From Malacoraja senta (taxonomy: Eukaryota), in assembly GCA_038087875.1 (NCBI GenBank), contig CM075989.1, forward strand, positions 20,400,001 through 20,464,000: DNA of 64,000 nucleotides, given 5' to 3'. The position numbers and the translations under genes are program-made. The notes under the pieces are model-generated. The model ran no database searches, was not told where the DNA came from, and saw only the letters and a list, made by a program, of their open reading frames with translations. This document shows positions 1-64,000 of this stretch, in pieces. The number at the start of each line of letters is the position of its first letter. Position 1 is the first letter of the stretch.

Positions 1-152
1 ACACAAGACGCTGGAGTAACTCAGCGGGTGAGGCAGCATCTATGGAGAGAAGGAATGGGCGACGTTTCGGGTCGAGACCGAAAACGACGCCCATTCCTTC
101 TCTCCATAGATGCTGCCTCACCCGTTGAGTTACTCCAGCATTTTGTGCCTAC
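1..152. repeat. Inverted pair of Penelope-derived terminal repeats
   Basis: ~1-70 is the near reverse complement of ~80-147. Confidence 0.8.
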
Positions 153-432
153 CTTTAGTTACTAGTTAATCTATTGGAAGACTTCTTCAAAACCTGGATT
201 GGCCATTGTTCATGCATAGCATCCGCTTGAGATTCTTGAGCAATTGCTTCAGGCAATCCATAGTATAAATAAGATCACTCATCTTATTCAATTTATTGAA
301 CAGGTCTTCTAGATCAATTGTTTCTCCCCTACCATACGTTAGTGTGTTTTACTATCACTATCCTCTTGTTTGGGAAATCTGCCAATGAACATGGAAGATC
401 TCATCTCTAAGTGAACATCGTGTACCATGATC

Positions 433-570
433 TTCTTTGACTTTTGTGTGGCGTGCACAGCCTAAAGTTGTTGGACAACTTGTTCTATTTGACCTTCCGT
501 TTGTGCACGTCGAGTTGATTGCATTAGTCGAAACAGGGCAGACCAAGTGAAAGTTGCAATCTTCCACCCC
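433..570 (-). mobile_element. Short non-autonomous retroelement with 5' HDV-like ribozyme (Vingi-type), copy 1
   Basis: 13-bp TSD GTGTACCATGATC at 420-432 and 571-583; GAA-like tail; homologous to 28194-28334. Confidence 0.85.
517..570 (-). ncRNA. HDV-like self-cleaving ribozyme motif
   Basis: Minus strand reads GGGGUGG-AA-GAUUGCA-ACU-UUCACUU-GGU-CUGCCCU-G-U-UUCG-A-C-UAA-UGCAAUC = P1, P2, P3, L3, P3', P1', P1.1, mini-P4, catalytic C, P2'. Confidence 0.8.
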
Positions 571-1680
571 GTGTACCATGATCATTTTGTTCCTGTAAAT
601 GAAAAATGGCCTTCTCTCTCCCTTTAGTTTTGCTGTCATTAACTGGATCCTACAATATTGGAGCAATTACAATTCATTTTCTGACGCTACTAATGCAGTG
701 CCATCAGTAATGTTATCACTGTTCCTTTCAGGTTGTGTACAAGATAAGAATCCAGACAACCCCCATGTTACATTGAATTAATTTAATTCACATATAAATA
801 GTTTCTAAAATAAAGCATTCGCTGAGAGCCACTATTATTTTGTGATTTTTCTTTTTGTTTTAGACATCTAATAGTTTCTACAAAGTTGAGGCGCGCGAGA
901 TTGCAGGTGTTGGAATCTGTGCATAAAAAAGGAGAGCAGCTGGAGGAACTCAACGGGCCAGGCAGCATCTGTGGAGAAAAATGAACAGTCAACGTTTCTC
1001 CACAGATGCTGCTTGGCACATTTTGCCCTTTATTGAGAACAGACTATCGCATATTAGTCCTTGGGAACCGTCAAACAGCATGTAATTTACATCACACGTT
1101 GAACTGGTGTTAATTTTTCATTTTGATGTCTTCATAATGTTTATTCTGTATGTAGAATCTTTCATCCATATTGCGACTCAAATTGCTATTTAATATTTGG
1201 TTTTGACAAGATATTAGTGAAGCACTTTGGTCCAATTTTATTCTCTGATATTATGAAATAATGTTTACTCCCTAATGTCTACTCCACCATTCAATAAAAT
1301 GACTGATCTTTTCCCTCCCCTCTAATTCCCCGCACTAACCTAAAAATACCAGTTTTGATGTTAATAGTTAGAATCAATGGTTTATTTATAGACAAAAAGA
1401 TGACATTATGCATATCAAATAAAAAATAAACATTTATAAACAATCGTTTTCTATCAATACGCTAATATGTGGCAAATGCAGGAAAATGATTAGCGTGGAT
1501 AAATAGTTTGTCAAAATGGATGAAAATGGCTTAATAGCGTGTTTCTGCGCTGTGTGACTCTCTATGAAGAGTATCAAGTCTTTGAAGTTGGCTTCATTAC
1601 TTTCAAAAGAGTAACCATTTCACCAGTAGGCAATTCAATTGGAAAGATTCTTTCAGCAAGTTCCCAAACAAGGTATCTCT

Positions 1681-1997
1681 GGCACAGCTGGTTGAGCTGC
1701 TTTCTCACAGCACCAGAGACCAGGTTTTGATCCTGACCTTGGGTGCTAACTGCATGGAGTTTGTATGCTCTCCCTGTGACCACGTGGGTTTCCTCCAGGT
1801 ACTCCAGTTTCCTCCCACATCCTCAAAACGTGTGAGTTTGTAAGTCAATTAGCCTCTGTAAATTGTCCCTAGTAGGCATTGGATGCAAAAGTGGGATAAA
1901 GAACTACTGTGAATGAGTGATCGCTGGTTGGGTGGTCGTCGGTGGGATGGAGGGCCTGTTTCCAGCTGTATCTTTCAATCAATTCAATTCAATCAAT
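1681..1997 (+). mobile_element. HE1 (V-SINE) SINE
   Basis: tRNA-like head, V-domain GGAGTTTGTA.GTTCTCCC..GGTTTCCTCCCACA, CR1-type tail. Confidence 0.75.
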
Positions 1998-2086
1998 TTG
2001 ATTTAAGCTACCAATAATCATTTTAATTCAGGTTTACAATAGGAATTTAATGATTGAATACATTTATTTGATTCCTTTGTGTTTGA

Positions 2087-2224
<138 letters not shown>

Positions 2225-2329
2225 TAAGAATATTTTGTTTTTCTTAATAAATTATTAATCTATATTGAACAAAATTTTATGCTATGAAGTGTGTAAAACG
2301 ATATTCGAGCAGATTAACTTGGAAAGTAA

Positions 2330-3075
2330 AGGGCCGGTCCCACTGCGGCGACCTAATTCGCGAGTTTAAAAGAGTTTGCCCTCGACTCATACTCGTAGGA
2401 TGGTCGACACGAGGTCCTAGGAGGCCCTATGAGGTCACTGGAACTCTCCTTCATGCTCGAGGGAAGTTCCCGCATACTCGCGGTCTCAGTTTGGTCGAGG
2501 AACATTTTTCAGCATGTTGAAAAATTTTCCGCGAGTAATTGGTCGGAATGGTTCTTTTGAACTCGTAGTGCAGTGGAGTGGGGTCGCTATGTAGATATAG
2601 GCAGTCAAGGGCAGCCGTAGGCAATCTCCTTCGCTGACTGGGAATTTTAATTGGCTCATTGGAGTTTTCAGGACCAAGGAAAACCGACCGGTAATGTAAA
2701 ATGCCCGCTAAACTTTATTATAAGTTGTCTGGCTTCTAAAAAGTGTCTCCCCCCCCCCCCCTTTTCCTGCCCTTCTCTCCCCTTCTCTCCCCTTCTCTCC
2801 CCCCCCACCCTCCCCGCTCTCTAAAGGACTAACCGTACACTGTGCAGCCGTCTTTTACCTTCCTGTTAATCGCGGGTGTGAATTTCAGACAGCGCTCCCC
2901 CGCTTTCCCTGGCCCTGCCTTTGCGATGTGTTTGTATATGTTGTGTGCAGTCGGTCGATCCAGCTCGCACTTTCATCGATGACGGCCGATCCAGCGCGAG
3001 GTTTTTCAGGCGAGTGCCTTCGAGTTTGAAAGTCGAAGACAGTCGCTGAAAGGTCGCGTTAGTGGGACAGGCCCT
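2330..3075. mobile_element. PIF/Harbinger-type non-autonomous DNA transposon (MITE)
   Basis: TIRs AGGGCC(G/T)GTCCCACT / AGTGGGACAGGCCCT, TAA on both sides; CpG-rich interior. Confidence 0.8.
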
Positions 3076-3076
3076 T

Positions 3077-3661
3077 AACTCTCCTTCATGCTCGAGAGTA
3101 GTCCCCGCGTACTCGAATCCTCAGCTAGGTCGTGGCGTTTTTTTCAACATGCTGATAAATGCCCGCGAGTAAAAAAAGGCCGCCATGGAAAAAAATCGAT
3201 ATTTTTTTACTCGTAGGTTTAGTCGAGGTAGGTCGTAGAAGGTCGTAATGCTATCATAGGTAATAGAAGGCAATCGAAGATAATCAAAGGTAGTCGAAGG
3301 TAAAGCTCGTTGAGAAAGAAAAGGTAAGTAAACCGACCGGTAATGTTAAATGCCCGCTAAACTTTATTAAAAGTTGTCTGGCTTCTTAAAAGTGTCTCCA
3401 CCCCTTCTCCCCCCTTCTCTCCGCGCTCTCTAAAGGACTTATTGTAACTGTGCCAGCCGTCTTTTACCTTCCTGTTCATCGCGGGTGTGAATTTCAGACA
3501 GCGCTCCCTCATTTTTCCTTGTGTGTGTGTGTGCAGACGGTCGATCCGGCTCGCGATTTCATCGCTGATAGTCGATCCAACTCGAGGTTTTTCAGGCGAG
3601 TGCCCTCGAGCTTGAAGGTCGAAGACAGTCGCTGAAAAGTCGCGTTAGTGGGACAGGCCCT
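3077..3661. mobile_element. Second, left-truncated Harbinger MITE in tandem
   Basis: 3330-3661 closely resembles 2682-3075; right TIR followed by TAA; no left TIR. Confidence 0.75.
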
Positions 3662-4656
3662 TAAAATTGGTTTATAATCACTAGCTGTGATCAGACTCAT
3701 TAAAAAAACTGAGTATCTTGTGTATCTGGGGTGTAAATTGGTCTTAAAGTAGTAGGCATCGATTATCCTTAGTTATGAAAATGCTGGAGATATGGAATAT
3801 ATACATGTTGAGTATGTTATTATTTACATAGGTAACTGTGCTGGACAATGAAATCAATGTTTACACAACTCAAATATTTCAATGTCTTTTGGGCCATTTT
3901 TTTGCTGCAGAAATATCAAGGGGATAAAGTTCCCAGTAAATCAGAGAGTTACCGTCAGGGATATCCAGCCAAACCTGCACAGGTTCAGCAGCTTGACAGT
4001 GAAATACATACCATTGTGAAGTTACTGTACTTGCAAGATATACAAGACATTTGGACAGGTACATGGATAGGAAAGGTTTAGAGGGATATGGGCCAAATGC
4101 AGGAGGGTGAGACTAGTGTGGTTGGGGCATCATCTTGACTATAGTACAGGTGTCAGAGGTTATGGGGAGAAGGCAGGAGAATGGGGTTAGGAGGGAGAGA
4201 TAGATCAGCCATGATTGAATGGCATAGACTTGATGGGCCGAATGGAATAATTCTACTCCTATACCTTATGATCTTGGCCAGCATGGGCAAAATTGGGCCG
4301 AAGGGCCTGTTTCCACGCTGTATGATTCTAGGCCTACCATTAAAAACATTGGATCTTGTCCAATAAATCTAAAGTTTTATTTTTTGCCAATTGACCTTCT
4401 AGGATTAAAATTAGCTTTCAAAATTTGATTTGTTCAAAAATGTTAATTATGACTGGAGATTTAAAAAGAAAATGAAATTGCTTAAATCAAACTTTTGAAC
4501 TTTTGTTTTTACCTCCTCATAATCATGTCAGTCTTCTCTTTTCATCTGTAATCTGACATTGAATAAAATATTCTCGCTGACCGTTCCTGATACAGACTTC
4601 CTTTCACTTATTAACAGTTCTTCAAACTGCTTAAATGTGGGCAGACTCGTCTTTCA

Positions 4657-5225
4657 TAGAAACCCAGAAACATAGAAAATAGGTGCAGGAGTAGGCCATT
4701 CGGCCCTTCGAGCCTGCACTGCCATTCAATATAATCATGGCTGATCATCCAACTCAGTATCCTGTACCTGCCTTCTCTCCATACCCCCTGATCCCTTTAG
4801 CCACATGGGCCACATCTAACTCCCTCTTAAATATAGCCAATGAACTGGCCTCAACTACCTTCTGTGGCAGAGAATTCCACAGATTCACCACTCTCTGTGT
4901 AAAAAATGATTTTCTCATCTCGGTCCTAAAAGACTTCCCCCTTATCCTTAAACTGTGACCCCTTGTTCTGGACTTCCCCAACATCGGGAATAATCTTCCT
5001 GCATCTAGCCTGTCCAACCCCTTAAGAAATTTGTAAGTTTCTATAAGATCCCCCCTCAATCTTCTAAATTCTAGGAATACAAGCCGAGTCTATCCAGTCT
5101 TTCTTAATATGAAAGTCTTGCCATCCCAGGAATCAGTCTGGTGAACCTTCCCTGTACTCCCTCTATGGCAAGAATGTCTTTCCTCAGATTAGGAGACCAA
5201 AACTGTACGCAATACTCCAGGTGTG
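4657..5225 (-). mobile_element. CR1 (HER1-like) LINE 3' fragment
   Basis: HLEYCVQFWSP..RGDLIETYK..RTRGHSL..FFTQRVVNLWNSLP. Confidence 0.9.
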
Positions 5226-5499
5226 CTCTTTCAACTCGCATAAGCCTTAGGTTGCCTGTAACACTCATTGTTTTTTTATTCTCAATCTTCAGCCAGTCCC
5301 AGTACAAAAATCCCATAGAAAATGTGTTGGTCAGTGTAGAAAATAGCTGGAATTGCTCAAAGGTAAGGGAAGAAAATCGTAATGGAGATAAAATTGGACT
5401 GCTGTCAAATAAAACATAGCAAAAATCAATACGTGATGCACAAGATATGGGGAAATGCTATTTTTTGAAAAGTCTTCACTCCATAATGCAGAAGTATAA

Positions 5500-5835
5500 A
5501 TGGGACAGGACATAGTCTAGCAAGTGATGGGTGGATATAGGTGGGTGGATTGGATTGGCAAATGGGTGGAGTAAGTGACAAAGGCTAGAGGGATATAACT
5601 GGAAGGGAGTGGGGGGGCAAGGATTTGGGGAAATTGGGGCTGCATAATGGGGGAAATAGTGCACAACAGGGTAGGTGAGGGGGCAAAGGAAAAAGAGAGG
5701 GGTGTGGGAATGTTGATTAAAAATTTAGAATTCAATATTTATACTGTTGGGTTGCACGCTACCCAAGTACATATGAGATGCTGTTCCTCCACGTCGTGTG
5801 TGGCCTCATTCTAACAATGAAGGAGGCCCAGGACA
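5500..5835 (-). mobile_element. Penelope-like element fragment
   Basis: Reverse complement encodes EEQHL..LGS.QP...NIEF; purine-rich UTR on +. Confidence 0.65.
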
Positions 5836-5927
5836 CATCCAAGATTACAGAAGCTTCAAAAAACAAAGGTGACTCTAACATAACTTTGACTTATGGATGC
5901 ATTTTTCCTTTCCTATTTTTATCACAG

Positions 5928-6100
5928 TTGTGGATCCTCAACACATGATGAAGAAGTGAAGCTCTTGTTCACTTATAGGCAGATGTCCATCGCTCTGCCG
6001 GATGAAATCCTTGGAATAGGAACAGAAAACGACCCTGTGCCAACCCTCCAGGAAATGGTCATGAGAACTATCCATAGGTTTTTCAGAATATCTGAGAAAG
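5928..6100 (+). CDS. LRRC28: LRRC28 internal coding exon (third from last); probable GC donor
   Basis: Polypyrimidine tract + CACAG acceptor; CGSSTHDEEVKLLFTYRQMSIALPDEILGIGTENDPVPTLQEMVMRTIHRFFRISEK; phase fits both neighbours; ends AAG/GCATGT (in-frame GT alternative at 6107). Confidence 0.88.
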
Positions 6101-6833
6101 GCATGTGTAATCAGTATTCCCTTACACTGAGAGTGGCTGAGACTGAATTCATGGCTGCTTTTATAGTTTTAACATTAAAAATGCATTATTATTAGGATGG
6201 AAACCATTTCATCAGGTTTTGGCAGAAGGACAAGTAGGTTAGATAGGAGGGCATTTGTGCTTTCAAAGTTGCTCAGCCTTTCCATCGGGTAATAGTTGAT
6301 TTGTCTCATTTCCACAATGACATTATCGGGATGGCATGGTGAGGCAGCGGTAGAGTTGCTGCCTTACAGCGCCACATACCCCAGTTCGATCCTGACTACA
6401 TCCTGACATACTCTGTATGGATGGTAGACAAAAAATGCTCAGAGAAACTCAGCGGGTGAGGCAGCATCTATGGAGAGAAGGAATAGGCAACGTTTCATGT
6501 CGAGACCCTTCTTCAGGTCTGATGTTGTGTTCCTTCAAGCACTCACCTTGTGATTTTTAGTAGTTTTTTAAATATTCAGCAAGATTGCAACCGATGATCG
6601 ATCAGAGGGTAAAACGCATAGCACACATTGGAGGGGGAGGAAAAACATTTCAATTGGTGTGTCCAAAAAAAATAATTGTGGAAGAAACTTTGAGATAGCG
6701 ATTCAAGTTCAGTTAATATACTTGACTGATGTTGGTCACATTTGCTTTTTGGCCAAATGGGTAGAAGATTTAAAACTGAAATTGCAGATATTTGGTGTTG
6801 CAGACATCTGACTCTTTACAAGTGATGTAGGAT

Positions 6834-7077
6834 GGAACTGCAGATGCTGGTTTATACCAAAGATAGGCACAAAGTGCTGGGGTAACTTAGCGGTTCAGAC
6901 AGCATCTACGGAGAAAAGGAATAGGCGACGTTTCTGGTTGGAACCCTTCTTCAGACACTCTTGGGTCGGAACGCTTCTTCAGACTGAAGAAGGATACCGA
7001 CCCGAAACATCGCCTATTCCTTTTCTCCAGCGATGCTGCCTGACCCACTGAGTTACTCCAGCATTTTGTGTCTATCT
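6834..7077. repeat. Inverted pair of Penelope-derived terminal repeats
   Basis: ~90-bp arms with hammerhead-like cores on both strands (6927-6954 -, 6984-7011 +). Confidence 0.8.
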
Positions 7078-9080
7078 ACTATTTATAAATGATGTCTGAA
7101 ATGTGTTAGATTGCCAAGTACATACCCAAGTACAAGTACATATCATATCTCTATAATTACTTGTGGCAAGTCACAATGCACTGCTTTCCTAGGGCACGGT
7201 TGCTAAATCATAAAAGATGGAAATTAAATTGTTAAATTGTGTGGGATGTTTCCAGTTAAGGCATCAGTCCATGATGAATAATTGTTATGAATGAATTGAA
7301 AGGTTATTTGATTTTACAATTGGAAATTAGAAGCGTTCATTTTGTAAGATTTGCTAAAACCCAGAAGATGTAGTTATATTATTCGATATTTATGCAAGAG
7401 TTTCTCTATGCCTTTACTCATTTTGCGTGGGAAGCAGAAGTTTGCATTAAATTATGTGACAAATGAAATGTGATGGATTGGAATGAATTGTTACAGATTA
7501 GATATATATTTAATACACTAATTACATTATGCACATTCTATGCATATGCAATCCATACATTGTCTGTCACATTGATTTGTCGATTACTGTGTATGAGCAG
7601 CGCATTTATTTATTCATTAACAAGATGTGGTGCTGATGGCAAAGCCAGCATTATAGTCTAAAGGGTTTAGAAACATGGAAAATAGGTGCAGGAGTAGGCC
7701 ATTCGGCCCATCGAGCCAGCACTGCCATTCAATGTGATCATGGCTAATCATCCAGAATCAGTACCCCGTTCCTGCTTTCTCCCCATATCCATTGATTCCA
7801 TTAGATCTAAGAGCTATATCTAACTCTCTCTTGAATAATTGAAGCTTTGCTCTTGAGAAGTTAATGGTGAGCCATCCTTTGTGTGACTGGCGCTGGGAGT
7901 TCCAGGATTTATATCTAATGATAAAGAGTTTAAATAAAACAGGATGATGAGTGACTTAGAGGGCACTGATAGGTGATGCTGTTCCCATGCCACTACTATT
8001 CTGTCCTCCTCTGTTGGCAGATGTTGTGCGTTTGGGAGCCTCTGCAGGAGTTTCCTCGGTTGATAACTGCAATGCATTTCGATTATATACATAAAATGCT
8101 GGATTAACTCAGCCAGTCAGGGAGCATCCCTGGAGGACATGGATCCTTGTTTCAGATCGGGATCCTTCTTCAGACCTTTCTTGTTTCTACCACTTGATGC
8201 TATTTATTGTAACCAGGCTAATCCAGTGATTGAGGGAGTGAATATTTAGGGTGGAAAATGGGTACCAATTGCCAATCAGCGAGGTGGTTCTGTTCAAGGT
8301 GATGTTGAGTTTCTAATCAAAAGACATGCGGAAAATGTTGAAATGGGCTACAGATTTTATTCTTCAAGCTGTTGAGGAAGAGGATCATATTTTATTTATA
8401 AACATTTTTGTTACCTATAAGCAGTGACTTGGTTGGTTGTATTCAATGGATTGAACGGTGTAAAAAGTACCTAATTTTCAAATTGACTGCCATAAATACA
8501 TAACTTCGAATAGATTTTTTTATTGCTTAAGAGTAAGTAAAGGTAGAAGGAAAATGCATATATTTTGTTTTCAACCTTAGAGTACATAGTGATTTGGCAC
8601 ATTTTAACGCATTTTCATCCAACAGCTGAATATCAGAAAAAATGCCCAGTGTCCTTGCTTTTTAATGTTTGAGAATGAGTTACGGAGTGGTTGGATATCA
8701 GGATACAGATCCCCATGCATAGCATTTCTTGTCTTTTATTAAGGATAGACTCAGATATTAAATCCTTTGCCACAATGGGAAAAGAAAATTGGAGGGAAGA
8801 ACTGCAATAAATGCCATCTGATTAGCCCAGTATTTTTTTTAATGTCAGGGAGCAGGTATTCTACTTATCCTATGATCTAGTAAAGTTGTTTGTGATATGG
8901 TCACATCTGTTCAAGAGAGAACAAATGCATAGAAAATAATAATGTTTTTTAGTACCTATATTGGTTATCTTCCAGTAACATTGCTATCTGTGACATAATG
9001 TTTAAAACCATAATGTTTGTACAGCTGTTGTGTAGCTTTACTAAGATTAAGCTGCATTAAATAGGAAGATAACTGCATAG

Positions 9081-9269
<189 letters not shown>

Positions 9270-9811
9270 TAAATATCTACTATTTTTTCCTGTATCCATA
9301 TATCCATTGTTTATCCTAACAGCGATTATCTCATCATTACCTAAAGGGGAAGCACAGGCTTTGATTGAGAAGCTGGTGTATTTAGATTAAAACAAAGGCC
9401 AAAACAATTGAATATTTTCATCTAGTCTGCAGAAATGTTACTGCATCAAATTTTACACATTCTTGCTACTGAGGAATACTTTATTTTTTTTGTTGCTTTA
9501 ATTAGGTGTAAAATCCATTTTGTCTGAAGAAGGGTCCCGACCCAAAACCTATCCATTTTCTGTAGAGATGCTGCCTGACCTGCCGAGTTACTCCAGCATT
9601 TTGTGTCTATTAACTACTAAGATACCGAGTTTGCAGACTGAAAGCTAAATTTTAATGCCAGGCTTGACATTTATTATTGAATGCAAAACTTCTCATAATA
9701 ATTTTGAAATGTCATGATGATTTATATTTGGTAGGAAGAAAATGGTCAAAAATCTAACTTCTCTGTAAATAAATTCTCACTAGGATAGGGAAATAGTATG
9801 AGGAGCAATTA

Positions 9812-10122
9812 TTTAGTTTAGTTTAGTTTAGAAATACAGCTTGGAAACAGGCCCTTCAGCCCACGAGTCCGGGCCGACCAGCGATCCTTGCACACTAATG
9901 CTAACCTATACACGGACTAGGGACAATTTACAATTATACCAAGCCAATTAACCTATCAACCTGTATGTCTTTGGAGTGTGGGAGGTAACTGGTGATTGCG
10001 GAGAAAACCCACATGGGTCACAGGGAGAACGTACAAACTTTGTACAGACAGCACCCGTAGTCAGGATTGAACCCGGGTCTCTGGCGCTGTAAGGCATCAA
10101 TTCTAACGCTGTGTCACCGTGC
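9812..10122 (-). mobile_element. HE1 (V-SINE) SINE
   Basis: Full unit with (CTAAA)n tail, in the last LRRC28 intron. Confidence 0.85.
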
Positions 10123-10254
10123 AGACTTTTAAAAAAAAGTAAAAACAATCTTGGATGGTAACCACAGCTGTTCTCATAAATGAGAAAATTAAACCTCAAT
10201 TGATGCATCAAAATATATCTGCTGAATGCTGTTATGAATTATCTGTTTTCACAG

Positions 10255-10327
10255 GAGGACAAAAATCAGCTTTGTAGCATACTGTTGCTCTATCAAGTGT
10301 CTACAGCTTTTTGACTTGCTCAGCTGA
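10255..10327 (+). CDS. LRRC28: LRRC28 last coding exon (to TGA stop)
   Basis: TTTTCACAG acceptor; RTKISFVAYCCSIKCLQLFDLLS* matches the LRRC28 C-terminus SFVAYCCS..CLQ.FDLLS; TGA followed by TAG. Confidence 0.93.
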
Positions 10328-11041
10328 TAGATCTCATGATGATGAATGAACCAGTGCCAGCACTTGGAAGAGACATTTGAAGGTGGAAACTCCCTCTGAC
10401 TTGCACAGCTCCTCAGTGAGACCTTTATGATTTAAAAAAATTGTGCCATGTTTTGAGAAAACTTTGTGATCCTTTTCAATTTGTACTAAAAACTCTTACG
10501 ATTCCACCAAGTTATGTGAAATCTTAATTTTAATGAAAATTACTGTCATAGTTAAAAATCAAAATGGGTTGAAAATTTGCTACCCGTAAGCTGATCAATA
10601 ACGCAAGCACCAGGGAAAATCTGAAACTAACAAGTGAAACCCATTTTGGATTAATTACTTCAAGACCATAGCAAAGTTTGTATGAAGTGTTTAATTGCAG
10701 AATTTGGATGGACATAATACTTTGCGCCTTCTTGCGTTCTCAAAACCTAGAGATTACTTTTGATTTGATGATAATCCGCAATTTTATTCTCAAATTAAAT
10801 ACATAGTGAAATAGTTACAAGCAAATTGTAACCAACTACCACTGCATTGGGTGGGGTGTGAGGAGGGGGGGGGGGGGTGTGGTTGTTAGTATTTCTATAA
10901 CACAGTCTGTATGGAAACACAAACAGCTGTAACCTGGGGGACGAATGTAATAATGTTGCAACTACTCAGGTAGGAAGGTCAGTTATAAATAGTATTATTT
11001 ATTTCTGGTTGAATAACCAATTCCAAAAATTACAATTAACA

Positions 11042-11047
11042 AATAAA
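11042..11047 (+). promoter_or_regulatory. Candidate LRRC28 polyadenylation signal
   Basis: AATAAA ~0.7 kb after the stop, followed by T/GT-rich sequence; other AATAAA at 11327, 11520 and 11721 are also possible. Confidence 0.3.
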
Positions 11048-11875
11048 TTGTCGACTATTCAAGTTTTAGTTTTGAGTATTGCCGTTTTACAAGAACAGTT
11101 AGCATTTTGCAAGGTTGCTGAAGTGTAGTAATGGGGTCGTGTGCCAGTTGCTACTTGTTCATTAAAATCATGTGGAATGGGAGGTCGGAATGACACTCTC
11201 GGGGTGTTATAAAACTGTTCAGACTATTGCTTGTTGGCTTTGATCCCTCATGTAGACAAATTAAACTGATTGTGTCCATTGTATCAATAGAAAGCACAAA
11301 ACGTTTCACTCCTGAAGAGAGTGTAAAATAAATCACGGGTGGTAATTGTTAGTTAGCTGCCGTTGAAAAAAAATAATGACCGAAATGCACAGATTTTGAA
11401 GCAGGATTGAAACTGCCCATGCTTACTCCTGTGTTTATTATGTGCAACGTAAGAATGGATTTAGGATTGGTTTTAAGAGAGGATTACAAACTAACCTGGG
11501 CATTTCCCAATCAGAGCAGAATAAATTTACTTTTCTTCAAAATACGAAGGAGTCAAGTATTGTTAAGTATATAGTTCTGCATCCACTTTCTCTCTCACAC
11601 TTTTTTCCAAAGAATAGTTCAAATCACATTTTTATTTTAAGTATGGAACAGTCTATTGATGAGATGTGACCAGTTTGGTATCATGGAAGAAATAGTTGGA
11701 CAAAAGCATGTTCCTGACCAAATAAATGTGACCACCAACTATTTGAAGCAAAACATGGAGCAATTTACTGATGAGACCACCAGGTTAAGTGCGCTTTTCT
11801 AAATTTTAAGCTTGTTTTTTTTTTCATCAGACTCCATGATTATGAGTCTCTTTCAACCTCATCTCCATGCTATGA

Positions 11876-12190
11876 CTTTAGTTTGGTTTAGTTCAGAGAT
11901 ACTGCGTGGAAACAGGCCCTTCGGCCCACCGAGTCCAGCCAACCAGCGATTCCCCAAACACTAACACTGCCCTACACACACTAGGGACAATTTACACTTA
12001 TACCAAGCCAATTAACCTACATACCTAGATACGTCTTTGAAGTGTGGAAGGAAATCGAAGATCTCGGAGAAAACCCACGCAGTCACGGGGAGAATGTACA
12101 GACAGCACCTGTAGTCGGGATTGTACCCGGGTCTCCAGCGCCGCAAGCTTTGTAAGGCAGCAACTCTACCACTGCGCCACCATACCACCC
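11876..12190 (-). mobile_element. HE1 (V-SINE) SINE
   Basis: Head, V-domain, tail. Confidence 0.85.
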
Positions 12191-12489
12191 TTGGGCTTAC
12201 CTGAATAGCACACAAAGTTTTCCATTATAGCTCAGCATGCATAGAGTCCTTAAGTCAAACAGCACAGGCATAGGCACAACATGCACATGCTGACCAAGAT
12301 GCCCCATTTACGGTGGTCTCAACTGCCCGCGTTTAGCCCATATCCCTCGCAACCTTTCCTATCTATGTACCATATTTCTACACATGACAAGAATAAATCA
12401 ATAATACCAATTTTGGTATAGTAAGCCAGTTTTACTTTGTCCAGTGAGTCTCCCCTCTCCTTTCGTTTCAGATTGTCACCGGTTTAACT

Positions 12490-12800
12490 TTTAGTTTAGA
12501 GATGGAGGATGTAAACATGCAATTCAGCCCGCCAAGTCCATGCTGACCATCAATCACCCATTCACGCTAGTTCTCTGTTATCCCACTTCATCATCCACTT
12601 CCTACTTACCACTGGCAATTTACAGAGACCAATTAACCTACAAATCCACACGTCTTTGGGATGTGGGAGGAAACCAGAGCACCCAGAGGAAACCCATGTG
12701 GTCGGAGGGAGAACGGACCAACTCAACACAGCCAGCGCCCAAGTAGGCTTGAACCCGGGTGTCTGTCTCTGTGAGGCAGCAGCTCTACCACGGTGCCACC
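12490..12800 (-). mobile_element. HE1 (V-SINE) SINE, diverged
   Basis: Head, V-domain, tail. Confidence 0.75.
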
Positions 12801-12961
12801 CATTTGTCAATTATATTTCTGTGGCATTGCTTGTGAACACTCTTTTTGGTTGCAGTTGCGCAAAGACTCCTTTGAGTCCTTAATAAGCTGAGAGAGAACT
12901 CTCGTTAAATACTTTTCCGGCAGGTTGCAAATAAACCTGTACCAAAAGAATACTATAAAAG

Positions 12962-13477
12962 CAAGACACGAGGAACTGCAGATGCTGGAATCTTCAGCAA
13001 AACTCAGCAAGTCTGGCAGCATCTGTGGAGGGAAAGGATAGTGACGATTCTGGTGGGACCCCTTCTCCAGACCCGTCTGAAGAAGGGTCTCGACCCGAAA
13101 CGTCACCCATTCCTTCTCTCCAAAGATGCTGCCTGTCCTGCTGAGTTACTCCAGCTTTTTGCGTCTATCTTCAGTTTAAACCAGCATCTGCACTTCCTTC
13201 CTACACTATAGACTACACTGTTAATCAGGTACATGCTGGACTTGAAGACAAGGAACTGCATCTGCCTGTTTAAAAAAAAAAAGACACAAAGTGTTGGAGT
13301 AATTCAGCGGTTTGGGCAGCATCTTTGGAGAACATGATAGGTGACATTTCGGGTCGGGACCCTCTACAGACTTCTTCAGAGTCTGAATTAGTGTCCTGAC
13401 TCAAAACGTCACCAACGCATTATCTCCACAATGCTGTCTGACCTGTTGAATTACTCCAACACTTTGTGTCTTTTTTT
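12962..13477. repeat. Two inverted pairs of Penelope-derived terminal repeats
   Basis: Pairs at 12962-13205 and 13245-13477; GGAACTGCAGATGCTGG / GAGTTACTCCAGC motifs in opposite orientations. Confidence 0.8.
13077..13104 (+). ncRNA. Minimal hammerhead ribozyme core (Penelope-type)
   Basis: CUGAAGA-A-GGGUC-UC-GACCC-GAAA-CGUC: intact core, stem II, palindromic ACGU stem III. Confidence 0.75.
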
Positions 13478-15494
13478 ACATGCTCGACTTGGCATGTGCC
13501 ATAAAATTGAATACGGCGTGAACCTGATGTCATCTTGCGTGCTATCCCTGTTGGCCTCTGAATTCAAGCATACTTGTCAATGATGTTCTGACTATCTTTT
13601 GCTGTATCTGTTTAATAACATTGCTGACTTAAATATTGTCTCTGTTAGAATTCCAGCTGATCATTTACTGTATATTTGTATCAGTTGGAGAAAGGGAATC
13701 ATAAGTGTAGTGCATGCCACCCATTCCTCATGGATGAGGCTCATTCATTTCTTCAAATTTCTTGGCTGGTGAGCCATTTTTACAAGGAGAAAAGTGTCCC
13801 TAAATGCCCTCAGGCTTTACAGCCCAAAGAACACCATGAATACTGAAGGAATTGAAAGTTGTGATAGTGAAAGTATTCTATGAGGTAATCTGCCAAATGC
13901 ATTTGACACCTTGTGCGTTTTGACCCAATTTTTATTTACCCATGAAAGCAGCTGTTCAGGCAGTTGCCCAAATTCTTCTCCTGACGGATCTATCTTGTTC
14001 ACCACTTTATTGAGCTGGAGGTTAGTTCATCATCCATTAAGGACTTGTTCACAGTTGTTAAATAACACTATACGTTGTTTTCCTTGGAAATGTCATCTAC
14101 ACTTGGTGGATGTGAAGAATCTTAAGTGTGCATTAAGCCTCCGTTATCTCTTCTTGCATTCCGTACAGCGAGCCAAGATAGAGTTGAGGTGAGATATTTT
14201 GAATGGAATGGGTGATCTGAATATAGAAATATGGCTTGTGCACTCCTGGCCCGTTGATTGGAAAGTGCCAAACTGTCTCTCCTTCCAAACCGTCAGTGCT
14301 GAAAAGAACCATTGAACTTGAGGTGTTTCTCTTGAAAAGATTTATAGCTGGTTGAAATAGACTTCACCTTAAGCCGAACCCCTCTGTTTGAAAAGAACAA
14401 CCACCTACTTTAACCTAGTCCCGTTATAACTAGAAGCAGAGCTAGATAGGGCTCTTAAAAATAGCGGAGTCAGGGGATATGGGGAAAAGGCAGGAATGGG
14501 GTACTGATTGGGGATGATCAGCCATGATCACATTGAATGGCTGTGCTGTCTCGAAGGGCCGAATGGCCTACTCCTGCACCTATTGTCTATTGTCAGTCCC
14601 ACAGCTATTATTTAGGTGTAGGCTGAGATTTAATCTCTTGATACCTCATAGTCACGGATTTCTCTTGCCAAAATGATCTGAGAATATAAACATTTCTGTG
14701 GAGTAACGTTGCATTAAAATTTTGAGAGAAGGGCCCGTTTTATAACATGTGGAACAGATCATTTACTTGGCATTTTTAAAAGATTGTGTTCTTGTTCCAG
14801 TTACTTTACTAGCATTTTGGCAGTAGTGAAATGGCCACAATCCAACAACAGCAACTGTTGAGCAGCACCTAATCCTCTTTTTGCATGATTACAATAACTA
14901 CTTTCATATGAGTAAAAATCTGCACACATATAACCAGAAACATACCATCAATATTACTGTAGGATACTGTAGGGCACTTAATATGTTGTTTTTGATTTGA
15001 CACAAAATCCTGTGGATTTCTCGTTGTCCAGTTGAACTAATCAACTGGTTGTTTTTGAAAGGTGTCTCATACCTACTGAGCTGCCTGATTTTAGGATTCC
15101 AGGTTACAATCAAAAGAGATGCAGTGTTTTAAAACGTTCATTAAAATTTTGAGAGAAGGGTGAGAATTTTGAGATAAATTTCAAGAGAAGAGAGGGTTAG
15201 ATAGAGCTCTAGGGGCTAGTGGAGTCAAGGGATATGGGGAGAAGGCAGGCATGGGTTATTGATAGGGGACGATCAGCCATGATCACAATGAATGGCGGTG
15301 CTGGCAGGAAGGGACGAATGGCCTCCTCCTGCACCTTTTTTCTATGTTTCTATGTTCTCTCGTGTATTACTGACAAGGGGAGGCTTAATTTAAGGTTGCC
15401 TTTCAAAGGTATTAAAAGTAGCATTCGCCTGGATTGTGAGGCAACAGCCCAGTGGTATCTAGCAGTTAGTGTTCCTGCCTTACAGCTCAACTGA

Positions 15495-15785
15495 GCTGAG
15501 AGATTCTGAGACAGTTTCGTCCCAGCTGTCATCAGGCAACTGAACCATCCGATCAACGACTACCGAGCTACCATCTACATCATTGGAGACCCTCAGACTA
15601 TCTTTAATTGGGCTTTACTGGATTTTATTTTGCACCATATGTTATTCCCTTTATACTGTATCTGTACACTGTGGATGGCTCGATTGTAATTAATGTATAG
15701 TCTTTCCACTGACTGGATAGCACGCAACAAAAAGCTTTTCACTGTGCCTCGGTACTTGTGACAATCAACTAAACCAAACTAAACC
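15495..15785 (+). mobile_element. Rex1/Babar-type LINE 3' end
   Basis: DSF.PAVIRQLN-like end, (CTAAA)n tail; related tails at 32545-32765 (-) and ~50045-50815 (-). Confidence 0.55.
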
Positions 15786-15834
15786 TCCCTTGATCAACTT
15801 CCCAAAGGGGCTCAATGACAGAACTAAAAAAAAA

Positions 15835-16565
15835 ATGGATCTAGGGATCCAAATCCACAGCTCCCTGAAAGCGGCAGCACTAGTAGATAGGGTGGTAAAG
15901 AAGGCGAATGGTATGCTTGCCATCATCGGCCGGGGCATTGAATATAAGAGTCAGGAAGTCATGTTGCAGCTTTATAAGACTGCTTAGGCCACATTTGGTT
16001 TATTGGTTGCCCCATTATTGAGAGGACATGGAAGCTTTGGAGAGGGTGTCGAAGAGGTTTACCAGAATGCTTATAGGATTAGAGGGTATTAACTACAAGG
16101 AGAAGTTCAACAATCTTGAAATATTTTCTCTGGAAGTTTTGGAAGTTGAGGGAAGTCCCTTATCACGAGAAGCATAAATAGGGTAGACAGTCAGAGCCTT
16201 ATTCCCAGCAAAGTTTAAAGGAAACAGTCAAGATGCATTTTTTTACACAGAGATTGGAGGGTGCCTGGAGCACACGGCCAAGGATAATGGTGGAGGCAGA
16301 TACAACAGTGGCATTTAAAGGCTTTTAGATGGGTACATTGTATGCAGGGAATGGAGGGATATGGATAGAGCAGGCAGAGGAGATTAGTTCAACTTGGCAA
16401 AGATAGACAGAAAGTGATGGAGTAACTCAGCAGGTCAGGCAGCATCTTTGGAGAAAAAAGATGGGTGACATTTCGGGTCGGAACCCTTCTTCAGAATTGG
16501 CATCATGTTCGGCACAGACATTGTGGACTGAAGGGTCTGTTCCTGTGCTGTACTGTTCTATGTAC
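15835..16565 (+). mobile_element. CR1 LINE 3' fragment (degraded, with Penelope insert)
   Basis: DLG..IHSSLK..VDRVVKKA.GMLA.IGRGIEYKS.EVMLQLYK. Confidence 0.8.
16467..16494 (-). ncRNA. Minimal hammerhead ribozyme core (Penelope-type)
   Basis: Minus strand CUGAAGA-A-GGGUU-CC-GACCC-GAAA-UGUC. Confidence 0.65.
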
Positions 16566-17094
16566 AGTTTTAAAAAGTTGACGTGCAGAGCATTCATTTT
16601 TTAAAAATTGTTTTTCTCTCAATTGAATACACATGCACAGCATATTGGAGCTGTGCGGCAAGATCACAAATGCAAAGCAGGGGAGCAAATGTAATTTGTT
16701 TTTGGCTTCCTCCGTCCATGCCTCCAAGTTTGAAACCACAAGCAAGGTTTATGGAATGCACATACTATGTGTAAATTCATCACAGCAGTGGAATACAGCA
16801 GTGTGAATTTGCCATTACCACGACTGATAATTTAAATAGCACGTAAGTGTTAACTTTACATTGTCAGCTTGTAATCCCCAGCTTTGTGGTTGTCTTGCCA
16901 TTCAGTGAAAAAAACAGTTTACAGTTGGTCGGGTAATTGGTCCGTAATTCCAAGTCCCTTTGTAAAGAGCAGCTGCTATTTCATTCATGGCTGTTATTAC
17001 AGCTAACCTCAATGATCATCGAGCTAGTTCTTTGTAAAACTATACCTTGTATGTAACCTTACTGTTATTTTTAAACAATGTATAAATGTTTAGT

Positions 17095-17370
17095 TTCCTC
17101 CAGTGTCAGATTGAGGCCCAATGCAAATTGGAGGAACAGCACATCATATTCCGCTTGGGCAGCTTACAGCCCAGTGGTATGATTGTTGATTTCTCTAACT
17201 TCAAGTAACCCTTGCTCTCAATCTCTCTCTGCCCCCACCCCCCCCTCCTAGTTCTCCGACTAATTATACTGTTCTGATTAAATATTACTGATTGAATGCT
17301 TCGTTGTCAGCTTCCCCTCAGCTAACGATGAACTATTCTACATTTCCTTATCATCATCTTCTTTGATCCG
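17095..17370 (+). mobile_element. Penelope-like element fragment
   Basis: KLEEQHIIFRLGSLQPSGM.VDFSNFK*. Confidence 0.75.
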
Positions 17371-17764
17371 TTGTTTCAGCCAGGAATGTTGATTCCACTG
17401 TGGTGGATGTTTATGTTAAATTTTATTTTATGTGTGTATTGTGTTCTTTTTACTTACTCTGGCTGTATGGTAACTCAAATTTCACTGTACCTTAGTTGGT
17501 TAAGTGACAATAAAGGCGAACTTGAACTTGAACTTACCCGTCCATTTCTCTGGACTACCTCTCCCCTGACTCTCGGTCTTAAGAAGGAAACACCACTCAT
17601 TCCTTCTCTCCAGGGATGCTTCCTGTCCCACTGAGTTCCTCCAACATTTTGTGTCTATCTTTATTTTATATTGATTCCTCAGTTTCCGTCCCTCTTCCAG
17701 TGTGGTCCATGGTTTAGGTTTATTGCGATGGTTAACTATATTCAGGTCAGGCAAACGCCTCCAC

Positions 17765-18035
17765 TGTCATGCCGTGAAAACAGAGAGGATGAGACGGAGT
17801 TTCTTCCCACAGGCCATCAGGACTGTAAACTCTTATCTCACCAGGGACTAATTTACTGTACTAATTTACTGTTGTGTTGTGTCTTTTTTTAATTGTTTTT
17901 TTTCTCTAACATGTAAATACTGATTCTGTTCTATTCTGTAGTTTTTGCACAATCCGCAGGCATTGCCACTTTCATTTCACTGCACATCTTGTATGTGTAT
18001 GTGACAAATAAAGTTGACTTGACTTGACTTGACTC
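17765..18035 (+). mobile_element. Rex1/Babar-type LINE 3' end
   Basis: RRSFFPQAIR C-terminus; (CTTGA)n tail; same 3'UTR type at 40020-40220. Confidence 0.65.
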
Positions 18036-18219
18036 ATGGGTCCTTTAAATGCTAAATATTGCTTTGTTTAAAGTGATCGGTCACCTGTAGCATTGGCCCT
18101 TTCTCTTACATGATTCGGGCAGATCATGGAGAGTGTACTTTTTCATTACCATATCACGACGACCAATTTCAGGCAGGGTTTTTCCAGCAAGTGTGTCCTC
18201 TCACCCCCAACCAGTTTGG

Positions 18220-19762
18220 AATGTTATCAGAATGCTGCCTGGATTAGAGGGTATTAGCTACAAGTGGAAATTTGACAGATTTGGATTGCTTGCTCTGGAG
18301 TTTGAGCAGAGATCGGATAGAACTGTGTAACATTATGAGAGGCATGGATAGGGCAGACATGCAGAGCTTTTCCCCAGGGTGAAAATGGCAAAGACTAGAG
18401 GGCATAGTTTTAGGCGAGAGTGGCTAAAAAAGATGTGGAGGGCAAGTTTTTTTTTACACACACAGGGTGGTGGGTACCTAGAACATGCTGTCAGTGATGG
18501 TGGTGGAGGCAGTGGTATTTAAGATGCTTTTGGATATGCTCAGATATGCAGCGATTGGAGGGGTACGGATCATGTTCAGGCAGAGGAGATTAGTTTATTT
18601 GGGGGAGGAAGGAACTGCAGATGCTGGTTTAAACCGAAGATAGACACAAAAAGTTGGAGCAACTCGGCGAGACAGGCAGCATCTCGGGAGAGAAGGAATG
18701 CGGGTTGAGACCCCTCTTCAGACTGGTTAAGGATAAGGGAAACGAGAGATATAGACGGTGATGTAGAGAGATAAAGATGAAAAATATGCAAAAAAAGTAA
18801 CGATGATAAAGGAAACAGCCATTGTTAGTTGTTTGTTGAGTGAAAATGAGAAGTTAGTGCGACTTGGGTGGGGGAGGGATGGAGAGAGAGAGAGAGGAAA
18901 TGCCGGGGTTACCTGAAGTTGGAGAAATCAACATTTATACCACTGGTAGACAAAAATGCTGGAGAAACTCAGCGGGTGAGGCAGCATCTATGGAGCGAAG
19001 GAATAGGCGACGTTTCGGATCGAGACCCTTCTTAGCACCACTGGGCTATCTTCAGTTTATTTGGCATCATATTTGACATGGACATTGTGAGCTGAAGGAC
19101 CTGTTCCTGTACCGTACTGTTCTATGTTCCCATGTGCACGACAAGCAGAAGGATTGTTAATTCCAATGTTAATCCAGGAGTATTGTGTGCAGTTTTGGTC
19201 CCCTAATTTGAGGGGAGTGCAGCGTAGGTTTACAATCTTGCTATTGAGGGAGTGCAGCGTAGGTTTACAAGGTTAATTCCCGGGATGGCGGGACTGTCAT
19301 ATGCTGAGAGAATGGATCAGCTGGGCTTGTAAACTCTGGAGTTTAGAAGGATGAGAGGGAATTTCATTGAAACATATAAGATTGTTAAGGGACGATCTCA
19401 TTGAAACATATAAGATTGGACACTCTAGAGGCAGGAAACATGTTCCTGATGTTGGGGGAGTCCAGAACCAGGGGCCACAGTTTAAGAATAAGGAGTAAGC
19501 CATTTAGAACGGAGACGAGGAAACACATTTCTCACAGAGAGTGGTGAGTCTGTGGAATTCTCTGCCTCAGAGGGCGGTGGAGGCAGGTTCTCTAGATGCT
19601 TTCAAGAGAGAGCTAGATAGGGCTCTTAAACATAGCGGAGTCGGGGGATATGGGGAGAAGGCAGGAACGGGGTACTGATTGGGGATGATTAGCCATGATC
19701 ACATTGAATGGTGGTGCTGGCTCGAAGGGCTGAATGGCCTACTCCTGCACCTATTGTCTATT
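18220..19762 (+). mobile_element. Two CR1 3' fragments with nested Penelope repeats
   Basis: Units ~18220-19130 and ~19175-19762 with RMLPGL / EYCVQFWSP motifs and CR1 tails. Confidence 0.8.
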
Positions 19763-20352
19763 AATCCCAATGCCTTTGTATGGACCCTTCTTTTCACCTT
19801 CATTAAATATGTATTTTTGTACTATCACCATCCTGGATATTGTGACTGTTTTTCTGGCTCCACAACACTTGCACTGATGCATCCCAAGTACATGACCAAC
19901 ATCAGACAGAACAAACAATGGCAAAACAAATGACAATGGGAACACAGTAAAACAGGACCAAAGCAAAATGGATTGGAGAAAAGCAAAAGTTGTGTGAATA
20001 AAATGACAGAAAAGGTTACAAGTGTGAATTTAATATCCATGCAGGTAAGAAAAGATACAGTAAAAACTTTTGTAAAACTGTAAAAAGGGACAAAAGAAAA
20101 ACAGAATTAAATGACTAAGGAAGAGTCGCGAGTGCTGACCACAGAACAATGAAATTCTTACTTGCAGCAACATAACAGGTCTGCAAAAGCAAAGCACAAA
20201 GATAATATTTACTGTAATAAACTAAAAAACAATAAATTAATAACCACATTACCGGTGCAAAAAAAACCCCCAGTAGTCCTTAGTGCAACCAAAGATAGTC
20301 CATAGAAGTTCATCGTTCATCAAGCCTAGAGATGAAAAGACAAAAGGTTGTG

Positions 20353-21495
20353 CCGAAGTCTGCCAACAGGAGAAGGTGTGCCAAGGCTGTGTCGCAAGCT
20401 AAACAGGGCCAGTGGATGAGATGGGAGAGTGTGGAAAAGAGGAAGTTCAGCTGGACGGACATGTGGGAGATGGAGGCGAGCAGGATAAGTTTTCTCATTC
20501 GTGCAACCTATGATGTCCTTCCTAGCCCAAAAAATCTCAACCAATGGCTGGGCGAAGATCCATCATGCCCCCTGTGTTCAACACCAGCCACGCTTAGGCA
20601 CATCCTCACTGGGTGTAAAGTAAGCCTCTCCCAAGGACGGTACACCTGGAGACATAATCAAGTGCTTAAATGCCTGGCAGCGACTCTGGAACGCAGGAGA
20701 ACAACCAACAATGCCCTGCCGCCCAGAACAACCAACCCAGTTAAGCCAATTACCTTTGTTTGGGAGGGGGAACAAAGGCAATGGAAAATTCCACCAAGGA
20801 CCAGGTTTGGACAGCTGGAGGCAGCCCGGGATTGGCAGTTGCTGGTGGATGTGGACCAACGGCTTACAGTTCCATCAGAGATAGCCATCACCAACTTGAG
20901 GCCTGATCTTGTGCTCTGGTCGAACTCTCAGCGCATGGTGTATTTTGTGGAGCTCACAGTCCCTTGGGAGGATGCTGTGCAGGAAGCCTTAGAAAGAAAG
21001 AAACTGCGATACACAGAGCTTGCAGCGGAGGCAGAACAGCGGGGCTGGAGAGCTAAGATCTGCCCGGTAGAAGTTGGATGTCGAGGATTCGTGGCAACAT
21101 CAACCGTAAGTGATGAAGGACCTGGGGATCAGCGGACAAGCCCTACGCCAGGCCATCAAAGAAACAGCACGGGTGGCAGAGCGGAGTAGCCAGTGGCTCT
21201 GGCTGAAGAAGAAAGACCCCATTTGGTCTCCCAAATAACCGACTAGACAGATGCAGAGGGGGGTGGTTCTGGGATGCCAGAATGCACCGCTGAGCCTACT
21301 GGAGACGTTGTGGGTTCGATCAGCGAAACGTCGATGAAAGTAGGTGCCCACTTGATAACCCCAATGACGTGTCTGCCTCGCCTTTCCCAACATCGGAGGA
21401 GCATGGGTGAGTGCAGAAGGCTCCCATCACCACCGGGAGCAAGTTGATATTTGGCACTTTGGATTTTTAACATCTTGTCCTGTGTATTTGGAAAC
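20353..21495 (+). mobile_element. Hero-clade RLE non-LTR retrotransposon, 5'-truncated
   Basis: ORF 20332-21189 has CPLC..H..C zinc knuckle, RHNQVL, RPDLVL, ELTVPWE, KKLRY, PVEVGCRGF (restriction-like endonuclease); frameshift near 21110 continues ..AERSSQWLWLKKK..W to TAA 21236-21238; flanked by a ~70-bp duplication. Confidence 0.85.
21258..21362 (+). ncRNA. Structured Hero 3'UTR element (kink-turn plus two pseudoknot pairings)
   Basis: Complementary pairs GCUGA/UCAGC, CCUACU/AGUAGG, GACGUU/AACGUC, GUGGGU/GCCCAC, GGGG/CCCC; GAU bulge with tandem G-A, A-G, A-G. Confidence 0.6.
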
Positions 21496-21754
21496 AGTGC
21501 ACCAAATATAGTCCATACAAGTTCAGCGTTCATCAAGCCTAGAGATGAAAAGACAAACGGTTTGTGAGATTGAGAGGTCAGGAGCTGAGAGGCCAGAAGA
21601 ATGGATGTAGATGAATGGGGAAATGGGGGCGGGATAGTGGGGGAAATTGTGTGCATATCTAGATGGGGCACAGGGAAGGGGGAAGATAGGGGGAGTTGTT
21701 TGTTTATTTACCTAAAATTGGCAATTCAATGTCCATACCATTGGGTTGCCATAA

Positions 21755-22115
21755 GGAATAGGAACAGAATTAGGCCATGCGGCCCATCAAGTCTACTCCG
21801 CCATTCAATCCTGACTGATCTCTCTTTCCCTCAACCCCATTCTCCTGCCTTCTCCCCATAACATCTGACATCTGTACTAATCAAGAATCTATCTATCTCT
21901 GCCTTAAAAATATCCACTGACTTGGCCTCCGCAGCCTTCTGTGGCAAAGAATTCCACAGATTCACCACCCTCCGACTAAAGAAATTAGTCCTCATCTCCT
22001 TTCTAAAGTAACGTCCTTTAATTCTGAGGTTATGACCTCTAGTCCTAGACACTCCCACTGGTGGAAACATCCTCTCCACGTCTACTCTATCCAGGCCTTT
22101 CACTATTCTGTACGT
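21755..22115 (-). mobile_element. CR1 LINE 3' fragment
   Basis: KGLDRVDVERMFP..RTRGHNL..RVVNLWNSLPQKA. Confidence 0.85.
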
Positions 22116-22533
22116 TTCATCGACCTTTTTGGTCACATCTTCAAAACCAAAAATCAGATTTGTGAGACGACATACCACGTACAAAATCATGCTGACTATC
22201 CCTAGTCAGCCTGGTTGGAGAACTAAGATTGGGGAGGGATGGAGGGTTACTTGCTTATTCACTGTTCTTCACCAGCCTGTTAGTTTCCTCTCAACCACTT
22301 GAAATATGTTCGCACCCTCATCATTGCAAGTCCATCTATTCATAGCAACAACCCCCTGTGGTTGGAAGAGAGTCATTTGCCTTGTGGTCTGTCCTTTTGC
22401 AACTTCAGAGATCTCGTCTTTGCTGAGAGCTTGCAGAGCATCAGTCGGGATCATCGCGCTGAAGAAAGCGACGAAACCACAGGGAAACTACAGAGAGCCT
22501 CGTAACTGAGGTTCTCCATCTTCTGAGGAAGGC

Positions 22534-22561
22534 CTGAAGAAGGGTCTCAACCCGAAACGTC
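22534..22561 (+). ncRNA. Minimal hammerhead ribozyme core (Penelope-type)
   Basis: CUGAAGA-A-GGGU-CUCA-ACCC-GAAA-CGUC. Confidence 0.7.
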
Positions 22562-24772
22562 ACCCATTCCTTCTCTCCAGAGATGCTGCCCGACCCGCTG
22601 AGTTACTCCAGCTTTTTGTGTCTCTTCGGTTTAAACTAGCAGTACCTTCCTACACACTTCTCCATCTTTATGTCACCTTCACTAATGGCGTTAGGATGAA
22701 CCAGGAGATAGTCTCAAGGTTGCAAGAAGGCAGCATGGATCAATTCCTGGGCTGGGATCCATCATCTTGGATTTCTCTACATGGAGTTTTGTAGATTTTG
22801 GTTTTATTCATAAATGAGCAGTCCTGACGCTCTGTACTAATGATCTCAATCCTTTGCTCACTTCACCACATTTATCGAATGCTGCACCTCCTCTCTCAGT
22901 TCAGTTTACTCACACCATACTTTTATGTACAATCGCTTATCACTAACATTACTTTGTCTTCACTGTAAATGTTTATGCACATCATTTGCTGCAGCCTCTT
23001 TAATATTCCTGCTATTACTGAAGTTAAAAAAGCTTCTGTTTGGTTTTAATTTCAAGGTCATTAATGTAGATTAGAATAACCGACCCATACACTGATCTTG
23101 TAGAACTACTGTCCATATCTCCTTTGGGTAGAGTGTACAAGTCTGATGAGTGCTGTGATATTTTTTTTAAATTCAACTTTGCCTTGTATATAAAGTTGCC
23201 TAACAATCGAACTGCACAATTAGCTGGACTAGTGGCAGAGTTTAACGGGTTATTTCTGTCCCTACCCAGTGTGAAGTAAATACAAAGCAAACACATCTGT
23301 TCTTCAACAGGGAACAATGGTTTTGACCTTCTTATCAACGTGCCCAGAAATACCTTAGCTTTTGCAGATTCCTGTGAAGTTTTACATTGCCCAAAGATCA
23401 TATTGCAAAATGTAATGGATGGGATTGCAATTTTAATCCCTTGCCATGTGTCTGGTTGGGAAACAATTGTACAAGCAAACAAACTGAGACTATTAGACCC
23501 ACTGTGTACCATAAATCAACATTTACCCAGTTGGCTTGTCTGCCTTAACCCATTTCACTTAACAGAAGGATTTTAGACGCACCGATTTAATTAATTTTTA
23601 CATTGGAATACAAAAGAAATGACACATTATAGCACCAAAATTATATTGAAGGACAAAATTGTAGCTGGGGAAGGTTGCATGCACAATTGTTTTTGTTGAC
23701 ATGTTGGATGTACAAAAGCATTTAATTAGGATCTGAAAGTGGAAAAAAAAAGAGCTAGCATTCTACAGAGAGTTTTTTAGTTGTTTTTACTTTAAAATCC
23801 TAGCGTTTGCATTTTTTATTTTTATCTTCTGAATCTTTCTTGGCTGAACGTGTAATTTGCCTCAGCCCGAAGATTTGATTGTTCTGTGGAATTTTGCCAA
23901 TTTGGTGTAAAATCCTCGATGCATTTAAAATACAGTGAAACTTCAGGCTGATTACAGGTTTATGGTAACTGTCAGATTTTCTAGCAGATGCTTTAATTTA
24001 ACTTTACATGCTAAAAAAAGTAAGTGTCTAATCTTGAAGTTGATTTATGATTAAGTGGCAATTTAAATTAAGAGCACCAGGCAGTCACTTGCTTCATCAA
24101 AATGGGGGATTAGATGGGACTTTTGTGAAGATGTCAATCAGAATGTAAGCAGGTTCACATCCACTAAGGTTGTTTAGGATCATAATTATCATCAGTTTTA
24201 TTTTTATCTGGAAAATGAAATGTGTTTATTCTGTTCAACTTATTAAAAACTGTGCCTTCCATTTTGTTTAGCTACGCACAAAGGTTGCTACACACATTTT
24301 TCTTTTGTATTTCAATGTACATTTTTTTTTTAAATCAGTGCATCTAAAATCCTGTCAAGTGCAGCTAAGTGAAATGGGATAAGGTGGACAAGAAAGCTGG
24401 GTATGAGAATGCAAGGAACTGCAGATGCTGGAGTCTTGGGCACAACGCACAAAGTGATGGAGTAACTCAGCAGGTCAGGCAGCATGTGTGGAGGGAATGT
24501 GCAGACCACTGGACATGTGCTGGATATGACGGATGAATTAATTAATTAATATGCCTATTAATTAAGGCCACTCCTTTAGTGTTTAGCTGCTTGCAAGCCC
24601 AGCTGCGTCCTTTGGACTATGACTAAAGGGGTGCTTCAGGGATCGGTGCTGGGCCCACTGCTGTTTGTGGTCGATATGATTTGGATGAGAGTACAAGATT
24701 AATAAGTTGGCGGATGACACTAAAGTGTGTGGTATCGGAGAGAGCGCAGATAGACACAAAATGCTGGAGTAA

Positions 24773-25160
24773 AGGGCCTGCCCCACTGTACGAGGTAATT
24801 CAAGAGCTCTCCCGAGTTTAAAAAAAAAATCAAACTCGTGGTAAAGCACGTAGAATGTACGTAGCGGGTACGTCGGAGCTCGGGACGTCTCTTAGCGGCT
24901 CGTAACGCTAACGGCAGGTACACGGGAAACGCGGTAAGCTCGTGAAGACTCGTGAAGATTTTTCAACATGTTGAAAAATGTCCACGAGAGCCCCGAGTAC
25001 CTACGAGCGGCTATTACCGTAAATCTCCGAGTTCTAATGTTGAAAAATGTCCACGAGATCCCCGGGTACCTACGAGCGGCTATTACCGTAAATCTCCGAG
25101 TTCTAATCAGGGGAAACTCGGGAGAACTCTTGAATTAGCTCGTACAGTGGGACAGGCCCT
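24773..25160. mobile_element. Harbinger MITE nested in a Penelope-derived repeat
   Basis: TIRs AGGGCCTGCCCCACT / AGTGGGACAGGCCCT, TAA/TTA flanks; 69-bp internal tandem duplication 24968-25105. Confidence 0.8.
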
Positions 25161-25563
25161 TTAGTCAGTGGGACAGGCAGCACCTATCGTTAGAAGGAAT
25201 TGGTGACGTTTCGGGTCGAGACTGTTCTTGATACAGGGAAGATTAGCTGGCTAAGTCAGAGGAAGGTTAATGGAGTTTAATGCAGACAAATGCAAGGTGG
25301 TGCATTTTGGGAAGTCAAAGCATGACAGGACCTTCACAGTGAATGGCAAGGCTCTGGGCAGTGTTGTAGAGCAGAGGGATCTAGGAGTGCAGGTACATGG
25401 AAAGTGATGTCAACAAATAAGCTCTGAACTACAACAGACTATTATTATTATTATTGCACTATAAATGTTTGTTTTTTGAGTATATGTGTATGTAATACAC
25501 ACTGAACTGTTTTTCTCCCGTTATGTACAATGTTTACATATTCTGTTGTGCTGCAGCAAGTAA

Positions 25564-25883
25564 TAGCCCTGTCCCACGGTGCGAGTTTATTCCAAGAGCT
25601 CTCCCGAGTTTTAAAAAAATCAAACTCGTGATAAGCACGGAGAATGAACGTAGCGGGTATGTCGGAGCTCGGGGACGTCTCTTAGCGCTAACGGCAGGTA
25701 CTCGGGAAGACTCGCTAACGGTAGGTAAGCACGGGAAGACTCGTGAAGATTTTTCAACATGATGAAAAATGTCCACGAGAGCCCCGAGTACCGACGAGTG
25801 GCCATTACCGTAAATCTCCGAGTTCGAATCAGGGCAAACTCGGGAGAACTCTTGGAATGAACTCGTACCATGGGATAGGGGTT
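25564..25883. mobile_element. Harbinger MITE nested in a Rex1-type 3' tail
   Basis: Splits GCAGCAAG-TAA-GAATTTCATTG with a TAA duplication; same interior family as 24773-25160. Confidence 0.8.
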
Positions 25884-28193
25884 TAAGAATTTCATTGTTC
25901 TATCTGGGACACATGACAATAAAACACTCTTGACTTGACTCTCTTGACTCTTGATTAAGTAGACTTTTGGTACATTGGCCTTCATCAGTCAGGGTATTGA
26001 GTATGGAAGTTGGGATGTTATGTTGCAGTTGGACAAGACGTTGGTAAGGCCACATTTGGAGTATTGTTTAAGAAAGAACTGCAGATGCTGGAAAAATCGA
26101 AGGTAGACAAAAATGCTGGAGAAACTCAGCGGGTGAGGCAGCATCTATGGAGCGAAGGAATAGGTGACGTTTCAGGTCGAGATCCTTCTTCAGACGAGTT
26201 ATGGAAAAGGGAAAACGAGAGATATAGACGATGATGTAGAGAGATAAAGAACAATGAATGAAAGATATGTAAAAAAGTAACAATGATAAAGGAAACAGGC
26301 CATTGTTAGCTGTTTGTTGGGTGAAATGATTCTATTACCTCAGTAACAACACTGAAGGTAGACAAAAATGCTGAAGATTGCTGGAAATGCTTGGAGCATT
26401 GTGTTCAGTTTTGGCCATCCTGCTATTGGAAAGATGTTGTTAAGCTGGAAAGAGTGCAGAGAATATTTGCAAGGATGTTGCCAGGACGAGGCCCTGAACT
26501 TCAGGGAGAGGTTGAGCAAGCCAGGACTCTATTCCGTGGAGTGCAGAGTGATCTTACTGGGGTGTATACAATCATGATGGAGATTGATAGGGTGAATAGA
26601 CAGACTTTTGTCCAGAGCAGGGGTCATAGAACCAGACGACATAGGTTTAAAGATAAAAGGGAAAGAATTAACGGGGATCTTTTGCCACACAGAGGGTAGT
26701 GGGCTTTTGTAACGATTTGCCAGAGGAACTACATGAGCAGGTACTATAACAACATTTAAAAGACATCTGGACAGGTACATAGATAAGAAAGGTTGGAGGG
26801 ATATGGGCCAAATGCAGGCACGTGGGACGAGCATAAATGGGGCATCTTGGTCAGCAAGGGCAAGTTGGGCTGAAGGGCCTGTTTCTGTGCTGCAAGACTC
26901 TATGCTAGTCATTACATCATCGTGGATTATGCATAGCTGCATAACCAAGACTTACTGAACGTTTAAATATGTGCCTTCTCGGTTACTTGACCATCAGGTG
27001 AAGGAAATAAACTTTTCCTGCTTACTGCATGTAGGCCCCTTATTGCTTTAGACTTCATTTACTTTCATAAAATGCTTCCAATCCAAGGAAAACAACCCTA
27101 GTACTTTCCTCATAACTAAGATTTTCCAGTCCCGACAACATCCCCATAAACCTTCTCCAGTATAATCAAATCTTTCCTGTGATGTGGTGATCAGAACTGT
27201 ACTCATTACTCAATCTGTGGCCTAACAAGGGTTGTTTGCATTTCCAACATTAACTCGCCCAGCCCGCTTTTATATCCTATGCCTCATCGAGTAAAAAAAA
27301 AAAGCATCCAAGTATCTTTTTAACATGTGGTTTGTGGATAGGACACTGTTTATCCCAAACTAGAAGTCCTTTCTTTGTACAGCCGAATATTCATTCAACA
27401 GTTCGAATGAAAACATATCCATGCAGTTTAAAGATCTTATCAAGGGGCGTCATGGTGGCGCAGCGGTAGAGTTGCTGCCTTACAGCGCCAGAGACCCGGG
27501 TTCGATCCTGACTACAGGTGCTGTCTGTATGGAGTTTGTACGTTCTCCCCGTGGGTTTCAAGCCAAGCCAAGCCTTGACTGCTGTTGCTGACCAGACCCC
27601 GAGCTGCTGAAGGTTGTACCTTGCAGTCACCTCCACGGAAACTCTAGACAGAACGCCCACTACCACATCCACATCTGGGAGCAATTGGCTTGGGCAGAAG
27701 CTGAGGAAATTCCTTCCGCACCTGGCAATGCACCCAGAATGTGGTCTTCAGAAAGTTGAAATAATTTTTATAAGTTAAACTAGAATTACAATTAAAGTTG
27801 GCAGCAATCCGTCAGCAAGGTATCTGGTAAGCAGTTCAGTTCACAGATACAGCATGGTAACAAGCCCGTCGGCCCACCAAGTCCGTGCCGACCAGCGGAC
27901 CCCGTACGACCACTCTACACTACACTATCCCACACACTTGGGACAATTTACAATTTTACCAAAGCCAATTAACCTACAAACCTGTACATCTTTGGAGTGT
28001 GGAAGGAAACCAGAGCACATGGAGAAAACCCATGCGGTCTCAGGCAGAAGGTACAAATTCCACACAGACAGCACCCGTAGTCAGGATCGAACCTGCGTCC
28101 CTGGCGCTGTAAGGCAGCAATACAGTGCTGCGCCACTGGGCTGCGCCCTTTCACACTAGTTCTATGTTATCCCACTATTTCATCCACTGGGGT

Positions 28194-28247
28194 GGGGTGG
28201 GAGATTGCAACCTTCATGTGGTCCGCCCTGTTTCGACGAATGCAATC
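28194..28247 (+). ncRNA. HDV-like self-cleaving ribozyme motif
   Basis: GGGGUGG-GA-GAUUGCA-ACC-UUCAUGU-GGU-CCGCCCU-G-U-UUCG-A-C-GAA-UGCAAUC; G1-U wobble, 7-bp P1, 7-bp P2, 3-bp P3, CGAA J4/2. Confidence 0.85.
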
Positions 28248-28334
28248 AACCTGGCGTGCACAATCAAGTAAGATCAAACAGAACAAGTTGTCCTACAACT
28301 TTAGGCTGTGCACGCCATACGCAAGAAGAAGAAG
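28194..28334 (+). mobile_element. Short non-autonomous retroelement with 5' HDV-like ribozyme (Vingi-type), copy 2
   Basis: 11-bp TSD ATCCACTGGGG at 28182-28192 and 28335-28345; (GAA)n tail; inserted in an HE1 SINE. Confidence 0.85.
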
Positions 28335-28751
28335 ATCCACTGGGGACAATTTATAGAGACCAATTAACCTACAAACTTTGGGATGTATAAGGAAACTCAC
28401 ATGGTCATCAGGGAGCACGTGCAAACTCCACACAGACAGCACCCGAGGTCAGGATCAAACCTGAACTAGAGTCCCTGGCACTGTGAGGCAGCAGCTCTAC
28501 CAGCTGCGGCACTGTGCCGCCCCCTCTGAGATACTGGTGTGAGACTTGTAATATTGCTCAAGTTCCATGGAGAAAGGCCCTTCAGCCCATCAAGTAGACA
28601 GAACCTTTCTCGTAGGATGGAAATGTCCATCACTAGTGGTGGAGGCAGATACGATAGTGGCGTTAAAGAAGCTTTAGGATAGGAAGTGCAAGGAATGGAG
28701 GGATATGGATCATGTACAGGCAGATGAGATCAGTTTAACTCGGGGGAGCAG

Positions 28752-29070
28752 GTCACGGTGGTGCAACGGTAGAGTTGCTGCTTTACAGCGAATGCAGCGC
28801 CGGAGACCCGGGTTCGATCCCGACTACAGGCGCTGTGTACGGAGTTTGTACGTTCTCCCCGTGACCCACGTGGGTTTTCTCCGAGATCTTCAGTTTCCTC
28901 CCACACTCCAAAGACGTACAGTTTTGTAGGTTAATTGGCTTGGTAAATGTAAAAATTGCCCTTAGTGCGTGTAGGACAGTGTTAATGTGCGGGGATCACT
29001 GGTCAGCGCGGACCCGGTGGGCTGAAGGGCCTGTTTCCGCGCTGTATCTCTAAACTAAACTAAACTAAAC
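28752..29070 (+). mobile_element. HE1 (V-SINE) SINE
   Basis: GGTTCGATCCC B box, V-domain, (CTAAA)n tail. Confidence 0.85.
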
Positions 29071-29279
29071 TTGCCATCATGTTCAGCACAAACATTGTGG
29101 GCCGAAGGGCCCATTACTCTGTTGTACTGTTGTATGTTCTTAATTGCCAATTGATTTTTGATTGAAAAACAATTGTATAAAAACTGATCTAAGGCAGTCA
29201 ATAAGCCATCCAGAAAACAAATATTTCTGAAGGATATGCTGTAAGGTTTTTGGGTTTGAGCTATTAATCTTTCTTCGTA

Positions 29280-29870
29280 GTCATAGAGTGATACTGTGTG
29301 GAAGTTTGGCCCAACTTGCCCACACTGGCCAACATGTCCCAGCTACACTGGTCCCACCTGCCTGCATTTGGTCCATATCCCTCCAAACTTGTCCTATCTA
29401 TGTACCTGTCTAACTGTTTCTTAAACGTTGGGATAGTTCCAGCCTCAACTACCTCCTCTGGCAGCTTGTTCCATACACCCACCACCCTCTGTGTGACAAA
29501 ATTACCCCTCAGATTCCTATTAAATCTTTTCCCCTTCACCTTGAACCTATGTCCTCTGGTCCTCGATTCCCCTACTCTGGGCAAGAGACTATGTGCATCT
29601 ACCCAATTTATTCCTCTCATGATTTTATACACCTCCATAAGATCACCCCTCATCCTCCTGCACTCTAAGGAATAGAGTTCCAGCCTGCTCAACCTCTCCC
29701 TATAGCTCACACCCTGTAGTCCTGGCAACATCCTCGTAAATCTTCTCTGATCCCTTTCAAGCTTGACAACATCTTTCTTATAACATGAACTGAACTTTCT
29801 TGAACTGAACACAATCCTCTAAATGCGGTCTCACCAACGTCTTATACAACTGCAACGTGACCGCCCAACT
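29280..29870 (-). mobile_element. CR1 LINE 3' fragment
   Basis: ORF 29264-29812 KDVVKLER..RMRGDLMEVYK..WNKLP. Confidence 0.9.
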
Positions 29871-30239
29871 TCGATACTCAAATTCTTGTGTTTACTTCAT
29901 TCCAAGGAGAAGTTTCCAATTTTTTAAAAAAAATTTTAACCGCACAAGGTGGCAAATACTGGCAGAAGATGACCTTTCATTTCTAGTCACGGCTGGGTGT
30001 GATTTCTTGTACCTCAGCTCCATCTCCAGTACTCAGTGTTTGGTCAAATCACAGGCAGGTGAAAGGAGTGATTTGTCATCTGATTCTCTCAAATGACGTG
30101 TGAAATCAAACAATGAACAGAAAAGCTGTGACATGTTTTCAAGTGATCCATCAGCTGTTTCAGTTCAGTTCCCAGCAGTGGATCCTCGATCTGAGTCAGA
30201 TAGCCACTGGAGTCGTTCTTGCAGGTACAAACCCACCGT

Positions 30240-30505
30240 GGGACCCAGGATCAATCCTGCCTATGGGTGCTGTCTGTACAGAATTTGTACATTTATTCCC
30301 GTGACTGCGTGGGTTTTCTCCAGGTGCTCCGGTTTCCTCCCACGCTCCAATGACGCAGGGGTTTGTGGGTTAATTGTCTTTGGTAAAATTGTACATTGTC
30401 CCTAGTGTGTGGGATAGTGTTAGTGTACGGGGTGATCGCTCGCTGGCGTTGTCTCGGGGGGCCGAAGGGCTTGTTTCCGCACTGTATCTTTAAAGTATAA
30501 AGTCT
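30240..30505 (+). mobile_element. HE1 (V-SINE) SINE, 5'-truncated
   Basis: V-domain and tail. Confidence 0.75.
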
Positions 30506-30624
30506 GAAGATTGATGTTTATCTTGCAATTATGCAATTAACATTGAGTTTGCATGGAAAGTGGGATTTCCTTTATGTGGGAGATTCAGATTTTAAAAGAT
30601 GCAAGACAAATGTGCTGCAAACAC

Positions 30625-31125
30625 AGAAAGTCTCACCTTCTCCATCATGGTCTGGTTTGGCTCAGCCACCAAGCACGATATCCGGAGGCTGCAGCGAATC
30701 GTCTGATCAGCTGAGAAGGTTATTGGCTGCAACCTTCCCCCCATTGACGAACTGTACACTACAAGGGCCAGGAAACGAGCGGCCACGATCATCTCTGACC
30801 CCTCTCACCCTGGCCACAAACTCTTTGAATCACTTCCCTCTGGATGGCGACTCCGGATTGTCAAAGCCCGCCACAGCCAGACATAAAAACAGCTTTTTTC
30901 CACGAGTAGTAGCTCTACTCAATAACCCACAATCTGTAGCCTCCTTTTGCTCTGGTATTTTATTTAATTCACATGTTTAATCAATAATGTTTTATTATTA
31001 ATGTTTAATGTTTAATGTGTCATTCCTAACTGTCACTGTATGTCATGTTGTTACTTGCGGGCGGAGCACCAAGGCAAATTCCCTGTATGTGACTACTTGG
31101 CCAATAAACTTATTCATTCATTCAT
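30625..31125 (+). mobile_element. Rex1/Babar-type LINE 3' fragment
   Basis: Translates LTFSIMVWFGSA..RLQRIV..AEKVIGCNLP..LY..DPSHPGHKLF..LPSG..SFFP; AATAAA plus (ATTC)n tail. Confidence 0.8.
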
Positions 31126-31149
31126 TTATTTAAAAAATCGCACACACTT

Positions 31150-31535
31150 CCATAGAAAAGTACAGCACAGGAACAGCCCATAATAACAGCTGAATATGAT
31201 GCCATCAACCAACTCTTACCACCCTGCACATAATCCATGTTCCTCCATTTCCTTTATACCCGTGTGCCTATCCAAAAGTCTCTTCAATGCCTTTATCGTA
31301 TCTACCTCCACCACCCCAGGCAATACGTTTCAGGCACTCACCACCCACTGGGTCAAATAAACTCGTCCCGCACATCTCCTTGAAGCTTTTCCCCTCTCAC
31401 TGTAAAACTATGTCCTCCAGTAGTTTTTTTTTCCACCCTGGGAAAAAGGTTCTGAATGTCTGCCCTATCTATGCCTCTCATAATGTTATGTACTTCTATC
31501 AGGTCTCCCCGCAACCTCTGGCGTTCCAGAGCTGC
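31150..31535 (-). mobile_element. CR1 LINE 3' fragment
   Basis: LERQRLRGDLIEV..IMRGIDR. Confidence 0.75.
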
Positions 31536-31913
31536 AACCATGATGTCGATTTGCTTTGGGCTTGGAGCCAATATTAAACCTGCCCATCTCCAGGCGGGGA
31601 AGCGTTGCACCAGTAATCTATCAAAGAAAACAGCTGCCCCTGTCGGGATTCATCAATGAGGATTTCCAGCCAAGTGTCCAAAATGCCACCCAGGCAGCCG
31701 AACCAGGCTCAACCAGCTGACACCTTGAAGTTTAAATCGACAATGTGTGATATGGTATGCAAAGGATTAAGGGCAATGTCTTGTTTCAATCTCATTATTG
31801 GCTTAGTCTCCAAATATTATTTGCGAGTCTGTGCAAATGCTTTGCTGCTCAAAAGCGAATAGACTCCTGCTTCAGCAAATGAAAAGTCATAAATTTGAGC
31901 GTATCCATAAAAT

Positions 31914-32215
31914 TGGGGCGGCATGGTGGCACAGCGTAGAGCAGCTGCCTTACAGCACCAGAGATCCGGGTTCGATCCTGACTACGGGTGCTTGTCTGTA
32001 CGTTCTCCCCATGACCTGCGTTGGTTTTCTCCGGGAGCTCCGGTTTCCTCCCACACTCCAAATACGTAGATGTTTGTAGGTAAATCGGCTTCAGTAAAAT
32101 TGTCCCTAGTGTGTGTAGGATAGTGTTAGTGTGTGTGTGTATCGCTGGTTGGCGCAGACTCGGTGGGCTAAAGGGTCTGTTTCCGCGCTGTATCTCTAAA
32201 ACTAAAACTAAAACT
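31914..32215 (+). mobile_element. HE1 (V-SINE) SINE
   Basis: Head, V-domain, tail. Confidence 0.85.
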
Positions 32216-33309
32216 ATTCAAAATGTTATCAAATCCATCACATGATCCGTTCCATTTAATGCTCCTGTAATTATTTGATGATCATTTCACATTGCCAGCT
32301 TGTTTTCAATTAAACAGGAAACCGTTAAACCTTGTGTCGAAAGGAACTGCAGAAGCTGGTTTATACTGAAGATAGACACTCACAAACCCAAAATGTCACC
32401 TATTCTTTTTCTCCAGAGATGCTGCCTGACCCGCTGAGTTACTCCAGCATTTTGTGTCTAACTGTTTAATATTTATTGCCTTCATTCCAAAGCATTGATA
32501 TATTGTAAGCAAATGATCCGTGCAAACTTGGCAATCAAGCATTAGTTTAGTTTAGTTTAGTTTATTGTCACGTGTACCGAGGTACAGTGAAAAGCTTTTG
32601 TTGTGTGCTAACCAGTCATAGGAAAGACAATACATGATTACAGTCGAACGATTTACAGTATATGATAAGGGAATAATGTTTAGTGCAAGGTGAGGCCAGC
32701 AAAGCCCGGACAAGGATCGTCCGAGGGTCACACATGAGGTAGATTGGTAAAAGCTCCAAGTCATCATGAGGAGATGGTAGATCTCGCATCAGCACATGAA
32801 GGCTGAAGACGTCAGCGACCTGCTCTTTCTGTAATAGAGTCTATAATTCCTGTAGAGGGTTGAGTAGTTACTGTAGAACTGGAGTGAAAGCACGTCATCA
32901 TTCACATTGAGGGTCTGCCTAAGAGAGGGATTATGCGCATTGCTATGTATAGTGGTGCCAACTATTACTAATGTTGAAACGTTATTTTCTTTGGTAAAAG
33001 ATGCAGAAACTGTCCCCATGTTTCATGGGACCAGTGCCTTTCACATCCTGATTAATTGACAATTGTGCAGGTATTGGACTATTTCTCATATTGGACTAAT
33101 ATTAATGGGGTTGCATTGTTTGTTAGCCAGTGGCAACTGCTCTTGCAACTTTTCAAATCCAGCTGTCCCTGTTAGTTTATTGACTGCTCATGCCCTCACC
33201 CACTCCTTTGTTGCCTTTAGATTTGACTTCCAATACTTTCCTCTTGCTTCCCCTCATTCATCATAAAAATTAGTTCATCCAAACCTCAGTTACATTTAAC
33301 TTGCACCTT

Positions 33310-33341
33310 TCCCCAGTCCCCCCTCTCTCTCTCATTCTCTC

Positions 33342-33426
<85 letters not shown>

Positions 33427-33540
33427 CCTCCCTCCCTCCCTCCCTCCCTCCCTCCCTCCCTCCCCCCCTCCCCCCTCCCCCCCTCCTCCTCCTCCTCCCC
33501 TCTCTCCTCCCTCCTCCCTCCTCTCTTCTCTCTTCCTTTC
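33310..33540. repeat. Compound (CT)n/(CCCT)n/(CCT)n microsatellite
   Basis: ~230 bp of almost pure pyrimidine on +. Confidence 0.95.
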
Positions 33541-34168
33541 AATCATTTTCTTTCTTTGCATCTCACTCTTTCCCTCACAATTCATCTTTTCTCTATTCAG
33601 AAATCGAATGATAATGCAAGTAATACTAATATATTAAATTGGAAACCAGGTCATTATGGTCCAGAAATGATTTGGCCTCTGGAAAGGCAGACGAGCATGG
33701 GATTTTCACAAAGTGGGGTGGTTTTGATTGCAAATGAACCCCAGGGATGGTGATGCAAGAGATTTGGAGTGTCAGTGTGGTTAGACTGAGGTAAGACTTG
33801 GGTGGAGCTGAGCTATCTACACGCCCCATCTACACTAGTCCCACCTGCCTGTGATTGGCCCATATCCCTCTAAACCTGTCCTATCCATCTACCTGTCAAC
33901 ATGTTTCTTCAACGTTGTGATAGTACCCACCTCAAGTACCTCTCCCAGCAACTTGTTTCATACACCCATCACCCTTTGCGTAAAATGATTACCCCTCAGA
34001 CTCCTAATAAATCTTTCCCCTCTCATGTTAAACTATGTCCTCTGGTTCTCGATTCCCGTAATCTGGGCAAGATACTCTGTGCGTTTACCCGATCTATTCC
34101 TCTCATGATTTTACACACTTTCTGCCAAAATATTTAAGCAGCGTGGTATTCAGCACGGAAATGCAATA

Positions 34169-34483
34169 GGGCAGCACGGTGGCGCAGCGGAAGAGTTGCT
34201 GTCTTCCAGCGCCAGAGACCCGGGTTCGATCCTGACAACGGGTGCTGTCTGTACGGAGTTTGCACGTTCTCCCCGTGACCTGCGTGGGTTTTCTCCAGGA
34301 TCTCCGGTTTCCTTCCACACTCCAAAGACGTACAGGTTTGCAGGTTAATTGGCTTTGGTATAATTGTACTTTGTCCCTAGTGTGCGTAGGATGGTGTTAA
34401 TGTGCGGAGATCGCTGGTCGGCGCGGACTCGGTGGGTCAAACAGTCTGTTTCCGCGCTGTATCTCTAAACCTAAACTAAACTA
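34169..34483 (+). mobile_element. HE1 (V-SINE) SINE
   Basis: A box TGGCGCAGCGG, B box GGTTCGATCC, V-domain, tail. Confidence 0.88.
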
Positions 34484-34600
34484 ATTTCTTCATATTTTGC
34501 TATAATTTCCCATATGCCTGGTGGGAATTGAGATTGGAATACAGTTTTTAAATTGAAATATTCAAAAATTTACAAGCATTTGTGGGGCAGGGAATTTACT

Positions 34601-35037
34601 GGTAGACAAAAGTGCTGGAGAAACTCAGCTGGTGCGGCAGCATCTGTGGAGCAAAGGAAATAGGCAACATTTCGGGCCAAAACCCTTCTTCAGACTGATG
34701 CAGGGTGGGGGGGGGGGGGAAGAAGAAAGGAAGAGGAGGAGCCAGAAGGCTGAGGGAGAGCTGGGAAGGGGAGGAGACAGCAAGGGTTACCGGAAATTGG
34801 AGAAGTCAATGTTTATGCCGCTAGGGTGCAGACTGCCCAAGCGGAATATGCGGTGCTGCTCCTCCAGTTTCCGGTGGTGCTCACTCTGGCCATGGAGGAG
34901 GCCCAGGACAGAAAGGTCGGATTCGGAATGGGAGGGGGAGTTGAAGTGGTGAGCCACAGGGAGATCAGGTTGGTTATTGCGAACCGAGCGGAGGTGTCCG
35001 GCGAAAAGAATCGCCAAGCCTACGCTTGGTCTCACCT
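34601..35037 (-). mobile_element. Penelope-like element 3' fragment (GIY-YIG C-terminus plus hammerhead repeat)
   Basis: ORF 34787-35035 ..HLRSV..LPVAHHFN..H..RKLEEQH.IFRLGSLHPSGINIDF; hammerhead core at 34666-34693. Confidence 0.85.
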
Positions 35038-35809
35038 TCCATCTTGAGCAGGGAATTTATTTCCTTGACCTGGCGACCCCCTTTCATCCCTTAACACACA
35101 ATGAGTCTCTTTGACCAAGTTTTTGGTTTGTGCCTTAATATGTTACCCTGTGGCTTGGTGTCAGGTTTTGTTCAATAACCCCTGTGAAACCTTGGGGCTT
35201 TTTGCGATATATTGAAGGTGCTGTACAAATAGGCCATTGTTATTGTTGTGGAGACTAAGTTCATGAAGCAAGGTATGGAAGATTTATCTTTTTCCATTTC
35301 AATGGGGAAGAGCGACTGATGTCGCAAGGCCAGAATTGGATCAAAATTACAATGGTGTGAGGTTATAATCTACAGGTGACTTTTTCCACACGGAGAGTTG
35401 CGAGTGTGGAATTCTCTGCCTCAGGGGGCGTTGGAGGCAGGTTCTCTGGATACTTTCAAGGGAGAGCTAGATAGGGATTTTAAAGATAGCGGAGTCAGGG
35501 GATATGGGGAGAAGGCAGGAACGGGGTACTGATTGGGGATGATCAGCCATGATTACATTGAATGGCGGCGCTGGCTCGAAGGCTACTCCTGCACCTATTG
35601 TCTATTTAATGAAATGCGCAAAATACGGAGAAAAAGTAATATTTCCGTAGATAAGCAAAGTATACTGCACAATTTTTGTACAAGACAGTACGTTCAAAAC
35701 AGATGGTAAATCTGGTTGAAAAGAGATTTTATTGAATACTGCAAATGTAAATGGTGCATATTTGCAACAAAATACATAAATACGTAAAAATGAACATATT
35801 ATATTTCGT

Positions 35810-36716
35810 ATGAACACAACGTGCTGGAATAACTCAGCAGGCCAGGCAGCATCTGTGGGAGGAATGTAACAGGCGATGTTTTGAGTTAAGAGTCGTTCTT
35901 CAGACTGATTGTCGTGGGAGGGGAGAAGGCCAGGAAAGAGGTGGGGGCTGGACAAAGCCTAGGTAAAGGGACACAAAGTGCTGGAGGAACCAGCAGGTCA
36001 GGCAGCATCTGCTGAGGACATGGATGGGAGATGTTTTGGTTTGGGACCCTTCTTCTGACTGATAGATACCATTTTGGTTTGGGATCCTTCATTAGATCTC
36101 AAGAGATCCAAGTTCCTCACACAGATGCTGCCTGACCCACTGAGTTACTCCAGCATTTTGTGCAAGATTTCAGCATCTGCAGTTCGTTGTGCCTAATTAC
36201 TAGGTGGCTCCAGGTGAGGGGGGTTTGATCGGCAGATGGGTGGACAGAGGCTAGAGAAGAAAAGGAGACAAAATGGTGTCAGATAAGGACAGAAGAGGAC
36301 TGAAATGTCAATTGTTATCCCCCCCCTACTACAATTGGTCTGAAGAAGGGACCCAAAGTGCTGGAGCAACTCCGTGGGCAAGGCAGCAACTCTGCAGAAC
36401 ATGGACAAGTAACGTTTCGGATCGGAACCCTTCTTAAGACTGATACTCAGAATCAGTCAAGGGAAGGGTCCTGACCTGAAACGTCATCTGTCCTTCCTCA
36501 GAGATGTTGCCTGGCCCGCTGAGTTGCTCCAACCCTTTATGTCATTTTGTATAGACCAACATCTGCAGTTCTTTGTTTCTACGGTCTGCAGAAGGGTCCT
36601 GACCCAAAACGTCATCTGTCCGTGTCAGTCAAAACATGCTGCCTGACCCGCCGAGTTACTCCAGCACTTTGTGTTTTACACAGGATTCCAGCATCTGCAA
36701 TTCTTTGTGTGTCTCC
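35810..36716. repeat. Cluster of Penelope-derived terminal repeats in both orientations
   Basis: Several CTGGAG(T/G)AACTCAGC..GGCAGCATCT units with degenerate hammerhead cores. Confidence 0.7.
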
Positions 36717-37397
36717 ATTTTATATGTAGTGGTTAGTTGGTGCAGTGGCAGTTTCTTGCCACCTGATGTCTTTAGCACACTGCTGCCTGTCCTGGTAAAA
36801 GGATGAAGCTCTATGTTTACATGTAACGTCCCTCATTACATGTTTATCCGACACTATTAAATCTGCACCAAAAATGCACCATTGAACAGCAGAGCAGCAC
36901 AAACTTGTGTAGACTCATTGGTAAATATATTATAAGGGGTAAGCCATTTAGAAAGGAGACGAGGGAAACATTTTTCACACAAAGGGTTGTGAATCTGTGG
37001 AATTCTCTGCCTCAGAAGGCAGTGGAGGCCAATTCTCTGGATGCTTTCAAGAGGGAGTTAGATAGAGTTGTTAAAGATAGCGGAGTCAAGGGATATGGGG
37101 AGAAGGCAGGAATGGGGTACTGATTGTGGATGATCGGCCATGGTCACAGTGAGTGAAACATTAAATATCACAGGCTCGAAGGGCTGAATGGTCTACTCCT
37201 GCACCTATTGTATATTGTCTATTGTTTATAATGTATTATCTGTGGGAGGATCTCCACTTAAGACTTACGAAAGACCAAATATATAAAGCATGATAATTTA
37301 TTATTTGTAATTGGTCCTTCAACGATGTTTATAACAAGCTCACAACCTGCTTTCTTCTTTAATACCAACTCGACGATCATTAATTCATTACATGTTC

Positions 37398-37660
37398 ATT
37401 TAGTTTAGTTTAGTTGAGAGATACAGTATGGAAACAGGCCCTTCGGCCCACCGAGTCTGTGCCGACCAGCGTTCCCCGCGTATTAACATTATCCTAAACA
37501 CACTAAGGACAATTTACATCTATATCAAGCCAATTAAATACAAACCTGTACGTCTGTGGAGTGTGGGTGGAAACCGAAGATCTTGGAGAAAACCCACGAG
37601 GTCATGGGGAGAACGTACAAACTCCGTACAGACAGCACCTGTAGTCGGGATCGAACCTGA
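37398..37660 (-). mobile_element. HE1 (V-SINE) SINE, 5'-truncated
   Basis: V-domain and tail. Confidence 0.8.
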
Positions 37661-38569
37661 GGTACCCCCTCATTCTTCTAAACTCCAGCGAGTACAGGTC
37701 CAGTGGCGACAAACGCTCAACATAGCTCAACCTACTCATTCCTGGGATCATTCTTGTAAAGGCCCTTGTCCTTGGCAAGATAACAGCAAGCTGCCTTGCA
37801 CTGTTGCAGTTAATTCTGGTCTAGGTATGGCCACGCCAGCATTTTCTTTATTTTCAAAGAATAAGGTCAGGAATTTCCCAAACAATATTGGATCTGTTAT
37901 TTTTCCAAACTTTTAATATTTACCATATAGTTTCTGCGACTATCCAAATAATCCAACTCTGCATTTATTCTGCAATAAAGTACAGGGTAAATATCTTCCA
38001 CCTAGGAAGGGTACCTTCTACCTGAGAGGGGGCCTGACCTGAAATGTCGCCTATCCATGTCCTCCAGCCTACCCCAGAGATACAGCGCGGAAACAGGCCC
38101 TTCTTTACACTGAGTCCGCGCCAACCAACGATCACCCTTACACTAGTTTAAACTACTTTAGAGCATAGGACGAGGAGGCTGGATGTAGTTGGCCAAGTTC
38201 TCAGTAGCTGCCCGAGGGTTCATGTGAAACTTGAGGCAATTACCCTATGAGAGTGTTTGGCTGGACAATAACATGTATCATACTCAGAAGTCGTATGCAT
38301 TTGCTGTGATTTTCTTTGGTGGGTTTTTTCATTTCAGGAAGTCAACTTGCCTTTGCCAAGCTGGCTGACCTTGCATCCATTTCTCCCTCCCCCCCCACCC
38401 CCCCCCCCCCCTCCTCCTCTACTGTTCACAATGGCTACACAATTCCCAGCTTTTCTATCCCTGAGCTTAACAATGTGCAACTCTTTAACCTCTTGGGCTC
38501 ACACCTGTCTCTTTATCTCTGGCCTTTGTCCAACAATCTGCCTATCAAATAACCCTTTCACATGTGTTT

Positions 38570-38830
38570 GTGGCGTAGTGGAAGAGTTGCTGCCTTACAG
38601 CGCTTGCAGTGCCAGAGACCCTGGTTCGATCCTGACTACGGGTGCTGTTTTTTCGGTTTCCTCCCACACTCCAAAGCCGTACAAGTTTGTAGGTTAATTG
38701 GCTTGGTATAAGTGTAAATTGTCCCTAGTGTGTGTAGGATAGTGTTAGTGTGTGGGGATCGCTGGTCAGGGTGGACATGATGGGCCAAAGGGCCTGTTTC
38801 CGCGCTGCATCTCTAAACTAAACTAAACTA
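38570..38830 (+). mobile_element. HE1 (V-SINE) SINE with internal deletion
   Basis: Head and tail present. Confidence 0.8.
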
Positions 38831-39476
38831 TTATCGGCCATGCTCTGTTCTGCCCCTGATCCCAGATTTCTTTCCTGCCACCCCCTACAACCAGTCTGAA
38901 GAAAGGTTGTGACCCGAAGCGTTGCCCACTCATGTTCTCCAGGGATGTTGCCTGACCCGCTGAGTTACTTCAGCATTTTGTGTCTACCTTTGATTTAAGC
39001 CAGCATCTATCTGCACTTCTTTCTTGCACGGAAAAGAATCAACATTGAGTTGGCCACACAAGAACTCAGTCCCAGTGGATTCTAAGCCATTATAACTCGG
39101 GTAATCCAGCATCTGATTGTTTAGAAATCCTGACAGTTAGACCTAGCTCACTCACTGGTGAACTGAAAGAAGAGCCTCGACCCGAAACGTCACACATTCC
39201 TCTTCTCCAGAGATGCTGCCTGACCCATTGAGTTACTCCAGCATTTTGTGCCTATCTTCAGTGTGGTGTATTCTACCTAAAATATTAATTCTCTTTCAAC
39301 AGATACTGTCTGATCCCCCAGGGAATTTCCGACATTTTTTACTTTTGTTGCAGATTTCCAGCATCTGCAATTTTTTCATTTTTTTGTGCGGAGGCAAGAC
39401 ACAAAGTGTTGGACTAACAGTGGATCAGGCAGTATCTCTGGAGAACATGGATAGGCGACGCTTCAGGATCAAGACC

Positions 39477-39830
39477 TGCCTGGGTCAAGACGAGATGGAG
39501 AGACCAGTGGAAGTCAACAGAATCATCTAGGCTACACCATTACATCGATGACCCCATGGGCGTCCCTGGCCAGGACCTGCCCCGAAAGCAGTGGACAACC
39601 CTCAACCGCTTGAGGACAGGCGTCGGACGCTATGGAGTAGCGATGAAGAGGTGGGGCCTCGTGGGCAGCGAGCGCCTCCTGCGAGTGTGGGGACCCAACA
39701 CGGACAGTGGAGCACATAGTCACCAGTTGCCCCAAACACTGGCCACCAAATGGTGAACGAGGACGATGACACGTTGGCCTGGCTCGCCTCAACGGAGCTG
39801 CAGGTCTAAAAGACACACGACAAGAAGAAG
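39477..39830 (+). mobile_element. Vingi (Ingi-group) LINE, 5'-truncated 3' fragment
   Basis: Encodes ...PGQDLPRKQWTTLNRLRTGVGRYG..WG and, after a frameshift, CECG..TVEHIVTSCP (CCHC knuckle); tail CACACGACAAGAAGAAG; TSD-like GGATCAA(G/C)ACC at 39466-39476 and 39830-39840. Confidence 0.75.
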
Positions 39831-39982
39831 GATCAACACCGTTTAAAAAATTCTAATTTAAGGAAAAGGGAAGCATAAATCAAAGAAATATTACTAGTTC
39901 AGCAAATATTCGATTGGATCAATCATGGAATATTTGGTGTGGGGGTGGGTATGGCAGCTTTTGGATTTAGCGTGGGAGTTTG

Positions 39983-40490
39983 AGCGGCACGGTGGTGTAG
40001 CGGTAAAATTGCCGCCTTATTTTTTTTTTAAATTGCAGTTTTTTTTCCTTTTTCCTTCCTCCCACAATATTTAATATGTAAAAGAATATGTGATTCTGTT
40101 CCATTCTGTTTGTAGTTTGTTTGTTTGTTTGTTTGTTTTTTGCACAAAGTCCACGAGCATTGCCACTTTTCATTTCACTGCACATCTCGTATATGTGTAT
40201 GTGATGAATAAACTTGACTTTACAGTGTCGGACACCTGGGTTCGATCCTGAGCATGGGTGGTGTCTGTATGGAGTTTGTACGTTCTCCCTGTGACTGCGT
40301 GGGTTTTCTCCGGATGCTCTGGCTTCCTCCCACATTCCAAAGACGAGCAGGTTTGTAGGTTTGTTGTCCTCTGTAAATTGCCTCTAGAGTGTAGGATAAA
40401 ACTCGTGTACGGGGAGATTGTTGGTCGGCGTGGACCCGGTGGACAATACGGGCTGTTTCCATGCTGTATCTCCAAAGTAAACTAAACAGA
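39983..40490 (+). mobile_element. HE1 SINE interrupted by a Rex1-type 3'UTR (40020-40220)
   Basis: Head split at GCCTTA/CAG. Confidence 0.75.
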
Positions 40491-40544
40491 CTTGGAAGAA
40501 AAGCAACATGAGCAAAAGGAATTTGCTGGGATGGTGCTAAATAT

Positions 40545-40865
40545 TCAGCCCACTGAGTCCATGCCAACCATCAAGTATCCATTTACACAAATCCTCTTCC
40601 AACCAATGTTATTCGCCCCACATTTCTGTCAACCCCCCTCCCCCACAGATTCTACCACACACCTGCACACTGGGGGCTATTTACAACAACCAATTAACCT
40701 GCTGACCTGCACGTCTTAGAGACATGAGAGGAAACTGGAGCGCCCGGAGAAAAACCACATGGTCACAGGGAGAACGTGCAAGCTCCACATGGGCAGCGCC
40801 AGAGCTCGGGATTGAACTTGGGTTGCAGGAACGATGAGGCAGTGGCTCTACCAGCTGCACCACTG
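40545..40865 (-). mobile_element. HE1-related V-SINE, diverged
   Basis: Head and V-domain. Confidence 0.7.
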
Positions 40866-40990
40866 GATTTTATTATTTGCTGCGAATGGTGGCAGTTCAT
40901 AATGACCACAAATAGTCAAACATATTAACTAACTTTCACAGACAGATAAACATCACAGTGTCGTAAAGACTTGATCAGAACATTGACAAA

Positions 40991-41422
40991 GGGCGGCACG
41001 GTGGCGCAGCGGTGGAATTGCTGCCTTACAGCCCTCAGGGACCCGGGTTCGATCCTGACCACGGGTACTGTCTGTGCAGAGTTTATACGTTATTTCCTGT
41101 GACCGCATGGTTTTTCTCCGGGTGCTCCGGTTTCCTCCCACATCACAAAGACCTGCGTGCGGGTTTGTAGGTTGATTGGCTTCTGTAAATTGCCCCCAAG
41201 TGTGTAGGATGTGAAAGTGGGATAACATAGAACTAGTGAAGAAGGGTCTCGACCCGAAACATCACCCATTCCTTCTCTCCAGTGATGCTGCCTGTCCCGC
41301 TGAGTTACTCCAGCTTTTTGTGTCTATCTCTGGTGTACGGGCGATCGATGAAGGTGTACGGTGGCAGAAGACCGATTTCCACACTGTATCTCGTCACTAA
41401 ACTAAAGTAAACTAAACTAAAC
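40991..41422 (+). mobile_element. HE1 SINE interrupted by a Penelope repeat (41237-41330)
   Basis: Head, V-domain, tail. Confidence 0.8.
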
Positions 41423-42009
41423 TATGCCAGTGACAGGTAGAATTATTTATAGGCTGGGGAAGCAGGAGGTTTTATTCAAGTAATGATCCTTTCAGGAGGT
41501 TTTTGACTAAAACTCGTCGGCAGAATTATAAAATAGTTGTTTCCAAATCAGAATTAAGATTCATAATTGAATAAGAAATTGTCTCACTTTACATAACATC
41601 ACAATTATGTTGTTAACTGGACAAACCTCTAATTATGCCTGATTAGACAGCGTTCACAACAGCTATTTCATTAAAACCATCATTTATTTACTCAACATTA
41701 AACTAACATTTAATTGTATGCAAAGAAGCTGATAACTCAGCAGTCACTTTGTGAGTCAGTCCACTGTAGTCAAAGAAAAATCCCCATGGTGAGATTTCCC
41801 ACCCTGCAGTAACAGGAAAGCATTTGTCACATCTATATGTGTGCTCACTGCAATTGTCCAGTGACAGCTTCATTTCCAGCCGACCCATCTGGGATAACAT
41901 TGGAGAGCTTGCTGATTATATCTGCCAATTATAATAGGATGCTTAGCAAAATATTGTCAATCAGTTTATCACCTATCAGACTGAGATTGAAAGCGGAAGT
42001 TGTGAATTA

Positions 42010-42580
42010 GAGTCATAGAGGCATAGAGCGATACAGTGTGGAAACAGGCCCTTCGGCCCAACTTGCCCACACCGGCCAACATGTCCCAGCTACACTAGTC
42101 TCACCTGCCTGCGTTTGGTCCATATCCCTCCAAAACTGTACTATCCATGTACCTGTCTAACTGTTTCTTAAACGTTGGGATAGTCCCAGCCTCAACTACC
42201 TCCTCTGGCAGCTTGTTCCATACACCCACCGCCCTTTGTGTGAAAAAGTTATCCCTCAGATTCCTATTAAATCTTTTCCCCTTCACCTGAAACCAATGTC
42301 CTCTGGTCCTTGATTCACCTACTCTGGCCAAGAGACTCTGGGCCTCTATCCAATCTATTCCTCTCATGATTTTATACACTTCTATAAAATCACCCTTCAT
42401 CCTACTGCGCTCCATGGAATAGAATCCCAGTCTACTCAACCTCTCCTTATAGCTCAGACCCTCTTGTTCTGGCAGCATCCTCGTAAATCTTCTCTGTACC
42501 CTTTCCAGCTTGACAACATCTTTCCTATAACACGTTGCCCAGAACCGAACACAATACTCTAAATGCGGCCTCACCAATTC
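42010..42580 (-). mobile_element. CR1 LINE 3' fragment
   Basis: ORF 42101-42577 VRPHLEYCV.FW..WNKLP. Confidence 0.9.
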
Positions 42581-43072
42581 TCATGTGTAAAAGTACCTGT
42601 TGTCTGGGCAACTTGCCATGGCATTGAGAGGTGTGATTCACAGCAGCAATTCTGGCCTGTTTGTGCTGCTGAGTGGGTTGAGTCAGACATCACTGTGATC
42701 CACAGAGTGTACAGCAAAGCTCACAATTCATTTTATTTTTTGACTTAATCACTTTTACTTATTTTTTTTGATTGTGGACACAAGGAACTGCAGATGCTGG
42801 TTTACAAAAATGCTGGAGTAACTCAGCGGGTCAGGCAGCATCTCTGGAGAGCATGAATACCTAACGTTTTGAGTCGGCACCCTTCTTCAGACAGATTGAT
42901 TGAAAGTTACAGCATGGAAACAGGCCCTTCGGCCCACCGAGTCCACGCCAACCATCAATCACCCATTCGTACCTGTTCTACGTTATCCTACTTTTGCATA
43001 CACTTCCTACACATTAGGGGCACTGTTACAGATCTTCATGTTGTTATCAAATGTTTTGGGTCAGACTGACAA

Positions 43073-43290
43073 GACACAAGGAACTGCAGATTCTGGAATC
43101 TTGAACAAACCACAAAGTGCTGGAGGAACTCAGCAGGTCCGGCAACATCCGTGGAGGGAATGGACCAATGACGTTTTGAGTTGGGATCCTTCATCAGTTT
43201 GAAGAAGGGTCCCAACCTGAAACATTGTCTGTCCATCCCCTCCATAGATGCTGCCTGACCTGCTGAGTTCCTCCAGCACTTTTTGTTTTG
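43073..43290. repeat. Inverted pair of Penelope-derived terminal repeats
   Basis: Arms meet near 43195-43200. Confidence 0.75.
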
Positions 43291-43784
43291 GTTGACAATA
43301 ATGTTGATTTGTAGAATATTGGGAAGCTTTCCTTTAAAGTTCTGGTCCACGTAAATTGTACATTTGCTAACAGTACCTGAATGTCACACTTCTCCACCCT
43401 GAGATATCCTGCTGACTTTCCATTCAGGCATATTCCTGTTGAGTCATAAGATGGTAGCATTCTGATAAGAACATTTGCAAAAGATGCAGTTTTCCATGGT
43501 GAAGTTGGTTTGGGTTAGCTTCCTAAATACAAACTTGTTGTGAAAGCTTGTTTATTCAGTTTCTTCATATCACCCAGTGCAATATTTGATTTTACTTGAC
43601 CAGTCCCAGTTCTGTACTCAGATGGTGTTGCTATGGCAATGCTCCAGAATCATTTCCAAATTCAACCTGGCTTAATCCAGATATATTTGGATGTCTACAA
43701 ATTAGCCTTCTTCAACATGATGATTGTTTAGGTGACCAGTGTGGATCTTTTGAAGAGATCCGGTTCTGGAATGGAAATGCATTA

Positions 43785-44265
43785 AGATCATAAGTGATAG
43801 CAGCAGATTAGGCCATTCGGCCCATCAAGTCTACTCCGCCATTCAATCATGGCTGATCTATCTCTCCCTCCTAACCCATTCTCCTGCCTTCTCCCCATAA
43901 CCCCTGACACCTGTACCAATCAAGAATCTATCTCTGCTTTAAAAATGTCCATTGACTTGGCCTCCACAGCCTTCTGTGGCAAAGAATTCCACAGATTCAC
44001 CAGCCTCTGACTAAAGTAATTCCTCCTCATCACCTTCCTAAAGGAACGTCCTTTAATCCTGAGGCTATGACCTCTGGTCCTGGACTCTTCCACAAGTGGA
44101 AACATCCTCTCCATATCCACTCCATCCAAGCCTTTCACTATTCTGTACCTTTCAATGAGGTCCCCCTCTCATTCTTCTAAACTCCAGCGAGTACCGGCCT
44201 AGTGCCGTCAAACCCTCATCGTATGTTAACCCACCCATTCCTGGGATCATTCTTGTAAACATCAT
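43785..44265 (-). mobile_element. CR1 LINE 3' fragment
   Basis: KGLD..MFPLV.ESRTRGHSL..WNSLPQKA. Confidence 0.85.
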
Positions 44266-45324
44266 CCTTGTAGAAAACGGAAAGACTTTTGTTCGATGTC
44301 ACAACTTTTTCAACTGACTCCTCTTCCAAAACCTGGAATGACATGAGTTTTATTTCGGAGGAAAGCCATTTTTCTAATGTCCATTCACAATCGCTGCAAA
44401 TAGAAGCAAATGTCAGAATTTTCAGTATGTTTAAACTTACGTGACTAAACACAGTAATAGAAAGTTGCAATGAAAGGAGCAATGGGGAATTAATAGTATT
44501 ATGTGGCATCGTGCGGAAGGAGTCCGATTGGCATTTAGAGGTGTGAATTTTTTAATCGTTTAGTGGAAAGTATTATTATGAGTAATCATTTGCAAGAATT
44601 GTATCAATAACAGGGACGGCACCTACTTCTTTACAAAGGTGCATCAATAAACCCCACAAAATGTTGTCTACTGCAGTCCCCAACCAGTAACTAAAATAGT
44701 TCATGTTCATAAGTTGTAGGAACAGAATTAGGGCCATTCGGCCCATCAAGTCTACTCTGCCATTTAATCATGGCTGATTTATCTTTCCCTCTCAACCCCA
44801 TTCTCCTCCCTTCTCCCCATAACCCCTGACACCCGTACTAATCAAGAATCTATCAATCTCCGCCTTAAAAATATCCTTTGCCCACCACAGCTGTCTGTGG
44901 CAATGAATGCCACGATTCACCACCCTCTGACTAAAGAAATTCCTTCTCATCTTTCTAAAGGTACATCAATAGACAATAGGTGCCGGAGTAGGCCCTTCGG
45001 CCCTTCAAGCCAGTCCTTTAATGTGCTTTAATTCTGAGGCTATGGCCTCTTGTCCAAGACTTTCCCACCAGTGGAAACATCCTCTCCACATTCACTCTCT
45101 CCGGGATTTTCTCCCGTTTGTCCATTCTATAAAAAGAGGGCCTAATTGTAAGCTCCCCACGAAGCAATGGAAGGATAGGCTAGAACATTTTGTGTTGTTG
45201 AACATTGTTTGCATTTCCATAAGATTTTAGTTAGATCGCATTGGAAGTATTGCATGCAGTTCTGGTCACCCAATCGCTGGAATGATGTGGAAGCTTTGGA
45301 GAGAGTGCAGAAGAGATTTACCAG

Positions 45325-45710
45325 CATCTCATATTTCGCTTGGGCACCTTACCTTACAGCCCAGTGGTATGAATATTGATATCTCTAACTTCAGGTAACC
45401 CTGGCATTTCCTCTCTCTCCATCCCTCCCTCCCCCACAACGTCACACCAGCTTCTCGTTTTCACCCAACAAACAGCTAACAATGGCTTGTTCCCTTTATC
45501 ATCGGTACTTTTTTGCATATCTTTCGTTCAACGTTCTTTTCCTCCCAACATCATCGTCTATATCTCTCGTTCCCCTTTTCCCTAACTAGTCTCGACCCGA
45601 AACGTCACCCATTCCTTCTCTGCAGAGATGCTGCCTGTCCTGCTGAGTTACTCCAGCATTTTGTGTCTATCTTCAGTTTAAACCAGCATCTGCAGTTCCT
45701 TCCTACACAT
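45325..45710 (+). mobile_element. Penelope-like element 3' fragment with terminal repeat
   Basis: HLIFRLG..QPSGMNID.SNFR*, UTR, partial hammerhead GACCCGAAACGTC. Confidence 0.7.
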
Positions 45711-46866
45711 TTACCAGAACGCTGCCTGGATTAAATTATATTAGCTACAAGGAGAGATTGGATACATTTGGATTGTTTTCTCTGCAACGCTGGAGGTTGA
45801 GGAGAGATCTGATGGAAGGACATGAAATTGGGAGAGGCATAGATAGGGTAGATATCCAAATCTTTTTCCAAGGGTGGAAATGATACAGACTAGAGGGCAT
45901 AGCTTTGAGGTTAGAGGGGCAAAATATAAAGGAGATGTGTGGAGCATGTTTTATTGGGTGTTGGGTGCCTACCAAGTGGTGTTGGTGGAGGTAGATGCAT
46001 TTAAGAGGCTTTTAGATTGGAACATGGATTTGCAGGAAATGGAGCGGAACGGATCATGTGCAGGCAGATGAGATAGGATCAGCCTGAAGAAGGGTCTTGA
46101 CCCAAAATGTCACCTACCCATGTACTCAGGGATGCTGCCAGACCTGCTGAGTTACTCCAGCACTTTGTGCCCACTTACCATCAGTTTATGTGTTGGAAGG
46201 AACTGCAGATACTGGTTTACACCGAAGAGAGACAGAAAATGCTGGAGTAACTCAGCGGGTCAGACAGCACGTTGTTCAAGAAGGGACTGCAGATGCTGGA
46301 AAATCGAAGGTAGACAAAAGTGCTGGAGAAACACAGCGGGTGAGGCAGCATCTATGGAGCGAAGGAAATAGGCGACGTTTACAGCATAGGTCAGACAGCA
46401 TCTCTGGAGAGAAGGAATAGGTGACGTTTCAGGTCGAGACCCTTCTTGGTACGGTGTTCAGTACAGATATTGCGGGCTGAAGGGCCGTTGTGCTATCCAT
46501 GATATTCTTTGTTTTATTGATGACTATCCTCCCACAAATATTCTGGCTGACTACTTGATTTAAAAACAGAACGGGATCTGAGTATTGATGAACAAAACTA
46601 TTTCTGAGAACAAGCACAGACCCAATTGTCTGCACAACCACATGTGAGTTAAATTGCATGTTTCTGTAATTGAAGAAGACAAATCACATTGATTCATTAG
46701 ATAAATAATTAATGTGAATCAAACTGTTTACTGGAATTTGGTAGGTTGATTAAAAGTGATGTGGGGTTTGTCAGCAATGTATAGGATCGCAAAGAAGATC
46801 TATCTGTTGCTCATTGAAATCGGGTACAGTTTTTCAAAATTTTAACAAGCACGCATTGTTTAAATT

Positions 46867-47179
46867 TAAACTTTAGACTTTAGAGATTCAGCGCGGAAAC
46901 AGGCCCTTCGGCCCACCGAGTCCGCGCCTACCAGCGATCACCTCGAACATTAACACTATCCCACACACTAGGGACAATTTACAATTTTTACCAAAACCAA
47001 TTAACCTACAAACCTGTACATCTTTGGAGTGTGGACGGAAACCGGAGTACCTGGAGAAAACCCACGTGGTCACAGGGGGAACGTACAAACTCCATACAGA
47101 TAGCACCTGTAGTCAGGATCGAACCCAAGGCTCTGGCACTGTAAGGCAGCAACTCTACATTTGCGCCACTATGCCGCCC
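46867..47179 (-). mobile_element. HE1 (V-SINE) SINE
   Basis: Head, V-domain, tail. Confidence 0.85.
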
Positions 47180-47959
47180 ACTACACCACGATTCATCGCA
47201 GCAGCATATTGCCTGGTTGTTCATCTTAACTGTTACACCCACAACTGACAAAATGAAAGATCAGAAATAGAACACAGAAACACTGCGTGGAGATGACAAA
47301 CATCGGTCTGAATCTTTTCCTCGATTATTTGGTGTTGGCTAGAATGAGTCATTTAAGTATTTAAATTCTGCCCATTGCCCATGACAACAGGAAGATATGC
47401 AAGGAAATTTATCCCAACTCATGAATTTATCTGCCGGCTGGGGCCCATGCGAGTCCCCATGGATCCGCCTTTGCTTTGGAGAAAGTGGGAGGAGTGGAAA
47501 AAGTTGTTGGGAGTAAGGACCAGCTCCGCTCGGCGGTGGAGAGCGTTTGTAGAAGGAAATTGGCTGGATCTGCGGTTGAGGAAGAAATGGAGGGTTTAAG
47601 GCCTTCCTGGTGGTTGAAGGAGGTGCAGAATGACTGAACGTCCAAGTTGAGAGGGAGGGGTCTCGACCCAAAACATCACCTTTTCTCCAGAGATGCTGCC
47701 TGACCTGCTGAAGTTTCTCCAACTATTTGTGTCTATCTTTGACAGTGCTACAAACCTTTAGAATTACTCTGAAGTGTCCCTCCTGGACATTCCTTCTTCT
47801 CCCCACTCCTGTCGGACAGATGGCACAGAAGCTTGAAAGTGCGCGTTAACAGACACAGGATCAACTTCTTCCCCTCAATTATCAGGCTTCTGAACATTCC
47901 ATCCCTGTGAAGGTTCTGTCCAATTCACCCCTTCCCCCCTTGTGGAGTTTGGATATTAT

Positions 47960-48405
47960 CATAGAGTCTTACAGCATGGAAACGGGCCCAATGGCCCAAC
48001 TTGCAAACACCGACCATCACATCCACACTAATCCCACCTGTCTGTGTTTGGCCCATATTCCTCTAAACCTTTCTGATACATGTACCTGTCTAAATGTTTT
48101 GTAAATATTGCAATGGTATCTGCCTCAACTACCTTCTCTGGCAGCTTGTTCCATACACCCACCACTATTTGTGTGAAAAGTTTACCCTTCAGATTCCGAT
48201 TAACTCTTTCCCCCTTCACCTTAAACCTACGTCCTCCGGTTTTTGATTTCTCCCACTCTGGGCAAGAGACTCTGTGCATCTACGCGGTCTATTCCTCTCA
48301 TCATTTTATACACCTCTGCAAGATAACCTCTCATCCTCCTGCGCTTCAAGGAATAGAGCCCCTGCCTGCTCAACATCTCCCGATAGCTCAGATCCTCGAG
48401 TCCTG
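47960..48405 (-). mobile_element. CR1 LINE 3' fragment
   Basis: FKVKGER..FTQ.VVGVWNKLP. Confidence 0.8.
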
Positions 48406-50144
48406 GCCTTGTCTATGGAACTGTTCTGCTACAATGTTGAGAACTATATTCTGCACTCTGTATCTTCCCCTTTGCTCTATCTATTGTATTTGACTGTATT
48501 TATATGTAGTATATCTGATCTGTTTGGGTTGCATGTAAAACAAAGCTTCTCACAGTACTTCGGCTCACGTAACAATAAACCAAGACCTCAGTCTCCTGCA
48601 TTATTTCTCCAACACGGTGAACTGGACCTTGTTATCAGAATACTCTCTCAGATTTCCACCACTGAGTCCTGGCTGACTAAAAATTGTGCAATTACTTTAC
48701 AAAATAAGAGAAGGTTAATTCCAGGAGTCTGTGAACCTACAGCATCAAATTTACCCAAATCTTCCATTAAATTTGCATGCTGAGTCCACAGATGTTTTTA
48801 AAAGGGAAATGGAAGAAAAGTACAGATCATGAGTTGGAACCGATGCATGTTACTCTGTAGGACAGATAACTTTACTCTGTGTTAATTATGCCTGTCTAGG
48901 CAAGCACAAATGATCAGAATAGGTCACAAAGTGCTGGAGTAACACAGCGGGTCAGGCAGCATCTCCGGAGAACACGAATAGGTGACGTTTCATAAGGTCA
49001 TAAGCGATAGGAGCAGAATTAGGCCATGCGGCCCATCAAGTCTACTCCGCCATTCAATCATGGCTGATCTATCTCTCCCTCCTAACCCCATTCTCCTGCC
49101 TTCTCCCCACAACCCCTCACAACAAACCTGTCTGTTTTGGGTCGAGACCCTTCCTCAGTGTCCTTATGTGAATTAACCAGCATCTTCAGTTCTGTGTTTC
49201 TACAAACCATGAGATAGCTGCGCCAGTAACATCGTAGCTTACGCCACATCGGCAGTCTGTTGAAGAATCCATAGTCTTCACAACAATTTCGCATTTATTG
49301 TCACATGTGCAGTGAAATTCGTTTTGCATAAAAATGCGCAAAGGGCGCAAAGAGTTGCCATGTATCTGGCACCGTCGAAGTCACAAAGTACTCATTATAG
49401 TCCCGGTTGTGGTCCCTCTGTATTCTCCCCCCACCCCCACCATCTCTCCGCGGCTCGTCCTCGACCCCCCCCCCCCCCAGCGGGCCGTCCCTCTCCTCTC
49501 CAGTCCTTCAGCCTTCGTGCCCCATCCAGGCTCCACCAGCTTGTAATTAAACCCCGACTCCCCCTCAAAGGTAACGGGAGTTATAAAAAGCTTGCTTTGT
49601 GGCACCTAATTAATCTTTTGGTCGACTTTCCAGCCATCAGGATCCGTGCCCCTGGCATAGAACATGTATTGCAGCTCGAGAAATGTGATGGCTCCTCGAT
49701 TTGCCAAATCCCTGCTTAATTCACACCACGTGTAACCTTGTTGTAATGGAAGCTAAGCTCTGTACAGCTGCAAATTATATAACTCTGGCAGCATGCACTC
49801 ACTTTTCTTTCATTTTTGTGACATTAGTTGCAAGTGAATAATTTTGAACTTGCTGGTATTAAAATTGATAGCACCTCACCGTTCAATATCATCTGTGGAG
49901 GGTCAGAGTTGGGAGTTTGTTCAACAGAGGAAGATTTTTTCAATTTTAATTTCAATCGACTTTTTCAATCTTAATTTCAATCGCCTTCTTCAATTAAGCA
50001 GTGTAAAAGTACAAATTGAATATGAAAAACCTTGATAAGCTAGTTCAGTTTAGTTTGGTTTATTGTCACATATACTGAGGTACAGTGAAAATCTTTTTTT
50101 GTTGCGTGCTATCCAGGCAGCAGAAAGACTATACATGATTGACA

Positions 50145-50688
50145 TGGGCCGCAGTGTGGCGCAGCGGTAGAGTTGCTGCCTCACAGCGCCAGAGACTCGG
50201 GTTCGATCCTGACTACGGGTGCTGTCTGTACGGGAGTTTGTACGTTCTCCCCGTGACCTGCGTGGGTTTTCTACGGGTGCTCCGGTTTCCTCCCACACTC
50301 CAAAGACGTACAAGTTTGTTGTTTAATTGGCTTCGGTGAAATTATAAGTTGTCCCTAGTGTGTTGGATAGTGTTAGTGTACAGCAGAGGTTCCCAACCCT
50401 TTTCGTCCCGTTTACCCCTGGCAACTTTAATAGCACATAACAATGTTATTTCACCTATTTATGAACAACTAATGATGAACAGAACCAAACACAGTCAGTC
50501 AATGAGAAAAAATATGTACAAATCCAGAATCAACAAATTTACCCCCTAGGTAGGCGAAATTTACGCCCTGGGGGTAAATTGACCCCGATCGGGAACGCTT
50601 GATATACACGGTGATCGCTGGTTGGTGCGGACCCAGTGGGCCGAGGGACCTGTTTCCGCGCTATATCTCTAGAATCTAAAGTCTAAAG
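50145..50688 (+). mobile_element. HE1 SINE interrupted by a hAT MITE
   Basis: Head, V-domain, tail resumes after ~50610. Confidence 0.85.
50384..50601. mobile_element. hAT (Charlie-like) MITE nested in an HE1 SINE
   Basis: Imperfect TIRs CAGAGGTTCCCAA / TCGGGAACGCTTG; degenerate 8-bp TSD GTGTACAG/ATATACAC; TTTACCCC/GGGGTAAA subterminal motifs. Confidence 0.65.
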
Positions 50689-51496
50689 ATTAAAATCGAG
50701 TTGTCCACACAAGGTAAAGGGAATAACACTTAGTGCAAGATAAAGAAAGTCCAGTATAGCCCAATTAAAGATAGTCCGAAAGTCTCCAATGAGGTAGACG
50801 AGTAGATCAGGAGCTCATATATATCTTTCCAAATGATCCAGTGTATATGTATAATCAAGAAGGATGGACGTTGTGGACATCAGGCATCTTTTAAGTTGAA
50901 GTAGATATATCGAGCTTTCGACTTGCTTACTCTAACGAAGCATGTTTCCAATGACCATGGTACAGGAGATACATGCACATATTTGTAATGTGAACCAAGC
51001 TAGTCACCATCTGCAATGCCTTCAAATATTGGAAGTATGTGGAGCAAGCAGATTGTGACATTAATCAGTATCCAGCATTGATTTGGAGCCAGCACTGCTG
51101 AACGAAACGTCTGCAATGGAACTATTGCCAAAATAGACCAAAACTGCTGAACGAAATTACAAGTTGCTTGCAGAAGTGTAGCTGATTGATTTATGGAACT
51201 GGAACAAGGCTGGTTTGTCTTCACTTTAAATCCTTATTGCTCCCACATGGTTGTCATTTCCGTTGACTGCACGAGAGGGAGATTGTGGGGAGGTTGCTTG
51301 GAGGAATCTAACCTGCCAGGACAGAGCCCTGTTCAACATATATCTTCAGCGTGCATGCCCCCTGTATGCAGCACTGCAATTAACAATGCCAAAGCAGACC
51401 CTCCTTCAATAAGAACATCCAAATGTCCCCCCAAGAATTGTCCCCAGCTTCCGAGCAAGAACGGAACTATATTGCTAATGGTACTGTGATTCACTA

Positions 51497-51778
51497 GGGT
51501 GGCACATTGGCAGAGTTACTGCCTTGCAGTGCCAGAGATCAGGGTTAGATTCTGACCACGTACAGATTGTACGCTCTCCCTGTGACCGCGTGGGTTTTCT
51601 CTGGGTGCTCCGGTTTTCACCCACATTCCAAAGATGTGCAGTTTTGTAGGTTAATTGGCTTCTGTAAATTGTTCCTGGAATGTAGCGTAGAACTAGCGTA
51701 CGGGTGGTCGTTGGTCGGTGCCGACTCGGTGAGCCGAAGGGCCTGTTTCCACGCTGTGTCTCTAAACGAAACTAGACA
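51497..51778 (+). mobile_element. HE1 (V-SINE) SINE
   Basis: Head, V-domain, tail. Confidence 0.8.
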
Positions 51779-51878
51779 ATGACTGACAAGGTCACCAGGC
51801 CAGTCACAGCTCATATTGCTAGCTCTGGATTTGGATTGGGGGAAATGTTCGGTTCAAGACTGAAGAAATGGCACTTAT

Positions 51879-51906
51879 CTGAGGAAGGGTCTCGCCCCGA
51901 AACGTC
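51879..51906 (+). ncRNA. Minimal hammerhead ribozyme core (Penelope-type)
   Basis: CUGAGGA-A-GGG...CCC-GAAA-CGUC. Confidence 0.6.
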
Positions 51907-53034
51907 ACCCATTCCTACTCTCCAGAGATGCTGTCTGACCCGCTGAGTTACTCCAGCATTTTGTGTCTTCCTTCGATTTAAACCAGCATCTGCAGTTCTT
52001 TCCTGCACATTTTACCACATATCCATGTTCTCCAGAGAAGCTGCCTGACCTGCTGAGCTGCTTAGAGCTTTATAGACTGCTGCCTTCTTCCTTTGAGTGC
52101 TATCAATGCATGTCCAACAGCAGCATGACTTATAACATTGCTTGAAGGACTAAAAGGCAAGGCCTCCAAATACAACGTGCTACTGGTTTGATTTACGTGC
52201 TTGAAGCAATCGGGAGGATTGATTTGAAGCCAGAGTCCAGATTCTTAGGAGTGGAACTTCCAATTTACCCTTTCCAATTAAATGAATCTTCAGACTTTAA
52301 TTTGGGTTTTATGCACTCCCTCTAATGAAGTTAGTGCGTTAATTAAATTAATCTGTCAAGTAAAAGTTTTAATTATTTCTCAGTTCTACGCACGAAGCAC
52401 ACATTTTTGATAGGATGCCCTTATTTGAACTCAAGTGGTGACATAAATTGAAAGAAATGTGAATACATATCGTTCCTGATGGGAACAAGTTTAGATATGA
52501 TAGATAGATGATTCATTTAGAAACATATATAGAAACATAGGTGCAGGAGTAGGCCATTCGGCCCTTCCAGCCAGTACTGCCATTCAATATGTTCATGGCT
52601 GATCATCCAAAATCAGTACCCCGTTCCGGCTTTTTCCCCATATCCCTTGATTCCCTTAGCCCTAAGAGCTAAGCCTAACTCTCTCTTGGAAACATCCAGT
52701 GAATTGGCCTCCACTGCCTTCCACGGCAGAGAATTCCACAGATTCACAACTCTTTGTCAAGTCAAGTCAAGTCACTTTTATTTATATAGCACATTTAAAA
52801 AACAACTCTCGTTGGCCAAAGTGCTTTACATTGGTGGAGGTACTAACGTTATACAACATTGGTTCATAGATTTGGAGAATTGAATGTGAGCTACCCAAGT
52901 GGAAAACAAGGCATTGTTCCTCCAGTTTATATAAACCTAAAAGATCTGATACCCAGGGACATTTGTACAAACCGACATATAATATGCATTTAGTCTCAGC
53001 CAACAAATGTTGGATTCCATTTGAAGACGAGAGC

Positions 53035-53384
53035 AGCGTATTCGAGGCCTCACCTAGGTCGCGGCGCTTTTTTCAAAATGTTAAAAAATGCCCGCGAGTA
53101 AAAAAAGGTCACCATGGAAAAAATCGATACTTTTTTTACTCGTAGGTTTAGTCGTAGTAGGTCGGCATGTTAGTCGAAGGTAGTCTTCATCATAGTCGAA
53201 GGGAGGTCGAAGAGAGATCGAAGGAGGTCGTCTTCACTCTCCACTATTCGGTGTCCAATTTTCCCGAAGTTAGTCGTAGCTAGACCTCTACATAGTCGAA
53301 GGAGGTCTTCAACATGAAATGTTTTCAAACACTCCTAAGCTCTTCTAAACTCGCCAATTAGGTCGCCCAAGTGGGACAGCCCCT
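53035..53384. mobile_element. Harbinger MITE fragment (one TIR)
   Basis: Interior similar to 3105-3260; ends AGTGGGACAGCCCCT-TTA. Confidence 0.7.
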
Positions 53385-53516
53385 TTAGTGTGTAGGTGAG
53401 TGGTAGAATCTGGAGTGAGTTGACGGGAATTTGAGAAGAATAAAATGGTTTTGGTGTAAATGGTTGCTTGATGGTCAGCAGGAGTCAGTAGGTTGAAGTC
53501 TGAACATAGAACAGTA

Positions 53517-53712
53517 CAGACACAAAGTGCTGGAGTAACTCAGCGGGACAGGCAGCATCTCTGGAGAGAAGGAATGGGTGACGTTTCAGGTCGAGACCCT
53601 TCGTCTTGACCCGAAACATCACCCATTCCTTCTCACTAGAGATGGTGCCTGACATGCTGAGTTCCTCCAGCACTTTGTGTTTTGCTCAGTGTTGCTGTAT
53701 CTGTGTCTCCTT
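53517..53712. repeat. Inverted pair of Penelope-derived terminal repeats
   Basis: Arms meet near 53602. Confidence 0.75.
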
Positions 53713-54266
53713 GTGTCTCCAGTAGGTTGATGGGTATGATTCTGTCCTCCACAACTCTATGCCTGAATGATTGGAAGTTAAAACTATTAAAGAAGCAATG
53801 ACATCTGAATAATGTCCAAAACACTAACATTTAATCAGTCACAGCTGTTCCGCACTGGAAGCTGCAGAGAAGAACTCTTTGATATTGATTCCTTGAACAC
53901 ATTCCAAAATTAATTCAGTTCTGTCTTTGGACTCTGATTTCAGTATCTAAATGCAATAGGGAAATTAATGATGAATAGTGTTTGTTAGTTTGAGAAATAC
54001 ATTCCAGCATTGAAATCCAGAAAACCTTATTAGCTGGCAATTACATGTGGAAGACCCTACCATTCCATGCAGAAGTACCAGTACTTGTCTACACAATCTG
54101 GCCCATTGTTTCAGATCGGTGACCTTTCACCAGACTGCTAGTTTATTGAACGCTTGCTTCATCTTTCAACCATTTACTTGATCTGTTTGTTGACAGACAT
54201 TTTTCTTTCACGGGGATTTCTTTCTGGATGAAGGTCACATGATAATTTTCTGACCAGCAAGAAATT

Positions 54267-54537
54267 GGGCGGCACGGTGGCAAAGCAGTAGAGTTGCCGC
54301 CTCACAGCGCCAGAGACCTTGTTTTGATCCTGACTTCGGGTGCTGTCCGTACGGAGTTTGCACGTTCTCCCCTTGACAGCGTGGTGTTGCGGTTTCCTCC
54401 CACATTCCATGCAGATTAATTGGCTACTGCAAATTGTCCCTTGTGTGTAGGATGGAGCTAGTGTATGGGTTGTCGTTGGTCGGCACGGACTCGGTGAGCC
54501 AAAGAGCCTGTTTCCACGCTGTATCTGTAAACTAAAA
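54267..54537 (+). mobile_element. HE1 (V-SINE) SINE
   Basis: Head, partial V-domain, tail. Confidence 0.8.
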
Positions 54538-54574
54538 TACTTTAATCAAATGTTGGCATGAATGACACTAATGC

Positions 54575-54990
54575 AGCTTACAACCCAGCGGTATGAATGT
54601 TGATTTTTTTAACTTCAAGTAACGCTTGCATCCCCTCTCTCTCCATCCCTCTCCCACCCTGGTCATCGTACTAGTTTCACTGTCGTCCTGCTGAGTTTCA
54701 CTATTTTTATCACTCATTATCAACTTCTCCACAGCCAACACTGGACCATTGTGGGCTCCACCTTTCCTTGATCATCGTTGATTTGTCCTTTTGCATACCT
54801 TTCATTCATTCATTCTATGTACCTCTTCATATCTCTAGTTTCCCTCTCCCCTGACACTCAGTCTGAAGATGGGTCTCAACCCGAAATGTCACCTTTTATT
54901 TTTCTCCTGAGATGTTGCCTGTCCCGCTGAGTTACTCCAGCTTTATGTGTCTATCTTCTATGTAAACCAGAATCTGCAGCTCCTTCCCAC
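54575..54990 (+). mobile_element. Penelope-like element 3' fragment with terminal repeat
   Basis: SLQPSGMNVDF end of ORF, pyrimidine-rich UTR, hammerhead core 54863-54890, terminal repeat. Confidence 0.8.
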
Positions 54991-56583
54991 TCAAAGCAAT
55001 TGAATTCTTTGGTTGCCAGCAAGGAGACTAAAAGTGATACTGAGTTGCAATAGTAAGTTAAAAAACACTTGGACAGGTACATGGATAGGAAAGGTCTAGA
55101 GGGATATGGATCAAATGGGACTAACTTAGATGGGGCATCTTGGTTGGCTTGGAGAAGTTGGACCAGAAGGTCAGTTTCCATGCTTTATGACTATGACTAA
55201 AAAATTAGAAGGAAAGGAGTTGACTTTCTTCACTCTGTTCATAAGTTATAGGAGCAGAATTAGGCCATTCGACCCATCACGTCTACTCTGAAAGTCAATC
55301 ATGGCTGATCCATCTTTCCCTCTCAACGTCATTCTCCTGCCATTTCCCCATAACCCCTGACACCCTTACTAATCAAGAACTTATCAATCTCCACCATAAA
55401 AATATCCCATGACTTGTGTAGGAAGGAACTGCAGATGCTGGTTTAAACCGAAGATAGACAAAAGGTGGAGTAACTCAGTGGGTCGGGCAGCATCTCTGGA
55501 GAGAAGGAATGGATGGCGTTTTGAGTCGAGACCCTTCTTCAGATTTGTCAGAGGAATGAATCATCCAGCATTTGTTCTTCCTTAGACTCGCCCCTGGGAG
55601 TTTTGATGTTTGCACATTTATCTGTGGTAACTTCCTGAAAGTGCGGGCTTCTTGGAAACCCCCCCAGTTAAAACAGGGTGTCAAGTGAATGGGTCAAAGC
55701 ACCGCTGAGTTACTCCAGCATTTTGTGTCTATCTTGAGTATAAACCAGCATCTGCAGTTCCTTCCCACACAAATCAATGCCTAAAGTTTATTTCAGATTC
55801 CTGGTCACTGCCGCAAGATAAAGTGGGGCAGGAGATTTGAATAATGCCCGAGTCCGATATTACATAATCCACAGAATAAAAGGATGTACATTTAGAAAGG
55901 AGAGGAGGAGGGTGTCAGCTGGTGGTGAATTTGTGGAATTCATTGCCATAAAAGGCTGTGGAGGCCAAGTCTCTGCATCTACTCCAGCAACCTGAGGGAA
56001 GGATTGTGACATTAGCAACACTCAGATAGGGAAGGATTTGTGAGTCAGAGTGTACAAGGTCGATGTCATCGGAAATACAGTGACAATATACAGAGAGTTG
56101 AAGGAACTCACCGTGTCAGGCAGCATCTGTGGAGGGAATGCACAGACGACGTTTTGGATCGAAACCCCCCCTTCAAATGAAAATAAATTCTCCCTCACCC
56201 AAACGATGTTTTGATTTCAGTCTGAAGCAGGGTCCCGACTTGAAATGTCATCTATCTATGTTCGCTGACCCACTGAGTTACTCCAGCACTTTGTTTTTCT
56301 TTCAGAAACTGCAGTTTCTTGTATCTGCAAGGAAAAACATGAGTGAAATAAAGAAGACAATAAATAAAAAGTCTGGAAAAAATAACATTACATTTTCTAG
56401 ATATCCACAGTAAAGAAAACTTGAAAGGATAAAACTCTGCCCTTCCAGTGATTAGTTTTCACTGTCTGAGTTTCCTTGCTAGTAACTTTCCTTGCATCAC
56501 TACAGGGCAGGAAAGTGAACACATTCTGTGATGAGTGTAGTTGGCATCTATTGCATGGTTAACGCATCTCAGCGTGTTAAAAA

Positions 56584-57010
56584 CTGAGAGAATGGAGCGG
56601 CTGGGCTTGTACACTCTGGAGTTTAGAAGGATGAGAGGGAATCTTATTGAAATATATAAGATTATTAAGGGTTTGGACACGCTAGAGGCAAGAAACATGT
56701 TCCCGATGTTGGGGGAGTCCAGAACCAGGGGCCACAGTTTAAGAATAAGGGGTAAGCCATTTAGATTGGAGACGAGGAAACACTTTTTCCAACAGAGAGT
56801 TGTGAGTCTGTGGAATTCTCTGCCTTAGAGGGTGGTGGAGGCCAGTTCTCTGGATACTTTCAAGAGAGAGCTAGATAGGGCTCTTCAAGATAGCGGAGTC
56901 AGGGGATATGGGGAGAAGGCAGGAACGGGGTACTGATTGGGGATGATCGGCCATGTTCACATTGAATGGGCCGAATGGCCTACTCCAGCACCTATTGTCT
57001 ATTGTCTATT
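56584..57010 (+). mobile_element. CR1 LINE 3' fragment
   Basis: ERMERLGLYTLEFRRMRG.LIE.YK..WNSLP; (CTATTGT)n tail. Confidence 0.9.
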
Positions 57011-60000
57011 AATTAAGTATAAAGCTACATTTACCCAAAAATTGTTTCCATTAACTTACCCCCACCCTCCAGTTCTGTTTTAATTTTGAAACCAATTAAC
57101 TTCTAATTTAATAAACTAATAACAAAAAAGTACAAAATCAACAAAGTCTAAACATTTGAAAATGTTATTTTTAACTTTCTCGAGGAAATTTAGTCGGGGT
57201 GTGTACCATCACAAAAAAAGCACACATTTTTTTTTTCCATCCAGAACTGCTTGTTTCACATCTTCGTGACTTTTTCTTCGATATTTTCTCCACAATGTTG
57301 AGGATAACTAGTCTTGGGTAAATCACCCTGACCTTGCTCACAAGGGCAACGGCTCTCTGGTATTTTTCACTCATTGACCTACATTCCTGGAATCCTGATG
57401 TGTTCTGGGTCGTATAAAGCCTGCACTGACAGTACGTGGAGTGAAGCTTGTCCCTGCGTACGTTATTCCTGATTGCTTCACGTGAAGGGATTAATAGAAT
57501 AAAGACTTAGCAAGGATCCATCGCTAAATGATCTCTAGGTGTGGAATCCAAAGACACTTGCGATAAATGACTAAAATGGGGGGAGGGGGGGGGAAATAAA
57601 AATAACTATATTGTATATTGAAATGAGCTGTCAACAAGCAGAAATGACAGAAAACACAGTCATAATCAAACAGAATTCCTAACAATCTAAGCATTCCAAC
57701 TAATCTCTAAAGTCAATTTGTAATAAATTTCCATGCACGCAAGATTTCAGGTTTCTGATACACGGAAAATTAAAGGATATGTAGAGATTAAATAGGGCAG
57801 CGACTATTTTGCCAGGGAATTCAAAGAAGATCGAGACACAACAAAGTAGGACAGAAAAGCAGTGAATGGCAGGACGATTATTTTCCCAATAGCAAGCAGC
57901 TGAATATTTTTAAAACGAGGTTTTATAACACCACCAGAATGGTAAATGAGCATAATTTTGTACTGGACAATTTTGTGTGACAATAGAAAATAAACTTAAT
58001 GTGATGCATCTGTAACGACGAGCCTTTCGTAAGTGTCTGAGAAGCCAATTATCTGGTAAATATTGTCTCGCAATTGCCAGGAATACTTTTTTCTGAAACT
58101 GCAAATCCCCAATGCCTTTACGATAGATGTACCACTGAAGGAATTGTAAAAGACATACCCAGAAGATCTTTATCTCCAACAATAAATTTCTCGAATGTCA
58201 ACTGTTTGGGTTATCCAATTAAGGTTTATATTTTCACGAACTGTCGAGACGCATACTTGTCCCTATTGATTCCAGGATTGCCCCAATGAAGTTTCTTCCC
58301 CGAAACCTGTCTCACTGTAATAAGAACTCTGTTGATTTGGTTCCCAACTTCACCCTGCCTGTCCTTTCCTTGATTCCTATCTGTTGATTGACTTTATCAT
58401 GGACTATTAATGATGCTTCCAGTTGGCTCGAAGCTGGATCTTACTCTCGGTGAGAATCATTTGTGGCTTTTCCGCTGCTCGTTGTGATACAATGAGCGAA
58501 ACACAAAGTGCTGGAGGAACTCAGAATGTCAGGCAGCATCTGTGGAGGGAATGGACTGACGACATTCATTTGTCACCGTGTAGGGGCCCTGATAAAGAGG
58601 CAGCTTGTGCTCCCAATCCCATTCAAACTTGGACACCCTCAAAGTGACCGATGAACTATAAAGCCTGCCTTCTACAGTAGTAAGTTGAAACAAGGAACTG
58701 CAGATGCTGGTTTTACCAAGGAAAGACGCAAAATGCTGAAGTAAGGCACGGACATGGTGATGTTTTGGGTCGGGACTCTTCTTTCAGGTCCCGACATGAA
58801 ACGTCACCTATCCATGTTCTCCATTGACTGCCTGACCCGCTGAGTTACTCCAGCATTATGTGTCTTTCCTTCTACATTAGTAAATTGGTTGTTTTTACAA
58901 GAACGAGTCTTCGATAATGGGTTTACATTTGAAATCTAACGCACTGAAAGGTGATTGAAGTGGGTAATCATTGTTTTTGAAGACATGCTTCAATTAACTT
59001 AAAACTTAGGTTCTTTATTTGATTTTGTTTTTCTTCACCCTCCCCGCAGACCAATTATTAATTCTCCATATCTATAGTTTTGTTCTAATTACCCCATAAC
59101 CATCTCCATCTTTGCTACTGCTTCTTTCTCTTTTGATTGCCATTGATTAAGGTGATAAACCCCTGACCCCATCAGTCACTGAGGTCTCGGATGCCTCTTG
59201 ACTCCATTTCAATGTCATCAATATAAAGAGCCGTAAAATTGTTGTGGCCATTTGATCCATCAGTTTTATGCCAGCTCCATGTGAAGTAATCTTGTCAGCC
59301 CCATTCTCATGCTTTCAGTCTCATTCCCAAACTCAAATCTCTTGTTGAATTAAACTGTTAGTCCGAAATCAAGACCCTCAGCATTTCGTAACAACGGCCA
59401 TTTTCTGACTATCAGTATCCAATACCTGACATTCTCAATACACCACATTGATATCCCTGGGAGCAATTGACTTGAATATTAGTCAACTTTGACATCATCT
59501 ACATCTTTGTTAATCCCCTTCACCCCTTCTCTTCCTGCACTTTCTCAGTCTTTGACATTCTTTCTGAAGAGTGGTGAGGAAAATCGCAATAATCCAACTG
59601 TGGTCTAACCAATGTTTAGAAGAAGCTTGAAATAACATTACTACTTTTGTACTCTGTTCCATGACCTTTGAATGACAGGATCCTGTGATTTTAGGCAAAA
59701 AAATGTTCAGTTCAGGTGCAAATGATAATTCACTCCAATTATTTTCCACTGCTTCAGATTTCGAATGTAAGCAGATAACTGTAGCTCATTCCCATAAGAG
59801 ATACATCCCTCCACAGATGCTGCCTGGCCCACTGAGTTCCTCCGGCAGGCTGTTTTATTTTAGTTGTAAGAGGTGCCATTTCCATGCACAGATTACCAAG
59901 AAGCTTCCTCTAACTCTAATCTAATATACAGCGATATATCACGGTCTCTTCAAATCTCTTCCATTGTTTGCTGTGAAAATGTAATAAATCTACCCTCGGT

Positions 60001-60529
60001 CTCACAGGAGTGCCTGTCTGTGGACGAGATTGGAAGTCGCCAGTAGGAAACAGCAGAGATCTCCACAGAGACCAAGAGAAGTCTGTAACCTGTCAAATGA
60101 AAAGTCGGCGATCATTTAAACCTGCCTTTGTAAAACAAAAGACTTGTCTTTGTTAAAGGGGATCTGGGGCAGAGACATGATCTAATTATTCAAATTAGTA
60201 AATGTTCATGTATTGCATCTGAAAGCTATGTATACAGTTTTTGAAATACTTTCACAGGCAAAGCCACAAATCTAATCAGTAGGTTAATCTGATTTATTGT
60301 TTTAATAAAAAAGTTTCAACTTCAAAGATTAGTCTTGAGAAGAAAATTGAATATCTGGTCACTGTAGAAACATGATGAAGACTTGTATGTTAACATCCCC
60401 TAACAGGGTATTTTTTAGGATAATTTGACCCTAGTTTATTTTCAATTACGACAGCTAACGTAAAAATTTATACTGCGTAGAGTAGATATCCATGTTTACT
60501 TACTAACCAAAGGATGAACCAGACATAGA

Positions 60530-60736
60530 CAGACACAAAGTGCTGGTGTAACTCAGCAGCTCAGGCAGCATCTCTGGAGAACATGGATAAGTGACGTTTC
60601 GGGTCGGGGCCGATCTTCAGACACGACCCAAATCGTCACTTACCTACTATCTCCAGAGATGCAGCCTGACCTGCTGAGTTACTCCAGTACTTTGTGTCCA
60701 TATTTGCATCAACCAGCATCTGAAGTTCCTTGTTTC
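60530..60736. repeat. Inverted pair of Penelope-derived terminal repeats
   Basis: Arms meet near 60620; similar pairs at 32341-32460, 56095-56325, 58689-58870, 61257-61421. Confidence 0.75.
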
Positions 60737-61819
60737 AACTTTGGAAGAGAGTTGTGCCAGTAGATGCAAGAAAGATGCATTCAATCCTTTAAATGTTTAG
60801 TTTGAGCCTTTAGTTATTGTGGAAACTAGTCCCTTCATTGAATGAACAGAGTCAGTTGTGATTCAGAACAATGTGGTTGAAAATTGCAACTAAAATTAAT
60901 TTTCTGGATAGGAATTGTAAATTGTCCCTACTGTGTAGGATAGTGCTTGTGTATGGGGTGATCGCTGGTCGGCGTGGGCCGAAGGGCCTGTTTCCATGCT
61001 GTATCTCCAAAGTCTAAATAGAATAGTCCAGCACAGCAAAGTCTGTGCCAAGCATGATGCCAAAATAAACCAATCTAATCTCCTTGTACGTTATCCATAT
61101 CCCTCCATTCCCTACATATCCCTATTGAAAGTAAATTTGTATTTGAAAGAAATAAGGTAGCAATGAAACGTTAATGGCTTCTTATTAAATGTAGCTAAAT
61201 AAATGTATATTTGTAAAACGAGTGAAAGGTAGGACACGAATTAAACTTCAGACATTAGGAACTGCTGGAATCTTCAGCAGATCACAAAGTGCTGGAGGAA
61301 CACAGTGGGTCGGTCAGCATCTGTGAAGGGAATACACAGATGGCGTTTCGGGTTGGGACCCATCTTCAGATTCATGTCCTGACCTGAAATGTTGTCTTTC
61401 CAATTCACTCCACAGATGCTGCGAGAATTAAATTTGATTACCCACAGCCACATGTCATTTTATTCTGCAAGCTTTATTTTCAAGCCTTATTTATGAAGAC
61501 AGCTCATTCTCCAGGTAAATTGGCCTCTTTGACAAGAGTATCAGTCACATGGCGGAGTGTTGCTAGCGGCTTGTTTATCCGTGTACCTACTTGAATTGTA
61601 TCACTAGAGAGTCATCTGAAGAATGTGCTTTGGCAGTGAGTCATTAAACAATAGCCTTGTTAATGTTTTCGCCACCGTAATACATTTAACACCAGAGTGG
61701 AGGCAGAACCAGTGCAACGTGGAAAAATAAACAGTGAAGTGTAGCGGGTGATAACAGACCATTGGGTCAAAATAAATGCTAGCTCATGAAATGTTAGATC
61801 AGGCTGCAATAACTAAGTA

Positions 61820-62280
61820 GCTTTATCAGACGTTGGTGAGGCCGCATTTAGAGTATTGTGTTCAGTTCTGGGCACCATGATATAGGAAAGATGTCAAGTC
61901 AAGAGTGTTTCATTGTGATAAAGAACAAGGAAATTCTTACTTGCAGCAGCACAACAGAATATGTAAACATATTCATGTTGTCAAGTTGGAGAGGGTACAG
62001 AAAATATTTACGAGGATGTTGCCAGAATTCTGGAGTCTGAGCTATAGGGAGAGGTTGAGTAGGCTGGGACTCTATTCCTAGGAGCGCAGGAGAATGAGGG
62101 GTGATCTTATAGAGGTGTACAAAATCATGAGAGGAATAGATTGGGTAGACACACAGTATCTTGCCCAGAATATAGGGGAATCGAGAACCAGAGGACATAG
62201 GTTTACGGTGAAGGAGAAAAGATTTAATAGGTATCTGAGGGGTAACGCTTTCACACAAGGGATGGTGGGCCTATGGAACG
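61820..62280 (+). mobile_element. CR1 LINE fragment
   Basis: LVRPHLEYCVQFWAP..MRGDLIEVYKIMRG. Confidence 0.8.
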
Positions 62281-62553
62281 TCAGCTGATAAACAGCCTGA
62301 CATGTGTGTTTTTATTGTCCAAGTGGTCCAGTACAGAGTGGAGAGGCTTCCTGCGCTGTACTGTTCTATATTCAAACGGGACAAAATGTAATGTTTAGGG
62401 AAATCATTGCTTGCATTGGATCTTGTGAAGCATAAAACAAGCAAGTGTTCCAAGACATGGTACAGAGGTGAAAAATAAATCATTGCCAGTATAAACAGGA
62501 AGTAGTTCCCAAGAGTTCAAGAGAGCACAGATTTAAACTTTTGGACAGTATAA

Positions 62554-63073
62554 TGGGCCTGTCGCACTTAGGCGATTTTTTTTGGGCGACTACAGGCAAC
62601 TGCCGACGTTCAACATGTTGAAAAGTTTTCGGTGACAGTGGCGACAATGTTTGCTGTCGTAGGTGAATTCCATTAAAACTAGTCCCTGGCAGTTGACTAA
62701 CAAGTTGACTAACAAGTCGACAGATAGCGCAATGGGCTAAGTGTTCGGCTGGCAACCGGAAGGTAGCCGGTTCGAATCCCGCTTGGAGTGCATACTGTCG
62801 TTGTGTCCTTGGGCAAGACACTTCACCCACCTTTGCCTGCGTATGAATGTGTGTGAATGTGTGTGAATGTGTGTGAGTGATTGGTGGTGGTCGGAGGGGC
62901 CGTAGGCGCAGATTAGCAGCCACGCTTCCGTCAGTCTGCCCCAGGGCAGCTGTGGCTACAGAAGTAGCTCACCACCACCGAGTGTGACTGATGCGATGTA
63001 AAGCGCCTTGAGTATTAGAAAGGCGCTATATAAATCCCATCCATTATTATTATTATTAAATGGGACAGGCCTA
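62554..63073. mobile_element. Harbinger MITE interrupted by a SINE
   Basis: TAA-TGGGCCTGTCGCACT ... TGGGACAGGCCTA-TAA; central TTCAACATGTTGAA palindrome. Confidence 0.75.
62716..63057 (+). mobile_element. tRNA-derived CORE-SINE with L2-type 3' stem-loop (AFC-like)
   Basis: A box TAGCGCAATGG 62725-62735, B box GGTTCGAATCC 62769-62779, CORE-like GTGTCCTTGGGCAAGACACTT, (TGTGAA)-type repeats, stem-loop AGCGCCTT..AAGGCGCT 63002-63027, (ATT)n tail. Confidence 0.8.
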
Positions 63074-63389
63074 TAAAGGATGCAAACAGGTTGGGTGAAA
63101 GATTTTTTTCCAACAGTGAGTAATTATAGACTGAAACTTGCTGGCTGGAGGGGAGGGTATGTGAAGCAATTGGGACTTACAAAACGGAATTGGATAATGG
63201 TCATAGGTTCTAGGAGCAGAATTAGGCCATTCGGCCCATCAAGTCTACTCCGCCATTCAATCATGGCTGATCTGTCTTTCCTTCTCAACCCCATTCTCCT
63301 GCCTTCTCATAACCCCTGACACCGTACTAATCAAGAATCTGTCAAACTCCACCTTAAAAACATCCATTGGCTTGACATTGAGAAAAAGG

Positions 63390-63840
63390 ATGAGTGACAT
63401 TTTGGGTTGGGACCTTTCTTCAGACTGAAAGTAGACGGTTGGAGGTGAATAGCTGGAGGTGAGAATGGATCAGGGCCAACCACTAATGACCTCAGGCAGG
63501 GTGGTGCCGGATAGGCCCATTGTTGGCCAGGGAAGGTGTGATCTCAAGTGGAACAATGTGGAGAGCTGTGGAAATGATAAATCAACGAGGGTGGAGGAAG
63601 GGTGCAAGATGAGGTTGTATAACATTAGAGAATTCAATGTTCATGCTGCTGGGTTGCAAGCTGCCCAAGCGAAATATGAGGTGTTGTTCCTCCAATTTGC
63701 ATGTGACCTCACTCTGGCAATGGAGGAAGGCCTGGACAGAAAGGTCAGAATGGGAATGGGAGTACAATGGGATCCCAGAGGCCTGGGCGTACATGTTAAG
63801 TAAAATGGTCACCGAGTCTACGTTTGGTCTCGCCGTTGTA
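63390..63840 (-). mobile_element. Penelope-like element 3' fragment
   Basis: KLEEQHLIFRLGSLQPSSMNIEFS; degenerate hammerhead near 63396-63423. Confidence 0.8.
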
Positions 63841-64000
63841 CATGCAATGATCGGAGTGTTGACATTGTTAATTAACTCTGGACATGAGTCAACAAAGCAG
63901 TGATTTTATAGGCCTTGGTGATTTGCCAGAACCAAATGGCATCAAATTATTCTGATAGCCATTATCACTCTGTTATTTAGGAAATATAGTTTGTATTTTA

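Follow-up and report, generated by a model that had tools for sequence, protein, structure and literature searches.

Hammerhead ribozymes of types I to III, as described in the available part of PMC3088659, share the NUH triplet, the GAAA segment, CUGANGA or its U3-A8 variant (natural hammerheads with U3-A8 are known), and the A15.1-U16.1 and G10.1-C11.1 pairs; they are built around a three-way junction in which stem II is formed from the strand that follows A9. According to PMC11300833, in the part available, a pseudoknot in place of helix II keeps hammerhead activity; in that PK hammerhead the pseudoknot comes from the helix IV loop and is accompanied by a minor-groove triplex. Among mobile elements, Penelope-like elements (PLEs) and retrozymes carry hammerheads and occur as tandem or partial-tandem copies, and ligation of their RNA into a circle has been proposed; the PLE ribozymes are type I hammerheads that lie in pLTRs and cleave as dimers, and retrozymes are non-coding LTR elements (PMC6765202, available in part). 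R2 elements encode a reverse transcriptase (RT) and a restriction-like endonuclease (RLE) in a single ORF, have a structured 3' RNA and are processed by a ribozyme, which is 5' and HDV-like; their insertion is site-specific and priming takes place at the RNA 3' end (PMC12222951 and PMC13580325, both available in part).

The motif described here lies in the window, by which we mean the whole 64-kb stretch of DNA that was analyzed, in the tail of a Hero-like element with the following features.

20352..21496, plus strand: copy of a Hero-like RLE non-LTR retrotransposon of family 1, 5'-truncated, frameshifted and without poly(A)
Near 21496, plus strand: fixed 3' end of family 1
20352..21238, plus strand: ORF remnant with a CCHC knuckle and restriction-like endonuclease motifs; the family stop TAA is at 21236-21238
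20282..20349, plus strand: upstream copy of a target-duplication-like direct repeat of 62-68 bp (68 nt at 92.6%; 62 nt at 94%)
21496..21562, plus strand: downstream copy of this repeat, flanking the element
21454..21485, plus strand: 3'-terminal stem-loop (predicted fold; sequence common to families 1 and 2)

This copy is a dead 1.15-kb fragment; in the same genome, the scored members of its family number at least 40, with identities of 94-96%. A young sister family in that genome, family 2, has intact ORFs of 1,181 amino acids with RVT_1 and a unit of 3,954 nt, its units being more than 99.6% identical. Exact 24-mer matches in the genome numbered 454 for family 2 and 72 for family 1, copy numbers here coming from exact patterns only. 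As in R2, RT and RLE lie in a single ORF, and the best PDB match is R2 itself (E 1.7e-24). Homologs of the protein are present in fishes, lamprey and amphioxus, and these hosts agree with the species tags given in the available part of PMC7650587. Hero insertion is mostly non-site-specific according to PMC4640811 (available in part), and the Hero-like copies studied here have unrelated flanks, that is, they are dispersed and inserted without site specificity, unlike R2. The Hero label was taken over from the original prediction; it fits by architecture and by the hosts of the homologs, not by placement on a tree with the named HERO families.

Several further observations were made on these elements and their surroundings. 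Very long repeats resembling target duplications, of 58-224 bp, lie on both sides of 5 of 41 family-2 copies and of the window copy (loci with long flanking repeats: L015, L155, L164, L165, L182 and L183), and none were found at most family-2 copies within the 600/300-nt windows searched. The flanks at window positions 19180-19770 and 21740-22205 resemble what we take to be CR1-type LINE tails, common in cartilaginous fishes. Two different Hero-like families (L089 and L093) lie head to tail on one 9-kb metagenome contig. Hero-like sequence also appears in bacterial-labelled records (L111, L112 and protein P0226; Brevinema MAG, Thalassococcus, Vibrio), where it is probably host contamination.

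The original prediction placed a double pseudoknot with a k-turn, a 5' hairpin and a closing helix in the tail, 20 nt past the stop codon. That distance holds, as TAA 21236-21238 is the stop of the family frame, and every segment that had been named is present at its coordinates and complementary as described. The parts are listed below in standard hammerhead numbering, with NUH denoting the cleavage triplet.

21258..21261, plus strand: 5' strand of P0, pairing with 21359-21362; an arm of the four-way junction
21262..21288, plus strand: hairpin Pa, the second arm of the four-way junction
21289..21293, plus strand: 5' strand of stem II (pk1), pairing with 21320-21324, with G21289 as G10.1 opposite C11.1 at 21324
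21295..21303, plus strand: 5' strand of the NC helix, pairing with 21339-21344, and k-turn n-strand 3n-1n
21304..21309, plus strand: 3'-side strand of stem III, ending in G16.2-U16.1 and then N17 (21309)
Between 21309 and 21310, plus strand: predicted cut
21310..21315, plus strand: stem I strand 3' of the cut (pk2), pairing with 21346-21351
21320..21332, plus strand: 3' strand of stem II (21320-21324), G12-A13-A14 (21325-21327) and the stem III strand A15.1-C-G-U-C (21328-21332)
21333..21344, plus strand: k-turn bulge GAU, 1b-3b GAA and 3' strand of the NC helix
21346..21362, plus strand: partner strand of stem I (21346-21351), core U3-U4-G5-A6-U7-A8-A9 (21352-21358) and 3' strand of P0 (21359-21362)

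Stems I and II are thus the two pseudoknot helices, with a short linker between them, and stem III is the C helix. The latter had been given as 6 bp; five of these pairs stand, but the sixth, U21309-A21327, is not a pair, since 25 of 30 family copies have C at position 21309 and, among 36 families, U, C or A stands there opposite an invariant A. In the hammerhead register, 21309 is N17 and A21327 is A14.

As copies of the same family are about 95% identical and give no covariation signal, divergent relatives were fetched. These comprised the best 80 of 325 metagenome loci, at 40-80% amino-acid identity, plus the 2 loci returned by a search of genome contigs, which are probably contamination; none of the 6 candidates from viral contigs was a relative. 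Family 2 was added as a further family. A descriptor of the motif matched 50 of the 82 foreign loci, 15 others having tails shorter than 260 nt and 17 failing the strict rules. It gave no match in 3600 dinucleotide shuffles and only one, this motif, on both strands of the 64-kb window. From 55 descriptor matches, 36 tails less than 85% identical were retained for alignment. A covariance model based on these tails matched 72 of the 82 foreign loci, in every case in sense orientation and after the endonuclease region, with no match in five long-tailed loci (L033, L043, L079, L085 and L106).

In the MAFFT alignment of the 36 tails, 86.6% of cells were paired against 64.1% when shuffled, and the covariation score was 0.636 against 0.204 (slid controls, 0.18 at most). 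Paired cells per helix amounted to 99.3% for pk1, 97.7% for pk2, 99.4% for the C helix and 92.7% for the NC helix, percentages that lean high since the tails were picked partly on pairing. Up to six pair types per position were seen in the pseudoknot helices and the C helix. Along the protein tree, both partners changed on 80 branches, compared with about 13 expected from mismatched columns, and a single partner changed on 49 branches, compared with about 183 for mismatched columns; as this tree is independent of the tails, the joint-change count is unaffected by shared ancestry. On a plain sequence alignment, only 50% of cells were paired in P0 and 70% in the 5' hairpin. When P0 and Pa were anchored on the core, a flush junction was obtained in 30 of the 36 tails, and in 1-4 when they were shifted. 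A nested thermodynamic fold of the window missed the structure (z -0.77; pair probability of the NC and C helices about 0.09), and such a fold was not accepted as a test, since pseudoknots and k-turns are both outside what ViennaRNA can model. The fold is real and conserved among related elements: across the 36 divergent tails, covariation is seen in the C helix, the NC helix and the two pseudoknot helices, and the predicted structure of double pseudoknot, k-turn, 5' hairpin and closing helix is borne out by covariation.

Beside these variable helices, the same alignment has invariant columns reading U, GAAA, UGA and A. The corresponding segments in the window are NUH at 21307-21309, GAAA at 21325-21328 and YUGANRA at 21352-21358 (here UUGAUAA, the U3-A8 variant). 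The pair U16.1-A15.1, which closes stem III, was found in 36 of 36 tails and G16.2-C15.2 in 35 of 36; N17, unpaired between stems III and I, was U in 15, C in 11, A in 10 and G in none; and the G10.1-Y11.1 pair next to G12, with its G from the upstream strand, was G-C in 31 and G-U in 4 (the descriptor had demanded A15.1 and none of U16.1, G16.2, N17 and G10.1-Y11.1). N3-N8 was C-G in 33, U-A in 2 and U-G in 1, where the descriptor allowed only C or U at 3 and G or A at 8. The U3-A8 and U3-G8 variants fall in one clade, with one joint and three single changes on the tree, and the U3-A8 form appears to have arisen only once or twice among the 36.

The core letters emerged also when they were not asked for. 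A structure-only parse without core letters returned all three core segments in 32 of the 36 tails and two segments in 2 more, with GAAA, unasked, in 34 and YUGANRA directly 3' of stem I in 32. Applied to the held-out, distant loci L077 and L082, it recovered the entire architecture together with the core; among the remaining held-out loci, several were degenerate. Four held-out loci (L060, L090, L102 and L105; three copies of one family, of the L090/L102/L105 type, plus one other locus) have A at position 12, at CpG sites, for which either decay or an inactive subfamily may be responsible. In all, eleven or more invariant letters stand in exact hammerhead register. Judged from sequence, the motif is a complete hammerhead core in non-canonical wiring, which the original prediction missed. 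Neither the window region nor any of six foreign loci had a meaningful match in Rfam, and the invariant letters do not match, by eye, those of HDV, twister or pistol ribozymes.

The wiring differs from that of the types I to III described above as follows: stems I and III are in register, with stem III extended here through the k-turn; and the three-way junction with stem II from the strand after A9 is replaced by a four-way junction with P0 and Pa. The would-be canonical 10.1-11.1 was paired in 2 of 36 tails. A canonical stem II, in monomer or dimer, was considered and rejected, its strands not being complementary; it is missing because the strand after A9 is unpaired with the strand before G12. 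Instead, A9 runs on into P0, which in 30 of 36 tails joins the 5' hairpin and stem II without a linker, so that the flush four-way junction stands in for the A9-10.1 link, an argument that draws on the stacking of helices at four-way junctions. With no canonical stem II formed after A9, activity would depend on the geometry of this junction. Since its connectivity is not that of types I to III, the motif is classed as a new topological variant and not as a member of those types. With the PK hammerhead (PMC11300833, available in part) it shares a helix II made from a pseudoknot helix and a retained core, but it has two pseudoknots, a flush four-way junction and a k-turn arm.

A standard k-turn (3-nt bulge, 1b.1n G.A, 2b.2n A.G) is present in the window and in 26 of 36 families, with U at L3 in 18 of the 26. 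The k-turn therefore stands as predicted in the window but is not universal, and the invariance expected of its G.A pairs was not found, as they are absent in the other 10 families, where plain bulges or loops replace it. At L069, L084, L087 and L095 there is a plain 3-nt bulge, and the core and all helices are kept. In the window, 3b.3n is A.G. K-turns with A.G at this position fold in Mg2+ without protein, according to the available part of PMC4382518, and by the rule given there 18 of the 26 standard k-turns are of the protein-independent type. The same source allows a comparison with Kt-7 and the SAM-I riboswitch, which share the 3-nt bulge, G.A, A.G, 3b.3n = A.G and a kink that serves tertiary contact; the Hero k-turn differs in being set in a ribozyme arm and in giving way to plain bulges or loops in some families. 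Its role looks architectural. In our proposed geometry, the k-turn would bend the extension of stem III back, the NC helix would hold stems I and II together at their far ends, and this clamp would take the part played by loop-loop contacts in other hammerheads.

The structure had originally been read as the template-recognition RNA of Hero. A non-catalytic element bound by the Hero protein, perhaps with SNU13/L7Ae, would be in keeping with a conserved fold that is always in the 3' tail, with genomic copies that are all uncut across the predicted site, with the frequency of the standard k-turn and of U at its L3, and with the binding of a 3'UTR pseudoknot by R2Tg (PMC12222951, available in part). 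However, this reading leaves unexplained the invariant hammerhead letters, the H position that is never G and the 3-8 pairing. Furthermore, the motif is not 3'-terminal. The R2Tg element is the last 67 nt of its UTR in that source, whereas the predicted Hero cut is followed by a further 187 nt (family 1) or 205 nt (family 2) before the fixed 3' end is reached, and the end itself has a stem-loop of its own. The absence of the k-turn in 10 of 36 families and the protein-independent type of most 3b.3n pairs also speak against a protein-binding element. We consider a template-recognition role very improbable as the main function; it is not the best reading of a motif whose invariant letters are those of the hammerhead core. 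Putative binding of L7Ae at the k-turn is possible, as is a secondary, putative protein-binding role for the motif. The stem-loop at 21454-21485 is a candidate template-recognition or priming signal. Its family-2 counterpart lies in the final 60 nt; in distant families, a smaller hairpin ending in CUGUAU is found at the matching place.

Cleavage of the motif is predicted, with considerable confidence, after N17, at window position 21309. On a linear template, a cut this far before the fixed 3' end, which lacks poly(A), would be hard to understand. From 150 protein matches, 47 family-2 loci were taken, picked for long frames and not at random; 6 ran off the fetched stretch and 41 were resolved. 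All 41 insertions have the same 3' end to the base, and their 5' ends are scattered over the unit. In 24 of the 41, the insertion runs seamlessly past the unit start into the tail of a further unit, the longest reaching 9,486 nt, or 2.4 units, and 4 of the 41 hold two junctions and exceed two units. The unit junctions are letter-identical in 32 of 34 cases. Among the first 30 of 143 matches to the unit start, in genome order, 27 had their own tail (at least 71 nt) upstream, and in 19 of these 30 the whole ribozyme motif was there. The window's own family wraps around as well, in 1 of 20 long family-1 fetches (L210). Of the foreign contigs, 10 of 46 pass from the tail into 5'UTR-type hairpins, with the reservation that assemblies may collapse repeats. 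This pattern fits reverse transcription round a circular RNA. There is a likeness to PLEs and retrozymes, whose tandem copies and proposed circles were mentioned above; unlike these, Hero belongs to the autonomous RLE non-LTR elements, and its tail holds a large ribozyme in a single copy. Compared with R2, the ribozyme is hammerhead-like and follows the ORF, and copies wrap past the unit start.

The sequence past the fixed 3' end, the "5' UTR", has features of its own. The base that follows the fixed end is T in 34 of 41 family-2 copies, which is the next base of the unit. At about positions 1-130 of the unit (L143-L152), short hairpins capped by GAAA/GAGA-type loops follow one another with UGAC spacers, and the same arrangement was seen in distant families (by pattern in 10 of 46 foreign loci: L040, L041, L062-L064, L067, L070, L078, L093 and L110) and at the L210 junction. 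It is possibly a protein-binding or translation signal.

The predicted cut is unscarred in genomic copies, in 30 of 30 for family 2 (first 30 of 454) and in 29 of 30 for family 1 (first 30 of 72), so the template must be either re-ligated or uncut. An active hammerhead would not by itself demand a covalent circle: it might define the 5' end of a linear RNA, or leave a nicked RNA clamped together, with tandems arising by R2-type template jumping. Template jumping by the R2 RT is reportedly in print, which was counted in favor of this possibility. Two copies begin at the predicted cut, with an ambiguity of 3-4 nt: L282 (family 2, longer than one unit), and L243 (family 1), where an inverted 5'UTR piece is joined at the cut near position 1500; both fit the use of some linear cleaved templates. 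In addition, among 30 unit starts there are 3 that lie no more than 10 nt from the junction, where about 1 is expected. However, 5' ends do not pile up at the unit junction or near the predicted cut (within 60 nt of it, 0 of 41; in other samples, 1 of 30, 0 of 30 and 1 of 30). Template jumps leave non-templated bases, and no extra bases are present at 32 of 34 junctions or at 30 of 30 cut sites. We therefore regard an active hammerhead without a circle as unlikely. Some 168 nt before the junction, 5' ends cluster in 3 of 30 cases, which by a rough estimate is not significant.

The alternative in which the template is uncut would have the hammerhead-derived fold act as a stabilizer, or as a slow switch biased toward ligation, the tandems being copied from uncut transcripts of tandem arrays. 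PLEs do occur as tandems with weak hammerheads (PMC6765202, available in part), and the frequent U at N17 and the uncut state of the copies point the same way. Linear copying with 5' truncation, however, can only shorten arrays, yet this family, whose units are nearly identical, includes copies of more than two units (4 of 41), so that arrays must somewhere be lengthened. The conservation of the catalytic G12 and G8/A8 positions is also not in favor of a fold that merely stabilizes, and we give this alternative hardly any weight.

The reading that we prefer, and regard as likely, is that a self-cleaving ribozyme yields a unit-length RNA that becomes a circle and is copied by the RT from a fixed internal site. 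In this mechanism: a copy longer than one unit would be transcribed; two successive ribozyme copies would excise exactly one unit; the ends of the unit would be ligated into a circle; and the RT would prime internally at the terminal stem-loop, roll on and stop at random after one or more rounds. The circularization step, by the ribozyme or by a host ligase, is probable, though we hold it with somewhat less assurance than the cut. Other points weigh against the mechanism. The cut halves share about 20 bp, and for a circle to form they would have to change partners by a step that is not accounted for. N17 is most often U, which makes a slower triplet. Little could be drawn from RNA: one contig of 3,921 nt, from a sequencing run presumed to be of RNA, shows a single unit in circularly permuted form, as would be expected of a tandem transcript no less than of a circle, and the 34 raw RNA reads that could be placed, with no pile-up of ends, were too few to be informative. 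In its most specific form, that Hero LINEs replicate via circular RNA made by their own hammerhead of new topology, which would both cut and re-ligate an RNA of 4 kb, with an R2-type RT that primes internally and rolls past the start, the proposal is a tentative one. In the literature searched, which did not extend to Repbase Reports or most subscription papers, we found no link between Hero and a hammerhead, k-turn, ribozyme or circular RNA.

If the proposal is true, a rolling-circle life cycle would exist in an autonomous RLE non-LTR clade, and the "3' UTR" and "5' UTR" of Hero would be one continuous stretch, so that the annotation of Hero would change in its element ends and in its possible donor copies. 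There would also be a hammerhead architecture that Rfam models miss, with at least hundreds of copies in this one vertebrate genome; relatives carrying the motif reach down to 41% protein identity. Such an architecture would reveal which of its backbone links a hammerhead can do without. As R2-type RTs are under development as tools for gene insertion, a natural enzyme that primes internally and copies circles, together with a ribozyme that circularizes long RNA, would be of practical interest. These elements also open a direct and cheap test of circular RNA templates, which have long been proposed for autonomous retrotransposons and remain unproven.

Follow-up and report, generated by a model that had tools for sequence, protein, structure and literature searches.

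The window, the 64-kb stretch of DNA analysed here, carries at 28194..28334 on the plus strand a retroelement of ~140 nt (141) that opens with an HDV-like head, closes with a GAA tail and is flanked by a target-site duplication (TSD; Table 1). The initial annotation had described the helices of this head, a catalytic cytosine at C28237, the GAA tail and an 11-bp TSD, all of which were confirmed, and the element can be regarded as real and well supported by sequence. Its P1 (7 bp counted from G1), P2, 3-bp P3 with a 7-nt L3 and nested helix order are those of an HDV-like ribozyme.

Table 1. Features of the short element and of a second copy in the window
Feature	Position	Strand	Remarks
Left TSD	28182..28192	+	11 bp
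Single T between TSD and G1	28193	+	Extra or mutated; A in the right-hand TSD copy and in uninterrupted host repeats
Predicted HDV-like ribozyme, 54 nt	28194..28247	+	Predicted cut just 5′ of G28194
P1, 5′ strand	28194..28200	+	Partner strand 28223-28229, G1-U included
P2, 5′ strand	28203..28209	+	Partner strand 28241-28247
P3 (3 bp) and 7-nt L3	28210..28222	+	P3 strands 28210-28212/28220-28222
Predicted P1.1 pair	C28215-G28230	+	C28215 lies within L3
Minimal P4/L4, 6 nt, UUCG loop	28231..28236	+	
J4/2, CGAA	28237..28240	+	Predicted catalytic C28237 first
Continuation of partner LINE 5′ UTR	28248..28263	+	
11-bp inverted repeat, 28252-28262 with 28307-28317	28252..28317	+	Closes the 3′ half into a stem; z −3.9
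Middle piece (nt 71-99)	28264..28292	+	Matches to the LINE of only 7-9 nt
Partner LINE 3′ end	28293..28334	+	Last codons, stop at 28302-28304, 3′ UTR, GAA tail
Right TSD	28335..28345	+	11 bp
Second window copy, other subfamily (J4/2 CUAA)	431..570	−	84.5% identical; 12-bp TSD abuts G1 directly

The T at 28193 is a peculiarity of the window copy and not of the family, and together with the TSD it creates a second P1 register 5 nt upstream. L3 of this copy is CpG-decayed, with U at nt 24 (28217) where the family base is C, and its isolated head folds in Vienna, a model that leaves pseudoknots out, into a competing helix (z +1.8). The stem between the 5′ and 3′ parts is shorter in the second subfamily, where it comprises 8 bp with z −1.7. 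No Pfam match was obtained in 40 of the window's 116 frames. The host site belongs to another abundant repeat family of ~300 bp with many copies in the window (27833-28150, 28335-28520), and ~30 nt resembling the middle piece of the element occur in reverse orientation, adjoining LINE body, at a separate locus (L122:~1300-1400).

A strict HDV descriptor matches the window once, at the 28194 copy, and in 305 kb of metagenome loci its matches fall exclusively at element 5′ ends. The predicted pseudoknot fold, as put forward in the initial annotation, has strong support from covariation across Vingi-like families: over 11 aligned heads, 95.3% of cells are paired and 13 of 18 pairs have changed on both sides, a level that none of 500 shuffles reaches and that compares with 41–50% in slid controls. 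The set is made up of single heads representing nine families plus two metagenome elements, with one bulged-P1 family left out; because these heads were chosen and trimmed by fold and are related to one another, the shuffle control is inflated and its figure is not a probability. P1.1 is C-G in 10 of the 11 heads and U-A in one family, and the C that opens J4/2 is present in 94 of 100 family copies and in 10 of the 11 single heads. Active-site features (the C, the AA, G1 and the L3 pattern) are conserved across heads, with the catalytic C and the AA of J4/2 found in every family majority sequence. The preservation of helices that had been anticipated among copies is thus seen as covariation across families, whereas no double-sided change occurs inside the element's own family. 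Common core variants within that family are confined to J1/2, a wobble pair of P1, the loop L4 and the position following the catalytic C, where G, T, A and C all occur. Counts of CpG asymmetry made by eye (5 versus 10 for loss of the catalytic C, 7 versus 16 for the L4 control) indicate that loss of this base is not clearly rarer than control decay.

The chance that these helices are an accidental pattern in an ordinary repeat, a reading to which the missing Rfam match and an MFE fold no better than that of shuffles would lend themselves, is practically negligible. It is refuted, as far as sequence can do so, by the covariation, by the restriction of metagenome matches to element 5′ ends and by the 0 descriptor matches in 60 dinucleotide-shuffled windows.

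The genome-wide search that had been proposed turned up a large family. Exact counts over the whole genome (1.94 Gb) gave 5,571 matches to a 19-nt head motif, 5,104 to an 18-nt tail motif and 5,154 to a 34-place core pattern; exact-match counts are lower bounds, so that the family holds at least 5,571 head matches, and we infer a total of ~10,000 copies. The best 40 of 2,155 candidate copies are 98–100% identical, and the same family is present in contigs of three organisms. The 5′ ends were sampled from the first 30 tail-motif matches in genome order, since lists of best matches would favour full-length copies; copies that have particular bases at three sites further upstream are missed by the tail pattern. 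Twenty-five of these 30 loci start at nt 4 or earlier, and the remainder comprise three truncated copies (at nt 6, 20 and 89), one LINE 3′ end and one unclassified locus. The clustering of 5′ ends at G1, which the initial annotation had named as a check, is borne out by this sample. TSDs in the 21 scored copies measure 8–13 bp with a mode of 11–12, and they abut G1 without a gap in 13 of these copies, while 6 end at +1 and 2 at −1; the earlier statement that the TSD ends one nucleotide before G1 is accurate for the window copy and does not extend to the family. Copies consist of a single HDV-type head on a TSD-flanked monomer with no upstream leader. A retrozyme was rejected on these grounds, there being no hammerhead in tandem or LTR repeats.

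Ends clustered at G1 would also follow from a transcription start site, and the head might act mainly as an internal Pol II promoter with RNA starting near G1, cleavage being secondary or serving to trim upstream starts. Pr77, the head of like type in L1Tc and NARTc, is both promoter and ribozyme (PMC3383444), and the word 'promoter-less' in the initial annotation consequently holds for Pol III only. RNA reads fit this alternative as well, in that one poly(A) run (781 reads, ~6% of the run, from the same or another species) has no pile-up of cleaved ends at G1 and no accumulation of molecule starts at any other place; 297 of the 781 reads continue into the flanks at G1. Strand and library bias make these reads weak evidence, which nevertheless lends cleavage no support. 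A DNA promoter would not, however, keep 18 pairs by compensatory change while its sequence drifts, and it would not conserve the catalytic C and the AA throughout the family majority sequences. A mainly promoter-type head is therefore unlikely, and a promoter role could coexist with the ribozyme reading. Self-cleavage at G1 is predicted from the fold; the NARTc/L1Tc and R2 SIDE ribozymes cleave in vitro (PMC3383444, PMC3414825).

The initial annotation had expected a Vingi LINE as the source of the copying machinery, and a Vingi-like LINE that has both ends in common with the element was found in the same genome. This partner is ~3.1 kb long, with one ORF containing APE and RT and no RNase H match. 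One locus (L181) runs over ~3.1 kb from nt 9 of the head through APE, RT and a CCHC motif to the end, its ORF frameshifted, and another (L091) joins the element's tail to an ORF ending in the CCHC motif; LINEs of the latter type number 802 candidate copies, the best of which are 91–94% identical to L091. None of 96 scored candidates yielded an intact ORF of this family. Short element and LINE correspond over nt 1-70 and over the last 42 nt, and because the two ends match in this way the element is, judged by these matches, a bipartite, internally deleted LINE of the SIDE/NARTc/RIME type and not a SINE. The SINE-like family first proposed thus belongs to an already described class; a SINE was rejected since the element has neither a Pol III promoter nor a tRNA and its head is a LINE 5′ end. 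The reported lack of Pol III boxes itself stands, as the element contains no tRNA and no A box even when one mismatch is allowed, and its sole B-box match, at nt 79, has one mismatch. At least three further independent head–tail deletion families of the same LINE, 120–135 bp long, were identified (L151-L178) in 30 loci inspected out of the 133 whose 5′ UTR is of the LINE type.

Homologues of the LINE protein are ~1,000 aa long and lie on contigs of 3.1–3.5 kb, the best being P0001, which is intact and 72% identical. P0001 scores 206 bits against an I/Nimb ORF2 and 100–129 bits against six ORFs that we take, from their motifs, to be CR1/L2-like; it is without RNase H, which the Nimb control ORF has. 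With APE and RT in a compact single ORF and no RNase H, the partner fits the Vingi description and is best called Vingi-like, a placement that amounts to I-group affinity in the comparison with the I/Nimb and CR1/L2-like ORFs. An RTE- or Ingi-clade partner should be weighed against a Vingi one. RTE elements have a single ORF. They also lack RNase H and yield bipartite derivatives (PMC5786205). Against this, P0001 is nearer to I/Nimb ORF2 than to the CR1/L2-like ORFs in a set that held no RTE, and it is without RNase H, the feature whose absence separates Vingi from Ingi (PMC13708176); we regard the RTE or Ingi assignment as highly improbable. LINEs found with PF14529 were rejected as partners, being two-ORF I/Nimb-like elements without the element's head. 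A young family of such two-ORF I/Nimb-like LINEs was seen with an intact 1,277-aa ORF2 that includes RNase H (L356, G000:C1:39192300-39197800).

The closest counterparts of this arrangement are NARTc and RIME, the short partners of L1Tc and ingi, which consist of the first ~77 nt of a LINE, with an HDV-like ribozyme cutting at +1, and its last ~30 nt, carry a ~12-bp TSD and are inserted at dispersed sites (PMC3383444, PMC6765202). The likeness covers the LINE 5′ ribozyme joined to the LINE 3′ end, the similar TSD and the dispersed insertion, whereas the present element differs from NARTc in its animal host, a Vingi-like partner without RNase H, a length of 141 versus 263 nt, a GAA tail, the near absence of P4 and thousands of copies. 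The R2 SIDEs of Eickbush and Eickbush (2012) likewise combine a 5′ ribozyme with a LINE 3′ end and have no Pol III promoter, and they are mobilised in trans (PMC3414825), as the element probably is; they reside in 28S rDNA and pair a ribozyme of ~180 nt with an RLE protein, in contrast to genome-wide insertion, a 54-nt predicted ribozyme and an APE protein here. Internal deletion of Vingi also underlies the Vingi-1_EE non-autonomous derivatives of the hedgehog (cited in PMC5786205). Minimal HDV-like and theta ribozymes resemble the head in having a P4 of only a few bases, whereas nearly all of them are found in phage, beside tRNAs, and the origin of the minimal form was left open (PMC10879173); the present head is that of a retrotransposon. 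A theta ribozyme was rejected as an identification of the head, there being no tRNA beside the element.

Taken together, it is very probable that the element is an HDV-headed bipartite derivative of a Vingi-type LINE that would cleave itself, be released from host read-through RNA and be mobilised in trans, with a role for the stem between its 5′ and 3′ parts. A host or internal transcript would run across a copy, the predicted ribozyme would cut this RNA just before G1, and the Vingi protein would bind the RNA 3′ end and copy it at a staggered nick, so that each new copy would regain a complete ribozyme. The stem might hold both ends together or keep the 3′ half off the ribozyme. An RNA 5′ end held near the second nick could also explain how head–tail deletions arise. 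In a sample of 30 LINE copies selected through the 3′ end, 5 have an adjoining inverted segment, which in 4 of the 30 is the head itself; these inverted heads stop at nt 5, 7, 19 and 33 and are followed by body, and two more inversions were seen elsewhere. An RNA with its end at G1 would be expected to leave such heads joined to LINE body, and the pattern suggests that this 5′ end is kept close to the second nick. The inverted LINE 5′ ends resemble the inversion pattern named twin priming. Twin-priming-like structures, in which the extreme 5′ end stands inverted beside 3′ body that lies kilobases away in the element, as if primed near the RNA 5′ end, were noted at L128, L131, L143, L150, L153, L156, L159, L161, L166, L179, L328, L332, L336 and L342.

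Second-strand priming near the RNA 5′ end suggests retention of this end at the insertion site and could point to a pseudoknot kept as a binding site for the LINE protein, as a 5′ shield or as a translation aid, with no meaningful cleavage; the R2 ribozyme fold protects the template RNA and is bound by the R2 protein (PMC13708176, PMC6765202). Conservation of the active-site C, AA, G1 and L3 pattern, together with copies that have no upstream leader, argues against this alternative, which we hold to be very unlikely.

HDV-like heads are not limited to the partner family. Four other Vingi-like LINE families in the genome (38–48% protein identity) each have a different HDV-like head right after the TSD wherever the 5′ end is present. 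Among 25 metagenome loci with N-terminal matches, 3 gave strict descriptor hits (2 elements), 2 more were recognised by eye (L186, L193) and 20 were without; no HDV-like head was seen among 8 distant (24–29%) metagenome relatives. Variant heads observed by eye include a large L3 hairpin (L186:~420-570), a short L3 (L193:~290-365) and a bulged P1 (L186, L309). The design would explain why Vingi repeatedly gives rise to short derivatives. It is known from trypanosomes and fly rDNA and appears here in an animal, genome-wide, in thousands of copies, with a 54-nt predicted ribozyme and a Vingi partner. Vingi is absent from the ribozyme-bearing LINEs of a 2018 survey. Since Vingi proteins are under development for gene insertion (PMC13708176), a natural 141-nt template would define minimal cis elements.

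The larger point, which was out of reach of the initial annotation, is the presence of such heads in many Vingi families of this genome and the match of some of them to the CPEB3 ribozyme. The suggested Rfam comparison left the element's own head unmatched (no RF00622 match, and no match of the window-copy head to any model at E up to 10), whereas sister heads match RF00622, the mammalian CPEB3 ribozyme (cut-off 35 bits). With this model the genome yielded 51 matches, 39 of them over cut-off, from 59 scored candidates, against 0 in 14 control genomes; none of the 51 lies on the four contigs with CPEB ZZ exons. Sister heads over cut-off score 35–64 bits (L311, L315 and L321-L350 among the loci), and the head of a full-length, TSD-flanked metagenome element (L213, the same locus as L214; 2606-2689) scores 55.6 bits. 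All 30 matches inspected fall into five families, V5 (12), V6 (5), V7 (4), V8 (3) and V9 (6). V5 heads, reaching 64 bits, open LINEs, and in one of these the ORF, 1,008 aa long, is intact; inverted ORF pieces connect V6 (3 loci), V7 (3 loci) and V8 (1 locus) with Vingi-like ORFs, and V9 is linked to Vingi-like LINEs by likeness of its tail as judged by eye. In a quick protein tree, several rows of which are under half filled, V5, V6, V7 and L213 group together in a single subclade, with an SH-aLRT of 92, to which the element's partner does not belong, so that similarity of heads follows similarity of proteins.

Compared by eye and with the L4 loop set aside, the V6 majority sequence, drawn from five old copies that are 83–88% alike, equals the RF00622 consensus at 57–58 of 63 positions; the match includes the whole P4 stem, P2 shows one compensatory pair, and the first columns rest on three copies. 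Because the stems of these ribozymes can vary freely in sequence, identity of this kind points to common descent. The element's own head has the topology of the CPEB3 ribozyme, a single C-G P1.1, an L3 identical in the family consensus, GU at J1/4 and CGAA at J4/2, whereas its stems differ, and the CPEB3 ribozyme is single-copy and intronic where the element is mobile. The CPEB3 ribozyme likely descends from a Vingi-type head of the sister kind, with the direction of descent and the choice between vertical and horizontal transfer inferred. On balance we think it probable that an HDV-like ribozyme is what Vingi LINEs and their miniatures normally have as their 5′ end and that the CPEB3 ribozyme is such an end, domesticated after landing in a CPEB3 intron of a therian ancestor; the genome would then hold its outgroups, ranging from heads almost identical to it down to the minimal form of 54 nt. 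The CPEB3 ribozyme, which has been linked to memory, was stated to lack known outgroups beyond mammals (PMC8233481), and the sister heads supply outgroups with which its origin becomes testable. HDV-like ribozymes related to that of CPEB3 have turned up in structure-based searches of lamprey, lancelet and sea urchin, and such ribozymes spread by retrotransposition (PMC8256844). Neither a ribozyme in Vingi, nor the present family, nor descent of the CPEB3 ribozyme from Vingi came up in our literature search; parts of this may already be covered by Webb 2009, Webb and Luptak 2011, Ruminski 2011, Kojima 2011, Repbase, Dfam or patents.

Some further structures were noted among the sister families. 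V9 is a second short, TSD-flanked family (~190 bp; L341, L343, L347-L350), with a minimal-P4 head; its tail resembles the one found in LINE family V4. In the V5 LINE copies at L312 and L313 the 5′ end carries the ~26-nt 5′ half of the ribozyme 4–6 times in tandem, an array that repeated template jumping at the end of the RNA may have produced, and the intact 1,008-aa APE-RT ORF behind a CPEB3-like head, at L312:534-3557 on the minus strand, may belong to an active Vingi-like element.
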